A program made the translations under genes and the position numbers. From an uncultured Actinomycetes bacterium (GTDB lineage Bacteria > Actinomycetota > Thermoleophilia > UBA2241): a stretch of DNA of 64,000 nucleotides. The notes below the pieces were generated by a model that worked only from the letters and a program-made list of their open reading frames with translations, searched no databases and was not told the DNA's origin. Location of the stretch: assembly GCA_963709345.1 (NCBI GenBank), contig CAVPVX010000001.1, forward strand, positions 320,001-384,000, written 5' to 3'. Positions 1 through 64,000 of this stretch are shown here, in pieces (positions within the stretch are counted from its first letter, which is position 1; each line of letters starts with the position of its first letter).

Positions 1-218
1 GCGGTGAGTGAGCTCCGTGGGCCCCAGCGGGCCATGCAGCGACAGGTGCGCGAGCGCCAGGAGCTCGCCTCCCGAGACACCCAGACGATCGCACGTCTCC
101 AGTTCCATCTGCGACATCAGCACGTCGAGTCGGCGCACGGCCATGGCGATGTCCTTCGCCGAGTACCGGCAGCTCGTTCCTCGTCAGGAGCTGCTTCTTC
201 ACCAATGAGTCCCTTCAT
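1..218 (-). CDS. MarR-family transcriptional regulator, truncated by window edge, with a probable 1-nt frameshift near 168
   Basis: Manual minus-strand translation YSAKDIAMAVRRLDVLMSQMELETCDRLGVSGGELLALAHLSLHGPLGPTELTHR is a MarR-like N-terminus. In-frame ATG at 144; ATG at 218 joins if one C is restored. Confidence 0.7.
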
Positions 219-317
219 GATTGAGATACTTCACATGGGGTAATTATACCGCGTCACAGCGTCTCTGTCATCGGCTCTGACGCACAGCAACGACAGCACT
301 CGAAAGGGAGTACCAGA

Positions 318-949
318 ATGAAAGCCTCAGTTCTACCGATACGACGGCCGGCAAGCATCGGCCTTCTCGCACTGGCGCTGGTCCTGGCTATCAGCCTCTT
401 CGTTCTCGTGGCCGCTCCGCAGGCCGACGCGGCGAAGCTCCGCCTCGACGGAATGCGCACGACACTCATAACGGATCCCGGAACCACAGGCGTTCTGTTC
501 GGCGCAGGAATCATCCCGCTCCCCGTCGCGCCCACCGCTGTGGCTCCCAAGGACGACTCCGCCCGCTACCGCTTCCCCATTACCACCGGCAGGGTCGACG
601 CCAAGACGACGGCCGGGTACATCAAGCACTCCGGCGGACTCCTGCTCGCCAGGTACAATGCCGGCTGGACCGCGCTGAAGCTGACCGACTTCCGCATCAA
701 CGTCACCGGTACGCCGAACCTCTCGGCGGTCGTGAATGGTGGCGCCGCGTGGTCATCGCCGATCTCGACCTCGGCAAGGCTGAGATCAAGACCTACACCA
801 AGAAGCATCGCACCTATCGCACCGTGAAGAACGTCGGCGTCACTCTCAACGCCACGGCGATGGGCGCCATCAACGGCACCTTCGGCACCGCCCTGCCCGA
901 CAACGTCTTGCTCGGCACGGCGAATGTCTGGGCCCGGGTCGCTCGCTGA
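318..949 (+). CDS. Secreted beta-rich HtaA-like protein, split by a 1-nt frameshift at ~746
   Basis: Signal peptide (..AAPQADA), FPITTG..G.IKHSGGL motif. ORF 318..827 continues naturally into frame 749..949 (VNGGA[R]VVIADLDL). Confidence 0.6.
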
Positions 950-983
950 CCTCGGTGAAAGCCGCAAGACAGGATTGGTGACT

Positions 984-1022
984 GGAGAGGGGCGGGGGCC
1001 GGAAGGGCCTCCCGCCCCCTCC
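984..1022 (+). terminator. GC-rich hairpin, probable intrinsic terminator
   Basis: GGAGAGGGGCGGGGGCC-GGAA-GGGCCTCCCGCCCCCTCC, an imperfect inverted repeat 35 nt after the stop codon. Confidence 0.55.
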
Positions 1023-1186
1023 GTTGGCACGGTCGTTCGAGCAGCGCCGAGAGACTGGAGGCGATGCGGGGCCGCGAGACGACGCAGAATCCGGTCTCCT
1101 CTGCCGCCTCCGGCGTTCGCACGAAGCCGGACTCGACCCCGTGCCGATTCCCAGCCGACAGCCCCGGCCCAAGCGCCCTGGGCGCC

Positions 1187-1375
1187 TCATAGCTCCGTGA
1201 GGCAGAGCCTCCAGAAGGCCCTCCACCGATCCGCACCGGCACTGCCGAGCAGCCTGCCGTGCTCGACTCCGACCACTGATGCCTCGCCACCCCGCTTGGC
1301 CGTGACGGATTCGGTCACCTTGGAGCCGTCGACCAGTCGAGCACGCCAGTACCTCCACTTCTCGGCACGGCTCAT
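1187..1375 (-). CDS. Small hypothetical protein, or C-terminal fragment of an SRPBCC-like protein
   Basis: MSRAEKWRYWRARLVDGSKV...VEHGRL...WRAFWR, with purine-rich RBS (GAGGAAGAG). Confidence 0.35.
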   Translation of the reverse strand: MSRAEKWRYWRARLVDGSKVTESVTAKRGGEASVVGVEHGRLLGSAGADRWRAFWRLCLTEL

Positions 1376-1454
1376 GCCCGGCTCTTCCTCAAGCGGCACG
1401 CCGGCGGGCGCGGGCAGCCCGGATCGCCGGCGGCCGTACGAGTCAGCTCCCGGG

Positions 1455-2015
1455 CTACCCCCCGGAACCGTTCGCGGGCCACCGCCGCGACTCGTCCGCC
1501 AGCACTCGCCGGAGTTCGGCGAAGAAGCGCTCCCTGGCGCGCTCCGTGCGCACCGCTTCACCGGCGGACAGAGACATCTGATCCTTGAAGCGGTGCGCTT
1601 CCGGCTCGACCTGCAGAACGTACGAGTTCACCCACTGATCCCAGAACCAGTCGGCCGACCCGAGCTGCAGGTACGCCGGGTCCGCCGAAGATATCCGCGA
1701 CAGCCTGTCGAGGAACGCCCGTCCGCGATCGCTGTTCTCGATGCAGAAGGCGATGTAGGCGATTCGATACCGCACCGAGCCCGCGTGTCCATCGGGAATC
1801 GCAGCCACACTGTGCTCGTCCTGCCCCGGCGAAGTCAAGAAGTGACCGTAGCAGGCCTGCAGGGTGAAGCAGTGAGGCAAAGCCGCGAACGCCTGGACGA
1901 CGTCGACGATCGGGCCGTCGAGGTCGCTCTGATCCGAGTCGCCCAGGACCGCCCGCCGTTCTTCGACGTATCCGTTGGTCGCCACCAGCTGCCTGGGCTC
2001 GGTGAAGGTCTCCAA
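1455..2015 (-). CDS. Hypothetical protein (D-x-PI...T-x-x-x-C-x-GH motif)
   Basis: 186-aa ORF with normal globular composition and GC3-biased codons. Confidence 0.7.
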   Translation of the reverse strand: METFTEPRQLVATNGYVEERRAVLGDSDQSDLDGPIVDVVQAFAALPHCFTLQACYGHFLTSPGQDEHSVAAIPDGHAGSVRYRIAYIAFCIENSDRGRAFLDRLSRISSADPAYLQLGSADWFWDQWVNSYVLQVEPEAHRFKDQMSLSAGEAVRTERARERFFAELRRVLADESRRWPANGSGG

Positions 2016-2333
2016 GGATCCTGTGCCCTCTCAGCGTTGCGTCGGCGGCTGCGCGTCGCGGTGCCGGACAAGACCGGCGGGGGGAGGGGCGCTCGACACA
2101 TGCGTCTGCAGAACGCCGGCCCTGGTGTCAGCGTCCGGAGGCCAGCCCGATCCGGCATCCGTCGCCGGCCTTGGTCGTCTTGTCCTCCGGGTCATGACAG
2201 ACATGCCGCACACACTACCGCATCAAGAGCTCGGGTTGCGCCCGGTGGCAGGCCGACGAGCGTGCTTGCCCGGCGCAACGGCACTTGCGCATGGAGAGGC
2301 GCACTCCACGGAGACGCTCGCGGGCAGCGGGAT

Positions 2334-2915
2334 CTACGATTTCGCCGCGACCACCGTCAGATGGTAGGGCAGCTCCGATCCGGACTCACGGGCCTCGATC
2401 TCATGGAGGCCCATCGCCGCGACCAGATGGCGAACAGCCGTCAGACCGAGCACATGGTCTACGGGCGGCCCGACGGGTCGTTCACGGTCGTCCCAGTCGA
2501 GCACGATGAAGAGGCCGCCGGGACGCAGCAACCGCACGACCTCGGCAAGAGCCTCCGGCTGATCGTGCAGGTGATGCAGGACGTCGACCATGAGGACCCT
2601 GTCGGCCGCGCCGTCGGCCGCGTCCACGGAATTCGAATCCGTCTCCACGATCCTCACCCTTGCGGCAAGATCCGGCGTCAGCCTCTTGCGCAGCACGTCT
2701 GAGAGCTCGGGGAGCGCCTCGACGGCGATCACGCGGCCCTGCGGCAGAGCCGCCGCGACGGCTGAGGTGTACACACCCGTGCCAGCGCCGTAGTCGACAA
2801 CGGTCTCGTCGCCCATGAGCCGAAGCAACGAGACCACGGCCGACGGGGGCAGAGCCTCGAGCCTCGCCGGGTCCGAGAGCCTGCCACCGTGCTTCGGGTC
2901 GAACGCGTCCGCCAT
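2334..2915 (-). CDS. Class I SAM-dependent methyltransferase
   Basis: VVDYGAGTG motif I, ..LRPGG.. motif, C-terminal GPP motif; ATG overlaps the OsmC stop. Confidence 0.85.
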   Translation of the reverse strand: MADAFDPKHGGRLSDPARLEALPPSAVVSLLRLMGDETVVDYGAGTGVYTSAVAAALPQGRVIAVEALPELSDVLRKRLTPDLAARVRIVETDSNSVDAADGAADRVLMVDVLHHLHDQPEALAEVVRLLRPGGLFIVLDWDDRERPVGPPVDHVLGLTAVRHLVAAMGLHEIEARESGSELPYHLTVVAAKS

Positions 2916-3325
2916 CAGGCGTCCGCCACGGCCGTGGCGACGGTCGTGATGTCGAACTCCGGTGGCTGATGCAGGTGCTTCTTGACGGCACAGAGGTTCA
3001 TCGCGTTGATCACGGCGGAGCGATACTTCTCCGGGAATCCGGCGGGCAATTCCAACTCGAGGTCGATCCTGTCGATGAGGCCGGCTGCCGGATCGAAATG
3101 CTGGCGCATCGTGATCTTCGAGCCCTCCGGGTCGATGCCGCGCTGCTGCATGAAGCCCAGCGCGTAGATTCCCGCACACGTCCCGATGGAGGCCAGGAAC
3201 AGGTCGAACGGGGCGGGTGCGGATTCGTCGCCTCCTCCGCGCTCCGGCTGGTCGGTCGCGATGGTGAATCCGTTGTAGTCGGCATAGACGCGCTTGCCGC
3301 CCGGGAAGTAGATCTGCATGTCCAT
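2915..3325 (-). CDS. OsmC-family protein
   Basis: TDQP..GGG..SAPAPFDLFLASIGTC ... NLCAVKKHL; both catalytic Cys present. Confidence 0.9.
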   Translation of the reverse strand: MDMQIYFPGGKRVYADYNGFTIATDQPERGGGDESAPAPFDLFLASIGTCAGIYALGFMQQRGIDPEGSKITMRQHFDPAAGLIDRIDLELELPAGFPEKYRSAVINAMNLCAVKKHLHQPPEFDITTVATAVADA

Positions 3326-3382
3326 GGTCGGTCCCTTTCCTGCGCACACGCTCGGTCTCTCACTACGGTCGTCACTTGAAGT

Positions 3383-3414
3383 TTGCCATGTTGCGAAATT
3401 TCGAAACTTGGCAA
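3383..3414. promoter_or_regulatory. 32-bp imperfect palindrome, probable ArsR operator between divergent genes
   Basis: TTGCCATGTTGCGAAA|TTTCGAAACTTGGCAA, 14/16 symmetric, AT-rich, 10 nt upstream of the arsR ATG. Confidence 0.7.
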
Positions 3415-3424
3415 TACTGCACTC

Positions 3425-3772
3425 ATGACTGCTCGCCACACGCCTGTCGACCGCCAACGCTGCGCCATCCACGCCGCAGTGTTCTCTGCGCTCGCGAATC
3501 CCACGCGTCACGAACTCATGCACCACCTCTGCGAGGCGCCCCGGACGCCGAGCGATCTGGCCAGACTCCTGGAGGTGAGCCGACCCAATGTCTCGCAGCA
3601 TCTCGCCGTACTGCAGCATGTCGGCCTTGTGACGCGCACGCGCGAGGGCGGGCACGTGCTCTGGCACGTCATCGACCCGCGCCTCTCGGAGGCGTGCACC
3701 CTCATCGACGAGATCCTCGGCCACGAACTCGCGCTTCGCGCCCACGCCCTCGAGCCCTCTTCGACCAGATAA
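3425..3772 (+). CDS. ArsR/SmtB-family transcriptional regulator
   Basis: FSALANPTR ... SRPNVSQHLAVL..GLV...REG motifs. Confidence 0.9.
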   Translation: MTARHTPVDRQRCAIHAAVFSALANPTRHELMHHLCEAPRTPSDLARLLEVSRPNVSQHLAVLQHVGLVTRTREGGHVLWHVIDPRLSEACTLIDEILGHELALRAHALEPSSTR

Positions 3773-3790
3773 CCGTCCCGGAGACCCAGC

Positions 3791-3988
3791 ATGATCACCG
3801 TCAACGAGTACGCCTGCCCCAAGAACCATCCGTGCCCTGCAGTGCGCTACTGCCCTGAGGGCGCCATCACCCAAGACGACATCCACTCGGCGCCACACGT
3901 CGATCACGACCTCTGCACGGACTGCGGCGCCTGCACCAGCGTCTGCCGCGTGTTCGGGCAGGTGCCGGACGCGGTCGGGGTGCGCTGA
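3791..3988 (+). CDS. Small 4Fe-4S ferredoxin-type protein
   Basis: CPKNHPCPAVRYCP and CTDCGACTSVC motifs. Confidence 0.85.
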   Translation: MITVNEYACPKNHPCPAVRYCPEGAITQDDIHSAPHVDHDLCTDCGACTSVCRVFGQVPDAVGVR

Positions 3989-4197
3989 TGGCCCATATCG
4001 ATCTCGTCTGCCGCGACTGCGGCCACCGCTTTGAGGTAGTGACGCGCATCGCGATCCGCGAGAAGCAGAAGCACTGCCCCGAATGCCGCTCGCAGAATGT
4101 GCGGCAGACGATGGCCGGCTTCTTCAGGAACGGCCCGCTGTCAGACCCGTCGTGCGGCGCCCCTCAGCGCAGCAGCGGGTACGGCTGAGGCTGCTGA
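3988..4197 (+). CDS. FmdB-family zinc-ribbon protein (ends at 4188, or at 4197 if UGA is read as Sec)
   Basis: CRDC...F.....CPEC zinc ribbon; 3' end reads GGC TGA GGC TGC TGA. Confidence 0.8.
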
Positions 4198-4230
4198 CCC
4201 GCGGCGCGGTCGCGCCGCAACGCAGAAGCC
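4189..4230 (+). promoter_or_regulatory. Candidate bacterial SECIS hairpin
   Basis: Upper stem GCGGCGC-GGTC-GCGCCGC (4201-4218) begins 12 nt after the UGA; lower pairing GGCU/AGCC and CUG/CAG. Confidence 0.45.
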
Positions 4231-4413
4231 CGGATGGTCCAGAGACCCTCCGCTCCCGGGCCGTGAGGTGCGCGGTCGACGCCGGGACAGAGTGCCCAGA
4301 AGCACCTCCCGCATAGCGTCGAGACCCTCGATCACGCGTTCGTCGGCGAGGGAAAGTCGAATCGTGACGGCCCCAGCGCACGCGACAGACCAGCGACCAG
4401 CGACCAGCGACCA

Positions 4414-5568
4414 CTACAGGCTATTCGTCACGTACTCGGATTCACATGGTTGCCCGCAGGCGATGTGGGCGAGGCCCTCAGCCGGCTCCCACACCATGCT
4501 GACCGTGGTCACGCTTTGACCCTGGTCCGGGTCATCGTCGTCCCAGTGAGAACAGATGCTGAACGGCGCGTCGGCGTGGTCGCTGAGCACAGCCTTCCCG
4601 AGCTCGACGAGATCGGCGCCGGCTGCGACACCGGCCGCGAGCAGTTCGGTGGCGCGAGCACGGCGAAGCGGCGAACCCTCTGACCCGGTGGCGTCACCCA
4701 GCGCCAGCTCCGGCGACACGTAGTGATTCGTGTGCGCGAAGAGCTCGCCGCCGTCGATGAACACCCAGCGCTCCCCGGTCGTCTCCAGGTCCCACACACG
4801 TCCGCCCGCGTCGCACAGAAGGTGGTTCGAGCCTCGCGCTCTCGGCGACCCCGCGATCAGGTCGCGGGCGCGCTCCAGGTCGGGCTGCTCGAGCACGGCG
4901 GCGAGCAGGCAGTTGTTCGGTACGCCGACACGCTCGTCTCTGTAGTACACGGTGTTGGCGGCTGAAGCCAGGCCGTGCAGGCTGACGCCGGTGATCGGCA
5001 GGCTGTAGGCGGCGCCCACGCTGAGGTACGAAGCCGCGCCGCCCGGCACGCCGGACCCCACGACGCGGACCTTGCGGACCACGAGGCCCTCGACGTCTTC
5101 GGGGTACCAATCCTCGTTGTGACCGGAGACGACGCGCCCGCCGACGACGACGGCGAACGAAGTGCAGTGATCGGGTGACGGACGGATGCGACCGTCGCGC
5201 CTGGCTTCTGGGACGCCCGCGCCCGACCCACCGCCGGCTGCGCCGCCTTTCTCCGGCCAGACCCGGTCGGCCGCGCAGGTGAACTCCTCGCTGCAGTTGA
5301 GGGCGAACAGGTGCTGAAAGGGAGCGTTCGCGCCCTCCGCAAGGCCGCGGATCTGGTCGACGGCCTGCGGGACGTAGTTCCTCGCAGGCCGCAGATACGC
5401 CCGCGAGCGATCGGCCGCTTCCGCGAAGCCGAAACCAGCGTACAGGGGCAGGCGCTCCTCATAGGCGGCGAGGCCCTGCGCGACGAGGTCGCGCGCCGCC
5501 TCGCCGATCTGCCGCCCCACCTCACGGTGCGTGCCCGAAGCTTCGATGACTGGAGGACGATGGCTCAT
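4414..5568 (-). CDS. Peptidase C45-family Ntn hydrolase/acyltransferase
   Basis: G...EVGRQIG, DHCTSF (nucleophile Cys), HNEDW and AHTNHY motifs. Confidence 0.85.
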   Translation of the reverse strand: MSHRPPVIEASGTHREVGRQIGEAARDLVAQGLAAYEERLPLYAGFGFAEAADRSRAYLRPARNYVPQAVDQIRGLAEGANAPFQHLFALNCSEEFTCAADRVWPEKGGAAGGGSGAGVPEARRDGRIRPSPDHCTSFAVVVGGRVVSGHNEDWYPEDVEGLVVRKVRVVGSGVPGGAASYLSVGAAYSLPITGVSLHGLASAANTVYYRDERVGVPNNCLLAAVLEQPDLERARDLIAGSPRARGSNHLLCDAGGRVWDLETTGERWVFIDGGELFAHTNHYVSPELALGDATGSEGSPLRRARATELLAAGVAAGADLVELGKAVLSDHADAPFSICSHWDDDDPDQGQSVTTVSMVWEPAEGLAHIACGQPCESEYVTNSL

Positions 5569-5741
5569 GGTCCGGCCATCCTTACATGCCCGCAGTGTCC
5601 TTGCACAGGTCGGTCCGGCTCGAGTCTCGGCACCGGGGACACGATGTTCGACGATCGGCGACCAGTCTCCCCGGGTAGTGCCGCTTGTCAGGTGTTCGGC
5701 GACGGCGATTCGGACTCGGAGCAGCGGGGAATCTCGGTGCC

Positions 5742-7646
5742 ATGGACGGAGACCGTGGATTTCGCTTCTCGCCGCGCCCCAACAGAGCCGCCGAGATCAA
5801 ATGGAGACCGTGGGGCGAGCCCGCCTTCGCGGAGGCTCGCCGTCTCGGGCGCCCCGTGCTTCTCTCGCTCTCGGCCGTCTGGTGTCACTGGTGCCACGTC
5901 ATGGACGAGACGAGCTACTCCGACCCGCGAGTGATCGCCGCGATCAACGAGCGCTTCGTTCCTATCCGCGTTGACAACGACCGCCATCCCGACGTGAACC
6001 GCCGGTACAACATGGGCGGCTGGCCGACCACCGTGTTCCTTGCCGCCAGCGGCGACGTCCTCACCGGCGGCACGTACCTGCCCCCCGACCAGATGCTCGA
6101 GAGCCTGGCCCGCGTCAAGGAGTTCTTCGATGCCAATCAGACGGCCGTCCTGGCGCTCGAGGCCACGAGACGGGCCCACGTCGCCGACACCGCCGCAGCG
6201 TCGAGGCAGATGGGCGGCCTCCCGCTCAGTCACGAGAAGGCCCTCGGCGCGTTCGGCGGCGACCCCGACGTACCGGGCGACATCTGCGCCGAGGTCGCCC
6301 TGCAGATCGTACGCGGCTTCGACCCCGTGCACGGAGGCCTGGGCGCCGACCCCAAGTTCCCGCAGCCGGACGTCTTCGGCTTCGCGCTCGCGTACGGCAT
6401 CCTCCGCGGCGACGACCCCGAGCATGTGGCGCGGGGCAGTAGCGCGCTACTGCGCCCCTCACGCGTGCACGAGGTCGTGCGGGTGACCCTGACCTCCATG
6501 GCCGCGGGCGGCGTATACGACCACGTTGCCGGCGGGTTCTACCGGTACTCCACCCAGCGTGACTGGGGCGTGCCACACTACGAGAAGATGCTGGAGGACA
6601 ACGCCCGGCTCGCGCACCTCTACGCCGACGCCGCACTCGCGGCCCGCGGCAACGACCTCGGTGATGAGGCCCTCTACCGGCGCACCGTCGAAGAGGTCGT
6701 GGACTACCTGCTTGCGGCCCTGTGGCGCGGAGACGTGCCGGCGTTCGCCGGCAGCCAGGACGCCGACGAAGAATACTACCTGCTCAGCACCGACGGCCGC
6801 GCGGCGCTGCCGGATCCCTTCGTCGACCCGACCGTGTACGTGGACTGGAACGCGCTCGCCGCCCGGGCGCTGCTCCGGGCGGCCCCCATTCTCGAGCGTC
6901 CGGAACTGGTCGATCGCGCCCTGGAGTTGCTCGAGTATCTGCTGGCGACGGCGCGGCGCGGTGATGCCATGGCCCACTTCCTGCTGCCCGACGGCACGGC
7001 GGGTGACGGCGCCCCGCTCCTGACCGACCAGGTCGGCGTAGCGGCCGCGCTCCTCGACGCGTACGAGGTGACTGCCGAGCGACGCTGGCTGCAGCGCGCG
7101 CAGGCCCTCGCCGGCTGGGCCGGCGAGCATCTGCGCGCGCCCGACGGCCGTCTGCACGACCGTCTGGCAACGCCGGGCGAGAGCGCCGGCCTCTTGGCCA
7201 CCCCCGTCCCGGCGATCGACGAGAACGGCTTGGCGGCGGAGGTGTTCCTGCGTCTCGAGGCCTACACAGCCGAGGCGCGCCATCGCGAGAGCGCCCTCGA
7301 GATCCTCGCCGCCTGGGCGACGCACTACGAGCACCACGGCGTGGCCGCGGCGCCGTACGCACAGGCGCTCCTCCGTTACCTGGAGCGTCCCGACCACATC
7401 GTCGTGGTCGGGGGACGCGACGACCCTCGAGCCCAGCGTCTACACACAGCCGCGCTCACCTCACCGCGTCCGTTGCGCACGGTACAGTGGCTCGACCCCG
7501 CCGACGCGGCGGACGCAAGGCGTGCCCGCAGCGCCGGCCTGCTCCCCGCGGCGGATGGGGAGCCCGGCGCCGATGAAGCCGCGGGCCCGCCCGAGATCGC
7601 TGCGTACGTCTGTCGCGGCACGGCCTGCTCTCGGTTCGAAGCGTGA
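5742..7646 (+). CDS. YyaL/SPATA20-family thioredoxin-domain protein (DUF255)
   Basis: WCHWCHVMD, GGWPTT, PKFP, DHVAGGFYRYS..W.VPHYEKML.DNA and AYVC motifs. Confidence 0.9.
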   Translation: MDGDRGFRFSPRPNRAAEIKWRPWGEPAFAEARRLGRPVLLSLSAVWCHWCHVMDETSYSDPRVIAAINERFVPIRVDNDRHPDVNRRYNMGGWPTTVFLAASGDVLTGGTYLPPDQMLESLARVKEFFDANQTAVLALEATRRAHVADTAAASRQMGGLPLSHEKALGAFGGDPDVPGDICAEVALQIVRGFDPVHGGLGADPKFPQPDVFGFALAYGILRGDDPEHVARGSSALLRPSRVHEVVRVTLTSMAAGGVYDHVAGGFYRYSTQRDWGVPHYEKMLEDNARLAHLYADAALAARGNDLGDEALYRRTVEEVVDYLLAALWRGDVPAFAGSQDADEEYYLLSTDGRAALPDPFVDPTVYVDWNALAARALLRAAPILERPELVDRALELLEYLLATARRGDAMAHFLLPDGTAGDGAPLLTDQVGVAAALLDAYEVTAERRWLQRAQALAGWAGEHLRAPDGRLHDRLATPGESAGLLATPVPAIDENGLAAEVFLRLEAYTAEARHRESALEILAAWATHYEHHGVAAAPYAQALLRYLERPDHIVVVGGRDDPRAQRLHTAALTSPRPLRTVQWLDPADAADARRARSAGLLPAADGEPGADEAAGPPEIAAYVCRGTACSRFEA

Positions 7647-7736
7647 AGCGGTCCCGGCGGACGCTCGGCCCTTGAGCGCTCGCCGTTTTGCGATGAACCG
7701 GCTCATGATGATGCAGACGACCGTCACGGAGGCCCG

Positions 7737-8372
7737 ATGATCACGCTCTACCAGGTTGAGTGGTGCCCCTCCTGCCACCGCGTGCGGCAGGTCCTGACCG
7801 AACTCGGTCTGACGTACCTCGCAGTCAACGTCGCGGCCGACCGTAACGCGCGTGCGGAGCTCGTGGCCCTCGCCGACCAGTCCGGCGTTCCCGTGCTGAC
7901 GGATGGCGACAGGATCTACGGCGATTCCGACGAGATCATCGCGTACCTCGGAGCCACGTACCCGCCCCCCGCGGACGCCGGCGAGCACACCGCACACGGC
8001 GCCTGGCGCGCCGTCAGCGCCGTGTCGCTGGCGCCGCGCGCCGCCCTCGCCCGCCTCAAGGACCTGCTGCAGCAGAACGGCTTCAAGGTGATCGCCCAGG
8101 TCAAGGGCCCAAAGATCAGCGAGCGGCTGCCCAGGGACTACGCGCTGCTTCAGGTCGCGGTGCCGGTCGCGGCCGTGAAGGCCGTGGAAGTCGACCCCAT
8201 GGCGCCGACAGCGGTGCTGCTGCCGCTCGCAGTGGTCCCGACCCAAGACGGCAACAGCGTGATCGCCGCTGCCGACCCCGTAGGTCAGGTGTGGCTGTTC
8301 GGCGAGCCCGAGCTCAACAAGGTGCAGGCGGCCGTCAAGAAGCGGCTGTCCGAGGTGCTGAAGGGACTGTGA
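7737..8372 (+). CDS. Glutaredoxin/GST-N domain fused to a DUF302-like domain
   Basis: LYQVEWCPSC...GVPVL.D....DS.EII.YL, followed by L...GFKVIAQV...A....LLPL.V...AADP. Confidence 0.75.
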   Translation: MITLYQVEWCPSCHRVRQVLTELGLTYLAVNVAADRNARAELVALADQSGVPVLTDGDRIYGDSDEIIAYLGATYPPPADAGEHTAHGAWRAVSAVSLAPRAALARLKDLLQQNGFKVIAQVKGPKISERLPRDYALLQVAVPVAAVKAVEVDPMAPTAVLLPLAVVPTQDGNSVIAAADPVGQVWLFGEPELNKVQAAVKKRLSEVLKGL

Positions 8373-8381
8373 GCCCGTCGC

Positions 8382-9197
8382 TCATCCCCAGCGATACACC
8401 CGCAGGCTGAGCACGCCGGCGACGACGGCGACCACAGCAAGCACAATGGCGGCGGTCCAGTCCCACGTGCCGCCACTCCAGGCGCCCTGCAACAGATCGA
8501 CGCCGTACGTGAGCGGCAGGAAGTCACCGATCCTCTTCATCGTGTCGCTCATCACCTCCATGGGCACGGAGGCTCCGCTCAGGAACAGCATCACGAAGAA
8601 GAGCATCAGGCCCGCGCCTTGGGCGGCGCGCGGGCTGGGCATCACCGCCCCGAGCAGCGTACCGATGGCCGCGAAGGCTGCCGTGCAGAGCACGAACCCG
8701 GCCGCCAGCAGGCCGAGGGAGTCCGGGAAGTGCACCGGGTAGAAGGCGGCCGCGAACGCGGCGACCAACACCGCGCCGATCACGCCGAGCACCAAGGCCG
8801 CCAGCACCTGCGAGCCGAGGACGGACCAGATGGGCACGAGCGAAGCCCGGAAACGGCGGAGCACCCCCCCGCTGCGATAGTCGGTGAGCCGGGCGGGAAG
8901 CATGATCACGCCCACGGACATCGTCACTACGGCGATGTAGGCCGGCGCGTAGTAGTTCATCGCACCCGCCCCCGCGAACACCCGGTCGTCGGTAGCGCCG
9001 GGCTGGTTCCCGAACACTTCGCCCAGCACGAACATCAGCACTACCGGAAAGGCAAACGTGAACACGATCGTCATGGGCTCGCGCAAGAAGAGCTTGAGCT
9101 CGATCCACGTGAGCTTGAGCAGGACCTTCAGACCGCCGGGATGACGGATGCGGCGCCCGGCGCCGCCGGCATGAGGCATGCCGCTGCGGAGCGGCAT
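8382..9197 (-). CDS. ABC-2 type exporter permease
   Basis: ELKLFLREP, multiple TM segments, FLSGA..P, LPLTY. Confidence 0.85.
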   Translation of the reverse strand: MPLRSGMPHAGGAGRRIRHPGGLKVLLKLTWIELKLFLREPMTIVFTFAFPVVLMFVLGEVFGNQPGATDDRVFAGAGAMNYYAPAYIAVVTMSVGVIMLPARLTDYRSGGVLRRFRASLVPIWSVLGSQVLAALVLGVIGAVLVAAFAAAFYPVHFPDSLGLLAAGFVLCTAAFAAIGTLLGAVMPSPRAAQGAGLMLFFVMLFLSGASVPMEVMSDTMKRIGDFLPLTYGVDLLQGAWSGGTWDWTAAIVLAVVAVVAGVLSLRVYRWG

Positions 9198-10108
9198 CAG
9201 TCTTCCACCAGGTGTCCGGTGAGCTTGAGGAACACGTCTTCGAGGCTCGGCTCGACGACTCGGAGGTCGTCCGGAGCGAGGCCGCGGTCCACGAGAGCCG
9301 CGGCCACATGGGCGAGCAGCGGGCCGGTGCCCTCTACCATGACCCGAGGACCTCGTCGAGTGACGCTGCGCGCGCCCGCCACCTCGCTCAGCCACTCGAG
9401 CTCGGGCACGCCGCAGGTGAACACCACCTGCTCGAACGGGTCATACCGGACCACCAACCCGCGTGGGGTATCGAGAGCGATCAGGCGGCCCTTGTCGACC
9501 ACCGCGACACGGTCGCAGAGCCGCTCCGCCTCGTCCATGAAGTGAGTGACCAGCACCACGGTGGTGCCGCGGTCGCGGATTCTCTCGATGAGGTCCCAGG
9601 CGACGCGGCGGGCGGCGGGGTCCAGCCCCGTCGTCATCTCGTCGAGAAAGACGACCTCGGGTGAGCTGACCAGCGCCAGAGCTATGAACAGGCGCTGGCG
9701 CTGCCCTCCCGAGAGACTCGAGAAGGAAGCGTTCCGCTTCTCCGCGAGCCCCCACTGCTCCAGCAGGGTGGGCCAGTCGACGGCTCCCGGGGCGAGACTG
9801 GAGAAGAGGTCGAGCGCCTCCCACACCTTGAGATGGTCGGGGAGGTGCGACTCCTGCAGCTGGCAGCCCATGCGGCCACGGAGGTCGCCGGCCTGCGTGC
9901 GCGGGTCCTTGCCGAGCACGCGCACCGTGCCGGCGGTGGCGGTCCGCAGCCCCTGCACACACTCGACGGTCGTCGTCTTGCCGGCGCCGTTCGAGCCGAG
10001 CAGACCGAAGATCTCGCCGCGCTCGACCTCGAAGGAGATATCGTCGACCGCCACGACGTGATGACCGTAGACCTTACGCAAGTGCTCGACACTGATGACG
10101 GAGGCCAT
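9197..10108 (-). CDS. ABC transporter ATP-binding protein
   Basis: GSNGAGKTT, LSGGQ, LDEMTTGLD and VTH motifs. Confidence 0.95.
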   Translation of the reverse strand: MASVISVEHLRKVYGHHVVAVDDISFEVERGEIFGLLGSNGAGKTTTVECVQGLRTATAGTVRVLGKDPRTQAGDLRGRMGCQLQESHLPDHLKVWEALDLFSSLAPGAVDWPTLLEQWGLAEKRNASFSSLSGGQRQRLFIALALVSSPEVVFLDEMTTGLDPAARRVAWDLIERIRDRGTTVVLVTHFMDEAERLCDRVAVVDKGRLIALDTPRGLVVRYDPFEQVVFTCGVPELEWLSEVAGARSVTRRGPRVMVEGTGPLLAHVAAALVDRGLAPDDLRVVEPSLEDVFLKLTGHLVED

Positions 10109-10123
10109 GCCGTTGAGCGTACC

Positions 10124-10528
10124 CTACGGCGCCGGAGTCACGCCGTCGGCGCGCTCGTGCACCCAGACCGGCTCCAGTGTCCCGTCGGGGAGCTCGAGGT
10201 CGACGACCAGCTGGCCGTTCCCGCCCTGACTGACCCGCAGATCGGACTTGCGCGGGACGCCGGGAGGTGGCGAGGCGTTGGACTCGCCGTCGACGTTCGC
10301 CAGCACGCATGCGATGTACCCGTCTTCGACCGTGCCGAGGACCGTCCGATCCATCCCGCTCGTCAGGTTCACGAACGTGAGCGACGCGCCATCAACCTGC
10401 AGCGCAATGCTGAGCGTGAAGTCCGGATTCGGCGTTCCCGCCTCGACACGGTGCCACGTCCCGACGTAGGCGCCGAGCCCGCTGACGGCCGAGCCGCCGA
10501 CGCGGAGCGTGCCGCGCCCCCTGGTCAC
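10124..10528 (-). CDS. Hypothetical protein
   Basis: GTGA-coupled to the accA stop; beta-rich sequence with YVGTW. Confidence 0.55.
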   Translation of the reverse strand: MTRGRGTLRVGGSAVSGLGAYVGTWHRVEAGTPNPDFTLSIALQVDGASLTFVNLTSGMDRTVLGTVEDGYIACVLANVDGESNASPPPGVPRKSDLRVSQGGNGQLVVDLELPDGTLEPVWVHERADGVTPAP

Positions 10529-11553
10529 TCGAGCGTCGTGGAATAGCCGCCGAACAGGGACATGCTACCGGGCGGCTGCTCGGGGTCGCTCCAGCGACCG
10601 AGACGGCGAAAGCGCTCGCGTCGCTGCCGGCGGCGTGCCTGCGGAGGTATCTGGTCGAGCTCGGCGAGGGTCTCCGCGATCGCCTCGCCGAGCCGCTGCG
10701 CCGTGGCCTCCGGGTGGTGATGAGCGCCACCGCGAGACTCCGCCACGACGCGCTCGACGGCCCCGAGCTGGAGCAGGTGCGAGGCGGTCGGGCGCAGCGC
10801 CTCGGCCGCCTGCGGCGCGAAGTCGGCGTCACGCCACAGGATCGCGGCACAGCCCTCGGGGGTGATCACCGAGTACGTGGAGTTCTCCAGCATGAGCACA
10901 CGGTCGGCGACCGCGAGGGCGAGAGCTCCGCCGGAGCCGCCCTCGCCGATGATGGTCGCGATCACGGGCACGGTGAGACGGGCCATGGTGAGCAGGCTTT
11001 CCGCGATGGCTCGCGCCTGCCCGCCCTCCTCCGCGGCGACACCCGGGTACGCACCCGGGGTGTCGACGAAGGTGAGCACCGGCAATCCGTGGCGCTCCGC
11101 CAGCCGAAACAGCCGCTGCGCCTTGCGATAGCCCTCGGGTCGAGCCATGCCGAAGTTGTGCACCGTCTGCTCGTCGAGGGTGCGCCCCTTCTGGTGGCCG
11201 ACGACGAGCACGGCCCGGCCGTGGAACCAGCCGAGCCCGCCGACGATCGCCGGGTCGTCGGCGCCCAGGCGGTCGCCCTTGAGCTCCTCGAACCCGTCGA
11301 CGAGCAGGCCGATGTAGTCGCGCGTGCGTGGGCGCTCCTTGTGGCGCGCCAGCTCGACGGTGACCCAGATGTCATGGCGACTACTCTCGCGCCGGAGGCC
11401 CCTCAGCCTCCCCTGGATCTTCTCGATCTCCTCTGACAAGTGAACGCCGGGCATAAGTGGCAAGCGTCCGAGCTCGCCCAAGCGTTGCCTGAGCCAGCCG
11501 GCCTGTGCGTCGTGCTCCCGCTTCGTCTCCTTCTCCTCGGTCAGGTTCCTCAC
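10525..11553 (-). CDS. accA: Acetyl-CoA carboxylase carboxyltransferase alpha subunit
   Basis: LARH..RP, ELKGDR, NFGM..PEGYRKA, DTPGAYPG, IGEGGSGGAL motifs; start codon uncertain. Confidence 0.92.
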   Translation of the reverse strand: MRNLTEEKETKREHDAQAGWLRQRLGELGRLPLMPGVHLSEEIEKIQGRLRGLRRESSRHDIWVTVELARHKERPRTRDYIGLLVDGFEELKGDRLGADDPAIVGGLGWFHGRAVLVVGHQKGRTLDEQTVHNFGMARPEGYRKAQRLFRLAERHGLPVLTFVDTPGAYPGVAAEEGGQARAIAESLLTMARLTVPVIATIIGEGGSGGALALAVADRVLMLENSTYSVITPEGCAAILWRDADFAPQAAEALRPTASHLLQLGAVERVVAESRGGAHHHPEATAQRLGEAIAETLAELDQIPPQARRRQRRERFRRLGRWSDPEQPPGSMSLFGGYSTTLE

Positions 11554-12373
11554 CCCCTCCCAGAAGTCGCAGGTAGTTGCCGACCTTGACCCGGAGGTCC
11601 TTGCGCGCGACGACCGCGTCGAGGTGGCCCAGTTCCAGATTGCGCTCGGCGCTGCCAAAGCCCTCGGGCAGCGTCTCCCGCGTGGTCTCCGCGATCACGC
11701 GCGGACCCGAGAAGCTGAGCAGCGCTCCGGGCTCGGCGATACAGATGTCGGCGAGCGTCGCGAAGCTCGCGACTACGCCGCCGGTGCATGGGTCGACGAG
11801 GACGGCCACGAACGGCGATGTGGCCTCGTTGATCACGTCCACCGCGCAGCTTGTCTTGGCCATCTGCATGAGGCTGAGAATGCCCTCCTGCATGCGCGCG
11901 CCGCCGGAGCTGCAGACCGCCACCAGCGGCAGGTCTTCCCCGGCGGCCAGCTCGGCGCTGCGCCAGAGCTTCTCGCCGACGACGCTGCCCATGCTCCCGC
12001 CCATGAAGCCGAAGTCCATGACGGCGAGCACGCACGGCGTACCGTCGATGCTCGCCGTGCCGGTGACGATAGCCTCGCTCAGGCCGGTCTTGGCCTGTGC
12101 CTCGCGGACCCGCTCCGGGTACTTCTCGACATCGGTGAAGTCGAGCGGGTCAAGCGTCGTGACCATCGTCCACAGCTCACGGAACGTGCTCTCGTCCGCA
12201 AGCTGCCGGATGCGCTCACGAGCGCCGATGCGGACGTGGTGGCCGCAGTGCGGGCACACCATCAGATTGTCGCGGACCTCGTGGCTCCTGGCGCCCTCGC
12301 CACACGAGGGACAGACCCATTCGGGCTTCGCCGGCTCGTTGTTGCGGCGCTCGATCTCGACGGTGACGTTCAT
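11381..12373 (-). CDS. accD: Acetyl-CoA carboxylase carboxyltransferase beta subunit
   Basis: CPSC...CPHC zinc finger, FMGGSMGSVVGEK, SGGARMQEG, GPRVI. Confidence 0.93.
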   Translation of the reverse strand: MNVTVEIERRNNEPAKPEWVCPSCGEGARSHEVRDNLMVCPHCGHHVRIGARERIRQLADESTFRELWTMVTTLDPLDFTDVEKYPERVREAQAKTGLSEAIVTGTASIDGTPCVLAVMDFGFMGGSMGSVVGEKLWRSAELAAGEDLPLVAVCSSGGARMQEGILSLMQMAKTSCAVDVINEATSPFVAVLVDPCTGGVVASFATLADICIAEPGALLSFSGPRVIAETTRETLPEGFGSAERNLELGHLDAVVARKDLRVKVGNYLRLLGGGEEPDRGEGDEAGARRTGRLAQATLGRARTLATYARRSLVRGDREDPGEAEGPPARE

Positions 12374-12418
12374 GGGTGAGCGACTGCCCTCTTCGGGGGC
12401 CGGGTCACGACGACGGCC

Positions 12419-13675
12419 TCAGCCGTCGTAGCGACGGAAGACGAGGGCGACGTTGTGACCGCCGAAGCCAAAGCTGTTGCTGGCGGCAACGTCGACCTTC
12501 TGGAACCTCGACTCGAGCGGCACGTAGTCGAGGTCGCACTCCGGGTCGGGATCGGTCAGATTGATCGTCGGCGGAATCAGGCTGTTGACCATGGTCAGGA
12601 CCGTGGCGACCGCCTCGATGGCGCCTGCGGCGCCGAGGCAGTGGCCGATCATCGACTTGTTCGACGAGATGGCGACTTCGTACGCGTGGTCTCCGAGCGC
12701 CTGCTTGATGGCGCGGGTCTCGGCGATGTCGCCGGCGCCGGTCGCGGTGCCGTGCGCGTTCACGTAGTCGACCGCGTCCGGCTCGAGCCCGGCCTCCGCC
12801 AGGGCCATACGGACCGCGCGGGCCTGCGACTCGCCGCTCTCGTCCGGCAGGGTCATGTGGAAGGCGTCGCTGCTCATCCCGCTGCCGGCCAGTTCGGCGT
12901 AGATCCGGGCGCCGCGAGCCTGGGCGTGCCCGAGCTCCTCGAGCACGAGACAGCCGGAGCCCTCGCCGACCACGAATCCGTCACGGCCGGAATCGAACGG
13001 CCGTGAGGCGTGCCGGGGATCATCGTTGCGCGTGCTCAGAGCGCGCGCCGCCGCGAAGCCGGAGATGCCGACGGGGCTGATCGGCGCCTCGCTGCCGCCG
13101 GCGAACATGACGTCCGCGTCGCCGTGGCGGATGATCCGCGCCGCGTAGCCGATCGCGTCGGACCCGGCGGCGCACGCGGTGCAGGTGGCGCTCAGCGGGC
13201 CCTTGGTACCCAACTCCAGTGAGACATGCGCGGCGCCCATGTTGGGAATCATCATCGGGACCAGCAGCGGATTCGTCCGGTCGGGACCCTGATGCAGCAA
13301 CTTGTCGGTCTCGGTGTGCAGTGTCTGCAGGCCCCCGACGCCGCTGCCGACGACCGCGCCGACCCTGTCCGACTCGGGCCGCGCGTCGAACCCGGCGTCG
13401 GCGGCCGCGTCCTTGGCCGCCGCGACGGCGTAGCGGCTGAAGAGGTCGAGTCTGCGCACCTTGCGCTTGTCGATGTAGGCCTCGGCATCGAAATCCTGGA
13501 CCTCGGCGGCGATGTGGACCTTGTAGCCCGTCGTATCGAAGCGGGTGATCTCGCCGACACCGGAGTCACCGGCGATGAGACGGCGCCAGAAGGTGTCGAC
13601 GTCGTTGCCGAGCGGCGAGATCACGCCGAGCCCGGTGACGACGACCCTCCGATTCTGTGCGAGTGCGCGTTCCAC
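12419..13675 (-). CDS. fabF: 3-oxoacyl-ACP synthase II
   Basis: RRVVVTGLG, TACAAG (catalytic Cys), VNAHGT, KSMIGH, NSFGFGGHN. Confidence 0.95.
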   Translation of the reverse strand: MERALAQNRRVVVTGLGVISPLGNDVDTFWRRLIAGDSGVGEITRFDTTGYKVHIAAEVQDFDAEAYIDKRKVRRLDLFSRYAVAAAKDAAADAGFDARPESDRVGAVVGSGVGGLQTLHTETDKLLHQGPDRTNPLLVPMMIPNMGAAHVSLELGTKGPLSATCTACAAGSDAIGYAARIIRHGDADVMFAGGSEAPISPVGISGFAAARALSTRNDDPRHASRPFDSGRDGFVVGEGSGCLVLEELGHAQARGARIYAELAGSGMSSDAFHMTLPDESGESQARAVRMALAEAGLEPDAVDYVNAHGTATGAGDIAETRAIKQALGDHAYEVAISSNKSMIGHCLGAAGAIEAVATVLTMVNSLIPPTINLTDPDPECDLDYVPLESRFQKVDVAASNSFGFGGHNVALVFRRYDG

Positions 13676-13685
13676 GAGACTCCCG

Positions 13686-14441
13686 TCAGATCCCGAGGCC
13701 GCCGTCGACGGGCAGGACGACGCCCGTGAGGAACCGCGCCTGCGGCGAGGCCAGGTAGACGACCGCAGCGGCAACATCCTCGGTCGTCCCGATGCTCTTG
13801 AGTGGTGTCGCGTCCACGATCATCTGCCTCGTCTCTTCCGGCAACGCCTGGGTCATCGGTGTGTCGATGTAGCCGGGAGCGATGGCGTTGACACGCACGC
13901 CGCGCGCGCCGAGCTCCTTGGCCAGCGACTTGGTGAGGCCGATGATCCCCGCCTTCGCCGCAGCGTAGTTCGCCTGGCCCGCGTTCCCGCGACGGCCGAC
14001 CACACTGGAGAGGTTGATGATACAGCCGGCGCGGCGGCGGAACATCCTGCGCGCCGCCGCCTTGCTGACCAGGAAGGTCCCGCGCAGGTGAGTCGCGATC
14101 ACCGCGTCGAAGTCCGCCGGGTCCATCATCATGGCCACGTTGTCGCGAGTGATGCCGGCGTTGTTGACGACGATACCGAGTGGGCCGAGGTCCTTCTCGG
14201 CACGCTCGACCATGCCGCTCACCTGCTCCTCGTCCGATACGTCGCCCATGACGACGAGTCCCCTGCGCCCGAGCCCCTCGATCTCGGCAACCACCGCGGC
14301 GCAGGCGTCGGCGCCGGCAAAGTCGTTGACGGCCACGTCGGCGCCGGCGGACGCGAGGGCGAGGGCGATGCCGCGGCCAATACCGCGGCCGGCACCGGTC
14401 ACGAGGGCCGTCGCGCCGGTCAAGTCCAGTTCTACTGTCAC
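13686..14441 (-). CDS. fabG: 3-oxoacyl-ACP reductase
   Basis: TGAGRGIG, NNAGITRD, GQANYAAAK; fab operon context. Confidence 0.92.
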   Translation of the reverse strand: MTVELDLTGATALVTGAGRGIGRGIALALASAGADVAVNDFAGADACAAVVAEIEGLGRRGLVVMGDVSDEEQVSGMVERAEKDLGPLGIVVNNAGITRDNVAMMMDPADFDAVIATHLRGTFLVSKAAARRMFRRRAGCIINLSSVVGRRGNAGQANYAAAKAGIIGLTKSLAKELGARGVRVNAIAPGYIDTPMTQALPEETRQMIVDATPLKSIGTTEDVAAAVVYLASPQARFLTGVVLPVDGGLGI

Positions 14442-15370
14442 ACGTCCTCCAGATAGCGGCCGTCGTCGCGCAGCGCCTGCAGCGTCTCCAGGTCGGAGAC
14501 GCGAGCGGTCTGCGCCCGAGGCTCGATGCGCTTGACGAGGCCGGTGAGCACCGCGCCCGGGCCGACCTCCAAGTACGAATCATAACCCGCCGCAAACAAG
14601 GTGCTCACCGACTGGCCGAAGCGGACGGGTGAGATGAGCTGCCGCTGCAGGAGCTCAGTGAACGAATCGGTCTCGAAGTCGACGCTGCAGCCCGAGAAAA
14701 ACGCGGGGTCCGGAGTCCTCCACTCGGTGCGCTCGAACTCCTCCCGCAGCGGTTCGAGCGCCGACTCCACGAGCGGCGAGTGGAAGGCGCCGCTCACGGC
14801 GAGCGGGATGACTCTCTTGGCCCCGGCCGCCTTGGCCTTCTCACCGAACTCCTCCAAAGAGGCCTTGCAGCCGCTCACGACGACCTGGCCGGGACAGTTG
14901 AAGTTAGCCGGCCAGACGCCGTCCTGCTCGGCGCAGAGCGCGTCGATGACGGCGTCGTCCAGCCCGATGATCGCGGTCATGCCGCCCGGATTGGCATCGG
15001 CGGCGCGCAGCATCTCCTGACCGCGCCGCCGCACGATGCGCAGCGCGTCGACGAAGTCCACTGCGCCGGTCGCGACCAGCGCTGAGAACTCACCCAGGCT
15101 GTGTCCGATAGCCACGTCGAAGCGTAAGCCCTCTTCGCGCAGAACGCGGAGCATGCCGACGGCTGCGGCCAGAAGCGCCGGCTGCGTGAAGTCGGTGCGC
15201 GAGAGCTGGTCCGCAGGACCTTCGGCGCAGAGACACTCGAGATCGTAGCCGAGCACGACGGAGGCGTCCGCGTAGGTCTCGCGCATCGCGGAGTGCGCGG
15301 CGACGAGGTCGCAGCCCATGCCGAGGGCCTGCGATCCCTGGCCAGGGAACATGACGACGAGTCTCTGCAC
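14438..15370 (-). CDS. fabD: Malonyl-CoA:ACP transacylase
   Basis: FPGQGSQ, GHSLGE, VSGAFHS, EVGPG. Confidence 0.95.
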   Translation of the reverse strand: MQRLVVMFPGQGSQALGMGCDLVAAHSAMRETYADASVVLGYDLECLCAEGPADQLSRTDFTQPALLAAAVGMLRVLREEGLRFDVAIGHSLGEFSALVATGAVDFVDALRIVRRRGQEMLRAADANPGGMTAIIGLDDAVIDALCAEQDGVWPANFNCPGQVVVSGCKASLEEFGEKAKAAGAKRVIPLAVSGAFHSPLVESALEPLREEFERTEWRTPDPAFFSGCSVDFETDSFTELLQRQLISPVRFGQSVSTLFAAGYDSYLEVGPGAVLTGLVKRIEPRAQTARVSDLETLQALRDDGRYLEDV

Positions 15371-15377
15371 GGGGGCT

Positions 15378-16385
15378 CTACAGCTCCCACTTCGTGAGGC
15401 AGGAGCCCCAGGTCAGTCCCGCGCCGAAGCCCGCCAGGAGCAACGTGTCCCCCTTCTTGAGGCGGCCGCTCTCGCTGGCCTCGTGCAAGCAGATAGGGAT
15501 CGATGCGCAGGACGTGTTGCCGTAGCGGTCGAGGTTGGCGAACACCTGGCCCTCGCGCATGCCCAGCCGGCGAGACGCCGACTCGATGATGCGGATGTTG
15601 GCCTGATGTGGCACGAAAAGGTCCACATCTTCGACGCCGATCCCCGCATCGTCAAGCACCTTGCGGCACGACTCGGCGACCGTGCGCGTCGCGAACTTGA
15701 ACACCTCGCTGCCGCTCATGTGCATGGCGTGCTCGTGGTCGCGGACCGTCTCGAACGTGGCCGGCATGCGGCTGCCGCCGGCCGGCACGAGCAGGTCTGC
15801 GGCGCCGCTGCCGTCGTTGCCCAGGTCGAAGCTGAAGATGCTGCCGTTGTCGGTGGGCTGCACGAGCACCGCGCCGGCGCCGTCGCCGAAGAGCACGCAG
15901 GTGCTGCGGTCCTCCCAGTCCACCATCTTGCTGAGCACCTCGGCGCCGATCACGAGGACGTTCTTGTAGATGTTGGCCGAGACGAAGGCGGTGGCGATCG
16001 CGAGGCCGTACACGAAGCCGGTACAGCCGGCCTGCACGTCGAAGGCACCGGCCTTGGTCGCATGTATCTTCTCGGCCACGATCGACGCCGTGGCGGGCAT
16101 GATGTGGTCCGGCGAGATCGTCGTGACGATGACGAGGTCGAGCTCGTCGGCGGCGAACCCGGCCGACTCGAGGCAGCGGCGCGCGGCGATCTCCCCGAGG
16201 TCACTCGCCGCCTGGTCGACCCGTGCGATGCGGCGCTCGCGGATGCCGGTCCGAGTGAGGATCCACTCGTCCGAGGTATCGAGGAACTGGCTGATCTCGT
16301 CATTGGTGAGCACGCGCTCGGGCACATGCACACCGAGAGCGCTGATGCGCGCCCCGCGCACGAGGCCGCGACGGAGACCGATCAC
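15378..16385 (-). CDS. fabH: 3-oxoacyl-ACP synthase III
   Basis: RTGIRERR, AGCTGF, FGDGAGA, PHQAN, GNTS, FGAGLTWG. Confidence 0.95.
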   Translation of the reverse strand: MIGLRRGLVRGARISALGVHVPERVLTNDEISQFLDTSDEWILTRTGIRERRIARVDQAASDLGEIAARRCLESAGFAADELDLVIVTTISPDHIMPATASIVAEKIHATKAGAFDVQAGCTGFVYGLAIATAFVSANIYKNVLVIGAEVLSKMVDWEDRSTCVLFGDGAGAVLVQPTDNGSIFSFDLGNDGSGAADLLVPAGGSRMPATFETVRDHEHAMHMSGSEVFKFATRTVAESCRKVLDDAGIGVEDVDLFVPHQANIRIIESASRRLGMREGQVFANLDRYGNTSCASIPICLHEASESGRLKKGDTLLLAGFGAGLTWGSCLTKWEL

Positions 16386-16891
16386 AGCTTCGCCTGTCCC
16401 GCGGCAACGGCCTCCGCGTCGACGATCGCGAACAGCAGCTCGCCGCGGCACGCCAGCTGGCCGCCGACGGTCGCCTTGACCTTGGCGCGGCCGACGGGTC
16501 CGTGGACAGCGACGATCTCGGCCTCGAGACGGAGCGTGTCGCCGGGCTTGCACACGCGCTTGAAGCGGACCTTGTCGATGCCGGCGAAGAGGCCGACCTT
16601 GCCGCCGCCCGGGCCCGCATCGGCCGCTGAGTGGGCGGCGGCCGCCGCGCCTTCTGCGGGCGGAGCGGTGGCCGCCGCGATCGTCGCCGTCTGGGCGAGC
16701 GCCTCGACGATGAGCACGCCGGGCATCACCGGGTTGCCGGGGAAGTGCCCGGCGAACCAGTAGTCGTCGTCGCGAAGCGTGCGCGTCGCTACGCAGCGCA
16801 CGCCTTCGACGCCGTCGACGACTTCGTCCACGAGCAGGAAGGGCGGCCGATGCGGAAGCAGGTCGAGGACCTGCTCGTGGGAGAGATTCAC
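16382..16891 (-). CDS. fabZ: 3-hydroxyacyl-ACP dehydratase
   Basis: LPHRPPFLLVD, GHFPGNPVMPGVLIVEALAQ; contains an Ala-rich insertion. Confidence 0.93.
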   Translation of the reverse strand: MNLSHEQVLDLLPHRPPFLLVDEVVDGVEGVRCVATRTLRDDDYWFAGHFPGNPVMPGVLIVEALAQTATIAAATAPPAEGAAAAAHSAADAGPGGGKVGLFAGIDKVRFKRVCKPGDTLRLEAEIVAVHGPVGRAKVKATVGGQLACRGELLFAIVDAEAVAAGQAKL

Positions 16892-17319
16892 AGTGTCTCC
16901 AGTTCCCTGGAGCGGCGCAAATGCCGGCGCTCGAGCTGGATGATGACGGCGGCGGCGGCGATGCCGGCGCCGATGACGTTCTTGACGGGGATGGTGCGGC
17001 CCCCCGGCAGCGGGATGCGGCCGAGCGTTTCGTCGAGCCTGTCCAGCGCGTCGTTGACGGCTCGGCCGAACGGCCTCAGCGAACCGGGAGCCGGCTCGGC
17101 CTCAACCGCGGCCATGACCCTATCGGCGAACCCCGGCGGCGTGGCCAGCTCGAGCCGGCCCCACTCGGCGAGCGCTACGCGCACCGCGGCCGTCTGGGCG
17201 AGCTCCGCGGCGCAGTCCGGGCAGAAGCTCAGGTGAGCTTGGAGCTCCGCGACCTCGAGGTAGCCCGTCTCCCCGTCGATGTACTCGTTGATGCGCTCGC
17301 GAAAGTAGCTGCAGTCCAT
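16888..17319 (-). CDS. Zinc-binding (zf-HC2) anti-sigma factor
   Basis: MDC.......YIDGE ... HLSFCPDC (HxxxCxxC); hydrophobic C-terminal segment. Confidence 0.85.
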   Translation of the reverse strand: MDCSYFRERINEYIDGETGYLEVAELQAHLSFCPDCAAELAQTAAVRVALAEWGRLELATPPGFADRVMAAVEAEPAPGSLRPFGRAVNDALDRLDETLGRIPLPGGRTIPVKNVIGAGIAAAAVIIQLERRHLRRSRELETL

Positions 17320-17894
17320 CAGCGAGCGCTCCGCGTGCCGGCGCCGGCGGGGCCCGTACCGGGCCCGGCGCCCTCCGCCCGCAACCGCAGCCGCAGCGAA
17401 GCGCGCCCGCGATGCACCATCACCTTGACCGTGCCCAGAGGCCGGCCGGTGAGGTCGGCGATCTCCTGGTACGGCAGCCCGTAGACGTCGCGGAGCACCG
17501 TCGGGACGCGGTAGTCCTCAGGGAGGTCTCGCAGGGCCGAAGTGAGCGTCGCCGACGTCACACCCTCGCCCAGCTCCGGCGTGGAGTCGTCGACGAGTTC
17601 CGGCACCTCGACCGGCTCGGGACGGCGCTTCTCGCGGCGCTGGTAGTCGATGGTCGACGAGAGCGCGAGCCGGAACAGCCACGTCGAGAAGGCCGCCTCG
17701 GCGCGGTACTGCGGCAGCTTGCGATAGCAGCGCAGAAAGGCCTCCTGCGCCGCGTCTTCGGCGTCGGTGTGGTTGCCGAGCACGTTGTAAGCCACCGAAT
17801 AGACCATGCCCTGATAGCGCTCCACGATCAGTTTGAAGGCGTCGGCGTCGCCCCCGGCCGCGCGCAGGACCTCTGCGGGCGTAGGGTCGGGCAA
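17319..17894 (-). CDS. ECF RNA polymerase sigma factor (likely TTG start at 17894)
   Basis: DAEDAAQEAF, FSTWLFR, LPYQEIA...GTVK..HRGR. Start placed downstream of the ECF-type promoter. Confidence 0.9.
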   Translation of the reverse strand: MPDPTPAEVLRAAGGDADAFKLIVERYQGMVYSVAYNVLGNHTDAEDAAQEAFLRCYRKLPQYRAEAAFSTWLFRLALSSTIDYQRREKRRPEPVEVPELVDDSTPELGEGVTSATLTSALRDLPEDYRVPTVLRDVYGLPYQEIADLTGRPLGTVKVMVHRGRASLRLRLRAEGAGPGTGPAGAGTRSAR

Positions 17895-17914
17895 CGCTGC
17901 CCACTTGTGGAGTT

Positions 17915-17943
17915 TAGACGCAGACATGCGGCAGGGAGTTACA
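17915..17943 (-). promoter_or_regulatory. ECF-sigma-type promoter TGTAAC-N17-CGTCTA
   Basis: -35 AAC and -10 CGT elements with 17-nt spacing, ending 20 nt before the sigma TTG. Confidence 0.7.
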
Positions 17944-18045
17944 CCTGATCCGGGAGCGGATTCGAAAAGCAATCAAGTGTACACCCGCGCCGACCGGCGC
18001 TCGGCCGCCACCCCACCCGGAGCGGATCGCGCGATTCCGGTATCC

Positions 18046-19032
18046 TCAGGCTGGGCGCCGCAGCGATGCGCCGGCCGCGATCATGAGGAGACGTGCGGCT
18101 ACAAGCGCGGTCAGCCCCTGAGAGTCACGCTCGGGGACGAGCTCGCAGACGTCCACGCCGGCGAGCTCGCAGCGGCTCGCCGTCGCGCGCACCAGCCGGG
18201 CGAGCTGCCAGAACCACAGGCCGCCTGGGGCCGGCCAGAGCGTCCCGGGAGCGCAACTCGGGTCGAGCCCGTCGACGTCGACGGTGATGTACAGGCGGTG
18301 CGACGGGTCGAAGCGCTCGACCAGTTCGTCCAGCGCCACGGCGCCGCGCTCGTGGACCTCTTCGGCGCGCACCAGGACGTTGCCGGCAGCGCGCGCGGCG
18401 AGGACCTCTTCTTCGCGCGCGCTGCCGACGTCGCGGAGACCGACCTGCACGATCGTGCTCACCCAGGGCAGCTCGCGCAGCCGCCGAATGGGGCTCGAGT
18501 ACCCGTCTCGCAGACCGGCGACCTCCTCGCGGAAGTCGAGGTGGGCGTCCACGTGCAGGACGTCCAGCGGCCGGTCGTCCGGCAGACCGCGGACGATCAC
18601 CGGAGGAGCCGAGTGGTCTCCTGCGACCACCAGCGGCACCGCCCCCGCCGCGACGAGGTCGCGGACACCGGCAGTGCCGGCGGCGAGGTCGTCCGGGATG
18701 GCACCAAGCTCGGCGTCACCACAGTCCACGAACCCGGCGGCGGCGCCCGGCGGGACGAGCGGGCCGCCGAGGTCGAAGTCGTAGTGGTCGAGCGCCGCTG
18801 CGTACGAGGCCGCCGCCCGGCGGACGGCGTCCGCGGCGCTCGAGCCCACCTCGGGAACGGCCACGCCCGCTGCGGCAGGCGGCTCGGCAGGCGGCTCGTC
18901 GCCGTAGGGCACGTGCAACGGCAGGCCAAAGAATGCGAAGCGTCGTGCGTCGCAGGCGCCGGACGCTCGCAGGTCGGCCGGCGCCAGGTACGGCGCCCCC
19001 AGAAACGTGTCACCTGCCGGCCTGCGGGTCAT
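18046..19032 (-). CDS. Arginase/agmatinase-family ureohydrolase
   Basis: GDHS, DAHLD, DVDGLDPS.APGT, ELVP metal-binding motifs. Confidence 0.9.
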   Translation of the reverse strand: MTRRPAGDTFLGAPYLAPADLRASGACDARRFAFFGLPLHVPYGDEPPAEPPAAAGVAVPEVGSSAADAVRRAAASYAAALDHYDFDLGGPLVPPGAAAGFVDCGDAELGAIPDDLAAGTAGVRDLVAAGAVPLVVAGDHSAPPVIVRGLPDDRPLDVLHVDAHLDFREEVAGLRDGYSSPIRRLRELPWVSTIVQVGLRDVGSAREEEVLAARAAGNVLVRAEEVHERGAVALDELVERFDPSHRLYITVDVDGLDPSCAPGTLWPAPGGLWFWQLARLVRATASRCELAGVDVCELVPERDSQGLTALVAARLLMIAAGASLRRPA

Positions 19033-19306
19033 ACGGCCATGCTACCCGACGCGGGAAGGGGACGGGAACGACCGGGAACCGCCGCCGTGCCCCAGGTCGC
19101 GCACAGACTGGGCTTGACCCACGTTTCGCTCCGACCCTCGATCCGCCGCCGCGAGGCGTGGTCCGGCGCCTGGGTGTCGCGTTCGTGGTTACCATGAATG
19201 TCGAGCAGCACGACGACTGAATGCCACCCTGACGCCGTCGCGCAGGCCTGGTGAACCGTGATTGCGTCATACCCTGGTCTGTAGTCGTCTTTCGGTGGCG
19301 CCCTGA

Positions 19307-20740
19307 TCAGATCGCGGAGGACGCCTCCACGCGCGTCGCCTGGTCGGCGAGAGCCTCGCCCAAGAGCGTCTCGAGCCCGGCGTTCTGCTCGGCTGTGAGC
19401 ATGAAACCGCGCACATCAGCGAGGAGGCCGGCGAGACGCGAGCGGACGCGGTCGCCGAGCGTCGTGGCACCGTCGGCCGCCCAACGATCGTGCCCCGCGT
19501 GGTCGAGCAGCGACGGCGTCCAGAACTCCCGGTGGTGCCTGCGCGTGTACCTGGTCGCAAGGTGATTGCCGCCGGGTCCGGCGGCCTTGATCTCGTCCAT
19601 GGCGAGCGCGTATTCATCCACCGAGACCTCCCGCATGAACTGGCGCGCGTAGCCCACGAGCTCGTCGCCGAGGACGATCGACTCGTAGGAGCTCTGCAGC
19701 CCCGACTCAAGGTAGCCGACGTCGTGCAGCAGCGTCGCGCGGGAGAGCGAGCCGTAGGCCATGCTCAGTGCGGCCTCGGCGCTCCACTGCTCGTCCAGGA
19801 TCTTCGAGTCTGACATGCCTGCGTACGAGAAGCTCGGCAATCCGTAGTGGCGAGCCATATCCGTGCCGACCTGCTGGGCCAGCAGCGCATCGGGCGCGAC
19901 GTACGGATCGGTCATGGTGCGCATGTCCATAGCGCCGGCGCCGACACCGTAGACGAACGGCGCCCCCGCCTTCACGGACTGCTGCAGCACCAGACCACTG
20001 AGGGTCTCGGCGTTGCCGACGAGCATCGCCGCCGTGATGCTCCGCGGGCAGGTGGCGCCCATGTTGGGGGCCGGCGCGTAGATCAGGGGGATGAGGAGAT
20101 CGGCGCAGCCGATCACCTTGGTCAGCGCGTCCGCGTCGTGCATCAGCGGCGGCGACGGCATCGCGTAGATGCCGAAGCTCTCCTTCTCGCCGCAGAGCGC
20201 CGCCATCTCCTGCATACGAGCGAGGACGCTGCCGTCGCGCGGCGCCACGAGCAGCGGCTTGCGGGTGCCGCGCAGCATCGCGACCACCTGGACGAGGTCG
20301 TCGATCTCCCGAGGGGCGTCCTCGGGCAGACCCATGCTCATGACGAAGTCGATGTTGGGGAGCTTCTCGCAGAGCGTCGCCATGCCCTCGACATCCGCAC
20401 GACGGACGCGGCGACGCTCGCGGGTGTCGGGGTCGCAGACGTAGAGCACATCGGAACCTGTGCCGAAGTAGACCTCGCCGTCACGAAGGATGAGCGGCTC
20501 AGTGTCGCCGCCTCGTGGCTTCAGCAGCCACTCGCGCGGCGCCGTGCGAAGCGCCTCGTCGACGAGCCGCGCGGGGATGCGGACCCGACGACCGTCGACC
20601 TCGGCGCCGGCGGCGCGAAAGCGCTCGAGCGCGGGCTCGTGACGAACGTCGACACCGACACCCGCGAGCAGCTCAAGAGTGGCCTCGTGCAGGCGACGGC
20701 ACTCGGCCTCGCTCCAGAGCGTGAGTACTGCCTTCGACAT
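19307..20740 (-). CDS. MttB-superfamily (non-pyrrolysine) methylamine:corrinoid methyltransferase
   Basis: LHEATLELL..VGV, GATCP.SI, NAETLSG, MDMRT, SDSK..DEQ, HDVGYLESG, GPGGN; no in-frame TAG. Confidence 0.88.
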   Translation of the reverse strand: MSKAVLTLWSEAECRRLHEATLELLAGVGVDVRHEPALERFRAAGAEVDGRRVRIPARLVDEALRTAPREWLLKPRGGDTEPLILRDGEVYFGTGSDVLYVCDPDTRERRRVRRADVEGMATLCEKLPNIDFVMSMGLPEDAPREIDDLVQVVAMLRGTRKPLLVAPRDGSVLARMQEMAALCGEKESFGIYAMPSPPLMHDADALTKVIGCADLLIPLIYAPAPNMGATCPRSITAAMLVGNAETLSGLVLQQSVKAGAPFVYGVGAGAMDMRTMTDPYVAPDALLAQQVGTDMARHYGLPSFSYAGMSDSKILDEQWSAEAALSMAYGSLSRATLLHDVGYLESGLQSSYESIVLGDELVGYARQFMREVSVDEYALAMDEIKAAGPGGNHLATRYTRRHHREFWTPSLLDHAGHDRWAADGATTLGDRVRSRLAGLLADVRGFMLTAEQNAGLETLLGEALADQATRVEASSAI

Positions 20741-20762
20741 GCCGCGGCTCCTCTCGCCTTCC

Positions 20763-20841
20763 TGACTGAGGAGTCAACCTATCACGAGCACGAAATGGTA
20801 TGTCAAGCAGGTATGTGGCAATGCTACTCTTCACAAGTGAA
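20763..20841. promoter_or_regulatory. Divergent promoter region with two inverted repeats (candidate operators)
   Basis: TGACT-N4-AGTCA (20763-20776), TTCAC-AA-GTGAA (20830-20841), and a minus-strand TTGACA at 20801-20806. Confidence 0.4.
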
Positions 20842-20894
20842 CGCAGAACAATGTAAGATGCGCCAAGTAACCTCTCTCGCCGACAGGGGGTCGC

Positions 20895-21980
20895 ATGGAT
20901 GGAAGTGCCTCGAAGACGCCGGCTCGCGGAGAGCCGGTCTTCGCGCCGTTCGGTGACGACAACGCCTGTATCGAATGGCTCTGGGCCACCCTGTATGCGC
21001 CCGACGGCGCCAGCACCGTCTGCCGCCGCTGCCGTACCGTGCGCCGCTTTCACCGCGTCTCGCGCCGGCGTGCATACGCCTGCGACCACTGCGGCACGCA
21101 GGTGTATCCCACAGCCGGCACGTTCATGCAGGGCTCCGGCCTGAGCGTCGCCACGTGGTTCACCGCGGCGACGCTCGTCGCCGGCAGCGAAGGCGGTATT
21201 GCCCCGCGCGTCCTCACCGACGAACTCGGCGTGAGCTACAAGACGGCGCTGCGCATGAAGCGGAAACTGGAGGATGCCGCGGCGGGCAGCCCCGACGCCT
21301 CACTGCTCGAACGCTTGTGGCGGGACGCCGGCGGCTCCGGCGGGACCTTCGCGGCCGGCGCGCCCGCTCGCGACCGGTCGTCGCGCGCCCGAGAGAACAT
21401 CCGCGCCGCGGCCTGCCGCGCCTTCGCGGCGCGTGGCCCGTCGGCGACCCGGATCGCGGACATCGCCCGGGAGGCCGGCGTGTCGAGCGCGATCATCCAC
21501 TACTACTACAAGTCCAAGGATGAGGTGCTCCTCGCCGCCCTGCAGTGGGCCAACGAGCACACGAGCCGCCGCCTGGAGAAGCTGCGCGAAGAGACAGACG
21601 ATCCTGTGGAGCTGTTGCGTCTGACGATCGACCTCGCCGTGCCCACCGAGGGCGTGCTGCGCGACGAGTACCTGCTGTGGATCGAGACGTGGGCGCGCGT
21701 GCGGCTGCACCCCAAGCTCCTGGCCGAGTGTGTGGCCATGTCGGCGCGCTGGACAGGCTTCTTCCGGGAGCTCGTCGAGGAGGGCGAGGCGGCCGGGGTG
21801 TTCGACCCCATTGCCCCGGCCGCCGAAATCGCCGAGCGCGTGGTCGCACTCTCGGACGGCCTCAGCTTCCGCTCTGCGATCGGCTACACCGCCATGCACG
21901 AGCAGCGAGTCCGGGAACTGCTCGTGAGCTTCGCAGCCGAACAGCTTCGCGTGCCGGCCGCCGAGCTGGTGCGCCGCTGA
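20895..21980 (+). CDS. Fusion of an IS1595-transposase-like Zn-ribbon/HTH with a TetR (BetI-like) regulator
   Basis: N-terminus F.DD.ACIEWL...CRRC...YACDHC..Q..PTAGTF......WF.A.......GI....L..ELGVSYKTA.RM; C-terminus IADIAREAGVS.AIIHYYY.SKDE plus a TetR ligand domain. Confidence 0.85.
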   Translation: MDGSASKTPARGEPVFAPFGDDNACIEWLWATLYAPDGASTVCRRCRTVRRFHRVSRRRAYACDHCGTQVYPTAGTFMQGSGLSVATWFTAATLVAGSEGGIAPRVLTDELGVSYKTALRMKRKLEDAAAGSPDASLLERLWRDAGGSGGTFAAGAPARDRSSRARENIRAAACRAFAARGPSATRIADIAREAGVSSAIIHYYYKSKDEVLLAALQWANEHTSRRLEKLREETDDPVELLRLTIDLAVPTEGVLRDEYLLWIETWARVRLHPKLLAECVAMSARWTGFFRELVEEGEAAGVFDPIAPAAEIAERVVALSDGLSFRSAIGYTAMHEQRVRELLVSFAAEQLRVPAAELVRR

Positions 21981-22023
21981 CGGTCCGCCCCCGCAGTCGA
22001 TTATCCCTGTGGCCGGCTCGCCC

Positions 22024-22187
22024 TCAGCCGACCCCGAGGATCGTCTGACGGTGGCCACGGCCTCGATCGCGTCCTCGGCGTAGCCGTCGGCGCCGATCTC
22101 GTAGCCCTCCTGGGCGAGCCGCTCGACGTCCTCGGCCTCGCCGTCGATCACGGTCTGCTTCATCTGTGCGTAGAGCTCTTCGGACAC
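22024..22187 (-). pseudogene. Internally deleted corrinoid (B12-binding, MttC/MtbC-like) protein remnant
   Basis: AAGGAGG RBS; N-terminus MSEELYAQMKQTVIDGEAEDVERLAQEG joined directly to C-terminus EIGADGYAEDAIEAV; no DxHxxG motif. Confidence 0.75.
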
Positions 22188-22472
22188 TGGGGATCCTCCT
22201 TACGACGCTTGGTCGCCGCGGGCGTCCGCAGGAGCGCGATGGCTTCTGTCTGGAGTCCCGGCGATAGGGGCTGGTCATCTGGCCCGTCAAGCAAGTACGC
22301 GAGTGAACCACCAACGCCAGGTACCTGAAGCAGCGGTGAGCGCAGCAGGGAGATCGGCGGACTACTTGTCTCTCAGGATGCGGCCGAAGACCTCAGACGC
22401 CACCGGGAATGGTGGCTCGCGGAACGTCGAACTGCGATGATGCCGAGAACGATCACAAGAAAGGACACCCGG

Positions 22473-23591
22473 ATGCCTGCCCTCTTCGATCAGACCCAGA
22501 TCGGCACGATGAGGCTTGCCAACCGCTTCGTCCGCTCCGCGACCTGGGAGGGCATGGCGACCGACGACGGATGCTCCACGCCCGAGCTTGACGCGTACGT
22601 CGCGAGGCTCGCCGAGGGAGGCGTCGGTCTGACCATCAGCAGCTACGCCTACGTGAGCCCCGAGGGCAGAGATGCACCGGGCCAGCTAGGCGTCTGCTCC
22701 GACGAGCACGTTCCCGGGCTGACGGCGATGGCGAGGGCGACACACGCGGTAGGTGGCAGGATCGCCCTCCAGCTCGCCCATGCCGGCTGCTTCGGCGAGC
22801 CGTCGCTCTCGGGGTTCGAGCCCGTGGGGCCGTCGTCACTCGAGACCCACGACGGACCGGTGGGACGTTCGCTGTCCGGAGCCGAGCTGGCCGAGCTGCC
22901 GGCAGCGTTCGCCGCCGCGGCCGAGCGAGCCCGGGCAGCCGGCTTCAACGCCGTACAAGTCCACGCGGCTCATGGCTACCTGCTCAGCCAGTTTCTCTCG
23001 CCGTACTTCAACCGGCGCACGGACGGCTACGGAGGTGGCTTCCAGCAGCGCACCCGGCTGCTGCTCGAGGTCGTCGCAGCGGTGCGCGACGCAGTCGGGA
23101 ACGATCACCCAGTACTCGTCAAGGTGAACGCCGAGGACTTCCTTCCCGGCGGCCTCTCGGCGGACGACATGCTGGAAGTCGCCGCCAGACTCGAAGCGGC
23201 CGGCGTCGACGCGATCGAACTGAGTGGCGGGACCGGCCTGGAGGAGGGGCTCAGCTTCTCCCGCATCGGCCGCCCCGCGGCCGGTGAACCCGAGGCCTAC
23301 TACGAGGACGCCGCGCGGCGATTCAAGGCCGAGATCGGCGTCCCGTTGATGCTCGTCGGCGGAATCCGCACCTTCGAGACCGCGGAGCGCCTCGTGGCGG
23401 AGGGCGCAACCGACTACATCGCCCTGTCGCGCCCCCTCATCCGCGAGCCGGGGCTCATCGCCCGCTGGCGCGCCGGGGACACGGCACCAGCCCGCTGCAT
23501 CTCGGACAACGGGTGCTTCGACGCACCCGACGAAGGCCGCGGCCTGTTCTGCCCGGTCGAGGAGCGCGAGGCGAGGCGCGCGAACGGGTGA
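22473..23591 (+). CDS. NADH:flavin oxidoreductase (old yellow enzyme family)
   Basis: NRFVRSATWE, QLAHAG, QVHAAHGYLLSQFLSP..NRRTD.YGG, SRPLIREP, CISDNGC. Confidence 0.92.
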   Translation: MPALFDQTQIGTMRLANRFVRSATWEGMATDDGCSTPELDAYVARLAEGGVGLTISSYAYVSPEGRDAPGQLGVCSDEHVPGLTAMARATHAVGGRIALQLAHAGCFGEPSLSGFEPVGPSSLETHDGPVGRSLSGAELAELPAAFAAAAERARAAGFNAVQVHAAHGYLLSQFLSPYFNRRTDGYGGGFQQRTRLLLEVVAAVRDAVGNDHPVLVKVNAEDFLPGGLSADDMLEVAARLEAAGVDAIELSGGTGLEEGLSFSRIGRPAAGEPEAYYEDAARRFKAEIGVPLMLVGGIRTFETAERLVAEGATDYIALSRPLIREPGLIARWRAGDTAPARCISDNGCFDAPDEGRGLFCPVEEREARRANG

Positions 23592-23645
23592 GCACACTCA
23601 CTCCGGGCCGACGCCGATGAGCCTCGGCTCACCCGCCGGCTGCGG

Positions 23646-24776
23646 TCAGCGCTCGCGCAGGAACCTGTCGAACGCCTCCAGGCCCGGCTCGAGGCCGAGC
23701 CGCCCAAGCCCGACGCGGAAGTGGTCCGTAGGGGTCTCGGCGATCTCCGAGTAGTAGATGCTCGCCGGCAGCACCAGGACGCCTTCCTTCATGAGGAGGT
23801 CGTGGCAGAACGCCTCGACGTCCCCGCCCTTGTACCGCGGGAAGCAGACGCACCCGCCGACCGGCGGCTGCCAGTCGAAGAGCTCCTCCCAGCGGGCAAA
23901 GAAGTCGTCGAAGAGCGGCCGGTTGGCGGCGATGACCCCCCGGTTGCGCTCCCAGATCCGTTCGCGGTTGCGGAGCGCGAGCGCCGTCAGATACTCCGTC
24001 GGTCCCGCGTTGCAGATCGTCGTGTAGTGCTTGCGCTTCTCCAGCCGCTCCAGCAATCCCCGGTCGCGACAGGCCAGCCAGCCGATGCGCAATCCCGGCA
24101 GTCCGTAGGACTTGGAGGCCACGTTGAGTGAGACGGCGGTCTCAGACAGGTCCGCGGCCTGCGAGATGGTCCGCGCGGGGTCGAACTCGATGCCGCGGTA
24201 GACCTCGTCGCAGAACAGGCGGATGCCGCGCGCCTCGCACATCGCGGCGAGCTCGCAGAAGACGGCCTCGTCGGGAACGTGGCCGGTCGGGTTGTTCGGG
24301 AAGTTGACGGCGACCAGCTTCGTGCTCGGACGCAGCAGGCCGCGCAGATCATCGAGGTCGAGGGCCCAGCCGTTCTCACGGCGCATGACCAGAGGGCTGA
24401 CATCCGCACCTGTCGCAAGGGGCACGGTCTCCATCGACTGGTAGCAGGGCACCGTGACGACGGCGTGGTCACCGGGCCCGACGAGCTCCTGCATCGCCCA
24501 GAAGAGAGCCTCCTGAGCGCCGGTGAAGGCGAGCACGTGCTCCGCCTCCACGCGCTCGTAGGTGCCGGCGACTGCCTCGCGCAGGTTCTCGCTGCCCCAC
24601 GAGTCGATGTACGTGAGCGGCATCCGCATGAAGCCTTCGCGGTCGGCGTCGCTACCCATGGCAAGGAGCTCCTCGAGGGTGATGCTCTCGGCGTCGGATG
24701 CGGTGAGGTGATGCCGAACCGTGAGCTCCCACTTGCCGAGGAACTCTTCGAGACGGAACGTGCGCAGCGGCTTCAT
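23646..24776 (-). CDS. PLP-dependent class I/II aminotransferase-like enzyme
   Basis: NFPNNPTG, DEVY, SKSYGLPGLRIGW. Confidence 0.9.
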   Translation of the reverse strand: MKPLRTFRLEEFLGKWELTVRHHLTASDAESITLEELLAMGSDADREGFMRMPLTYIDSWGSENLREAVAGTYERVEAEHVLAFTGAQEALFWAMQELVGPGDHAVVTVPCYQSMETVPLATGADVSPLVMRRENGWALDLDDLRGLLRPSTKLVAVNFPNNPTGHVPDEAVFCELAAMCEARGIRLFCDEVYRGIEFDPARTISQAADLSETAVSLNVASKSYGLPGLRIGWLACRDRGLLERLEKRKHYTTICNAGPTEYLTALALRNRERIWERNRGVIAANRPLFDDFFARWEELFDWQPPVGGCVCFPRYKGGDVEAFCHDLLMKEGVLVLPASIYYSEIAETPTDHFRVGLGRLGLEPGLEAFDRFLRER

Positions 24777-25390
24777 GAGCGTGCCTCCTTGAGCAAGGCG
24801 TAGACGGTGGTGCGGGACACGCCGAGGGCGCGACCGGCGTGAGCGGCGGCGTGGCGGGTGGCAAACAGGCCGCGCTCGTCCATGAGGCGGACGAGCGTCA
24901 AGCGCTGGTCACGGGTGAGGCGGTCACGACGGAGGCGGCGCGAGCGGCACTCCTCGTCGACCAGGAGGAGGATCTGCTCGCGCCAGTCGCGGTCAAAGAG
25001 CTCGGGCGGGCGCCCCTGGACTGCGGCAGCGAATCGCGTCAGCAGCTCTATGGTGCCGTCGAACGGCGAGCGGTCGAAGTCGATGCAGAGCAGACCGCGC
25101 TTGGCGCCCTTGGCGTTGTGCAGAACAACGCTTACGGAAGTGAGCGCGCGCCCGTCGGCCAGGACCTTCGGGTAGGGGCCGCTGACGCGTGCGCCATCCG
25201 AGTACTCGGGCAGCTCGTCGATCAAAGATCTGTCACCGACCCTGCGCTCGGAGATGGGGTTCCAGATGGCGGCGATGCGGCCACGGCGGATGTCGTGGAT
25301 GGCGACTTCGGCGTACGGATGGAGCAGCGCGACGACAGCCTCACAGACCGGCACATGCGGCTCAAGCCATGCGGGGTGACTTGGTCTCAT
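24773..25390 (-). CDS. YheO/DauR-like PAS-HTH transcriptional regulator
   Basis: LLHPYAEVAIHD, S.R.VGD, LCIDFD, GLF.......LGVSRTTVY. Confidence 0.85.
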   Translation of the reverse strand: MRPSHPAWLEPHVPVCEAVVALLHPYAEVAIHDIRRGRIAAIWNPISERRVGDRSLIDELPEYSDGARVSGPYPKVLADGRALTSVSVVLHNAKGAKRGLLCIDFDRSPFDGTIELLTRFAAAVQGRPPELFDRDWREQILLLVDEECRSRRLRRDRLTRDQRLTLVRLMDERGLFATRHAAAHAGRALGVSRTTVYALLKEARS

Positions 25391-25398
25391 GGCCGAAC

Positions 25399-25427
25399 AG
25401 TATGTCCGTTCCGAACAGTCTGTCAAC
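25399..25427 (-). promoter_or_regulatory. Sigma-A-type promoter TTGACA-N17-CATACT, nearly leaderless
   Basis: Minus strand TTGACAGACTGTTCGGAACGGACATACTGTTCGGCCATG; contains ACTGTTCGG twice. Confidence 0.55.
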
Positions 25428-25528
25428 AAAGCGGATGGTCATGCCGTGTGCATCGGGCTTGACGCACGCGGCCGGGCGGTCCCGGAGGCGGGAATCGCCG
25501 CCGGCGTCGCCTACCCGGATGGTCCGTG

Positions 25529-27001
<1,473 letters not shown>

Positions 27002-27093
27002 TCAGAAGTCAAGCAATACAGGACTTGCCTGCAAAGAACCCTCTTCCCGCGCTGCTTTGACGGTTTGGCCCGCCTCAGCTACAGTGCGGGACG

Positions 27094-27705
27094 ATGCCTG
27101 CAGCCACGCCCCGCAACCCCACCGATACCGGCGTGCCGGCCGAGCGCTGGCCGGCCAAACTCGTGGGGAGACGGCTGCGCGAGGCGCGGCGGACCCGCGG
27201 ACTGACGCTCGACGACGTCGCCGGCCAAGCCGGCTTCACCAAGTCCTTCGTCAGCGCCGTGGAGCGGGGTGAGACATCGCCGTCGATCGGCTCGCTGTAC
27301 CGCATCTGCGAGGTGCTCGGCATCAGCATGTCGGCGCTCTTCGAGACGGTCGGCGCGCCTGAGAGCAACGTGGTGCGACGCACCGATCTCAAGAGCACCT
27401 ACTTCGGCGGCGAGGGTGTCGTCAACTACATGCTCTCGCCGCGTGCGGAGCGCCGCGCGCAGGTGATCGAGACCCACATAGCGCCCGGCGGCTCGCCGGG
27501 TCCGGAGCCCTGGTCACACGCCGGCGAGCTGGTCATGGCGACGGTGCTCGAGGGAACGGTCGAGTTCCGCTTCGGCGAGCGCAGTACGACCCTGCAGGCC
27601 GGCGACACCATCAGCTACTCGCCGGCCGACCCGCACTCGTGGGGCAACCCGGACGATGAGCATCCGGCTGTCGCGCTCTTCTTCGAGGTTCCGGCGGAGT
27701 ACTGA
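27094..27705 (+). CDS. XRE-family HTH-cupin regulator
   Basis: GRRLREAR..RGLTL, S.VERG..SPS, H.GE...VLEG...GD...PH. Confidence 0.9.
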   Translation: MPAATPRNPTDTGVPAERWPAKLVGRRLREARRTRGLTLDDVAGQAGFTKSFVSAVERGETSPSIGSLYRICEVLGISMSALFETVGAPESNVVRRTDLKSTYFGGEGVVNYMLSPRAERRAQVIETHIAPGGSPGPEPWSHAGELVMATVLEGTVEFRFGERSTTLQAGDTISYSPADPHSWGNPDDEHPAVALFFEVPAEY

Positions 27706-27730
27706 GCCGCCGAGCCGGGGCCAGGCCGCG

Positions 27731-28504
27731 CTAGCCGCCCTCGGACGCGGCGAGAGCCCTGTACACCATCTGCCGCGTATCGGCGATGTGCTCCCGCATC
27801 GTCTCGGCGGCTCGGACGGCGTCCCGGTCGTGCACCGCCGCGATGATCCACTTGTGAAACGCGTGCACGTCCTCGGCGCGGTGCTCGTGGAGCGCCTGCT
27901 CCACCGGCAGGAAGAGCTCTCCCCGGACGGCGATCATCGCGGCCTCGAGGCGCGGGCTGTGCGCCGCCAGGGCGAGCGCGTCGTGGAACTCCACGTCCCA
28001 GCGGAACAGCGAATCGCGGGTCTCGCGGTACATGGCATCCGCCGTCTCGATGCGGCGCAGCTCTTCGGCCGAGCGCTGCTCGGCCGCCAGGGCCGCGATG
28101 CGCGTCTCCACCGTCGTCCTGAACTCGAAGATGTCGTCGAGGTCAGCTGAGTTCCAGCGCATCCAGTCCGTCCAGCAGCGTAGCAGCGTGTCCATGTCGC
28201 TCACGCGGGAGCCGCCGTACGCACCCTTGCTCGTCTTGAGGTACCCGGTGGCCTCGAGCGCCTTCAGTCCCAAGCGAAGGGTGACGCGCGAGACACCAAG
28301 TCTCACGGCGAGATCGCGCCCCGGCGGCAGCCGGTCGCCGGGCCGGAGTTGACCGGAGAAGATCAGCGAGCGGATGTAGCGCGCGGCACGATCGGCCGCC
28401 GACTCCGCCAGCAGCGTGGCGGAGGACCACTCCGGGGAATCGGACACGTCCCCGGGCGGAGTCGTCTGGGTGGTCTCTGCCGAGTCGTCAGCCATCGCCG
28501 CCAA
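27731..28504 (-). CDS. GntR/FadR-family regulator
   Basis: LRPGDRLP..R.LA..LGVSR.TLR; FCD domain D.EFH...H...MREH. Confidence 0.9.
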   Translation of the reverse strand: MAAMADDSAETTQTTPPGDVSDSPEWSSATLLAESAADRAARYIRSLIFSGQLRPGDRLPPGRDLAVRLGVSRVTLRLGLKALEATGYLKTSKGAYGGSRVSDMDTLLRCWTDWMRWNSADLDDIFEFRTTVETRIAALAAEQRSAEELRRIETADAMYRETRDSLFRWDVEFHDALALAAHSPRLEAAMIAVRGELFLPVEQALHEHRAEDVHAFHKWIIAAVHDRDAVRAAETMREHIADTRQMVYRALAASEGG

Positions 28505-28784
28505 GTCTACCCGTTTGAAGCCGGCAGCCGGAAGAGAGCGCCGTCAAGAGCGGGGGCCGCGCGTCGCGCGGCCGGACGCCAGAGAGCCGATTCGATTCCT
28601 CCGACGTGGGTACACGCAGTCGGGAAGCGTCCAGCTATTCCCTTGGGAGGCTTTCTGCACATGACCGATGGGAGCAACGAGCCGCGGCTCAGCGACGCTG
28701 TGGGCGAGCACGGAGGGCTTGACCGACGCCGTCGCGGCGCTGCGGCCGAGGCGATCGAGGCAGTCCGGCCGGACGGGGCCGTCG

Positions 28785-29171
28785 CGGGAGATCGAGTGGC
28801 TCGCTTCGGCCCTGCCTCCCGCGCTCGCGAACGAGACCGTCATGAGCCTCGTGTAGATCAACCTGTGGGACAATGCCGTCACGTGCACGTCCCCGCACCC
28901 GCGAGCCCGCATCGAGATCGGGGCCCGCAACGGCGCGGACGCAGCAGTCTACCGGGTCCGCGACGACGGGGTGGGGTTCGACCCGGCCTACACGGACAAG
29001 CTCTTCGGCGTGCTCCAGCGGCTGCATCGCAACGAGGTGTTTGAAGGCACCGGCATCGGCCTGGTCACGGTCAGAAGAGCGATCAAGCAGCTCGGCGGGC
29101 GCACCCGGGCGGAGGGGGCCGCGGAGGCCGGAGCGACCTTCTACTTCGCGCTTCCACGAAGCAAGGGTTGA
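28785..29171 (+). pseudogene. Histidine kinase HATPase_c remnant
   Basis: REIEW...LV*INLWDNAV...VRDDGVGFD...KLFGVLQRLH...GTGIGL...GATFYF; TAG at 28854; no HisKA domain. Confidence 0.8.
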
Positions 29172-29232
29172 CCCGGAGGCATGGCGCGGCGAGCGCCGTG
29201 ACCGGTTAGCCTCGGGGTAAGCTCATGCGCAG

Positions 29233-31080
29233 ATGAAGACCTTCTGGCGCATCCTCAAGCTGCTCGGCGACTACAAGTGGCTCACCTTCGTGGGCTTCAC
29301 GCTCGCTTTCGCCCAGATGGGCCTCGGGCTGCTCGTGCCGCGCATCATCCAGCTCACCATCAACAACGCGCTGATCGGCGGCGATACCGGGCTGCTGGTC
29401 ACCTACGGTCTCGCTCTTCTCGGCATCGCCTCGGCCCGCTTCGTCGTCGCCGTCGGGCGACGGCTGGCCAGCGGCAAGGCGAGCCTCGGCATCGAGTACG
29501 ACCTGCGTAACCGCATGTGGAGCCACCTGCTCCGACAGTCCTTCGGCTACTTCGATCGCTGGCCCACCGGGCAGCTCATGAGCCGGATCATGAGTGACGT
29601 CCAGAACGTGCGCATGTTCCTCGGCTACGGCATCGTCTTTTTCGCCACCAACATCGTGATGATGATCGCCGTGGCCGCGATACTGCTTCTGCTCGACTGG
29701 CGGCTCGGGCTGATGTCCCTCGCCTTCCTGCCCTTCTTGCTGCTCGTGACGGTGCGCTTCAGCCAGCGCCTGCAGCCGATACTCAAGGACGTGCAGCAGA
29801 GGATCGCCGATGTGACGGCGACCGCTGAGGAGAACGTGGTCGGCAGTCGCATCGTGCGCATCTTTGCGCGCGAGGATGACGAGCTCGAGAAGTTCAGCAG
29901 TCGCAGCTACAAGGTCTTCGAGGCCAGCGTCGCGGCGGCGCGTACCCGGGCCGTCTACATACCGCTGATCGCGTTCATTCCCAATCTGGCTGTCGCCGTC
30001 CTCCTGTACTACGGCGGCCGACAGGTGATCCAGGGTCAGCTGAGCCTGGGTGCGCTGGTCGCCTTCTACAGCTACCTGATGATGCTCGTGTATCCGGCGC
30101 AGGTGATCGGCTGGCTCACCGGTCTGGCACAGCGGGCGATCGCGAGCGGCGAGCGGGTCTACGACGTCTTGGACTCGCCCCTTGAGATGACGGAGCGGCC
30201 GGGCGCGAAGCCTCTGGTCGGGCCGCTCGGCCTGCCGGCGGAAGAGGGCGCCGGGCCGGCAGGCCCCGCCGGCACCGTCACCTTCGACGACGTGTGGTTC
30301 AGCTATGTCGACAGGCCGGTGCTGCGAGGCGTGAGCCTCGAGGTGCCGGCCGGCCGCACCCTCGCGCTTGTCGGCCACACTGGGTGCGGCAAGACCACGC
30401 TGACCAACCTCGTGCCGCGCTTCTACGACGTGAGCGCCGGCCGCGTCCTCATCGACGGCCAGGACGTGCGCGACCTGCGGACCGCCGATCTGCGCGGCCA
30501 CATCGGCATCGTCACGCAGGATCCCTTCCTCTTCAGCGCCTCGATCGCCGAGAACATCCGCTTCGGACGGCCCGAGGCGAGCGAAGAGGATGTGCGGGCG
30601 GCGGCGCGTACCGCGCAGGCCGACGACTTCATCGAGGCACTCCCCGAGGGTTACGAGACGGTCGTCGGCGAACGCGGATTCACGCTCAGCGGCGGCCAGC
30701 GCCAGCGCATCGCGATCGCGCGGGCGCTCGTCATGGACCCGCGCATCCTCATACTCGACGACGCCACCAGCAGCGTCGACGTCGAGACCGAGTTCAGGAT
30801 CCGGGCCGCGCTGACGGAGGTGATGCGCGGCCGCACGACCTTCATCATCGCCCATCGGCCCTCGACCATCTCGCTGGCCGACGAGGTCGTGGTGCTCGAT
30901 CACGGCCGGATAGAGGAGCGCGGCACCCACGAGGAGCTGATGGCGGCGGGAGGCCTCTACGCGCACATGTTCGGCGACGCGGAGCGCGCCGGTTGCGACC
31001 TGGATGTCGTGGCGGCGGGCGAGTCCGCGGCGGAGGCCGGCGGCGCGACAGGCCCGGCCGGCTCGGGGAGCGCCGCCTGA
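29233..31080 (+). CDS. Heterodimeric ABC exporter subunit 1 (TMD+NBD)
   Basis: TM domain plus GHTGCGKT, LSGGQRQR, degenerate Walker B LDDATS. Confidence 0.92.
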   Translation: MKTFWRILKLLGDYKWLTFVGFTLAFAQMGLGLLVPRIIQLTINNALIGGDTGLLVTYGLALLGIASARFVVAVGRRLASGKASLGIEYDLRNRMWSHLLRQSFGYFDRWPTGQLMSRIMSDVQNVRMFLGYGIVFFATNIVMMIAVAAILLLLDWRLGLMSLAFLPFLLLVTVRFSQRLQPILKDVQQRIADVTATAEENVVGSRIVRIFAREDDELEKFSSRSYKVFEASVAAARTRAVYIPLIAFIPNLAVAVLLYYGGRQVIQGQLSLGALVAFYSYLMMLVYPAQVIGWLTGLAQRAIASGERVYDVLDSPLEMTERPGAKPLVGPLGLPAEEGAGPAGPAGTVTFDDVWFSYVDRPVLRGVSLEVPAGRTLALVGHTGCGKTTLTNLVPRFYDVSAGRVLIDGQDVRDLRTADLRGHIGIVTQDPFLFSASIAENIRFGRPEASEEDVRAAARTAQADDFIEALPEGYETVVGERGFTLSGGQRQRIAIARALVMDPRILILDDATSSVDVETEFRIRAALTEVMRGRTTFIIAHRPSTISLADEVVVLDHGRIEERGTHEELMAAGGLYAHMFGDAERAGCDLDVVAAGESAAEAGGATGPAGSGSAA

Positions 31081-32900
31081 TGGCCGCCGCCCGCCACAGC
31101 CAGCGCGACGCCGGGGCCAGCCTCGAGGAGCTGCGCGGCTGGCGCGCCTTCGTGCATCTGGCGCGGGAGCTGAAGCTCGCCCGGCTCGCGCGCCTCGCCT
31201 ACCCGTATCGCCGCCGCGCCGCGCTCAGCATCGTCGCCATGCTCCTCGTGACGCTCAGCGGACTCACCGTGCCGTACCTGCTCAAAGTCGCCATCGACGG
31301 CGGCATAAGCGCCGGCGACGTCGACGTCCTCACCTGGGTGATCGTCGCCTTCATCGGCGTCAGCCTCGTCAACCTCGGCGCCAGCTACCTCCAGACCTAT
31401 CTGACGAGTTGGGTGGGCTCGCACATCATCTACGACCTGCGGCGCCAAGTGTTCGCGCACTTGCAGAAGCTGAGCCTCGACTTCTTCAGCCGCCAGAAGA
31501 CGGGCTGGATCGTGAGCCGACTCACCAACGACATCGACGCCCTGGACCAACTCGTCACCGAAGGCGTCACTTCGCTCATCACCAACTCGCTGACCTTCCT
31601 CGGCGCCATCGCCTTCCTCTTCATCCTTGACTGGCGACTCGCCCTGGCGACCCTCACGATCATGCCGCTGTTGATCGCGGCAACGCTCGTCTTCCGCTCC
31701 CACTCGGCGCGCGCCTACGCCGAGGTGCGCAACAAGATCGGGGACGTAAGCGCCCACCTGCAGGAGTCAATCTCCGGCATCCGCGTACTCAAAGCCTTCC
31801 GCCGCGAGGCGAGCGACTACGAGCGCCTGGCCGTCGCCAACGCGGCCTATCGTGACGTCAACATGCACACCGTCGTGCAGAGCGGGCTCTACTTCCCGTT
31901 CGTCGAGTTCATGTCGGCCACCGCCGTGCTCATCGTGATCTGGTACGGCGGCAGGCTGATCGGCGGCGACACGCTCGAGATCGGGGTCCTGGTCGCGTTC
32001 ATCGGGTACCTGAACAGCTTCTTCGACCCTCTGCAGCAGCTCAGCCAGCTCTACAACACCTTCCAGGCGTCGATGGCCGCGGTGCAGAAGATCTACACGG
32101 TCCTCGACACCGAGCCCGACATGCTCGATGCCCCCGATGCGGTCGATCTGACCGACGTGCGCGGCTTCGTGGAGCTGCGCGACGTCACGTTCGGCTACGA
32201 CCCGGACAAGCCGGTGCTTCACAACGTGAGCCTGCAGATCCCCGCGGGGAAGACAGTCGCGCTCGTCGGCGCCACCGGCGCCGGAAAGTCGACGGTCATC
32301 AAGCTGCTGGCGCGCTTCTACGACCCTACCGACGGATCGGTGCTGGTGGACGATCACGACCTGAGGCAGGTCACGGCGAGTTCGCTGCGCGAGCAGCTCG
32401 CCGTCGTGCCGCAGGAGGCCTTCTTGTTCAGCGGCTCGGTGATGGACAACATCCGCTTCGCCCGCCCAGCGGCCGTCGAGGACGAGGTCAAGCGCGTCGC
32501 GCGGATCGTCGGCGTGCACGACTTCGTCGAGGGCCTGCCAGACGGCTACGACACCGAGGTCCAAGAGGGCGGCGCCGCGCTCAGCACCGGGCAGCGCCAG
32601 CTCATCAGCTTCGCGCGGGCACTGCTCGCCGACCCGCGCATCCTGATCCTGGACGAGGCCACGAGCAGCGTCGACGCCGAGAGCGAGCGCCGCATCGAGC
32701 GCGCCATGGAGGTGCTCTTCAGCGGCCGCACCAGCATCATCGTCGCTCACCGGCTGAGCACCGTGCGCTATGCCGACGAGATCCTGGTCATCGACGCCGG
32801 CAGGGTGGTGGAGCGCGGCGATCACGCTACGCTGGTCGCCGCCGGAGGCCGCTACGCCGGTCTCTATCGCGACTGGGAGGCGACAGGGATGGCGGTCTGA
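31080..32900 (+). CDS. Heterodimeric ABC exporter subunit 2 (TMD+NBD)
   Basis: GATGAGKST, LSTGQRQL, LDEATS, AHRLST; TGATG-coupled to subunit 1. Confidence 0.92.
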   Translation: MAAARHSQRDAGASLEELRGWRAFVHLARELKLARLARLAYPYRRRAALSIVAMLLVTLSGLTVPYLLKVAIDGGISAGDVDVLTWVIVAFIGVSLVNLGASYLQTYLTSWVGSHIIYDLRRQVFAHLQKLSLDFFSRQKTGWIVSRLTNDIDALDQLVTEGVTSLITNSLTFLGAIAFLFILDWRLALATLTIMPLLIAATLVFRSHSARAYAEVRNKIGDVSAHLQESISGIRVLKAFRREASDYERLAVANAAYRDVNMHTVVQSGLYFPFVEFMSATAVLIVIWYGGRLIGGDTLEIGVLVAFIGYLNSFFDPLQQLSQLYNTFQASMAAVQKIYTVLDTEPDMLDAPDAVDLTDVRGFVELRDVTFGYDPDKPVLHNVSLQIPAGKTVALVGATGAGKSTVIKLLARFYDPTDGSVLVDDHDLRQVTASSLREQLAVVPQEAFLFSGSVMDNIRFARPAAVEDEVKRVARIVGVHDFVEGLPDGYDTEVQEGGAALSTGQRQLISFARALLADPRILILDEATSSVDAESERRIERAMEVLFSGRTSIIVAHRLSTVRYADEILVIDAGRVVERGDHATLVAAGGRYAGLYRDWEATGMAV

Positions 32901-33002
32901 TCGGCCCGGCGGCGCTTCGCGAGTCAGGCGCACGGCGTCGTGCCCACGGCGGCCTGTGTACGGTCGGGGCGGAGCGAGGGCCGCGCCGTCGCGTGCCGGC
33001 GG

Positions 33003-34004
33003 CTACGCCGACAGCTCCGCGACGGCGCCGGTCTCGCGCGTCACATACCCTCCAAGGCCGTCGATGGACCGCTTGAAGTCGTCGTCGTTGAGTAACGCGA
33101 GCAGCGGCGCGAGCAGCTCGCTCTCGTAGTGCTCGCGCGGCGTCACGAGGTCGTAGCGCTCTTCGATCACCGGCACGAAGTCGAGGCCGTGAGCACGCGC
33201 CGCCGGCAGGATGCCGAGCGCGACATCGGCGGCGCCGGATGCGACAGAGCGAGCGGCCGCCTCGTGTGTCATCACCTCATCCTCGTAGCCGACGACCGTG
33301 ACGGGGTCGACTCCGGCGACCGCGAGCAGCCGGTCGAGCCACAGACGCGTCCCGGAACCGCGATTGCGGTTCACGAGGCGTGCGCGCCCAGCGACGGCCT
33401 CAGCGAGGCCGGCGAAGCCGTGGGGGTTGCCCGCCGGCAGGATGAGCCCCTGCTCGCGGTGGGCGAGGGTGACCAGCACGAGAGCGCGGCCCGGGAACAG
33501 GGCCCGCGCGTACGAGCGGTTGAACTCGCCGCTCTCAACGTCGAACAGGTGGCAGCCGGCCATGTGCCCAAGGCCGTGCCGCAAAGCGATCAGCCCCTCG
33601 AGGCTGCCCACGGCCATGGTCACGACATCGGGCGCCGTCTCGTCGTCGCGCAGGCGGCGCGCCAGCACGTCCAGAGCAAGGTCGTCGCTGCCCAGGATGA
33701 CGAGCAGCCCACGCGCTTCGGGCTCCGGCAGCACCATGAAGTTGACTGCGTAAGCGCGCGCCGTAGCACAGTAGAACTTCTCGACGTAGCCTTTGGTCGA
33801 CCGCGTCTCGACGAGGTCCACGAGCCCCGCTCGTTCGAGGCTCAGGATGTGATGTCGGACCCAGGCCGGGTGGTGCCCGACGGCGTCGCCCAGCTGGGTG
33901 AGGGTCGCCTGCCCGCGCATGAGCAGCCTGAGCAGGCACAGCCGCTCGTCGTTGGCGAGTACGCGCACCGTGTCGATGGCGTCTATGTGACTGATCTCTT
34001 CCAC
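33003..34004 (-). CDS. ArsR-like HTH fused to a molybdate/tungstate-type PBP domain
   Basis: N-terminal HTH; GSDDLAL, GSLEGL, AGCHL, REQGL, NRNRGSGTR, EERYDL. Confidence 0.82.
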   Translation of the reverse strand: MEEISHIDAIDTVRVLANDERLCLLRLLMRGQATLTQLGDAVGHHPAWVRHHILSLERAGLVDLVETRSTKGYVEKFYCATARAYAVNFMVLPEPEARGLLVILGSDDLALDVLARRLRDDETAPDVVTMAVGSLEGLIALRHGLGHMAGCHLFDVESGEFNRSYARALFPGRALVLVTLAHREQGLILPAGNPHGFAGLAEAVAGRARLVNRNRGSGTRLWLDRLLAVAGVDPVTVVGYEDEVMTHEAAARSVASGAADVALGILPAARAHGLDFVPVIEERYDLVTPREHYESELLAPLLALLNDDDFKRSIDGLGGYVTRETGAVAELSA

Positions 34005-34094
34005 GGCGGGGTTCCTGGCGAACTGCGTCCTTCGACGTACCGGCCTTTAGGCAATCCTTAGCGTCGCCCAGAGTCGCAGCCGCCTGCGCGGGTG

Positions 34095-35405
34095 TCAAGC
34101 ATCCGCGGGCGCTCCCGGCGGTGGTACGCTGCGCGGGCCCATGGCGATGGGTGCGCGCACGTCGCGCCACGCCAACTGGAAGACGCTGACGAAGATCGCG
34201 ACCCCGGCGCTGACCCACAGGACGGTGGTGATGCCGAAGGCATCGGCCAGCGGGCCGGCCAGCGCCAGCCCCGCCGGGTAGAACGCCAGGGAGCCAAGGT
34301 AATCGTAGCTCGAGACGCGCGAGATCATGCGAGGAGCGACCACGCGCTGCATGCAGGTCGTCCAGAACGGGTCGTAGAGACCCCACTCGACGCCCATGGC
34401 CATCATCGCGAGGTACAGCATCCAGACGGGAGCCTCCACGGCGAGCAGGGCGACCGGGAGTGCAGCCAGGCTCATGCCCGCGGCGATCACGAGCATCGGC
34501 CGGCGCGGCCGCCAGCGCAGGCTGAGCAGGCCGCCGGCGATCTGGCCGAGGCCCATCGCGGCGGAGGTGAAGCCCCAGGTGCGCGCTCCGTCGTAGACAT
34601 CGCGCGCCACTATCGGCCCCAGCACCTGGATCGGTCCGTCGATCGCGAAGAGGAACATGGAGGCGCCGGCGACCATCACCCACAGCCAGGTGTGGCTGGT
34701 GAACTCCTGCCAGCCGGCGGCCAGGTCGCGGAAGAAGCTCCGCCCGGCGACGGAGCCGGCGGCCTGAGCGTCCACGAGGCCCGCTTCCTCCACCGGCTCC
34801 CGCCGGCCGCGAAACGCCGCCGGCCGAAGCCGCAGCAGGAACCACGCGCTGACGAGATACGTGAGGCCGTCGATGCCGATCCCCCAGCCGGGGCCGACGG
34901 CGGCGACCACGAGGCCGGCCGAGAGAGCGCCGATCGTGATCGAGCCGCTCATCACGAGGCTGCTCAGCGCGTTCGCCTGCTGAAGACGTCCCTCGCTCAC
35001 CACCTGTGGAATGAGCCCGATCGCCGCCGGCCGGAAGAACGCCTCGCACGCGCCCATGCCGACCTGCAGCAGCGCAAGGTGCCAGACCTCGGCGACTCCG
35101 GCTATGAGCAGCCCCGCCGTCGCGCACTGCAGGCCGAACCGGACGACGTCGGCGACCAGCATGACCTTCTGCCTGGGCAGACGATCCGCCCACACGCCGC
35201 CGATCAGCAGGAAGACGGCCAGCGGCACCAGATTGGACGCCTCGACGATACCGATGTCGGTGGCCGAGCCTCCGATGTCGAGGACGGCGAAGGGAAGCGC
35301 GACGATCGTGAACATGACCCCGACCACGGAGGTCGCCTGGCCGAGGAACAGCTTGCGATACTCGGGTTCGCGCAGCGCTGCAAGGCTGTCGGAGAGCTTG
35401 CCCAC
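34095..35405 (-). CDS. MFS transporter
   Basis: GGVWADRLPR motif A; about 12 TM segments. Confidence 0.9.
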   Translation of the reverse strand: MGKLSDSLAALREPEYRKLFLGQATSVVGVMFTIVALPFAVLDIGGSATDIGIVEASNLVPLAVFLLIGGVWADRLPRQKVMLVADVVRFGLQCATAGLLIAGVAEVWHLALLQVGMGACEAFFRPAAIGLIPQVVSEGRLQQANALSSLVMSGSITIGALSAGLVVAAVGPGWGIGIDGLTYLVSAWFLLRLRPAAFRGRREPVEEAGLVDAQAAGSVAGRSFFRDLAAGWQEFTSHTWLWVMVAGASMFLFAIDGPIQVLGPIVARDVYDGARTWGFTSAAMGLGQIAGGLLSLRWRPRRPMLVIAAGMSLAALPVALLAVEAPVWMLYLAMMAMGVEWGLYDPFWTTCMQRVVAPRMISRVSSYDYLGSLAFYPAGLALAGPLADAFGITTVLWVSAGVAIFVSVFQLAWRDVRAPIAMGPRSVPPPGAPADA

Positions 35406-37724
35406 CTACTCGATGCGGGGCAGCCACGCAAGCCAGCCGGGCAGCCACCAGCTCCGGCGCCCCAGAAGTCTCATCGCGGCAGGGACCATCAGCACCCGTA
35501 TCACGGTGGCGTCGAGCGCCACCGCGACGGCAAGCCCCACGCCGATCGCCTTGGTGATGACGATGGACGTGAACGCAAACGACAGGCCGACCACCACGAT
35601 GATCGCCGCCGCGCTCGTGATGATGCGCCCGGTCCGCGTGAGCCCGAAGGCCACCGCCCTCACGCTGTCGTGGCTTGCGTCCCATTCCTCACGCATGCGT
35701 GAGAGCAGGAAGACCTCGTAGTCCATCGACACCCCGAAGACCGTACAGAAGAGGATCACTGGCAACTCGGCGTCGACGGCGCCGGAGGCGTTGAAGCGGA
35801 ACAGCCACTCGAGGTTGCCCTCCTGGAAGATCCAGACCATGGCACCGTATCCTGCGAGCAGCGAGAAGACATTCATGATCACGGCCTTCACCGGCAGGAC
35901 GACACTTCGCAGCAGCAGGAGCAGGACGAGGGCGGTGACACAAACGACGAAGACGATGATGCCGGGGAAGCGGCGGTAGATCGCGTCGACGAAGTCGAAG
36001 ACCGTCATGGACACACCGGTGACGTAGATGATCGTCCCCGGAGGTCCGCCGGCCTCGAGGATCCCGACGGCCAGCTGCTGCGCCTCGTCGGAGGTCGGCC
36101 GCTGCTCGGGGACGACGCGGAAGAGCGCCGTTCCGGGCGCGGTGGTCGCCCCAGCAAGCCTGAGGGCGGACTTGCGCTGCTGGGCGCCGAGCAGCCCCCG
36201 GATGACCGCCGGCAGATCGGCCGTCTCGGCGCCCGGCCGCTCGCCGGAGTCGGACTCCGATGCGTCCGCCTCGCGCACGCTCCGCCAGAAGCCGGCCGCT
36301 CCGGCGGCCGACTCAATGCCGGGCAGATTCACCACACTGGTAACGCGGTCCACGCCGGGTAACGTGTCGAGCTCCTGCCCGTACTCGAACAGTCGCTTGA
36401 GGTTTTCCGGCGCGAACGGATCCTCGTCGCCCCCCCACGTCACGAGGACCTCGACCGGCGAGAGCGCCGCCACATCGAAACGCTCCTGCAGGATGTCGTA
36501 ACCCTGCCGGGCCTCCGAGTCGCGCGGCAGGGCCGTCGCACCGGGGATCTCCGTCTGGATGCCCAGCACCGGCCAGGCGAAGACAGCCACCAGAGCGACG
36601 GTCCCGATCAGGACGGGGATCGGGTGCCGCATGACCCAGTCGCTCCAGCGTCCCCAGAACAGGCTGTCGCTCCCCGTCCGGCCGATGACGCGCAGCGAGT
36701 TCACTCGTGGGCCGAGGATCCCCAGCAGCGCCGGGAGAAGCGTCAGTGCGGCGAGCACGCTGAAGAAGACGACGAGCGCTCCGCCCAGCCCCATCGAGCG
36801 GAGGGACATGTACGGGATGCTCATCAACCCGAGCAGGCCGACAATGACCGTCAGGCCGCTGAAGAAGATCGACCGTCCGGCGAACTCCACCGTCGTCTCG
36901 ACCGCTTGGGCAACGGTCTGCCCGGCCCCAAGCTCCTCGCGGAACCGGCCCACCATGAACAGGGCGTAGTCGATACCGACGGCGAGACCCAGCAGGGTCG
37001 CGACATTGAGCGCGAACACCGAGATGTCGACGGCCTGGGCGAGCAGCCAGAAGCAGCCGAGGGTCACAGTGACAGCCATGCCCCCGCCGATCACGGGAAG
37101 GCTCGCCGCCACGAGCGTCCCGAAGATCAGCACCAGAACGAGGATGGCGACGGGGAACGTGTAACTCTCGGCCTTGCGCAGATCCTCCGCCGAGCGCTGC
37201 TCCAGCTCGGCGTACACGGCAGGATCGCCGGCGAGGTACGTCGTCAGGTCCGTCGGGGCGAGAGCGCGCCGCAGCGCCGGGGTCTGCTTCTGAACCTCCT
37301 CCGTTGTCCCGTCGAACTCGAGGACGGCGAAGGTCGCCTTGCCGTCGCGGGAGATGAACCCGGCGTCGCCGGTGGTGAACGCCGTCGAGACGCGAGTGAG
37401 GCCGTCGAGGCCGGCGTCCTCGACGCCGGAGAGGGCCTCGTCCATCTGGACCCTGAAGGCCGGGCTGCGCGCCGGCGTCACGTCGCTCGTGAAGACGATG
37501 GTCAGGCTGGAGGGGCCGAACCCGAGACGCTCCTGCATCTGGCGCTGGCCTCGCTGCGACGGCGACTCCGGGTTGGTGAAGCCGCCGCCCTTCAGCTGCG
37601 ACGCCACATCGAGGCTGGCGACGAGGCCGGCGGCGAACGCCAGAGCCCACAGGACGACGATGAGTCTGCGGCGGCGGTACGAGAACCGCCCGAGCGCGGC
37701 GAACACCCCTGTGTCCCTCCTCAC
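35406..37724 (-). CDS. MMPL-family (RND) transporter
   Basis: GLAVGIDYALF..RFREE, FGVSMDYEVFLLSRMREE, DATVIR..VPA. Confidence 0.93.
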   Translation of the reverse strand: MRRDTGVFAALGRFSYRRRRLIVVLWALAFAAGLVASLDVASQLKGGGFTNPESPSQRGQRQMQERLGFGPSSLTIVFTSDVTPARSPAFRVQMDEALSGVEDAGLDGLTRVSTAFTTGDAGFISRDGKATFAVLEFDGTTEEVQKQTPALRRALAPTDLTTYLAGDPAVYAELEQRSAEDLRKAESYTFPVAILVLVLIFGTLVAASLPVIGGGMAVTVTLGCFWLLAQAVDISVFALNVATLLGLAVGIDYALFMVGRFREELGAGQTVAQAVETTVEFAGRSIFFSGLTVIVGLLGLMSIPYMSLRSMGLGGALVVFFSVLAALTLLPALLGILGPRVNSLRVIGRTGSDSLFWGRWSDWVMRHPIPVLIGTVALVAVFAWPVLGIQTEIPGATALPRDSEARQGYDILQERFDVAALSPVEVLVTWGGDEDPFAPENLKRLFEYGQELDTLPGVDRVTSVVNLPGIESAAGAAGFWRSVREADASESDSGERPGAETADLPAVIRGLLGAQQRKSALRLAGATTAPGTALFRVVPEQRPTSDEAQQLAVGILEAGGPPGTIIYVTGVSMTVFDFVDAIYRRFPGIIVFVVCVTALVLLLLLRSVVLPVKAVIMNVFSLLAGYGAMVWIFQEGNLEWLFRFNASGAVDAELPVILFCTVFGVSMDYEVFLLSRMREEWDASHDSVRAVAFGLTRTGRIITSAAAIIVVVGLSFAFTSIVITKAIGVGLAVAVALDATVIRVLMVPAAMRLLGRRSWWLPGWLAWLPRIE

Positions 37725-37788
37725 GAGAAGGCCGCAGCCGGCCGCTCACCGAGCGGGTGCGGCCGTTCAGAACGATATACTACGCGCG

Positions 37789-38262
37789 ATGAGTCGGCCG
37801 TCTCTCGAAGAGCCCGGGACCGTGATGCCAGGACCGCGCGAAAGGACATCGGCAGGTGGAGTCGTCGTCCGCACGGACGGCGGCGTCGAGGTCTGCCTCA
37901 TCCGGCCCGCGGGCCGCTCGGTCTGGGGCCTCCCCAAGGGCGGCGTCGAAGAAGGGGAGACCCACGCCGAGGCCGCCCTGCGCGAGATCTCCGAGGAGAC
38001 CGGCCTCTTCGGCACCGTCGAGCAGGAACTGGGCACCATCGACTACGCCTTCTATTCGCGCGAGCAGGGCGACCGCATCCACAAGACGGTCCACTACTTC
38101 CTGGTGCGAGCGACCGGCGGCGACACGTCGCACCACGACCATGAGGTGAGCGAAGCCCGCTGGGTGCGGCTGCGCCAGGCGCTGCGGCTCATGACGTATC
38201 CGAACGAACGCGAGATGGTGCGGCGCGCCGCGACCGCGCTCGGTCGGCCGGCCATCGACTGA
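37789..38262 (+). CDS. NUDIX hydrolase
   Basis: SAGGVV, LPKGGVEEGET..EAALREISEETG Nudix box. Confidence 0.9.
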   Translation: MSRPSLEEPGTVMPGPRERTSAGGVVVRTDGGVEVCLIRPAGRSVWGLPKGGVEEGETHAEAALREISEETGLFGTVEQELGTIDYAFYSREQGDRIHKTVHYFLVRATGGDTSHHDHEVSEARWVRLRQALRLMTYPNEREMVRRAATALGRPAID

Positions 38263-38307
38263 CGGCGGCGCCAAGCTGGACGGCCGAGGCGCCGGCCGGC
38301 GTGCAGC

Positions 38308-39162
38308 TCAGATCCACACCAGTGGCTCGTGCTCGACGCGGGCCTCCTCCAGGGTCCGCTGTAAGCCCGCGAGCATCTCCGCCGCGCCGACATCCACGAA
38401 GTCGTAGTGCGCCAGAGCGAGCCAGGACTCGGGCGTCACGTGATGCCCGGCGCACTCCCGCATTCCGCGGCGCAGACGCTCGGCCGCTCCGGTCAGCCCC
38501 CTGCGGCTGATGTCGGGCAACACCAGCACGAAGCCCCCCCCGTCGGTGAGCCCGATGCTGTCGTACCGACGCAGATTCTCGCGCAGACACACGCCGATCT
38601 CGTGCCGCATGGCACGCCGCCTCGCGTGGGCGACGACTCCGTGCCCCTGATCCGCCTCGCTGAACGCCAACTCGACGAGACCGAGCGACAGGTCCATGCG
38701 CTGGCACCGCTCCACCTCAAGCGCAAGCCGCTCCGCAAGCTCCGCGGGCTTCATCGCCCCGGTATCGAGATCGATCGGTGAGGATTCCGCCGCCGCCCGG
38801 CGTAGCCGTTCGATGGTCTCTTCGAGCCCGGCCGAGTAGCCGGAGGCGATCCGCGTGAGCGCCACATGCTCCAGATCGAGGAGGCTCCGGCCTGCCGTCT
38901 CGGCGCCGAGATCCCCGCTCGCCTCGATGTGCGCGCGCAGTTGTTCGCTCCCGTCGCTGAACGCATCGAGCAGGCTCGCTACCGGCACGCGCTGGCTCAG
39001 GCCCGCGCCCCGGGCGACTTCCTCGATGGCCGTGAGGAACGGCACGTCGTCACCGCCGAGAGCCAGGCGAAGGCAGGGCAGAGCCGGTTCCCAGAGACTC
39101 CGAGAAACGTCTCCGAGCTCGAGTTGCGCCAGAACCGCATCCCCGGTCGATACCACAGCCAC
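38308..39162 (-). CDS. Degenerate GGDEF-domain protein
   Basis: D.DTG......ERL..EVER..R....LGL; LRRYDSIGLTDGGGFVLVLP...AAERLR. Confidence 0.65.
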   Translation of the reverse strand: MAVVSTGDAVLAQLELGDVSRSLWEPALPCLRLALGGDDVPFLTAIEEVARGAGLSQRVPVASLLDAFSDGSEQLRAHIEASGDLGAETAGRSLLDLEHVALTRIASGYSAGLEETIERLRRAAAESSPIDLDTGAMKPAELAERLALEVERCQRMDLSLGLVELAFSEADQGHGVVAHARRRAMRHEIGVCLRENLRRYDSIGLTDGGGFVLVLPDISRRGLTGAAERLRRGMRECAGHHVTPESWLALAHYDFVDVGAAEMLAGLQRTLEEARVEHEPLVWI

Positions 39163-39271
39163 CCCTTCGGTGCGTGGTCCCGCATAGTGATCATCTCTAT
39201 CAGGGATTGTACCGTCGGGGCTCGAAGTACACACACGTTGGAGTGTACGCGACGAGAAAGGCGAGGCAGAC

Positions 39272-40078
39272 ATGAGCGTGACGCTGCTCGGCACGATGGG
39301 GTGGATGCCCAGCGACCAGCGAGAGACGACGTGCTTCGCCGCTCGCTCCGGCCCGGACCTCTTCGTCTTCGACGCGGGCACCGGACTGCGCAGGCTGCTC
39401 GATCCCGCCCACGCGACGCTCCTCGAGGGCGCCGGGACAGTCCACCTGTTCCTCAGCCACTACCACCTGGATCACGTGTGTGGACTCGCCTACCTCCCCG
39501 GCGTCCTTCCGGGGAGGAATGTGGTGCTGCATCCGCCGGACCGGGCGATCACCGGCGTCGACCCGCACGACGCCGTCGCCGGAGTGCTGCGCAGACCGTA
39601 CAACCCCGTCGACCTCGCGGACATGGGCCGGGTGCAGGTGGAGCCGCTCGCGGCCGGCGCCAACGACGTGGCCGGCCGCACCATCCGTGTGCGTGCACAG
39701 CGTCACTCCGATGTCAGCGTCTCCTTCCGCGTCGACGACGAGTTCGTCGTCGCCACGGACACGTCGCCAGACCCGGGCCTGCCGGCGTTCGCCTCCGGCG
39801 CACGCCTGCTGCTGCACGAGGCGTGGTACTGGGAAGACGATCCCGGGCTGAGCTCCATCCCGCCCGATCTCCGCCCCGGCTACGCCGCGCACAGCGAGGC
39901 GGCGGAGGTGGCGCGGCTGGCGGCGGAGGCCGGCGTGGGCCGTCTCGTCCTCGTCCACCTCAACCCGCTGGCCGGCGAAGACTCCTTCGCGGGCATGCTG
40001 GAAGTGGCCGGCGCCGTGTTCGCGCGCACAGAGGTGCGCCCCGACGGCGCCGTGCTCCCCACGGACTCCGGCGATTGA
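39272..40078 (+). CDS. Metallo-beta-lactamase-fold hydrolase (RNase Z-like)
   Basis: LLGT.G, DAGTG, SHYHLDH, TDT, LLHEA, AHS, LVHL. Confidence 0.85.
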   Translation: MSVTLLGTMGWMPSDQRETTCFAARSGPDLFVFDAGTGLRRLLDPAHATLLEGAGTVHLFLSHYHLDHVCGLAYLPGVLPGRNVVLHPPDRAITGVDPHDAVAGVLRRPYNPVDLADMGRVQVEPLAAGANDVAGRTIRVRAQRHSDVSVSFRVDDEFVVATDTSPDPGLPAFASGARLLLHEAWYWEDDPGLSSIPPDLRPGYAAHSEAAEVARLAAEAGVGRLVLVHLNPLAGEDSFAGMLEVAGAVFARTEVRPDGAVLPTDSGD

Positions 40079-40121
40079 CACGCCGCGCCGCGCTCGTGAG
40101 GATTCATCCCATGGTGCACCC

Positions 40122-40649
40122 GTGATCCGATTTCGCGACAAACGCTTTCTCGCCGTGGCGGGGGCGCTCGCCGTCCTCATCATCTTCGTGCTGCCGTCGT
40201 TAGTGGCCTTCCGCTACTCGGCGCCGGAGCAGCGCGGCGAGTTCCTGACCCATCCGTGGCGCGGGTGGAGCTTCGCCTACGCCGCCCTCGCCGTGCCGGG
40301 CGACGCCAAGCTCAAGACCTCGGGCATGGCCCTGCGCAAGGCCGACTGGCTGTTCAAGGGCACCGTGGTGGACCCGCGTGAGGTGCAGCTTCTGTTCGTG
40401 GAGAAGGCCGAGCCCTACACGTTCCGGCACGCTGTCGGCGGACGCACGATCACCGGGAGCGTCGTCCCTACCTATCGCTTCATCTGGCAGGTGCAGGGCG
40501 CGGTGATCACCGTGTCCGATCGGTCCGACACCATCGTCGCGTTGCTCGACTACGACACGGGACGCGTGCTGTACGACATTCGCGACGACCTGACGGCAGC
40601 CGACCTGACGCCACCGGACGGCACCCCGGCTCCAAACCCGTCGCCGTGA
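40122..40649 (+). CDS. Hypothetical membrane-anchored protein
   Basis: N-terminal TM segment, Pro-rich tail, good codon bias. Confidence 0.7.
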   Translation: MIRFRDKRFLAVAGALAVLIIFVLPSLVAFRYSAPEQRGEFLTHPWRGWSFAYAALAVPGDAKLKTSGMALRKADWLFKGTVVDPREVQLLFVEKAEPYTFRHAVGGRTITGSVVPTYRFIWQVQGAVITVSDRSDTIVALLDYDTGRVLYDIRDDLTAADLTPPDGTPAPNPSP

Positions 40650-40679
40650 CGCCGGCGCACGCCTGAGGAGCCACGACCG

Positions 40680-41987
40680 GTGGCGACGACCGAAACTCCC
40701 GACGAAGGCGCGACAGCCCGCGGCTCCGGGGCGCCCGACGAACCGGAGCCGGCCGAAGCACCGGCTGCCGGATCCGCTGCCTCCCGGCCGCTGACGCGGG
40801 CGATCGTCGTCGCCGCCGGCAGCCGGCTGTTCGTGTTCGCGGTCGCTTTGGCGGCCGCCACGTTCGTCGGCATTCGGGGCCTGCCCGTAGGCTGGCGCTT
40901 CCCCCTACACGCGGAGGTGTTCGACGGGTGGCTCGGCGCCCTCTTCAATCCCTGGGCCCACTGGGACGGCGTCTGGTACATCAAGATCGCGACGAGCGGC
41001 TACGCCGACGCCGATGGCAGCACCGCCTTCTTCCCGCTCTTCCCCCTGCTGCTCCGCTACGTCGGGGTCGGCCTCGGCGGCAATCTCCTGCTCACCGGCA
41101 TCATCATCTCCCTGGCCTGCTACGCCGGCTGCGTCTGGCTGCTCTATCGTCTCGTGCGCTCCGATTTCGACGACGCGATCGCGAGCCGGACGGTGATCTA
41201 TCTCTCCGTCGCGCCGCTCTCGTTCTTCCTGCAGGCCGTGTACACGGAGTCACTGTTCCTCGTCCTCTCCCTGGCCTGCTTCGTGTTCGCCCGCGAGGGC
41301 CGCTGGCGGCTCGCAGGCGTTATGGGGTTGCTGGCGACGCTCACGCGGAGCACCGGCGTCCTGCTGCTGGTCCCCATGGCCTTCTACTACTACCAGCGCC
41401 GCGGCTGGAGCCTGAAGAAGACAGATTCGCACGTCGCCAATCTACTCATGGTCGTCGAGGGGCTGCTCGTCTGGATGACCTACCTGGCACTCGCGTTCGG
41501 CAAGCCCTTCGCCTTCTCGACCGCACAGTCGCAGTGGGAGCGGGGCTTCGGGGCCCCAAACTACACGATCGTCCGAGGAATCGTGGCCACAGTCTGGGGC
41601 CTGCGTAAGGTGGTGTCCGCCGAGTACTACCGCGTCTTCTGGGAGGTACCGCGACCGGGGTCCGACTACAGCACCGCCGGCACCAACCTCCTCAACCTCC
41701 TGTTCCTGATCGCCGCCGCCCTGCTGCTCTGGTACGGAGCCCGGCGCCTGCCGGCGGCGTACTCATGGTACGCTCTGGCCGCGCTTGCCTACCCGCTCTT
41801 CTTCCCGTCCACGTATGTGCCGCTGATGTCGTACCCGCGCTTCACCCTGACGGTCTTCCCTCTCTACGTGGCGCTGGCTGTGTTCACGCGCGAGCGGCCC
41901 AGGACGCACAAGGTGGTGGTGGTGGTGGGGCTTGTCCTGCTGGCGGCCCTGACCGCCAAGTTCGCGACCTTCAGTTGGGTGGCGTAG
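40680..41987 (+). CDS. GT-C mannosyltransferase (PIG-V-like)
   Basis: WDGVWY.KIA..GY, AFFPLFP, YTESLF, TRSTG, Q.QW.R, S.PRF. Confidence 0.85.
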   Translation: MATTETPDEGATARGSGAPDEPEPAEAPAAGSAASRPLTRAIVVAAGSRLFVFAVALAAATFVGIRGLPVGWRFPLHAEVFDGWLGALFNPWAHWDGVWYIKIATSGYADADGSTAFFPLFPLLLRYVGVGLGGNLLLTGIIISLACYAGCVWLLYRLVRSDFDDAIASRTVIYLSVAPLSFFLQAVYTESLFLVLSLACFVFAREGRWRLAGVMGLLATLTRSTGVLLLVPMAFYYYQRRGWSLKKTDSHVANLLMVVEGLLVWMTYLALAFGKPFAFSTAQSQWERGFGAPNYTIVRGIVATVWGLRKVVSAEYYRVFWEVPRPGSDYSTAGTNLLNLLFLIAAALLLWYGARRLPAAYSWYALAALAYPLFFPSTYVPLMSYPRFTLTVFPLYVALAVFTRERPRTHKVVVVVGLVLLAALTAKFATFSWVA

Positions 41988-42023
41988 CCGGCCGCGTGTC
42001 GCGGCCGACTCAGGGCTGGAGCG

Positions 42024-43676
42024 TCACGGCAGCGTCGAGGAACCCGGCGATGCGGTCGCCCCAGGCGAAGGCGACGACAGCGTCGCGCCGGGCGCGGTCT
42101 GGCTCCCCTCATCCGCGCCCGCCCGCTTGAAGACGAAGACCCCGTCCTTCGCGTAGACCGACTGGAAGCGGCCGTCGAGCACGAGCCGCCCGAGCGCCTG
42201 CGCATGGAGGCTCGCGTCTTCCTTGTCGTAGAAGAACGGCCGCTTCTGGTCGACGATCACCCAGTCCGCGTCGTCGAAGTAGGGAAAGACGTAGGCGACG
42301 CGACGCGCTGCGAGTTGCGCCCCGGCGTTGTTGTTGGCGGAGACACTCACGCCGTCCGGTATGAGCGCTACCGCCTCGTCAAGCGCGACCGCGTGCGCGC
42401 TCTTCGCGTAGTCCCGACCGTCGTAGGCGGCCCCCGGCAGCGAGAACGGAAGTGGCCCGAGGATGTAGTTGCCGGCGAGGGCGGCGAGAAGCACGGCCAG
42501 CGCCAGCGTGCCACGTCGCACCCGCTCTCTGCTCATCACGTTCTCGGCCCGGCCGAACCCGCCCCCAAGCCAGCGCCACAGACGCATCACTCCGAGGACG
42601 GCCGCGGCGTAGAGGTAGGGGATTTCGAGCGCCGTGTAGTGGAACTCGATGCGACGCTGGAACGTCGTCGCCGACAGCGCGTTCAGCGCGTACTCCGGCA
42701 ACGCGACGAGCACGGTGAGCGGGCTCAAGAGCGAAGCGAACGCGAACGGCCAGAGCAGCTTGAACCAGTAGCTCAGGTTGTCGACGGCGGTGAAGTCGGC
42801 GAACGTCTGCGCGGGATTCGCGAGCACGTTCTTCACGACCTCGGCGGCGCCGTCGCCATAGTCGCCGTAGCGAGCGACGAACGCGCTCTGGTCGCCGTTG
42901 TAGTGCGGGATCACCATCCAGACGGCCAGAACGAACCACGCCACCCCGACGATGCTCACCAGGAGTGGTTTCCACGACCGCTTGCGGATCGCGAAGTAGC
43001 CTCCCATGAAAGCGACTACGAGAGGCACGGTCTCCTTGCACGATGCGGCGAGGATGAGGAAGATGGCCGCCCGCACCCACCGGCTCTCCTCCATGTACAG
43101 GAAGGCCCACAGTAGAAGCGGCGTGGCGAGCGCGACGGGGTGGAACTCGTTGAGGACGAGGAAGCCGAGTGCGGGATAGAGGAGATACGCGCCGGCCAGA
43201 AGGGCGCCGGCGCTCGGGTCACGCGTGATGCGCGTGCCCAGCCGATACGCCGGCCAGGCTCCGGTCGCCACGATCGCAGCCTGGGCGACCAGCAGCATGA
43301 CCGGACTCGGCCACACCAGCCACGGAAGCGCGAACAGCGCCAGTATGGGGTCGACGTGCGAGCCGAGCCGCGACATCTGCCGCGGCACCGTTTCTCCCGT
43401 TGTGATCTCCAGGAAGCGGCCGTTCGCGGTGTTGTACACGGCCTGCACCATGTTGCCGAGATCAAAGCGGGCGTCCATGTACGCGCGGTACTTGAGCCAC
43501 GAGAGAAGGGCGTAGATCGCGGCGAAGAGCACGGCGCCCCCGATGACGTACAGGGCGCGGCGCCGGAAGAGCACCGCCATCTCGTCGGGAGCGAGCTCGC
43601 CGATGGCGCTCCGCGCCGCCCGCCGGTCTGAGCCCGCGGCGGCGGGCGGCGTGCGTGTGTCACGGCGACGACTCAT
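42024..43676 (-). CDS. DUF2079-family membrane protein (putative GT-C)
   Basis: FDLG...Q, LGSHVDP, EFHP, KE, RY, FHY motifs. Confidence 0.8.
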   Translation of the reverse strand: MSRRRDTRTPPAAAGSDRRAARSAIGELAPDEMAVLFRRRALYVIGGAVLFAAIYALLSWLKYRAYMDARFDLGNMVQAVYNTANGRFLEITTGETVPRQMSRLGSHVDPILALFALPWLVWPSPVMLLVAQAAIVATGAWPAYRLGTRITRDPSAGALLAGAYLLYPALGFLVLNEFHPVALATPLLLWAFLYMEESRWVRAAIFLILAASCKETVPLVVAFMGGYFAIRKRSWKPLLVSIVGVAWFVLAVWMVIPHYNGDQSAFVARYGDYGDGAAEVVKNVLANPAQTFADFTAVDNLSYWFKLLWPFAFASLLSPLTVLVALPEYALNALSATTFQRRIEFHYTALEIPYLYAAAVLGVMRLWRWLGGGFGRAENVMSRERVRRGTLALAVLLAALAGNYILGPLPFSLPGAAYDGRDYAKSAHAVALDEAVALIPDGVSVSANNNAGAQLAARRVAYVFPYFDDADWVIVDQKRPFFYDKEDASLHAQALGRLVLDGRFQSVYAKDGVFVFKRAGADEGSQTAPGATLSSPSPGATASPGSSTLP

Positions 43677-44653
43677 CCCATGACTCTCCGGCGCGTGACG
43701 AGCTCGATCGCGACCACGATGCCCACGAACGCGAGTTCTACCACGGTCACCAGCACGCGCAACAGCAGTGCCCAGGCGAGCGCCACCCCGCCGGGCAGCC
43801 ACGCCGCGAGCGACGCCGTGAGGATCGCCTCGCGTACGCCGATACCACTGGGGAAGAAGAACGCCGCCATGCCCGCCACGTACGCGAACGCGTAGGCCAC
43901 GATCACCAGCGGCAGGGCCTCGATGCCGAGCCCGGTGGTCGCGTGCGCCAGGAGCCACGCGCCCGCGCCCGCGATCAGCCACCCAAGAGTGAAGTAGCAG
44001 AGAAGCGCCAGCACGGGGCCGAAGCCGAGGGTGATGTCAAGTGGTGGGCGTTTGAGCAGGCGCAGAGCCCTGCCGGCCAGCGGACCGAACAGCCGCGGGT
44101 GCATCAGGGCGATCAGGACAGGGATCGCGATGAGGCTCAAGGCGGTGAGCCCGGGGCGGTACTCCCAGAAGGGGAAGAGCAGGGCGACGGCGAGCAGCGC
44201 GGAGCAGACGCCGAGTGCCTGCTCGTAGACCATGGCTGCGCTCACCCTGTCGACGGGCAGGCCCTGCGCATGGCTCATCCAGGCACGCCCGACGAACATG
44301 AACACGGTGCCGGGGACGTAGCGCGCGAGGACCGACTTGCCCCAGACGGAGGTCGTCGGCCAGAAGCGTCCCCCCACCCCGCATCCGCGCAACACGAGCC
44401 ACCAGGCGACGGCCTGCGCAAGGTAGAAGAGCAGGAAGGCGACGACGGAGAGCGCGAGCCAGCCCAGGTGGAGCGACCACTCGTACTCGCTGATGCTGTG
44501 CCACGAGCGCACGAGATACGTGGCGAGAAAGTACAGCGTGGCCGCGATGAGCGCGATCTGTGCGAGGCGCAGAAGCAGGCGCCGCCGGGGCGAAGAGCGT
44601 CGCGGTGAGGCGGCCCCCAGGCCAGACTGTCCCTGCGGCTGCTCCAGCCCCAT
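43673..44653 (-). CDS. LPG-synthase-TM / flippase-like membrane protein
   Basis: ARYVPG, PSGIGVRE, LLLR motifs; multi-TM. Confidence 0.8.
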   Translation of the reverse strand: MGLEQPQGQSGLGAASPRRSSPRRRLLLRLAQIALIAATLYFLATYLVRSWHSISEYEWSLHLGWLALSVVAFLLFYLAQAVAWWLVLRGCGVGGRFWPTTSVWGKSVLARYVPGTVFMFVGRAWMSHAQGLPVDRVSAAMVYEQALGVCSALLAVALLFPFWEYRPGLTALSLIAIPVLIALMHPRLFGPLAGRALRLLKRPPLDITLGFGPVLALLCYFTLGWLIAGAGAWLLAHATTGLGIEALPLVIVAYAFAYVAGMAAFFFPSGIGVREAILTASLAAWLPGGVALAWALLLRVLVTVVELAFVGIVVAIELVTRRRVMG

Positions 44654-45771
44654 CACCGGCCCTCCAGCGCCGCGAGCAGGCCGGCCGCGACCACGGCGGG
44701 CGTGAACGCCCGCCGGTAGAGTGCGAGCCCGGCCTCCCCAAGGCGGGTCCGCTCGGCATCGTCGAGCAGCTTCCGCAGCGCCCCGGCCAACGCGGCGCCG
44801 TCGCCGGCCGGAGTCAGCAGCGCCGTCTCGCCGTCGTGGAGCCACTCGCGGGCGCCGGCAGTATCGGCGGTGACGACCGGCCGGCCGCAGGCAAGGCCGT
44901 CGTAGACCTTGTTCGGGACCACGCGGCCGGCTTTGTCGGAGCGGCCGAAGACGCCCATGGTGACGTCCGCATTCAGCGTCCTCTCCCGCAACTCGCGCGG
45001 CGGCAGAGCGCCGACCCACTCGATGTTCGTGAGCCCCCGGGCGGCGATCTGCCGGCGCAGATCCGCCGAAAGCTGCCCCTCGCCGACGAGCACGAAGCGG
45101 AAGGGTTCCGCGCGCAGAAGCTCCGCGGCGGCCACGACCGTCTCCGCGCCGTGAAGCGGGCTCCACTTGCCGTACTGGAGCACGACGAGCGGCTCACCAG
45201 GGGGGAGCCGGCGCGCAACGCCGTCGGCGAGGGGCTCCGGCAGAGCGCCGACCGGGGTGACCGCGACGCGCCGGCGCGGCAGCTTGAAGACATCCTGGAA
45301 GTAGGCGGCGTGCGCCCACGTGTCGGCGAGCACCAGATCGGGTGTCTTGAAGGCGACGGTGTCGGCGGCACGGACGACCCGGGCCTTCGCTCCACCGTCG
45401 GGGACAAGCCCGCGGTCGCCGGCAAACGTGTCCCACAGCGAGACGAGAGGGTCGAACACCAGGCAGGACCGACACATCGTCGCCAGCAGCCGACCGAAGG
45501 GAACCAGGAAGTGGCCCGGATAGCCGACGACGACGGCGTCGACGTCCAGGCGCCGGCGATGCTGGAGGACCAGGCGCAGGTGCGCCGCCGCGATCCCGGA
45601 CGCGAGGTGCGCGGCGCCGCGAACGCCGGCCATCTCGGCGGCCGTCAGCGACGGGAGCGGCGACTGGAACTCCTCGACCCGGATCCCGTGCTCGCGGAGC
45701 CCCTGGATGAGCACGGCGTTGCGCGGGTACGCCGGGTCGTACGTGCCGACGTAGGCGACAGCCCGGGTCAC
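44653..45771 (-). CDS. Glycosyltransferase family 4
   Basis: YPRN, G...PLHG, G.FG.S.KA.RVVPNKVY..LACG.PVVTAD. Confidence 0.85.
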   Translation of the reverse strand: MTRAVAYVGTYDPAYPRNAVLIQGLREHGIRVEEFQSPLPSLTAAEMAGVRGAAHLASGIAAAHLRLVLQHRRRLDVDAVVVGYPGHFLVPFGRLLATMCRSCLVFDPLVSLWDTFAGDRGLVPDGGAKARVVRAADTVAFKTPDLVLADTWAHAAYFQDVFKLPRRRVAVTPVGALPEPLADGVARRLPPGEPLVVLQYGKWSPLHGAETVVAAAELLRAEPFRFVLVGEGQLSADLRRQIAARGLTNIEWVGALPPRELRERTLNADVTMGVFGRSDKAGRVVPNKVYDGLACGRPVVTADTAGAREWLHDGETALLTPAGDGAALAGALRKLLDDAERTRLGEAGLALYRRAFTPAVVAAGLLAALEGR

Positions 45772-46736
45772 GTCTGCGGGTTGCCGACGGAGGCGTCCCG
45801 CTCGAGCACCACGACGACCTGCGCGGCGTCCGGCCCTCTCCGCGCCCGCGAGTTGGCGATCAGCTCGCCGATCAGCCCCAGACTCAGCAGTTGCACGCCG
45901 ACGATGATGGACAGCGCCCCGAGCAACAACAGCGGCCGCTGCCCGATCGGGTTGCCGAAGACCAGCTTGTCCACGGTCAGGTATGCCTCGACGGCCAGGC
46001 CGATGAGGATGAGAAGCGTGCCCAGCCCTCCGAAGAGGTGCTGCGGACGATGCTGATAGCGCCCGAGAAAGAGGACGGTGAGGAGGTCGAGATAGCCGCG
46101 CAGATACCGTTGCCAACCGTACTTCGAGCGGCCCGCTGTGCGCCGCCGATGGCTGACCTTCACCTCGGTGACCTCAAAGCCGGCCTGCGCGGCGACCACA
46201 GGGATGTAGCGGTGCAGCTCGCCGTACACCGAGATCGTGTCGACGACGTCGCGACGATACGCCTTGAGGCCGCAGTTGAAGTCGTGCAGCGGGATGCCGG
46301 TGGCACGCCGCACCGTCCAGTTGAAGAAGCGTGACGGCACCGTCTTGTTGATGGGGTCCTGCCGCCGCTGCTTCCACCCCGAGACGAGGTCGAAGCCTTC
46401 GGAGAGTGGAGCCACGAGGCGCGGGATCTCGCCGGGGTCGTCCTGGCGGTCGCCATCCATGGTGACGATGACGTCTCCGCGGGCGGCGGCGAACCCGTGG
46501 GCGAGAGCGGCGGCCTTGCCGAAGTTCCGGCGCAGCTTGACGACCCTCACGTCGTCGCGCGACCCGGCCAGTTGCTCCATGGTCGCGAACGAACCGTCCC
46601 GCGAACCGTCGTCGACAAAGACGATCTCATAGGGCGCCGCGTACGCGGCCAGAGCCTCGTCGATCTCGGCGACGAGAGGCACGAGGCTGTCCGCCTCGTT
46701 GTAGACCGGAATGACCAGTGAAAGGAGTGAGCACAT
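45768..46736 (-). CDS. GT2 polyprenol-phosphate glycosyltransferase (ArnC/GtrB-like)
   Basis: VIPVYNE, VDDGSRD, RRNFGK, MDGDRQDDP, HRYIP, SKYG; two C-terminal TM segments. Confidence 0.9.
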   Translation of the reverse strand: MCSLLSLVIPVYNEADSLVPLVAEIDEALAAYAAPYEIVFVDDGSRDGSFATMEQLAGSRDDVRVVKLRRNFGKAAALAHGFAAARGDVIVTMDGDRQDDPGEIPRLVAPLSEGFDLVSGWKQRRQDPINKTVPSRFFNWTVRRATGIPLHDFNCGLKAYRRDVVDTISVYGELHRYIPVVAAQAGFEVTEVKVSHRRRTAGRSKYGWQRYLRGYLDLLTVLFLGRYQHRPQHLFGGLGTLLILIGLAVEAYLTVDKLVFGNPIGQRPLLLLGALSIIVGVQLLSLGLIGELIANSRARRGPDAAQVVVVLERDASVGNPQT

Positions 46737-46797
46737 TTCGGCTCACTAGGATACATCCTTGCGGCAACCCGCGAGCATGAAGCCGCCATGCCTGCGC

Positions 46798-47067
46798 CTA
46801 GGCTTCGACGTCTTCGCCCGCTCCGCACGGCTCTTCGGTGTCGCGGCCGCACCCCGGGCGACCGGAGCCGCCGCATCCATCGTCCGTCCCTTCACGTCCG
46901 TCGTCCGCTTGCCCGAAGGCATCGAGAGCTCGGCGCCCGATCACCTGGACGTCGTCGTGCACGCTGCTGTTCAGAAGCGCCGCCAGCTGCGCGCTCCTGA
47001 CCTTGAGCTTGACACCGAAGAACTCGACCTCGCTGCTCTCGGGTGTGCCGTCGTCGGACGCCTGCAT
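46798..47067 (-). CDS. Small hypothetical protein
   Basis: EVEFFGVKLKV.S..LAALLNS is a protein-like segment. Confidence 0.45.
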   Translation of the reverse strand: MQASDDGTPESSEVEFFGVKLKVRSAQLAALLNSSVHDDVQVIGRRALDAFGQADDGREGTDDGCGGSGRPGCGRDTEEPCGAGEDVEA

Positions 47068-47285
47068 CGATACCATACGAGCAGCATCGGCGAGACGGCC
47101 GGCAATGCACAGGGCGCCCTAGACACATGTACCTGGGCGCTGCGGGTCGAACCCGCCCGGCGCGGCTCCCGTCTCCTACCACGCGGAGACAGGCCCAGCA
47201 GCGTGCGGCGTTCCGCTGGCGGGCGCGATGGACGCTTGGTAGCATGGGGGGATTCCCCGTCGGCCGGGGTCTGGGGAGGATGCGG

Positions 47286-49115
47286 ATGAGCAGGAGAACT
47301 TGGCTCGCGCTGGCGATCGCCGCTCTGGTGGCGGCGTCGTTCTCCGCGAGCGTGGTCGCGGCGAAACGCGCCACTGAGGACCGCCCTCGATACGTCACTC
47401 GTGGCCTCGACTACCTCCACTCCCGCCAGGCCGACAACGGCGGGTTCGTCACGCCCTCGAACACGGCCTGGGGCATCCTTGGCGCCGTCGCCAGCGGCGA
47501 GCGGATGGGCTCAAGCGCCTGGAAGGTCGGCGGCAAGAACCCCTTCGACTACCTCGAGAGCATCAACCATGAAGCCGCTGCATCCGGCGCCGGAGTCGAC
47601 AACGCTCCGGTCTACTACGCGCGAGCCGTCATGGCGTACGTCGCGGTCGACCGCCGTGATCGCGTGTTCATCGCCGGCACCCCTCGTGTCGACCTCCTCG
47701 CGAAGCTCTACTCCTACCAGAACTGGTCGGAGACCAAGCCGGATCCTCTTCCCTCCATCTGGGGCAGCTTCTCGCCGTCGACCTCGATGCGTCAGTCGAA
47801 CGCCGTGCACACCACGAGTTGGGCCGTGCTCGCCATGCACGCGTTCGGCCTCGACGACGAGCCTCGTTACGCCGCAGCCACGCAGTGGCTGGCCGGGCAG
47901 CAGAAGGCGAGCGGGGGATTCCCCAGCGAGGCCGACAAGAACGCCGATCTCCTGAACACGGCCCTCGCGATCCAGGCGCTGGTCGCCGCGCCCGACGGGA
48001 CGGTGCCGGCGACGGCACTCGAGGCGGCGCGCCTGTATCTCAAGGACAACCAGAACGACAACGGCGGGTTCCCCGTCGATCCGGGCGAACGCACCGATGC
48101 GGAAGCCACGGCCGCGGGGATCCAAGCGATCCTCGCACTCGGCGAGAGCCCGGAGGACGACTACTGGAAGAAGGGCGTCAACACGCCCGTCTCCGCGCTC
48201 GGCGTGCTCCAGCGCACCAACGGTTCGTACAAGCTGACGAGCGTTTCGAGCGTGCGTCCGCTGGAGGTGACCGGCTGGTCGCTCGTCGCCATGAGCCGCA
48301 GGAGCTTCACTGCTTTCCCGAAGACGCTCGGCCAAGCCGAGACGGCCTTCAGGTTCCGTCCCCGGTTCCGCACCATCTCCCCGAAGAACGGCGCCAAGTT
48401 CAAGACCACGCGCATCGTGCTCATCCGGGCCACGTACACCGACTTCTATCCCAAGGGGACCGGCATCAACACCTCCGCCAGCCGCGTGTACGTCGACAAC
48501 GTGAACCTGAGCCGGGCGGCGAACATCGGCAAGTACGGGCTGCGGTTGCAGCTCAAGGACGTCTCGAACGGCACGCACACGTACAAGATCGAACTCGTGG
48601 ACAACGCCGGCAACCGCAAGGCGCTGCAGCGCAAGTTCACCGTCAACGTCCGCACACCCGCGCCACAGCCCACGAGCACCTATCAGCCGGCGCCCGCGCC
48701 GGTCTACCCGCCCGTGTACCCGACACCGACGCGCACCACCTATCCCGAGCCGGCCGACACCGGCGTGCCCGAGCCCTACGAGACGGTGACTCCGTATCCG
48801 TACGAGAGCCCCAGTCCCTACCCCTCGGGCAGCGGCCAGCCCGTCGTCGGTTCGCCGCTGCCTTCCCCCAGCGCGTCCGCTGGAGTCGGAGCGTCCAGCG
48901 GGGGCGGTAGTGCCGGCGGGTTCGTGGGTGGTACCCTGCTCGCCATGCTGCCCATCGGCGCCGCCGCGTCCTACCTCGTGCTTCGCCGCCGCGAGGACGT
49001 TCTCGGCGAGGCCAGCCAGGGTGCCGTATTCGGCGGCGGCGGCAGCGCTTGGGAGCGCATGAACGCCACCCTCGCCAAGTCCAAGGACCTGACCAAGCCG
49101 ACGTCACGGAAGTGA
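47286..49115 (+). CDS. Secreted prenyltransferase/squalene-cyclase-repeat protein with Ig-like domain, Pro/Thr/Tyr stalk and C-terminal TM
   Basis: Signal peptide; repeats YL...Q..NGGF, WL..QQ..SGGF, YL..NQNDNGGF, LQ..NGSY; TM followed by RRR. Confidence 0.8.
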   Translation: MSRRTWLALAIAALVAASFSASVVAAKRATEDRPRYVTRGLDYLHSRQADNGGFVTPSNTAWGILGAVASGERMGSSAWKVGGKNPFDYLESINHEAAASGAGVDNAPVYYARAVMAYVAVDRRDRVFIAGTPRVDLLAKLYSYQNWSETKPDPLPSIWGSFSPSTSMRQSNAVHTTSWAVLAMHAFGLDDEPRYAAATQWLAGQQKASGGFPSEADKNADLLNTALAIQALVAAPDGTVPATALEAARLYLKDNQNDNGGFPVDPGERTDAEATAAGIQAILALGESPEDDYWKKGVNTPVSALGVLQRTNGSYKLTSVSSVRPLEVTGWSLVAMSRRSFTAFPKTLGQAETAFRFRPRFRTISPKNGAKFKTTRIVLIRATYTDFYPKGTGINTSASRVYVDNVNLSRAANIGKYGLRLQLKDVSNGTHTYKIELVDNAGNRKALQRKFTVNVRTPAPQPTSTYQPAPAPVYPPVYPTPTRTTYPEPADTGVPEPYETVTPYPYESPSPYPSGSGQPVVGSPLPSPSASAGVGASSGGGSAGGFVGGTLLAMLPIGAAASYLVLRRREDVLGEASQGAVFGGGGSAWERMNATLAKSKDLTKPTSRK

Positions 49116-49122
49116 GTCCCCG

Positions 49123-50094
49123 TTGAACGACATCCAGCAGCTGATCTACGACATCTCCCGGATCCTGCTGTGGCCCGTACTCGTCGCCGCCGTCATCTGC
49201 CTGGTGTGGGTGCTCATCGAGTTCGGCGTGATCCTGTACGAGATCTGGCTCCGGTTCCGCTACCGCGACCTCGACGCTCTCGAGGTCAGGGCGCTGCGGG
49301 CGCGCAAAGCCTTTCGTGACGGCAAACCTCGCACCGCGTACCGCTATCTGCAAGAGAATGTGTACTCGCTGGTCGTCGTTCGCTTCCTCTACGATCTGAT
49401 CCGCAACTATCAGACGGAGCGCCTGGCAGCCAAGCCGCTCAAGCTCCTGCAGGAGTACGAGTTCTTCACGATCAAGCGGCTCGAGCGTACGCGCATCCTC
49501 GTGCGCGTCGGCCCGATGCTCGGCCTCATGGGCACGCTGATCCCGCTGTCGCCCGCGCTGGTTGGCTTGGCCACGGGCGACACCCAGGCGCTGGCGGACA
49601 ACCTCGTCACCGCATTCTCGGTCACCGTCATCGGCCTGCTCATCGGCGGTCTCGCCTTCGTGATCAGCATCATCCGTGACCGCATGTACTCTCAGGACAT
49701 CTCCGACATGGAGTACCTGCTTGAGCTGATCGAAGGCTCTGACGTACGCCTGCGGTCGGGACGCCGGCTCTCCAAGACAGGGGTCTGGGACGCGGATGCC
49801 GAGATCGCCTACGAGGTGAGTGAAGAGGATGCCGAGAAGACCGCGGTCGCCGTCTTGCCGGAGACGCCGGAGGAGCCGCTCCTGCCCGTCGCCGCGCCGC
49901 CCGCCGCGCTTCGTCCACAGCCCGCGGGCGCGCCGGGAGCGGGCGAGGAGCCGGGGGCGGGTCTCGCCTTCGACGACCCGCGCATGGACTGGACGCGGTA
50001 CGACGACCCCTTCGCGGACCTCGGGCCCGTAGATCCCGAAGGCACCGATGATCCCACGCCGCGCGGCAAGAGCGGCCCCGTCCGGCATCGCTGA
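49123..50094 (+). CDS. MotA/TolQ/ExbB proton-channel family protein
   Basis: LERTRILVRVGPMLGLMGTLIPL.PAL.GL..GD...LA.NL..AFSVTVIGL; acidic C-terminal tail. Confidence 0.88.
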   Translation: MNDIQQLIYDISRILLWPVLVAAVICLVWVLIEFGVILYEIWLRFRYRDLDALEVRALRARKAFRDGKPRTAYRYLQENVYSLVVVRFLYDLIRNYQTERLAAKPLKLLQEYEFFTIKRLERTRILVRVGPMLGLMGTLIPLSPALVGLATGDTQALADNLVTAFSVTVIGLLIGGLAFVISIIRDRMYSQDISDMEYLLELIEGSDVRLRSGRRLSKTGVWDADAEIAYEVSEEDAEKTAVAVLPETPEEPLLPVAAPPAALRPQPAGAPGAGEEPGAGLAFDDPRMDWTRYDDPFADLGPVDPEGTDDPTPRGKSGPVRHR

Positions 50095-50100
50095 GCAGCC

Positions 50101-50688
50101 GTGTCCGCCGCAGACGATCGCCCCATTCTACGTAACCGCGGGACCGTCATGGGCGCTCCCGACGGCGGCCTGCGCTACATGCGCCGGCGGCGCGTCGGCA
50201 CCACCGACCGCAGCGGCGATCCGCTCGACGGTGTCGTCAATCTCTTCACTCTGGCCGTCGTGCTCGCCGTCGGCTTCCTTGTCGCGGTGCTGACGGCGGC
50301 AGGCCTGAGCGGGCTCCTCACCAGCGAGAACATGACGATCGTCACCAACCCGGGCACTCCCGAGATGCAGGTGATCGTCAAGGAGGGCGACACGATCTCC
50401 AAGCTCGATATGGAGCCTGGTGGTGAGGTCGAGGGTATGGGCACGCTGCTTGGGTCGTTCTACGAGCTCTCCGACGGCACGGTCGTCTACGTACCGGCGG
50501 GCGACGCGGCGCCGCCGGACGCGACGCCGTTCCAGGATGCCACGCCCGCGCCGGAAGCGACCGGCTACCCGACGCCGGAGCCCTACCCGACGACGACGGA
50601 CCTGCCTACGGCGTACCCGTCGGTGACGCCGACCCCGGGCGTCACGCTCACGCCGGACACGGGCGGCGAGCCGCGCGGCACGCTCTGA
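50101..50688 (+). CDS. DUF2149-family protein (ExbD/MotB-like partner)
   Basis: DPL.GVVNLF..AVVLAVG, NPG.P.M.VI.K.G..I, G.G..LG..Y.L.DG..VYVP. Confidence 0.85.
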   Translation: MSAADDRPILRNRGTVMGAPDGGLRYMRRRRVGTTDRSGDPLDGVVNLFTLAVVLAVGFLVAVLTAAGLSGLLTSENMTIVTNPGTPEMQVIVKEGDTISKLDMEPGGEVEGMGTLLGSFYELSDGTVVYVPAGDAAPPDATPFQDATPAPEATGYPTPEPYPTTTDLPTAYPSVTPTPGVTLTPDTGGEPRGTL

Positions 50689-50751
50689 CGGCAGGCGCGC
50701 CGAGACCGACGGTCCCTCAGGGCGACATGGCGCTGAGGCTCCAGAGCGCGG

Positions 50752-51741
50752 TCAGGCGCCGAGTGAGCGCAGCAGGTGCACCAGACGATCGAGCTCGGCA
50801 CGATCCTTGAAGGCTATCTGGATGGCGCCGCCGCGCTTGCCGCTGCGGATACGCACGGGCGCCTCGAAGACGCCGTAGAGCTCGTCGACGAGTCCCGAGT
50901 AGTCGGGGCCGGCTCCAGGCCGCGCCGCAGGCGCGTCGCCCTCCGGCCCCTGCTCCGCCAGCTTCCTGACCAGCGCCTCGACCTGGCGCACGCTCAGCCC
51001 CTGTGTCAGGGCAAGGCGGGCCACCCGGCGGCGCTCCCCGTGGTCCGGCAGGGCCAGTAGCGCCCTCCCGTGCCCTTCGCTCAGCTCGCCGCTCTCGATC
51101 AGCACCTGCACCTCGTCGGGAAGGTCGAGCAGGCGCAACAGATTGGTCACCGACACGCGGCTGCGCCCCACCAGCTCGGCGATGCGGCCGTGCGTGAGCC
51201 CGAACTCGTCGGCGAGCGCCGCATAGGCCTGCGCCTCCTCGATCGCGTTCAGGTCCTCGCGGGCGACGTTCTCCGCGAGAGCGATCTCGAGCGAGGCGAT
51301 CTCATCCGCAGGGCGCACCAGCGCGGGGATCCGCTCCAGCCCCGCGAGCCTCGCGGCGCGCAGCCGCCGCTCGCCGGCGATGAGCTCGAATCGCGGCTCG
51401 TCCCCCGAACCACCCCCGCCGGGCGCGGCCTGCTCCGGCAGCGGCCGCACGACGACAGGCTGCACGACGCCGAGAGCCTTGATGGACGCAGCCAGTTCCT
51501 GGAGCTCCTCACTGCGGAACGCGCGGCGCGGCTGCCGCCTGTTGACGGTGATGTCGCTGGGTGCGAGCTCGCGGAGGCGGCCCTCCGGCGCTCCCCCGCC
51601 ACCACCGGTGCGGCCGAGAGCCGCCCGGCTCTCGCCGATCAACGCCCCGAGACCCTTACCGAGGGCCTTCTTGCCGCCGCCGCCCGCCGCGTGGCTCTGC
51701 GGCCTCGCGGGCGGCACCGCCGGATCGTGTGCGTCAGTCAC
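50752..51741 (-). CDS. parB: Chromosome partitioning protein ParB
   Basis: ALGKGLGALI, QPRR.F, IAGERRLRA, EN..REDL..IEEA, GHGRALL. Confidence 0.93.
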   Translation of the reverse strand: MTDAHDPAVPPARPQSHAAGGGGKKALGKGLGALIGESRAALGRTGGGGGAPEGRLRELAPSDITVNRRQPRRAFRSEELQELAASIKALGVVQPVVVRPLPEQAAPGGGGSGDEPRFELIAGERRLRAARLAGLERIPALVRPADEIASLEIALAENVAREDLNAIEEAQAYAALADEFGLTHGRIAELVGRSRVSVTNLLRLLDLPDEVQVLIESGELSEGHGRALLALPDHGERRRVARLALTQGLSVRQVEALVRKLAEQGPEGDAPAARPGAGPDYSGLVDELYGVFEAPVRIRSGKRGGAIQIAFKDRAELDRLVHLLRSLGA

Positions 51742-52495
51742 GGGAGACGACCTCCTTGGCGAGATCGAAGTAGGCGTCGCTGCCGACGCAGGTCGCATCA
51801 TAGCGCGAGATCGGCAGTCCGTGACTCGGCGCCTCGCTGAGGCGCACGTTGCGCGGCACGACCGTGGTGAAGACGTGCTCCCCGAGATGCTCCCGCACCT
51901 CACCGGCGACCTCGCGCCCCAGCCGGGTGCGGCCGTCGTACATGGTGACGACGACGCCGAGCACCGCGAGCTGCGAGTTCAGGTGCTCCTGAACCAGTTC
52001 GACCGTGTCCAGGAGCTGCGCGAGGCCCTCCAGCGCGTAGTACTCGGCCTGCACTGGGATGAGCACCTCGCGCGCGGCGACCAGCGCGTTGATGGTAAGC
52101 ACGCCGAGGGACGGCGGGCAGTCGATGAAGACGAAGTCGTGGTGGTCGACGTGCCCCGCCAAGGCGTAGTCGAGGACGTACTCGTTGCCGTCGGCATTGG
52201 CAAGCTCGACGACGGCGCCGGCGAGATCGGGGCAGGCGGGCACCAGCATGAGGTGGTCGATCGACGTGGCGACCGTCGCCTCGGCGACGCCGGCTGCGCC
52301 GCCGAGAACGCCGTAGCTGCTGAGTCTTGAGTCGGCCGTGCGCACGCCCAAGCCCGCCGAGGCGTTCGCCTGGGGATCCAGATCCAGGAGAAGGACATCG
52401 AACTCAGCCTCTGCGAGACACGCGGCGAGGTTCACGGCGGTGGTGGTCTTGCCGACCCCGCCCTTCTGGTTGGTCACGGCGATGACGCGGGTCAC
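51734..52495 (-). CDS. parA: Chromosome partitioning ATPase ParA/Soj
   Basis: NQKGGVGKTTT, DLDPQ.NA, DCPPSLG, EYYALEG, PRNVRLSEAPS. Confidence 0.95.
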   Translation of the reverse strand: MTRVIAVTNQKGGVGKTTTAVNLAACLAEAEFDVLLLDLDPQANASAGLGVRTADSRLSSYGVLGGAAGVAEATVATSIDHLMLVPACPDLAGAVVELANADGNEYVLDYALAGHVDHHDFVFIDCPPSLGVLTINALVAAREVLIPVQAEYYALEGLAQLLDTVELVQEHLNSQLAVLGVVVTMYDGRTRLGREVAGEVREHLGEHVFTTVVPRNVRLSEAPSHGLPISRYDATCVGSDAYFDLAKEVVSRD

Positions 52496-52558
52496 CGGGC
52501 TCCTTTCGCGGGGAATCGATACTAGCAGATGACGCCATGCCTGCCGGCGGGCGACCGG

Positions 52559-53298
52559 TCAGGCGCCCAGGGGGCGTTTGGCCGCGATGCCGGCGCGGCG
52601 CGGGAGACGCTCCGACGTCGGTCCGGTCTTGCGATACACCACGGCGACTGCGCCGCGAAGCGGCGAGTGCGGCAGCGTCACGGAGGACTCCGGTGCGAGG
52701 CCACAGAGTCGCGCCGCCTCAGCGCCGGCAGCGCCCTCCTCGGCGACGGCCCGCAGCGTCTTGCTGGCGATGAGCACGCCCCCGGCGGCAAGCAGAGGCG
52801 CGGCAAGCTCGACGAGGACGGGCAGCGACGCGACCGCTCGGGCGAGCACCACCGCGTACGCCTCGCGGTCAGGCCGGCCCACGGCCGCGAAGTCCTCGCT
52901 GCGAGAGCAGATGACACGGGCGCGGGACGCCAGGCGGTGACGCCGATGGCCTCCTCGAGAAAGACGCACTTTCCGGACACGGAGTCGAGCAGCGTCAGCG
53001 AAGTCGCGGGCAGCGCCACCGCAAGAGGGATGCCCGGGATACCGGCCCCGGCGCCAAGATCAAGCCAGCGCGCGCTCTCGCGGTCGCGCAGCTCGGCGAC
53101 GTCGAGCAGCGCCAGAGAGTCGCCGAGCAGCGTATCGACGACCTCGGCCCGGTCCCTGATCCCGCTGACGTTGCCGCGGCGCCACCCGAGGAGAAGGTCG
53201 ACGTAGCGGTCGAGCGCGGCGTGCTGGGCCTCATCGAGGCCGTGACGGGCGACGAGCACACCGAGTCCGCCGTCGCTCCTTGTCGGGTGCCCGTCCAT
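52559..53298 (-). CDS. rsmG: 16S rRNA m7G527 methyltransferase, 1-nt frameshift at ~52934
   Basis: DSL, DLGAGAGIPGIPL in one frame; RSED, ARAVA, PRRAG...KRPL in the next; sits upstream of parA. Confidence 0.85.
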
Positions 53299-53333
53299 GG
53301 CCGGAGCCTACCACGCTGCGGGAACGCCCGATC

Positions 53334-54416
53334 TCAGCCGGCTCCCGCCACCTCGCGCAGCGCAGTCAGGAGAGCGTCGACGTCGTCCGGGGTGGTCTGC
53401 CACGAGCACATCCAGCGAACGACGCCCGCTCCCTCGTCCCACACGTAGAAGTGGTAACGCTCGTGCAGGCGCTTGATGACGATGGCCGGCAGGGCCGCGA
53501 ACACCGCGTTCGCCTGTACGGGATAGGCGAGGCTCACGCCCGGCACCGCAACGGCGCCGTCGGCGAGCCTCCGCGCCATCGCATTGGCGTGACCGGCCGT
53601 CTCGCGCCACAGGTCGCCCCCGAAGAGGCACAGGAGCTGGGCCGAGACGTAGCGCATCTTCGAGGCCAACTGGGTTCCCTGTTTGCGGGCGTACGCGTAT
53701 CCGGCCGCCAGTTCCGGCCTGAGGAAGACGGCGGCCTCGGCCCCCAGCAGGCCGCTCTTCGTGCCGCCGAGCGTCAGCAGGTCCACGCCGGCGTCGGACG
53801 TGATGCCGCGCAGTTCCACGCCCAGCCCGACGGCCGCATTGACGAGGCGCGCGCCGTCCACCTGGAGCAGGAGACCAGCGGCGTGAGCCACCTCCGCAAG
53901 CGCCGCGATCTCCTCGGGCGTGTACACGGTCCCCAGCTCTGTCGACTGAGAGATAGAGACCACCCGGGGTTGGACGTGGTGCTGGTCGCCGAAGCCGACG
54001 AGGCGGCTGCGCACGGCCTCAGCCGTGAGCTTGCCGTCGGGCGTCGGAACGGTGATGAGCTTGGCGCCCGCGATCCGCTCGGGCGAGCCGCACTCATCGA
54101 CGTTGATGTGCGCCGTCTCCGCGCATATCACTGCGTCCCAGGGCCGCAGGACTGCGGCAAGGGCGGTGACGTTACCGCCGGTGCCGTTGAAGACGGGGAA
54201 CGCCTCGACGTCGCCCAGCAACTCTCTCAGTCGCTCCCGCACTGCCGTCGTCCAGGGATCGTCGCCGTATGCCGGCGCCCAGCCGGAGTTCGCCTCGGCG
54301 ACCGCATCCAGCACGGCGGGGTGCGCGGCGGCGTGGTTGTCGCTCGCGAAGAGCGTGAGCGGAGCGCCTGCGGCGCCGCTCACGCCGCCGCCCTCCGCCC
54401 CCCGCCGGCGGCTCAC
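53334..54416 (-). CDS. Low-specificity L-threonine aldolase family protein
   Basis: FASDN, AYGDD, NGTGGN, HI..DECG, TELGT.Y, DGAR, GGTK, SKMRY. Confidence 0.9.
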   Translation of the reverse strand: MSRRRGAEGGGVSGAAGAPLTLFASDNHAAAHPAVLDAVAEANSGWAPAYGDDPWTTAVRERLRELLGDVEAFPVFNGTGGNVTALAAVLRPWDAVICAETAHINVDECGSPERIAGAKLITVPTPDGKLTAEAVRSRLVGFGDQHHVQPRVVSISQSTELGTVYTPEEIAALAEVAHAAGLLLQVDGARLVNAAVGLGVELRGITSDAGVDLLTLGGTKSGLLGAEAAVFLRPELAAGYAYARKQGTQLASKMRYVSAQLLCLFGGDLWRETAGHANAMARRLADGAVAVPGVSLAYPVQANAVFAALPAIVIKRLHERYHFYVWDEGAGVVRWMCSWQTTPDDVDALLTALREVAGAG

Positions 54417-56485
54417 GCCGCCACCTTCTTCTTCAGCGACTCGTAGAACATGCTCAGCGGGAACTCGTCGTCGAGGACCCGGTCGATCCACGCCCGCGGG
54501 TCCGCCTCGTCGCTGTACACGCGCGCCGCCTCCCGCCACTGTGACGAGACATTGGGCGTCACATACCTCGATACGAGGTCGTGGGCGGCGATCCAGTATG
54601 TGACCCTGCTCGTCTCGATGCCATGCCGGTACAGTGCCTCCACAAGCTCGCGGAGCTCGCCGACCGCGTCCTTCACACGCGTCCAGTCGATGAGGAGGCG
54701 GTTGTCGGTCCAGCGCACGACGCCTCGGTCGTGCAGGTAGCCGAAGAGGAGCTGGCCGCCGAGGCCGTCGTAGTTGCGCACCCGGTTCCCGGTGATGGGA
54801 AACCGGAGGATGCGGTCGAAGAGGATGGCGTACTGGATGTAGCGAGCGAAGGGGAAGCCTCCGCGTGCCAGCTCACCGGCGGTGCCGTAGGTGGCAAGGT
54901 CCACGCGGAGCTCCTCAAGCGAGTACATCCAGTACGGGAGGCGCTGGCGGATCATGAACGGATCGAACGGCAGGTCGCCGTGACTGTGCCAGCGATCGTG
55001 GATCATGTCCCAGAGGATGTAGGTCTCGAGGGCCAGGTCGGCCGACGCGACGAGCGCCGCGGCGTCAGGGGGCAGATCGATGCGCAGCGCCTCCGCGGCG
55101 GCGGCGGTCGCGCGGCGGAACCGCGCCGACTCGCGGTCGCAGAAGATGGCGCCGAAGTGGTTGGTCGGGCGCTCGGCGACGCTTACCGTCTCGGGGAACA
55201 GCACCGCGCACTCGCTATCGTAGCCCGCGGTGTTGTCGACCAGTTGCACCGGCACGAACTTGGCGTTGTCGTACAGCTCGCGCTCGATCTCGGCGACGAA
55301 CTCCGGCCACGGCGTGCGCGTGATCAGAGCCTCGAAGCGCGTGTCCGGCGAGCCGTTCGGCGTGTACATCGGGAAGACGACCAGGTGTTCGGTGCCATCA
55401 TCACGACTGCTCTCCGGGCGGAAGCGGTCCAGAGATATCTGGAAGTCGGGCTTGGAGAAGCCCCCATCCGTCCACGCCAGCAGGTCGGCGCCGACCTGCT
55501 CGAGGTAGTCAGCCTGGTGCGAGAAGCGCGGCGCGAGATCGGCGATGGCATCGATCATGGCCGCCACGTGCGCCCGTACCTCGCTCTCGTCGTGCTTCCC
55601 AAGGTGCACATGGCCCGTGGGCTCCTGCAGCAGCCGCAGCGCGCCCGTCGCCGTCTTGAGACGGAGCCACGCGGGATCTCGCGCCGCCTCCGACTCGACC
55701 GGCGTGGAGTCGGCTCGAAACGCCGCCAGCGCGGCCCAGTACACGGCGTTGAGCCAAAGCCTGCGATGGTCGCCGTCGTTCAGGTGGTCGTCGCCGAACA
55801 GATCGGAGTCCGCCGACACGACGACGCGTCCGTCGCCGTAGTCGAAGGCGACGAGCAGGCCGGCGCCGACCGGATCGGCGGACGCGCCGGCCCGGAGCGC
55901 CGTCGTGCCCGAGACGCCGGCGGACACGACGCCCGCGCCGAGGAACCGCACGTCGCTCACGAGGTGCAGCAGGCCGGGAGAAGCGGCCGACGGCCCAGCC
56001 TCGGCGTGCACCCACTCGGGCGGCTCACCATGCGCTCCATAGTCGCGCACGGTCGCGCTCTCGACCCGCGCGCCGAACCGGTCGAGCAGCTCGTTCAGGC
56101 CCTCGCCGTACCTCCCCTGCTCCTCGTCGGCGAGCACGATCAGACCGCCCCCGCCGGCCACGAACGCTTCGATGGCCTCGAGTTCGCCGCTGGAGAACGA
56201 CGGCGGGTCGTCGGACGCCGAGGGGGTCAAGCGGCGATTGCTCGGGTGCGCGATCACGAGCACGGCGGCGGCGGCGAGAGTCTGGCCATCCAGAAGCCCG
56301 TCCGTGTGCGCCGCCACCTCGAAGTCACGAAGCGCCAGAACAGCGGCGGCCCCCGCGTACGACGCTGCAGCCGGGTGCGCCGGCCGCATCCTTCTCGCCG
56401 CATCGCCTCTGATAGACCAGGCCTCGCCGTGACGCTCGTCGAAGAGCACACGGGCGACCTTGCGCCGGTGCACTGTCTCAAGCAT
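54413..56485 (-). CDS. DUF6421-family protein with an N-terminal GATase-like domain
   Basis: VLFDE.H.EAWS...GGGL...DSDLFGDD; then VVFPMYT.NG, VLFPETV, FCDRE, WD.IHDR.HS.GDLPFDPFMI, RNYDGLGGQ. Confidence 0.8.
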   Translation of the reverse strand: MLETVHRRKVARVLFDERHGEAWSIRGDAARRMRPAHPAAASYAGAAAVLALRDFEVAAHTDGLLDGQTLAAAAVLVIAHPSNRRLTPSASDDPPSFSSGELEAIEAFVAGGGGLIVLADEEQGRYGEGLNELLDRFGARVESATVRDYGAHGEPPEWVHAEAGPSAASPGLLHLVSDVRFLGAGVVSAGVSGTTALRAGASADPVGAGLLVAFDYGDGRVVVSADSDLFGDDHLNDGDHRRLWLNAVYWAALAAFRADSTPVESEAARDPAWLRLKTATGALRLLQEPTGHVHLGKHDESEVRAHVAAMIDAIADLAPRFSHQADYLEQVGADLLAWTDGGFSKPDFQISLDRFRPESSRDDGTEHLVVFPMYTPNGSPDTRFEALITRTPWPEFVAEIERELYDNAKFVPVQLVDNTAGYDSECAVLFPETVSVAERPTNHFGAIFCDRESARFRRATAAAAEALRIDLPPDAAALVASADLALETYILWDMIHDRWHSHGDLPFDPFMIRQRLPYWMYSLEELRVDLATYGTAGELARGGFPFARYIQYAILFDRILRFPITGNRVRNYDGLGGQLLFGYLHDRGVVRWTDNRLLIDWTRVKDAVGELRELVEALYRHGIETSRVTYWIAAHDLVSRYVTPNVSSQWREAARVYSDEADPRAWIDRVLDDEFPLSMFYESLKKKVAA

Positions 56486-56676
56486 GTCGTCCTCCTGACG
56501 CCCTTGACTCACGGCGCGTCTCGCGCACGGCGAGACGTCTTGAGCCCTTCGACCCGTATGTTCCAGCTCCGGTGCCCGCGCCAAACCAGCTACGGCGGCG
56601 GTGCGCGCGAATCAGGTCAGAAGTCGAACGATGTCGGCGAAGGGACGGGCCGCCCGGCGCGACCGGCGGAGGACGG

Positions 56677-57099
56677 TCAGGCGTCGCGATTCTTGGTGAG
56701 CACGAGCACGGTGCCTCCGTCGTCCGGGCGGGAGAGGTCGAAGTCGTCGACGACGGCGCGGATGATCGAGATACCCATGCCGCCTTCGCTGAGGCGGATC
56801 TCGGGAATCGCCCCGCACTCGGGGCAGTCGGCCTCGTTCTCCTGGAACCCGTCGCCCTCGTCGCGGATGAGCACGGTGACGCGGTCGGAATGGATGGTGA
56901 ACTCGAGGTGCACGAGGCCGTCGTCGTGATCGTAGGCGTGCCGCACGGAGTTCGAGCACGCCTCCGTCAGCGCCAGCTTGAGGTCCGCTACCGCGTCCTC
57001 GGAGTAGCCTCGGGAGCGCAGCAGACCCGAGAGGGCGAGCCTCCCGAGCGCGACGTACTCGGGCTTAGCCGGAATGTCGAGTTTCACGTAGTCGTTCAC
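56677..57099 (-). CDS. RsbW-type anti-sigma factor / Ser kinase
   Basis: IPAKPEYV, DLKLALTEACSNSVRHAY, D.G.GF, EGGMG..II....D. Confidence 0.88.
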   Translation of the reverse strand: MNDYVKLDIPAKPEYVALGRLALSGLLRSRGYSEDAVADLKLALTEACSNSVRHAYDHDDGLVHLEFTIHSDRVTVLIRDEGDGFQENEADCPECGAIPEIRLSEGGMGISIIRAVVDDFDLSRPDDGGTVLVLTKNRDA

Positions 57100-57165
57100 G
57101 ACGAGGAATCCTATCCGCTCCTGGGCTGCCGGGCCAGTCACGCTCGATCGCGCTTGCACGGACAG

Positions 57166-58215
57166 TCACTTCTTCACGGTCGTCCGGACATTCACGTTGG
57201 TTCCACACATCGCGCACAATGTTCCCCGAAGCGCCACATCTTCAACCGCGTAGCCGGTGCGCCTCACCAGAAGGCGTTTGCAGTTCGGGCACACCGTGTT
57301 CTCGCCCTCGTGGCCGGGCACGTTGCCGATGTACACGAACTTCAGACCGGCATCGTAGCCGATGCGCACCGCGCGCTCGAGAACGGGGATCGGTGTGGGC
57401 GGTAGGTGCGAGTAGTCCAGATATGGCATGAACCGGGTGACGTGCCAGGGGGTCTCGGGACCGAGCTTCGCGACCATCCACTCGGCGATGCCGCGCAGCG
57501 TCGCCTCGTCGTCGTTGAAGTCCGGGATCACGTTCGTGACGATCTCGACGTGGCAGTCGAAGTCCTTCTTTGCCCGCTCGGCGGCCGAGAGGACCGGCGC
57601 CATGCCGCGGACGCGGCACAGCTCCTGGTACTGGTCGTCGCTGAAGCCCTTCACATCGACGCGGTACGCGTCGATGTGCGGCGCCAGTGCATCCAGAGCC
57701 TCTTCAGTGATGTAGCCGTTGGTGACCATCACCGTGTAGAGGCCGTGCTCGTGCGCCAGCTGGGCGCCGTCGAGGACGTACTCGATCCAGATCGTCGGCT
57801 CGTTGTATGTCCAAGCGACGCCCTGGCACTCATTGTTGGCCGCCAGGACCGGCAGGTTGCGCACCGGCAGGTTGCGCAGATCGCGCACCACGTCGGCGGG
57901 GTCGGCGTGAGCGATCTGCCAGTTCTGGCAATCGCGGCAGGCGAAGCTGCAGCCCACGCTGCCCAGCGACAGCACGGTGGACCCGGGAAAGAAGTGGTAC
58001 AGCGGCTTCTTCTCGATGGGATCGGCCATCACGCTGGAGACTCGCCCGTACGTAAGGGCGTACAGCGTGCCGCCACGGTTGGCGCGCGCCCGGCAGGCGC
58101 CGCTCTTGCCGGGCGCGATGCGGCAGAGCCGGGGGCAGACGTGGCACTGCACGAACCCGTCCTCGAGACGCTCGTAGAGCATCGCCTCGTGCGGATCCGG
58201 GGCGGCCGCCTTCAA
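57166..58215 (-). CDS. AmmeMemoRadiSam-system radical SAM enzyme
   Basis: CHVCPRLC, DPIEKKPLYHF.PG, CSFACRDCQN, TYNEP, YIGNVPG, CPNC. Confidence 0.9.
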   Translation of the reverse strand: MKAAAPDPHEAMLYERLEDGFVQCHVCPRLCRIAPGKSGACRARANRGGTLYALTYGRVSSVMADPIEKKPLYHFFPGSTVLSLGSVGCSFACRDCQNWQIAHADPADVVRDLRNLPVRNLPVLAANNECQGVAWTYNEPTIWIEYVLDGAQLAHEHGLYTVMVTNGYITEEALDALAPHIDAYRVDVKGFSDDQYQELCRVRGMAPVLSAAERAKKDFDCHVEIVTNVIPDFNDDEATLRGIAEWMVAKLGPETPWHVTRFMPYLDYSHLPPTPIPVLERAVRIGYDAGLKFVYIGNVPGHEGENTVCPNCKRLLVRRTGYAVEDVALRGTLCAMCGTNVNVRTTVKK

Positions 58216-58508
58216 GTCAGTTCCTGAGGCCGCCGCAGTCCGGCGATGTTGTAGGGAGAGTTGCACGAGACGGCGCCGCGCCCGACCCGGCGGAACTCCG
58301 CCTCGGTCCACGGGTGTGTGGCGATAATCGCGGGACCGATGTCGACGTAGGCGGCGGGCCGAGTGCCGTCAATGGGGTCGACGATGAGGACGAGCTCCGG
58401 GTCGCTCGCGCCCTGCAGGCCACAGTCCTCAAGACAGAAAGCCCACCTGGGCAACTCGTCGCGGTGACGTCTGCAGAGAGCGACGAGCTTGCCGGTCGTG
58501 TCGTTCAT
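58212..58508 (-). pseudogene. Internally deleted inositol-monophosphatase-family remnant
   Basis: ED.G...IVDPIDGT motif joined directly to late AYVD ... PY.IA motifs within 98 aa. Confidence 0.6.
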
Positions 58509-58647
58509 GGATCTCCCGTGTCGGCGCGGCCGGCGAGCGTCGCCGGCGGGGGTGCACATTCTACCCTGCTATACTCGTGATGCCGACCGTTCGCCGCCGC
58601 TCCTGCCGGATGCATACCCGTGACCATGACCCCGCCGCCCCCCAGCT

Positions 58648-59308
58648 GATGACCGCGCCGCCCGCTCCCGCCGGGACCATCGCCTACCGCGGTTCCGGGG
58701 ATTCTCTCTACCTCAACATCACGAACCGCTGCTCGAGCTCCTGCATGTTCTGCCTGCGCGAGTGGACCGACGGTGTGTACGGAGAGCGGCTCGTGCTCGA
58801 CCGCGAACCGGAGGCCGACGAGGTCACGCAGGCGATTGAGCTGGCCTTCCTGGACGCGCCCGCCTCGGAGGTCGTCTTCTGCGGCTTTGGTGAGCCGACG
58901 ATGCGCCTCGACGTCGTTCTCGCCGTAACCGAGTGGCTGCGCCTCCGGCGTATCCGCAGCCGGCTGGACACGAACGGGCACGGCCGGCTGCTCAACCCCG
59001 AACTGGACGTGCCGGCGGCCTTGGCGGCAGCCGGCCTCGACGCCGTCACGGTCAGCCTCAACGCCGCCGATCCTGAAACGTACGACCGGCTCTGCCGCCC
59101 CGTCTTCTCCAAGTCCTACAGGGCCGTGCTGCGTTTCGCCGAAGAGTGTCTGGAGCGTGGAATAGAGACCACACTGACCGCCGTCGACCACCCGGACGCG
59201 GACCTGCCCGGGGTCGCCGACCTGGCGGCCGCCATAGGCGCCCGCTTCAGGGCCCGCGCCTGTGCGGCGCCCATCGCTCGTCAAGCGGCGCGGAAGGGAG
59301 ATAGCTGA
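58648..59308 (+). CDS. TatD-associated radical SAM protein
   Basis: LYLNITNRCSSSCMFC, EVVFCGFGEP, TNGHG, VSLNA, Y..LCRP. Confidence 0.88.
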
Positions 59309-60015
59309 TGGCCGAATCAGGAGCGCGCATCCTGCTCGTCGACGACGAGGAGGCGATCCTGAAACTCCTGCGCTTCCCGCTCGAAAAGGAGGGCTATCAG
59401 GTCGTGAGCGCACGCGACGGCGACGAGGCCCTCGAGACTTTCGCGCGAGAGGACTTCGACCTCGTCATCCTCGACATCATGCTGCCGCACATCGACGGTA
59501 TGGAGGTCTGCCGTCGCATCCGCGCCCAGAGCATCGTCCCCATCATCATGCTCACCGCGAAGAGCGACGAGTTCGACAAGGTGCTCGGCCTCGAGATCGG
59601 CGCCGACGACTACATCACCAAGGACAAGTTCAGCCTGCGCGAGTTCCGCAGCCGCGTCCGCGCCCAGCTGCGTCGCGCCGAGATGAGCCGAAGCGCCGAA
59701 GCCACGAAGAAGGAGGTCATCACGATCGACGACCTCAAGGTCGACGTGCTCAAGCGCAACGTCGTCGTACGTGGCGCGAAGGCCGATCTTACCTACATCG
59801 AGTTCGAGATCCTGAAGACCCTGATCTCGCATCCCGGCCGCGTGTACAGCCGTCAGCTCCTGCTGCAACTCGTCTGGGGCGACAGCGACTACCGTGACTC
59901 GCGGACGGTGGACGTTCACATCCGGCACCTGCGTGAGAAGCTCGAGACGGATCCCAAGGATCCCGAGTTCATCTTCACGGTGCGCAACATCGGCTACAAG
60001 TTCCGCGAGTTCTAG
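59308..60015 (+). CDS. OmpR-family response regulator
   Basis: LVDDE, LDIMLP..DG, LTAK, GADDYITK, RTVDVHIR.LR.K. Confidence 0.95.
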   Translation: MAESGARILLVDDEEAILKLLRFPLEKEGYQVVSARDGDEALETFAREDFDLVILDIMLPHIDGMEVCRRIRAQSIVPIIMLTAKSDEFDKVLGLEIGADDYITKDKFSLREFRSRVRAQLRRAEMSRSAEATKKEVITIDDLKVDVLKRNVVVRGAKADLTYIEFEILKTLISHPGRVYSRQLLLQLVWGDSDYRDSRTVDVHIRHLREKLETDPKDPEFIFTVRNIGYKFREF

Positions 60016-60045
60016 AAGCTCACGGCGCCGAGGCGCCCGAGGCGT

Positions 60046-61836
60046 ATGTTCCGCTCAGTCAAGAACTGGCTCACTCTTCTCATCGTCGGCCTCGTCGCGC
60101 TGGCGATGCTGGTCGCATGGGTCTACGTCGTGCCGCCTCTCCGCGGTCGCCTGGTCGAGCAGAAGCTGGTCGACGCACGAGGCAACGCCCGGCTGATCAG
60201 CGAGACCGTCAGCCAGTTCATCGCATACAACGCGACCTCCGGCCAGCTCAGCGTCTTCGACGAGAACTCCCTCGACCGCACCGTGAGCAGCATCGCCACC
60301 CGGTTCGGCGGTCGCGTGATCGTCTACACCCGGAACCTCGTGCCGCGGAAGGACTCCGGGGGTCAGGACCCCCTCGACGTCGCGGACTACCCGATGCTGG
60401 AGGAAGCCGTCAGGCGAGGGCGCGTCACCCAGGGCACGGTGACCACCGCGAACGGGCGCGTCGCAGCAACGGCCGTCCCTCTGTACTCGGCGAATGCGGG
60501 CCGCACCGTCGTCGCCGGCGTGCTCGTCATCTCGTCGCTCGAAGACGTGGACAACGCCGTCGAGGCCGTCCAGCGGCAGCTGCTCCTCGCGACGATCCTT
60601 GCCCTCGCCATCAGCCTGATGCTCGGCTACATGGCGTCGTTCTTCATCGCCCGCCGGCTGAAGCGCATCGAGCGCAGCGCCGAGGCGATCGCCGGTGGGG
60701 ACCTCTCGATCAAGGTGCCCGAGACGCTCGAAGACGAGATCGGCCAGCTGGCCGACACCTTCAACGTCATGGCCGACAGGCTGCGCAGCGCCTTCGCTCA
60801 GGTCGAGTACGAGCGCGACCGCGTCGAGGTGCTGCTCAACGACCTGAGCGAAGGCGTGATCGGCCTGTCGGCTGACGGCGAGGTGACCATCGCCAACCCG
60901 GCGGCGGCCATCCTGCTCCAGGCGCCGATCACCGTGGGCGCGACCGTCGAAGAGGCCCTTCCCGCCGACGTCGTCAACCTCTGGCACGATTCGCGCGCCG
61001 ACGGCTACGCGGACATCCTGGTGTTCGCCCACGGCGACGTCACCCTGGAAGCGACCACGTATCCGGTGGGCAGCTCCGCCGACTTCACCAGCATCGTCGT
61101 GCTCCGCGACGTGACCGCGCAAGCCCGCCTCGAGCGAGCGCGGCGAGATCTCATCGCCAACGCCTCCCACGAGTTCAAGACGCCGCTCTTCTCGCTCGCC
61201 GGGTCTCTGGAGCTCATCGACGAAGGGGAGCTGAGCCCGGAGGAGCAGCGTGAGTTCCTGCAGATCATGCGCCAGCAGGTGGACCGCCTGCGCAACATGG
61301 CCGTCAGCATGCTCGACCTCTCGCGCGTGGAAGCCGGGTCCTTCGAGCTGCACCCCGAAGAGGTGGGCCTGGTCGATGTCGGGCGGTCTGTCCTCGACGA
61401 GTTCCAAGCCCAGGCGCAGACGAAGGAGTTGAAGCTGGAGATCGCCGGCGACGAAGGTCACACGGCATGGTGCGACGAGCAACGGCTCGCACAGGTGCTG
61501 CGCGCGCTGATCGACAACGCCGTGAAGTACTCCCCGTCCGGCAGTTCGGTGCGTCTGACGACGTCGGTCCTGGACGCGGATGCCGTCGTCTGCGTCGAGG
61601 ACGACGGGCCGGGCATCTCCGTGCAGGAGTTGCCGCACGTGTTCGAACGCTTCCACCGTGGCCGCGAGGAGCGCAGCACGACCACCGGCGCCGGATTAGG
61701 TCTCTCGATCGCGCGCGAACTCACGGAGATGATGGGCGGCAGCATCAGCGCCGAGTCGCCGGGCAGGGGCGGCGCGCGGTTCATCCTGCGGCTCCCGCGG
61801 TCGCCCGACAAGCGCCGCACACGCTCCGGCTCGTGA
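60046..61836 (+). CDS. Sensor histidine kinase (TM-HAMP-PAS-HisKA-HATPase)
   Basis: DEIGQLA..FN.MA, ASHEFKTPL, DNAVKY, DDGPGI, GAGLGL. Confidence 0.95.
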   Translation: MFRSVKNWLTLLIVGLVALAMLVAWVYVVPPLRGRLVEQKLVDARGNARLISETVSQFIAYNATSGQLSVFDENSLDRTVSSIATRFGGRVIVYTRNLVPRKDSGGQDPLDVADYPMLEEAVRRGRVTQGTVTTANGRVAATAVPLYSANAGRTVVAGVLVISSLEDVDNAVEAVQRQLLLATILALAISLMLGYMASFFIARRLKRIERSAEAIAGGDLSIKVPETLEDEIGQLADTFNVMADRLRSAFAQVEYERDRVEVLLNDLSEGVIGLSADGEVTIANPAAAILLQAPITVGATVEEALPADVVNLWHDSRADGYADILVFAHGDVTLEATTYPVGSSADFTSIVVLRDVTAQARLERARRDLIANASHEFKTPLFSLAGSLELIDEGELSPEEQREFLQIMRQQVDRLRNMAVSMLDLSRVEAGSFELHPEEVGLVDVGRSVLDEFQAQAQTKELKLEIAGDEGHTAWCDEQRLAQVLRALIDNAVKYSPSGSSVRLTTSVLDADAVVCVEDDGPGISVQELPHVFERFHRGREERSTTTGAGLGLSIARELTEMMGGSISAESPGRGGARFILRLPRSPDKRRTRSGS

Positions 61837-62016
61837 AGACGCAGCCGTCGTCGGCGCAGCGACTTCACGAGCCTTAATGGCCGCGGTGGGGTTACTCAAC
61901 ACGGGCGTGAGAGCAATTAACACCTGCGGGGCATGTAGGACGCGAGCGCAGGCCGGGGCTGGAATGGTGTTCAGGCCTTTCTCGGCACGGCATTCCGGAA
62001 ACGAAGGGAAACGACC

Positions 62017-63198
62017 ATGAAGCTCAGAGGGTTCCTGGCGGGGCTCGCCGGAGGCGCGGCCTCCGCCGCTCTCGTCGTCTTGCTGCTCGTGTTCGTGTTC
62101 GATCTCGGCGGAGTCGAGCAGACGATCGTCCAAGCCATGCCAGAGACCCCGGCCACCTACGCGCCGGCATCGTCCACGGGGCTCACGCCCGACCAGATCT
62201 ATCGCGACCTCTCCGGCGGCGTCGTCATGGTGCTGGCCCGGTTCGACAGCGCCGGCACGGATCAGTTCGGGCAGACCCAAAGCGGTCAGGCGCTGGGCAC
62301 CGGGTTCGTCGTCGACGATCAGGGCTACGTGCTGACCAACGCCCACGTGGTCGAGAGCGACACCGGGCAGCGCGCCGGTGCAGTCACCGTCGTCTTCAAC
62401 GAGGGCGGCTCGGAAGGCAGGCGCGTCGCGGGTGAACTGGTCGGCGTCGACGCTGGCAGCGACGTGGCCGTCATCAAGGTCGACCCGAAGAGGGTCGACC
62501 TGAAGCCCCTCCCCCTCGGCGACTCGGACGAAGTCGTCGTCGGCGAGTCGGTGGTCGCCATCGGCAACCCGCTCGGCTACGACTTCTCCATCACCGCCGG
62601 TATCGTCTCGGCGACGGGCCGGAGCCTGCAGGCTCCCAACGGGCAGACCATCCCCAACGGCATCCAGACTGATGCGGCGATCAACCAAGGGAACTCCGGC
62701 GGACCGCTGATTGACAGCGCCGGCAGAGTGATCGGCATCAACGAGCAGATCGCCTCACAGGGAGGCGGCAACGACGGCCTCGGGTTCGCCGTGCCGATCA
62801 ACACAGCGATCCGATCGCTCGAGCAACTCAAGGCGACCGGCAAGGTGAAGTACGCCTGGATGGGCGTGGGCCTCAAGACGCTGACGAGCGACATCGCGGG
62901 GATGTTCGACATGGAGACGCAGGGCGGCGCCCTTGTCGAGGAGGTCTCGCCGGGCAGCCCCGCCGGCGAAGCCGGGATCAAGGGCGGGGACCAGACCGTC
63001 ACTGTGCAGGGCGAACAGTTCACTATCGGCGGCGACGTGATCGTCAAGGTCGACGACACGGACATCGAGAGCGCGGACGACCTCATCGCGTTCCTCGCCA
63101 AGAAGAAGCCGGGCGACGAGGTGACCGTGACCGTGGAGCGTGACGGCACGAAGCAGCAGCTCACCGTGACGCTGTCGGAGCGACCCGGCGATCTGTAA
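62017..63198 (+). CDS. htrA: HtrA/DegP-family serine protease with PDZ domain
   Basis: TNAHVV, DVAVIK, IQTDAAINQGNSGGPL; PDZ domain; N-terminal TM. Confidence 0.92.
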   Translation: MKLRGFLAGLAGGAASAALVVLLLVFVFDLGGVEQTIVQAMPETPATYAPASSTGLTPDQIYRDLSGGVVMVLARFDSAGTDQFGQTQSGQALGTGFVVDDQGYVLTNAHVVESDTGQRAGAVTVVFNEGGSEGRRVAGELVGVDAGSDVAVIKVDPKRVDLKPLPLGDSDEVVVGESVVAIGNPLGYDFSITAGIVSATGRSLQAPNGQTIPNGIQTDAAINQGNSGGPLIDSAGRVIGINEQIASQGGGNDGLGFAVPINTAIRSLEQLKATGKVKYAWMGVGLKTLTSDIAGMFDMETQGGALVEEVSPGSPAGEAGIKGGDQTVTVQGEQFTIGGDVIVKVDDTDIESADDLIAFLAKKKPGDEVTVTVERDGTKQQLTVTLSERPGDL

Positions 63199-63391
63199 TG
63201 CCGCACGCCGACGCTCAGTAGCCCGGGATGACCGGGTTGAGCGCTGCCTCGCGCCTGACCCGGTCGTAGTGGGCGGCGGCTGACACAGCCGTTCAGCCGC
63301 CGCCACTCACCCCATGGGCGATCGCCATGCTGGTCTCGAAGTGCGACCGCCGCGACCCGGCCCACTGTTTCGGGTACGGTACCCACTCTTT

Positions 63392-63421
63392 TTGACAGAC
63401 CGGCCGTCTCGGGTGTATACC
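63392..63421 (+). promoter_or_regulatory. Sigma-A-type promoter TTGACA-N18-TATACC
   Basis: TTGACAGACCGGCCGTCTCGGGTGTATACC lies upstream of an AGGAG RBS. Confidence 0.5.
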
Positions 63422-63473
63422 GGGTGTCCGGGCCCATAAGGGCTCCCGCATCGCCCGAACACAGGAGAACCGC

Positions 63474-64000
63474 TTGTTGAGCGAGCCGCTCGACGACCGC
63501 ATGCGCACCCTGCTGCCCATCGCGCGTGGCCTGGCCAAGATGTTCGGCCCCGGCTGCGAGGTCGTACTGCACGACATCCGCCGGCTGCCGCACTCCATCG
63601 TCGCCATAGAGAACGGATCCGTCAGCGGCCGCACGGTGGGCGACGTGCCGACCGACCGCATGCTGCGCAACCTGCGCAACACCGGCGATGCCCAGGACGT
63701 ACGCCTCTACATCTCCTCCCACGAGGGGAAGATCCTCAAGTCGCTCGCGGTGACGCTTCGCGACGAGGACGGCTCGCCGTACGGGCTCCTCGGCCTCAAC
63801 TACGACATCTCCGAGGTCGTGCAGGCACAGCGCACGCTTGCGGACTTCACCGCCGTCGGCCCACTGGGCAGCGCCCGAGCGCCGGAGACCGGCGAGATCT
63901 TCGCCGGCGACATCCGCGAGGTGGTGGCGGGCATGATCACCAAGATCGTGAACGAGATGGGCAAGACGCCGGCGGCGATGTCGCGCGAGGAGAAGATGGA
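63474..64000 (+). CDS. YheO-like PAS-HTH regulator, truncated by window edge
   Basis: Manual translation: GLAKMFGPGCEVVLHD...SIVAIENG.VSGR.VG...LKS...LNYD...MSREEKM. Confidence 0.85.
   Translation, partial: MLSEPLDDRMRTLLPIARGLAKMFGPGCEVVLHDIRRLPHSIVAIENGSVSGRTVGDVPTDRMLRNLRNTGDAQDVRLYISSHEGKILKSLAVTLRDEDGSPYGLLGLNYDISEVVQAQRTLADFTAVGPLGSARAPETGEIFAGDIREVVAGMITKIVNEMGKTPAAMSREEKM

Follow-up and report, generated by a model that had tools for sequence, protein, structure and literature searches.

The reading frame analysed here, called REG, lies in a 64,000-nucleotide stretch of DNA (the window) and raises the question of why a TetR-family repressor should carry the N-terminus of an IS1595 transposase, and what such a head might read. 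The initial annotation had proposed that a transposase end-binding domain was exapted into a regulator with two DNA-binding domains, acting on the divergent mttB gene. The analysis below supports the idea of an exapted two-headed regulator and corrects it in three respects: one of the two intergenic inverted repeats belongs to a phased series of CAAG boxes, the predicted regulon is larger, as it takes in a corrinoid-protein gene, and distant members of the family stand beside MmgE/PrpD genes. The features discussed are located in Table 1.

Table 1. Features of the REG locus in their order along the window, with strand and supporting observation
Feature	Position	Strand	Observation
MttB-superfamily methyltransferase gene, non-pyrrolysine type, without in-frame stop	19307..20740	-	PF06253, 251 bits, residues 6-454
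Palindrome TGACTgaggAGTCA, candidate TetR-domain operator	20763..20776		just downstream of putative mttB -10
Box ATGTCAAGCAGGTA	20800..20813	+	kept in 24/24 loci; reverse complement contains putative mttB -35 TTGACA (20801-20806)
Box TTCACAAGT	20830..20838	+	contains predicted REG -35 TTCACA; exact in 22/24 loci, two changes each in L002 and L020
Putative REG -10 TAAGAT	20854..20859	+	promoter scan
Box GCGCCAAGTAA at predicted REG transcription start	20860..20870	+	25 nt ahead of ATG
REG, IS1595-type N-module fused to BetI-type TetR, 361 aa	20895..21980	+	single ORF; domain profiles
Cys4 zinc ribbon, residues 19-75 (C43/C46/C63/C66)	20949..21119	+	PF12760; three strands, pLDDT >90
Three-helix HTH-like bundle of N-module, residues 76-135, containing LGVSYKTALRMKRK	21120..21299	+	NF033547 positions 3-53; helices 85-97, 104-111 and 115-129 in model
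Family-specific helix (residues 135-146) and disordered Gly/Ala linker (residues 147-159)	21300..21389	+	AlphaFold model, alignment
TetR_N helix-turn-helix, PF00440 residues 169-215	21390..21539	+	51.3 bits vs cut-off 24 (Pfam)
BetI-type TetR_C_6 ligand/dimerisation domain, PF13977 residues 237-351	21603..21947	+	54.4 bits vs cut-off 27 (Pfam)
Corrinoid (B12-binding) protein gene remnant: N-terminal ~28 aa joined to C-terminal ~20 aa	22024..22187	-	compared with intact 216-aa genes of L006 and L018
GTCAAGCAAGTA, first box of corrinoid-gene promoter cluster	22286..22297	+	compared with relatives' cluster

Pfam and NCBIfam matches agree on the architecture that had been claimed, an IS1595 N-terminus (the N-module) followed by a TetR helix-turn-helix (HTH) and a BetI-like domain in one frame, and a homologue search returned a database cluster (P0001) that matches REG at 100%. 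The profile Zn_ribbon_IS1595 (PF12760) covers residues 21–69 at E 8.2e-5 and 22.9 bits in the protein scan, slightly below the cut-off of 25.4, and reaches 26.3 bits, above it, in a six-frame search of the genome. All four zinc ligands are present as described, and they are invariant in 41/41 aligned family members. Residues 82–131 align with positions 3–53 of NF033547, the model for IS1595 transposases (E 1.6e-5), a segment immediately ahead of the DDE domain, and where transposases begin that domain REG has its own helix and the Gly/Ala linker noted earlier. The C-terminal part is all-helical in the AlphaFold model (helices 208–351), and the solved chains nearest the TetR part are 4ich, 4kwa, 4jnn and 4nel; REG stays below the BetI equivalog cut-offs (TIGR03384, 66.8 vs 201.3; NF001978, 60.3 vs 118). 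The relative placement of the two halves is not fixed by the model (pTM 0.56). In line with the host-like codons reported earlier, GC3 is 0.86 for the N-module, 0.90 for the TetR portion and 0.88 for mttB. When the N-module was compared with the PDB, Foldseek gave no match at E≤0.001 and a profile search of PDB sequences had a best E of 0.14; a wide VIA-align search reached Z≤4.8 with HTH domains (ZHX1 homeodomain, MarR family, TrpR, DnaA domain IV), which falls in a range common for VIA-align, and we therefore assign the module to no fold family.

Residues 19–137 of REG are 36–47% identical to the N-termini of 303–320-aa proteins, and all six of these that were scanned combine Zn_ribbon_IS1595 with DDE_Tnp_IS1595, the latter starting at residues 136–146. 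The four cysteines are invariant in 30/30 N-modules, 13 of them from genuine transposases; the basic ribbon hairpin RRFHRVSRRRAYAC, invariant in the family, is also present in transposases, and an LW..(Y/F)APDG insertion is common to REG and the Thermoleophilia IS copies. Constraint on the module's HTH is weaker than in transposases: the STRCGISAKQ motif, invariant in transposases, is lost, and the recognition helix of the REG clade has L in place of the W of YKTAWRM. REG lacks any transposase function, in agreement with the earlier statement that IS ends and DDE remnants are absent. Pfam finds no DDE domain (PF12762) in the protein, the whole genome (98% complete) gives 0 matches to it at E≤0.01, REG is present in a single copy as the sole zinc-ribbon match of that genome, and a search of the flanks revealed no IS-like terminal inverted repeats. 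As part of the explanation that we consider best overall, the N-module probably came from an actinobacterial ISXO2-like IS1595 lineage, cut exactly at the DDE border. No termini could be defined in the closest IS1595 elements for comparison with the CAAGTA box described below, because similarity halts at the coding region or continues into syntenic flanks; the loci compared contain no near-identical copies. One IS1595 copy, in L080, has ATGTCAAGTAG directly upstream of its start, a single anecdotal case.

Three conditions that would have spoken against the proposed exaptation, namely that it is unique to this assembly, that its N-terminal part evolves neutrally, or that translation starts at the TetR domain, are not borne out. 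The module is present in 100 of the 120 homologues among the matches listed, at 34–84% identity; the fusion occurs in 23/301 sampled Thermoleophilia genomes, all of one family, and also in Nonomuraea, and its frame is uninterrupted in 21 independent loci used for codon analysis and in cultured Nonomuraea genomes. Over 231 pairs from 22 sequences, the median dN/dS is 0.117 for the N-module vs 0.163 for the TetR ligand domain; by part, it is 0.05 in the zinc ribbon, 0.22 in the module HTH and 0.034 in TetR_N. Further to that, 12 of the 20 invariant family columns fall in the N-module. We conclude that the N-module is under purifying selection and that the fusion has spread as a family. Such protein-level conservation makes translation from the TetR domain alone untenable, and no ATG, GTG or TTG start at a conserved position is seen ahead of that domain. 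In a tree of TetR domains, a branch supported at SH-aLRT 95 has 27 of 29 fusions on the same side; as to whether the fusion arose only once, two changes are needed on the tree, the AU test does not reject monophyly (p 0.062), and P0111 and L077 are long branches. Visibly frameshifted assemblies are found among the database homologues (P0042, P0043, P0104, P0112). The earlier remark that no regulator of this kind is known agrees with the literature searched, in which we found no description of a TetR-IS1595 fusion (subscription journals lay outside its coverage); the sequence databases, however, already contain the family, with some members named 'AcrR family transcriptional regulator/transposase-like protein' by JGI.

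The divergent neighbour differs from MttB proper on both counts considered, as its product scores 285.6 bits against TIGR02369, below the cut-off of 525, and the gene has no in-frame amber (pyrrolysine) codon. The solved chains nearest to it are glycine betaine methyltransferase (9yce/2qne, E 6e-59). REG is transcribed divergently from a gene for an MtgB-like methyltransferase of the MttB family in 23/23 close loci, a count that includes L020, a diverged paralogous pair (REG 67%, MttB 56%), and also in L059 and L064. The unvarying presence of this divergent neighbour, together with the conserved intergenic sites, supports the proposed role in mttB control, and REG probably regulates its adjacent methyltransferase genes. 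Distant members, e.g. in Nonomuraea and L067, adjoin MmgE/PrpD genes and not mttB. On the other side, relatives have a corrinoid-protein gene convergent to REG; its remnant in the window has a frame change ahead of the last 7 codons. The corrinoid-protein gene is predicted to belong to the REG regulon as well.

Conservation of candidate sites was followed in an alignment of 24 mttB-REG intergenic regions. Of the two inverted repeats that had been pointed out between the genes, the one at 20763–20776 is real and conserved: TGAC-N6-GTCA is exact in 15/24 loci and carries one mismatch in the other nine, including L020 (TTACTCGTGAGTCA). A search of the Nonomuraea loci with the palindrome pattern gave no match. 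The other repeat (20830–20841, TTCACaaGTGAA) is present in the window but is not a conserved palindrome, being complete, with the GAA following, in 2/24 loci (the window and L001); it is instead one of a set of CAAG(T/C)A boxes that recur as direct repeats spaced 29–31 bp in 24/24 loci. A REG promoter, TTCACA-18-TAAGAT, is predicted by a promoter scan (1 found vs 0.1 expected). The mttB promoter was read by eye, with a putative -10 TAGGTT (complement of 20776–20781) at a 19-nt spacer from the -35; the scan accepts spacers of 16–18 nt only. The control region shared by the two genes, with its palindrome and phased CAAG(T/C)A boxes, is newly recognised here.

Further afield, CAAGTA stands upstream of REG in 9/17 distant loci, vs 0.019 expected per locus; the strict box is absent within 200 nt in the other eight, and L061 and L066 have boxes just beyond the counted stretch. 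A box near REG is kept despite other neighbours in Nonomuraea and in L067 (MmgE/PrpD). A second cluster, GTCAAgCAAGTA-N13-GCGCCAAGTA-N20-GCAAGTAA, was seen at the corrinoid-protein promoter in 19 rows, and a triple-box cluster lies ahead of a second corrinoid gene copy on contig C11. In the window, where the gene is a remnant, the next two boxes of the cluster and the distal palindrome are mutated. Four occurrences of the 12-mer GTCAAGCANGTA were counted over 3.1 Mb: two stand at the mttB-REG and corrinoid promoters, and the other two are inside ORFs and probably due to chance. Across the whole window CAAGYA is not enriched (26 vs 19±4), so that only clustered, phased boxes carry weight. The genome has three same-strand clusters of at least three CAAGYA boxes; two CAAGYA clusters on contig C7 were set aside as chance, since from their letters they were judged to fall largely inside coding sequence or at its end.

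We suggest that REG is probably a ligand-responsive, two-headed TetR-family repressor, in which a domesticated transposase DNA-binding module is fused at the N-terminus and kept by selection. The TetR dimer would bind the TGAC-N6-GTCA palindrome, overlapping the mttB transcript start, while the flexibly tethered N-modules would bind the CAAG(T/C)A boxes 29–31 bp apart, which overlap the putative -35 hexamers of mttB and REG and the predicted start of the REG transcript, with a second set at the corrinoid-protein promoter. With two heads on palindrome and phased boxes, one oligomeric assembly could shut both divergent promoters and autoregulate. Release might be brought about by a small molecule in the BetI-type pocket, perhaps a quaternary amine or a related substrate of the MtgB-like methyltransferase, a ligand class that we guess from the domain type and the neighbouring genes.

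That the N-module is the head reading the boxes is something we infer, and it has to be weighed against a possible though rather unlikely reading in which the fusion and its target genes are real, the boxes are TetR half-sites and/or promoter elements, and the N-module has another task, such as clamping DNA without specificity, mediating oligomerisation or contacts with proteins, or sensing zinc or redox state. The boxes could be TetR half-sites, as their core CAAG resembles the palindrome's right arm (GTCAAG), and since they coincide with predicted -35 hexamers and the start of a transcript, promoter function could account for some of their conservation; the module HTH, without the motifs invariant in transposases, also has a dN/dS of 0.22 vs 0.05 in the ribbon. 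Informative here are six TetR-only relatives (L069–L074), whose TetR HTH is very similar to that of REG. CAAGYA is found in 0/6 of them within 330 nt upstream, which speaks against a TetR reading of the boxes, although L069 has GTCAAGTTA beside its palindrome. Since L069 and L070 carry TGAC-N6-GTCA and L071–L074 have ACTGGACGTCCAGT instead, in each case without the CAAGYA box, we assign the palindrome to the TetR head. Direct repeats in a 29–31 bp phase would, moreover, be unusual for a palindrome-reading TetR dimer, and the invariant ribbon hairpin, common to transposases, fits a retained contact with nucleic acid.

The two-headed repressor could also be extended to a scheme in which head and DNA sites were both co-opted from an IS1595 element, the CAAGTA boxes descending from transposase-binding sites at IS ends. 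A composite operator of palindrome and direct repeats every ~3 helical turns would then wrap or loop the back-to-back promoters, and the head would have been added repeatedly to one-component regulators (TetR, MarR, WYL fusions); we regard this as a speculative and decidedly unlikely extension. It is very improbable that the module still recognises IS1595 ends and that REG inhibits or regulates transposition in the manner of a truncated transposase, the mttB neighbourhood being incidental. Truncated transposases consisting of the DNA-binding part alone do act as inhibitors in other IS families, and IS1595 transposases with related N-termini exist in other Thermoleophilia, but the genome of REG offers neither an IS1595 DDE domain nor a further zinc ribbon, and the constancy of the divergent metabolic gene (23/23), the fused ligand-binding TetR domain and the sites common to the mttB and corrinoid promoters all argue against such a role. 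To an artefact, whether two genes joined by assembly or gene calling or a start at the TetR domain in vivo, we give practically no credence: the frameshifted assemblies among the database homologues would fit such an error, whereas the same open frame recurs in 21 independent loci, in cultured Nonomuraea and in 23 Thermoleophilia genomes, protein-level constraint spans the junction, and a conserved start ahead of the TetR domain was not seen.

Known BetI biology combines a divergent gene arrangement, a palindromic operator and quaternary-amine metabolism. REG, taken here as a two-headed repressor, resembles BetI-type repressors in its TetR_N HTH and TetR_C_6 domain (profile E ~1e-40 to 4ich and 4kwa), its divergent gene layout, its candidate palindromic operator over a promoter and its link to quaternary amines. 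It differs in ~150 extra N-terminal residues that make up the zinc ribbon and second HTH, and it is not a BetI equivalog; 4ich has its own ~100-residue N-terminal extension, to which the N-module profile has no match at E≤10. With IS1595 (ISXO2-like) transposases REG shares the Cys4 ribbon and HTH in the same order and length, with the break at the DDE start; unlike them, it has no DDE domain or terminal repeats, is single-copy in a genome that contains no partner IS, and is changed at STRCGISAKQ and at the W of YKTAWRM. Mce3R (9b7y, 406 aa), commonly described as a tandem TetR duplication, likewise has more than one HTH in a TetR-family polypeptide, whereas the second DNA-binding part of REG is of unrelated, mobile-element origin.

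Eukaryotes have drawn many of their transcription factors from domesticated DNA-binding domains of transposases, a major source there; to our knowledge, few bacterial regulators of this kind have been described, TldR being a recent case. TldRs, TnpB-derived RNA-guided repressors, set a precedent for a bacterial transposon-encoded protein domesticated as a transcription factor (PMC10705468). They stem from another transposon family and keep the entire inactivated nuclease. In REG, by contrast, no more than the DNA-binding head of the protein was retained, and its fusion partner is a classical one-component regulator.

In REG, a DNA-binding head that consists of protein alone and comes from a common IS family has been fixed on a classical one-component repressor and kept by selection in at least two actinobacterial classes. 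The palindrome and the direct repeats in phase with one another, present at two or three promoters, make a clear and testable cis-element layout, and a simple system for learning how a second, unrelated DNA-binding domain alters TetR operator logic. The locus also opens a way to study how corrinoid-dependent methyltransferases of the non-pyrrolysine MttB type are regulated in uncultured soil Thermoleophilia. Annotation pipelines may count transposase-derived regulators as transposases, and PF12760 serves as a transposase marker in one published method (PMC13639185). The N-module head is also found on MarR-, WYL- and NHL-type proteins, fusions that hint at a larger number of regulators of transposase origin that have gone unnoticed.

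The regulator gene REG is a single open frame that joins the N-terminal part of an IS1595 transposase (a Cys4 zinc ribbon and helix-turn-helix, hereafter the N-module) to a BetI-type TetR protein, as the initial annotation had claimed, and the ribbon and both TetR domains expected there were all found by Pfam. With 22.9 bits the ribbon narrowly missed the curated cut-off of 25.4 in the protein scan; in a six-frame search of the genome it passed, with 26.3 bits. Against NCBIfam, residues 82-131 hit the IS1595 transposase model NF033547 at positions 3-53, the helical stretch leading from the ribbon to the DDE domain; the DDE domain itself has no match in REG in the Pfam scan. In an AlphaFold2 model built with 41 family members, confidence is high (mean pLDDT 85.5) but not at residues 1-17 or in the Gly/Ala-rich linker at 147-159, and the pTM of 0.56 predicts no fixed placement of the two halves relative to one another. 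Modelled separately (30 sequences; pLDDT 92.9, pTM 0.85), the N-module runs from one helix through a three-stranded ribbon with the four cysteines and a three-helix bundle to one further helix.

Features of REG and its surroundings (window positions unless residues are stated), with median dN/dS
Feature	Location	Strand	Basis	Median dN/dS
REG, single open frame, 361 codons	20895-21980	+	ORF reading
N-module, whole				0.117
Zinc ribbon (Zn_ribbon_IS1595)	REG residues 21-69		Pfam	0.050
HTH part of N-module				0.222
Linker				0.228
TetR_N	REG residues 169-215		Pfam	0.034
TetR_C_6, BetI-type	REG residues 237-351		Pfam	0.163 (TetR_C)
Palindrome TGACTgaggAGTCA	20763-20776
Box ATGTCAAGCAGGTA	20800-20813
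Box TTCACAAGT	20830-20838
Box GCGCCAAGTAA	20860-20870
Predicted REG promoter TTCACA-18-TAAGAT	20830-20859		promoter scan
Corrinoid gene remnant, first ~28 codons joined to last ~20, frame change	22024-22187	-
Surviving box of corrinoid promoter	22286-22297
Arginase-family gene	18046-19032
ECF sigma factor (Sigma70_r2/r4) and zf-HC2 anti-sigma pair	16888-17972	-
OYE-type flavin oxidoreductase gene	22437-23591
Class I/II aminotransferase, YheO-like PAS plus HTH regulator, beta-eliminating lyase	23646-26995	-

REG is neither a mobile element nor a transposase: it has no DDE domain and no ends, and is present in one copy in a 3.1-Mb genome that is 98% complete. That whole genome has no match to DDE_Tnp_IS1595 at E<=0.01, its sole zinc-ribbon match in the six-frame search is REG, and no IS-like terminal repeats were found flanking the gene, which bears out the earlier remark that neither IS ends nor a DDE remnant could be seen. 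On the host-like codons noted at the same time, GC3 is 0.86 for the module, 0.90 for the TetR part and 0.88 for mttB, the divergent MttB-family methyltransferase gene. Codon alignments of the window and 21 loci (excluding L016, cut by a contig end, and the frameshifted L021) gave low Nei-Gojobori dN/dS estimates for the N-module over 231 pairs, and of the 20 columns that are invariant across the 41 aligned family members this part holds 12. The initial annotation would have been undermined by a neutrally evolving N-terminal part, by translation starting at the TetR domain or by a fusion unique to this assembly; given the low dN/dS, the invariant columns and the homologues described below, none of these holds.

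A word-indexed protein search returned 185 matches among 8000 scored candidates. The module is carried by 100 of the best 120 of these, 91 with the strict CxxC...CxxCG pattern and nine that fail it yet keep all four cysteines on reading; the fusion is thus not confined to this assembly. Module-bearing homologues are 34-84% identical to REG in a 41-sequence alignment, and the remaining 20 of the 120 are shorter, frameshifted or TetR-only entries (sequences read: P0067, P0101, P0104, P0113 and P0116). Those members that carry names are 'TetR/AcrR family' proteins of Nonomuraea, and some members bear the JGI name 'AcrR family transcriptional regulator/transposase-like protein'. In the database homologues P0042, P0043, P0104 and P0112 a frameshift has been read through, leaving parts of the TetR protein or of the N-module out of frame, probably through indel errors of long-read metagenome assemblies; P0112 resembles a 'transposase-sized' protein with its 329 aa, but is one of these artefacts. 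In a sample of the class, 26 of 301 genomes match REG at E<=1e-30 and 23 have a full-length or nearly full-length fusion; these 23 belong without exception to the family of the window, from which 56 genomes were sampled (the window's included), and no fusion was found in the other 11 families of the sample. In a TetR-domain tree of 29 fusions and 14 TetR-only relatives, a branch with SH-aLRT 95 has 27 of the fusions on the same side, and P0077 and the long-branched P0111 group with TetR-only proteins. One clade of all fusions is not rejected by the AU test (p 0.062), so that a single origin of the fusion is possible.

Genome-collection scans revealed proteins of 303-320 aa from Acidobacteriota, Chloroflexota and Solirubrobacterales (the last in the window's own class) whose N-termini share 36-47% identity with REG residues 19-137. 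All six that were scanned carry Zn_ribbon_IS1595 and DDE_Tnp_IS1595 (ISXO2-like), the DDE domain starting at residue 136-146, where REG changes to its own helix and linker. In 17 REG modules aligned together with the N-termini of 13 transposases, the invariant positions are the four cysteines, R38, Y45, D48, G51, P56, T60, W72, A75, G96 and Y99 (alignment numbering). An LW..(Y/F)APDG.. insertion is common to REG and Thermoleophilia transposases and absent from other lineages; the STRCGISAKQ motif, invariant in transposases, is lost from REG, and REG's clade has YKTALRM versus YKTAWRM in transposases. Some IS1595-type transposase genes of Solirubrobacterales and Acidobacteriota (L080 and L081; also L024 and L089) lie in flanks that are syntenic between genomes (~78-81% identical for L080/L081), with no near-identical copies among the loci compared; these genes may be old or immobile, or full-length copies that were domesticated in their turn.

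An MttB-family gene is divergent from REG in all 23 close loci and also in the more distant L059 (54%) and L064 (47%). Among the 23 is L020, from the same MAG as L001, a diverged paralogous pair (REG 67%, MttB 56%). A further MttB paralogue stands downstream of REG in several loci (L003 and L023, also L059 and L060), with or without its own corrinoid gene. In L061, L067 and three scanned Nonomuraea loci (L062, L065, L066) the divergent gene is instead of the MmgE/PrpD family, with ABC-transporter genes beyond it in L062 and an amidohydrolase downstream in L062, L065 and L066. The MttB frame of the window is free of in-frame stops, and the protein falls below the trimethylamine equivalog cut-off; its closest solved structures are the glycine betaine methyltransferases 9yce and 2qne (E 6e-59 vs 4e-39 for a trimethylamine enzyme). 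Relatives (e.g. L006, L018) have an intact gene for a 216-aa corrinoid (B12-binding) protein convergent with REG, of which the window keeps a remnant. In relatives mttB is also separated from the arginase-family gene by a gene for a 631-aa solute-binding protein, SBP_bac_5 (L006 2466-4361); it is missing from the window (19033-19306 compared), where mttB and the arginase-family gene abut. The OYE-type gene follows the corrinoid remnant, likewise in L018; the sigma/anti-sigma pair near mttB is syntenic in most relatives, and the aminotransferase-to-lyase block is conserved in many.

Aligned over 24 loci, the mttB-REG intergenic region reads, on the REG strand, CTGACT-N5-GTCAA ... CACGCTCGAAATGGAATGTCAAGCAnGTA - ~16 - TTCACAAGT - ~14 - GTGTACnATGCGCCAAGTAA, a palindrome followed by CAAG(T/C)A (CAAGYA) boxes whose CAAG cores are spaced 29-31 bp in all 24. 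Of two inverted repeats previously noted here, the first stands, being exact in 15 loci and differing by a single base in the remaining nine (TTACTCGTGAGTCA in L020); the second is not conserved as such, the full repeat with its following GAA occurring in only 2 of 24. The last box falls at the transcription start expected from the predicted REG promoter. By eye, the first box in reverse complement gives TTGACA, 19 nt, TAGGTT and then the palindrome, from which we infer a putative mttB promoter whose start the palindrome would cover. Upstream of the corrinoid gene, 19 rows drawn from 18 sources (17 loci plus the window) show a second cluster, GTCAA(G/C)CAAGTAA-N13-GCGCCAAGTATCAG-~N20-GCAAGTAA, then CGGAC-N7-GTCCG; in reverse complement its first box offers a -35-like TTGAC(G) 17 nt before TATCGT. 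In the window's partly decayed corrinoid promoter (within 22188-22436) only the first box survives, the next two being CCAGGTA and GCAGGGAG, and the palindrome is without one arm. Genome-wide, GTCAAGCANGTA occurs four times, twice at the mttB-REG and corrinoid promoters and twice within ORFs. Same-strand triple-box clusters number three in the genome: one on contig C11, spaced 26 and 27 bp, ahead of a second corrinoid gene copy, and two on contig C7, read as chance from the printed sequences. In the C11 copy (C11:41997-42800, outside the window) the triple CAAGTA-box promoter is intact and the leader hardly differs from that of the window's remnant. Ahead of this copy lies the tail end of a paralogous aminotransferase, and the gene reads through two frame changes that may be assembly error or decay. 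Judged from sequence, this palindrome-plus-phased-box control region is new here, and its elements are candidate sites.

Palindromes also lie just upstream of six TetR-only relatives (TetR domains 41-55% identical), namely ATTGACTCAAGCGTCAAT in L069, ACTGACGCGTCAGT in L070 and ACTGGACGTCCAGT in L071-L074 (from printed sequence), and none of the six has a CAAGYA box in the 330 nt upstream. The TGAC-N6-GTCA type would therefore belong to the TetR head, and the boxes appear to be a feature of the fusions. The boxes accompany REG into loci with other neighbours: TGTCAAGGA and ACAAGTA are 59 bp apart in Nonomuraea and 58 bp in L067, and the full triple is present in L059, L061, L138 and L139. Of 17 distant loci, nine have CAAGTA on the REG strand no more than 200 nt from the module (0.019 expected per locus), with a binomial probability of 7e-12 that exaggerates the significance, the loci being related; it is absent from this stretch in L060, L064, L065, L130, L131 and L132, and the boxes of L061 and L066 lie just beyond it. 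Against box reading by the N-module, the boxes overlap promoter elements, their core is like the right arm of the palindrome, GTCAAGTTA is found in the TetR-only L069, and the window as a whole shows no enrichment of CAAGYA (26 vs 19 +/- 4). Weighing these points, that the N-module reads the phased boxes is a tentative proposal, falling slightly short of an even balance. The synteny in 23 of 23 loci, the selection on the N-module and the conserved intergenic sites support the earlier view of a transposase DNA-binding domain exapted into a regulator with two DNA-binding domains beside mttB, and we find it very probable that REG is a genuine two-domain regulator of the methyltransferase and corrinoid genes next to it, derived from a transposase and kept by selection; the composite of such a regulator with box reading by its N-module seems moderately probable.

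By its two defining domains (TetR_N, TetR_C_6) REG belongs to the TetR family but it is not a BetI equivalog (NCBIfam). The closest solved proteins are the actinobacterial BetI-type TetR chains 4ich, 4kwa, 4jnn and 4nel, and 4ich (311 aa) has a ~100-residue N-terminal extension that is missing from its sister entries. The N-module profile does not match this extension, and fold and profile searches of the PDB gave no solved structure matching the N-module beyond generic HTH folds. No published description of a TetR-IS1595 fusion came up in the literature searches; TldR (PMC10705468) is a conceptual precedent for bacterial transposon-to-regulator domestication. To TetR repressors REG would add a DNA-binding head exapted from IS1595, along with a distinctive control region of candidate palindrome and phased-box sites. 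Among representative proteins, matches to the module profile number 17,642 at E<=1e-3, falling to 6,703 at E<=1e-10 and to 363 at E<=1e-30. Among the best 150 matches, 14 picked by length and scanned with Pfam comprised six TetR fusions, three DDE transposases, one fusion each to MarR_2 (P0220) and to HTH_11+WYL+WCX (P0223), an NHL-repeat protein (P0266), and two with the ribbon and no other domain over the cut-off (P0170, 801 aa with a weak HTH_11 match, and P0224). As MarR_2, WYL and NHL-type proteins bear the same head, it may have been recruited more than once, P0220, P0223, P0266 and P0170 being possible further domestications.
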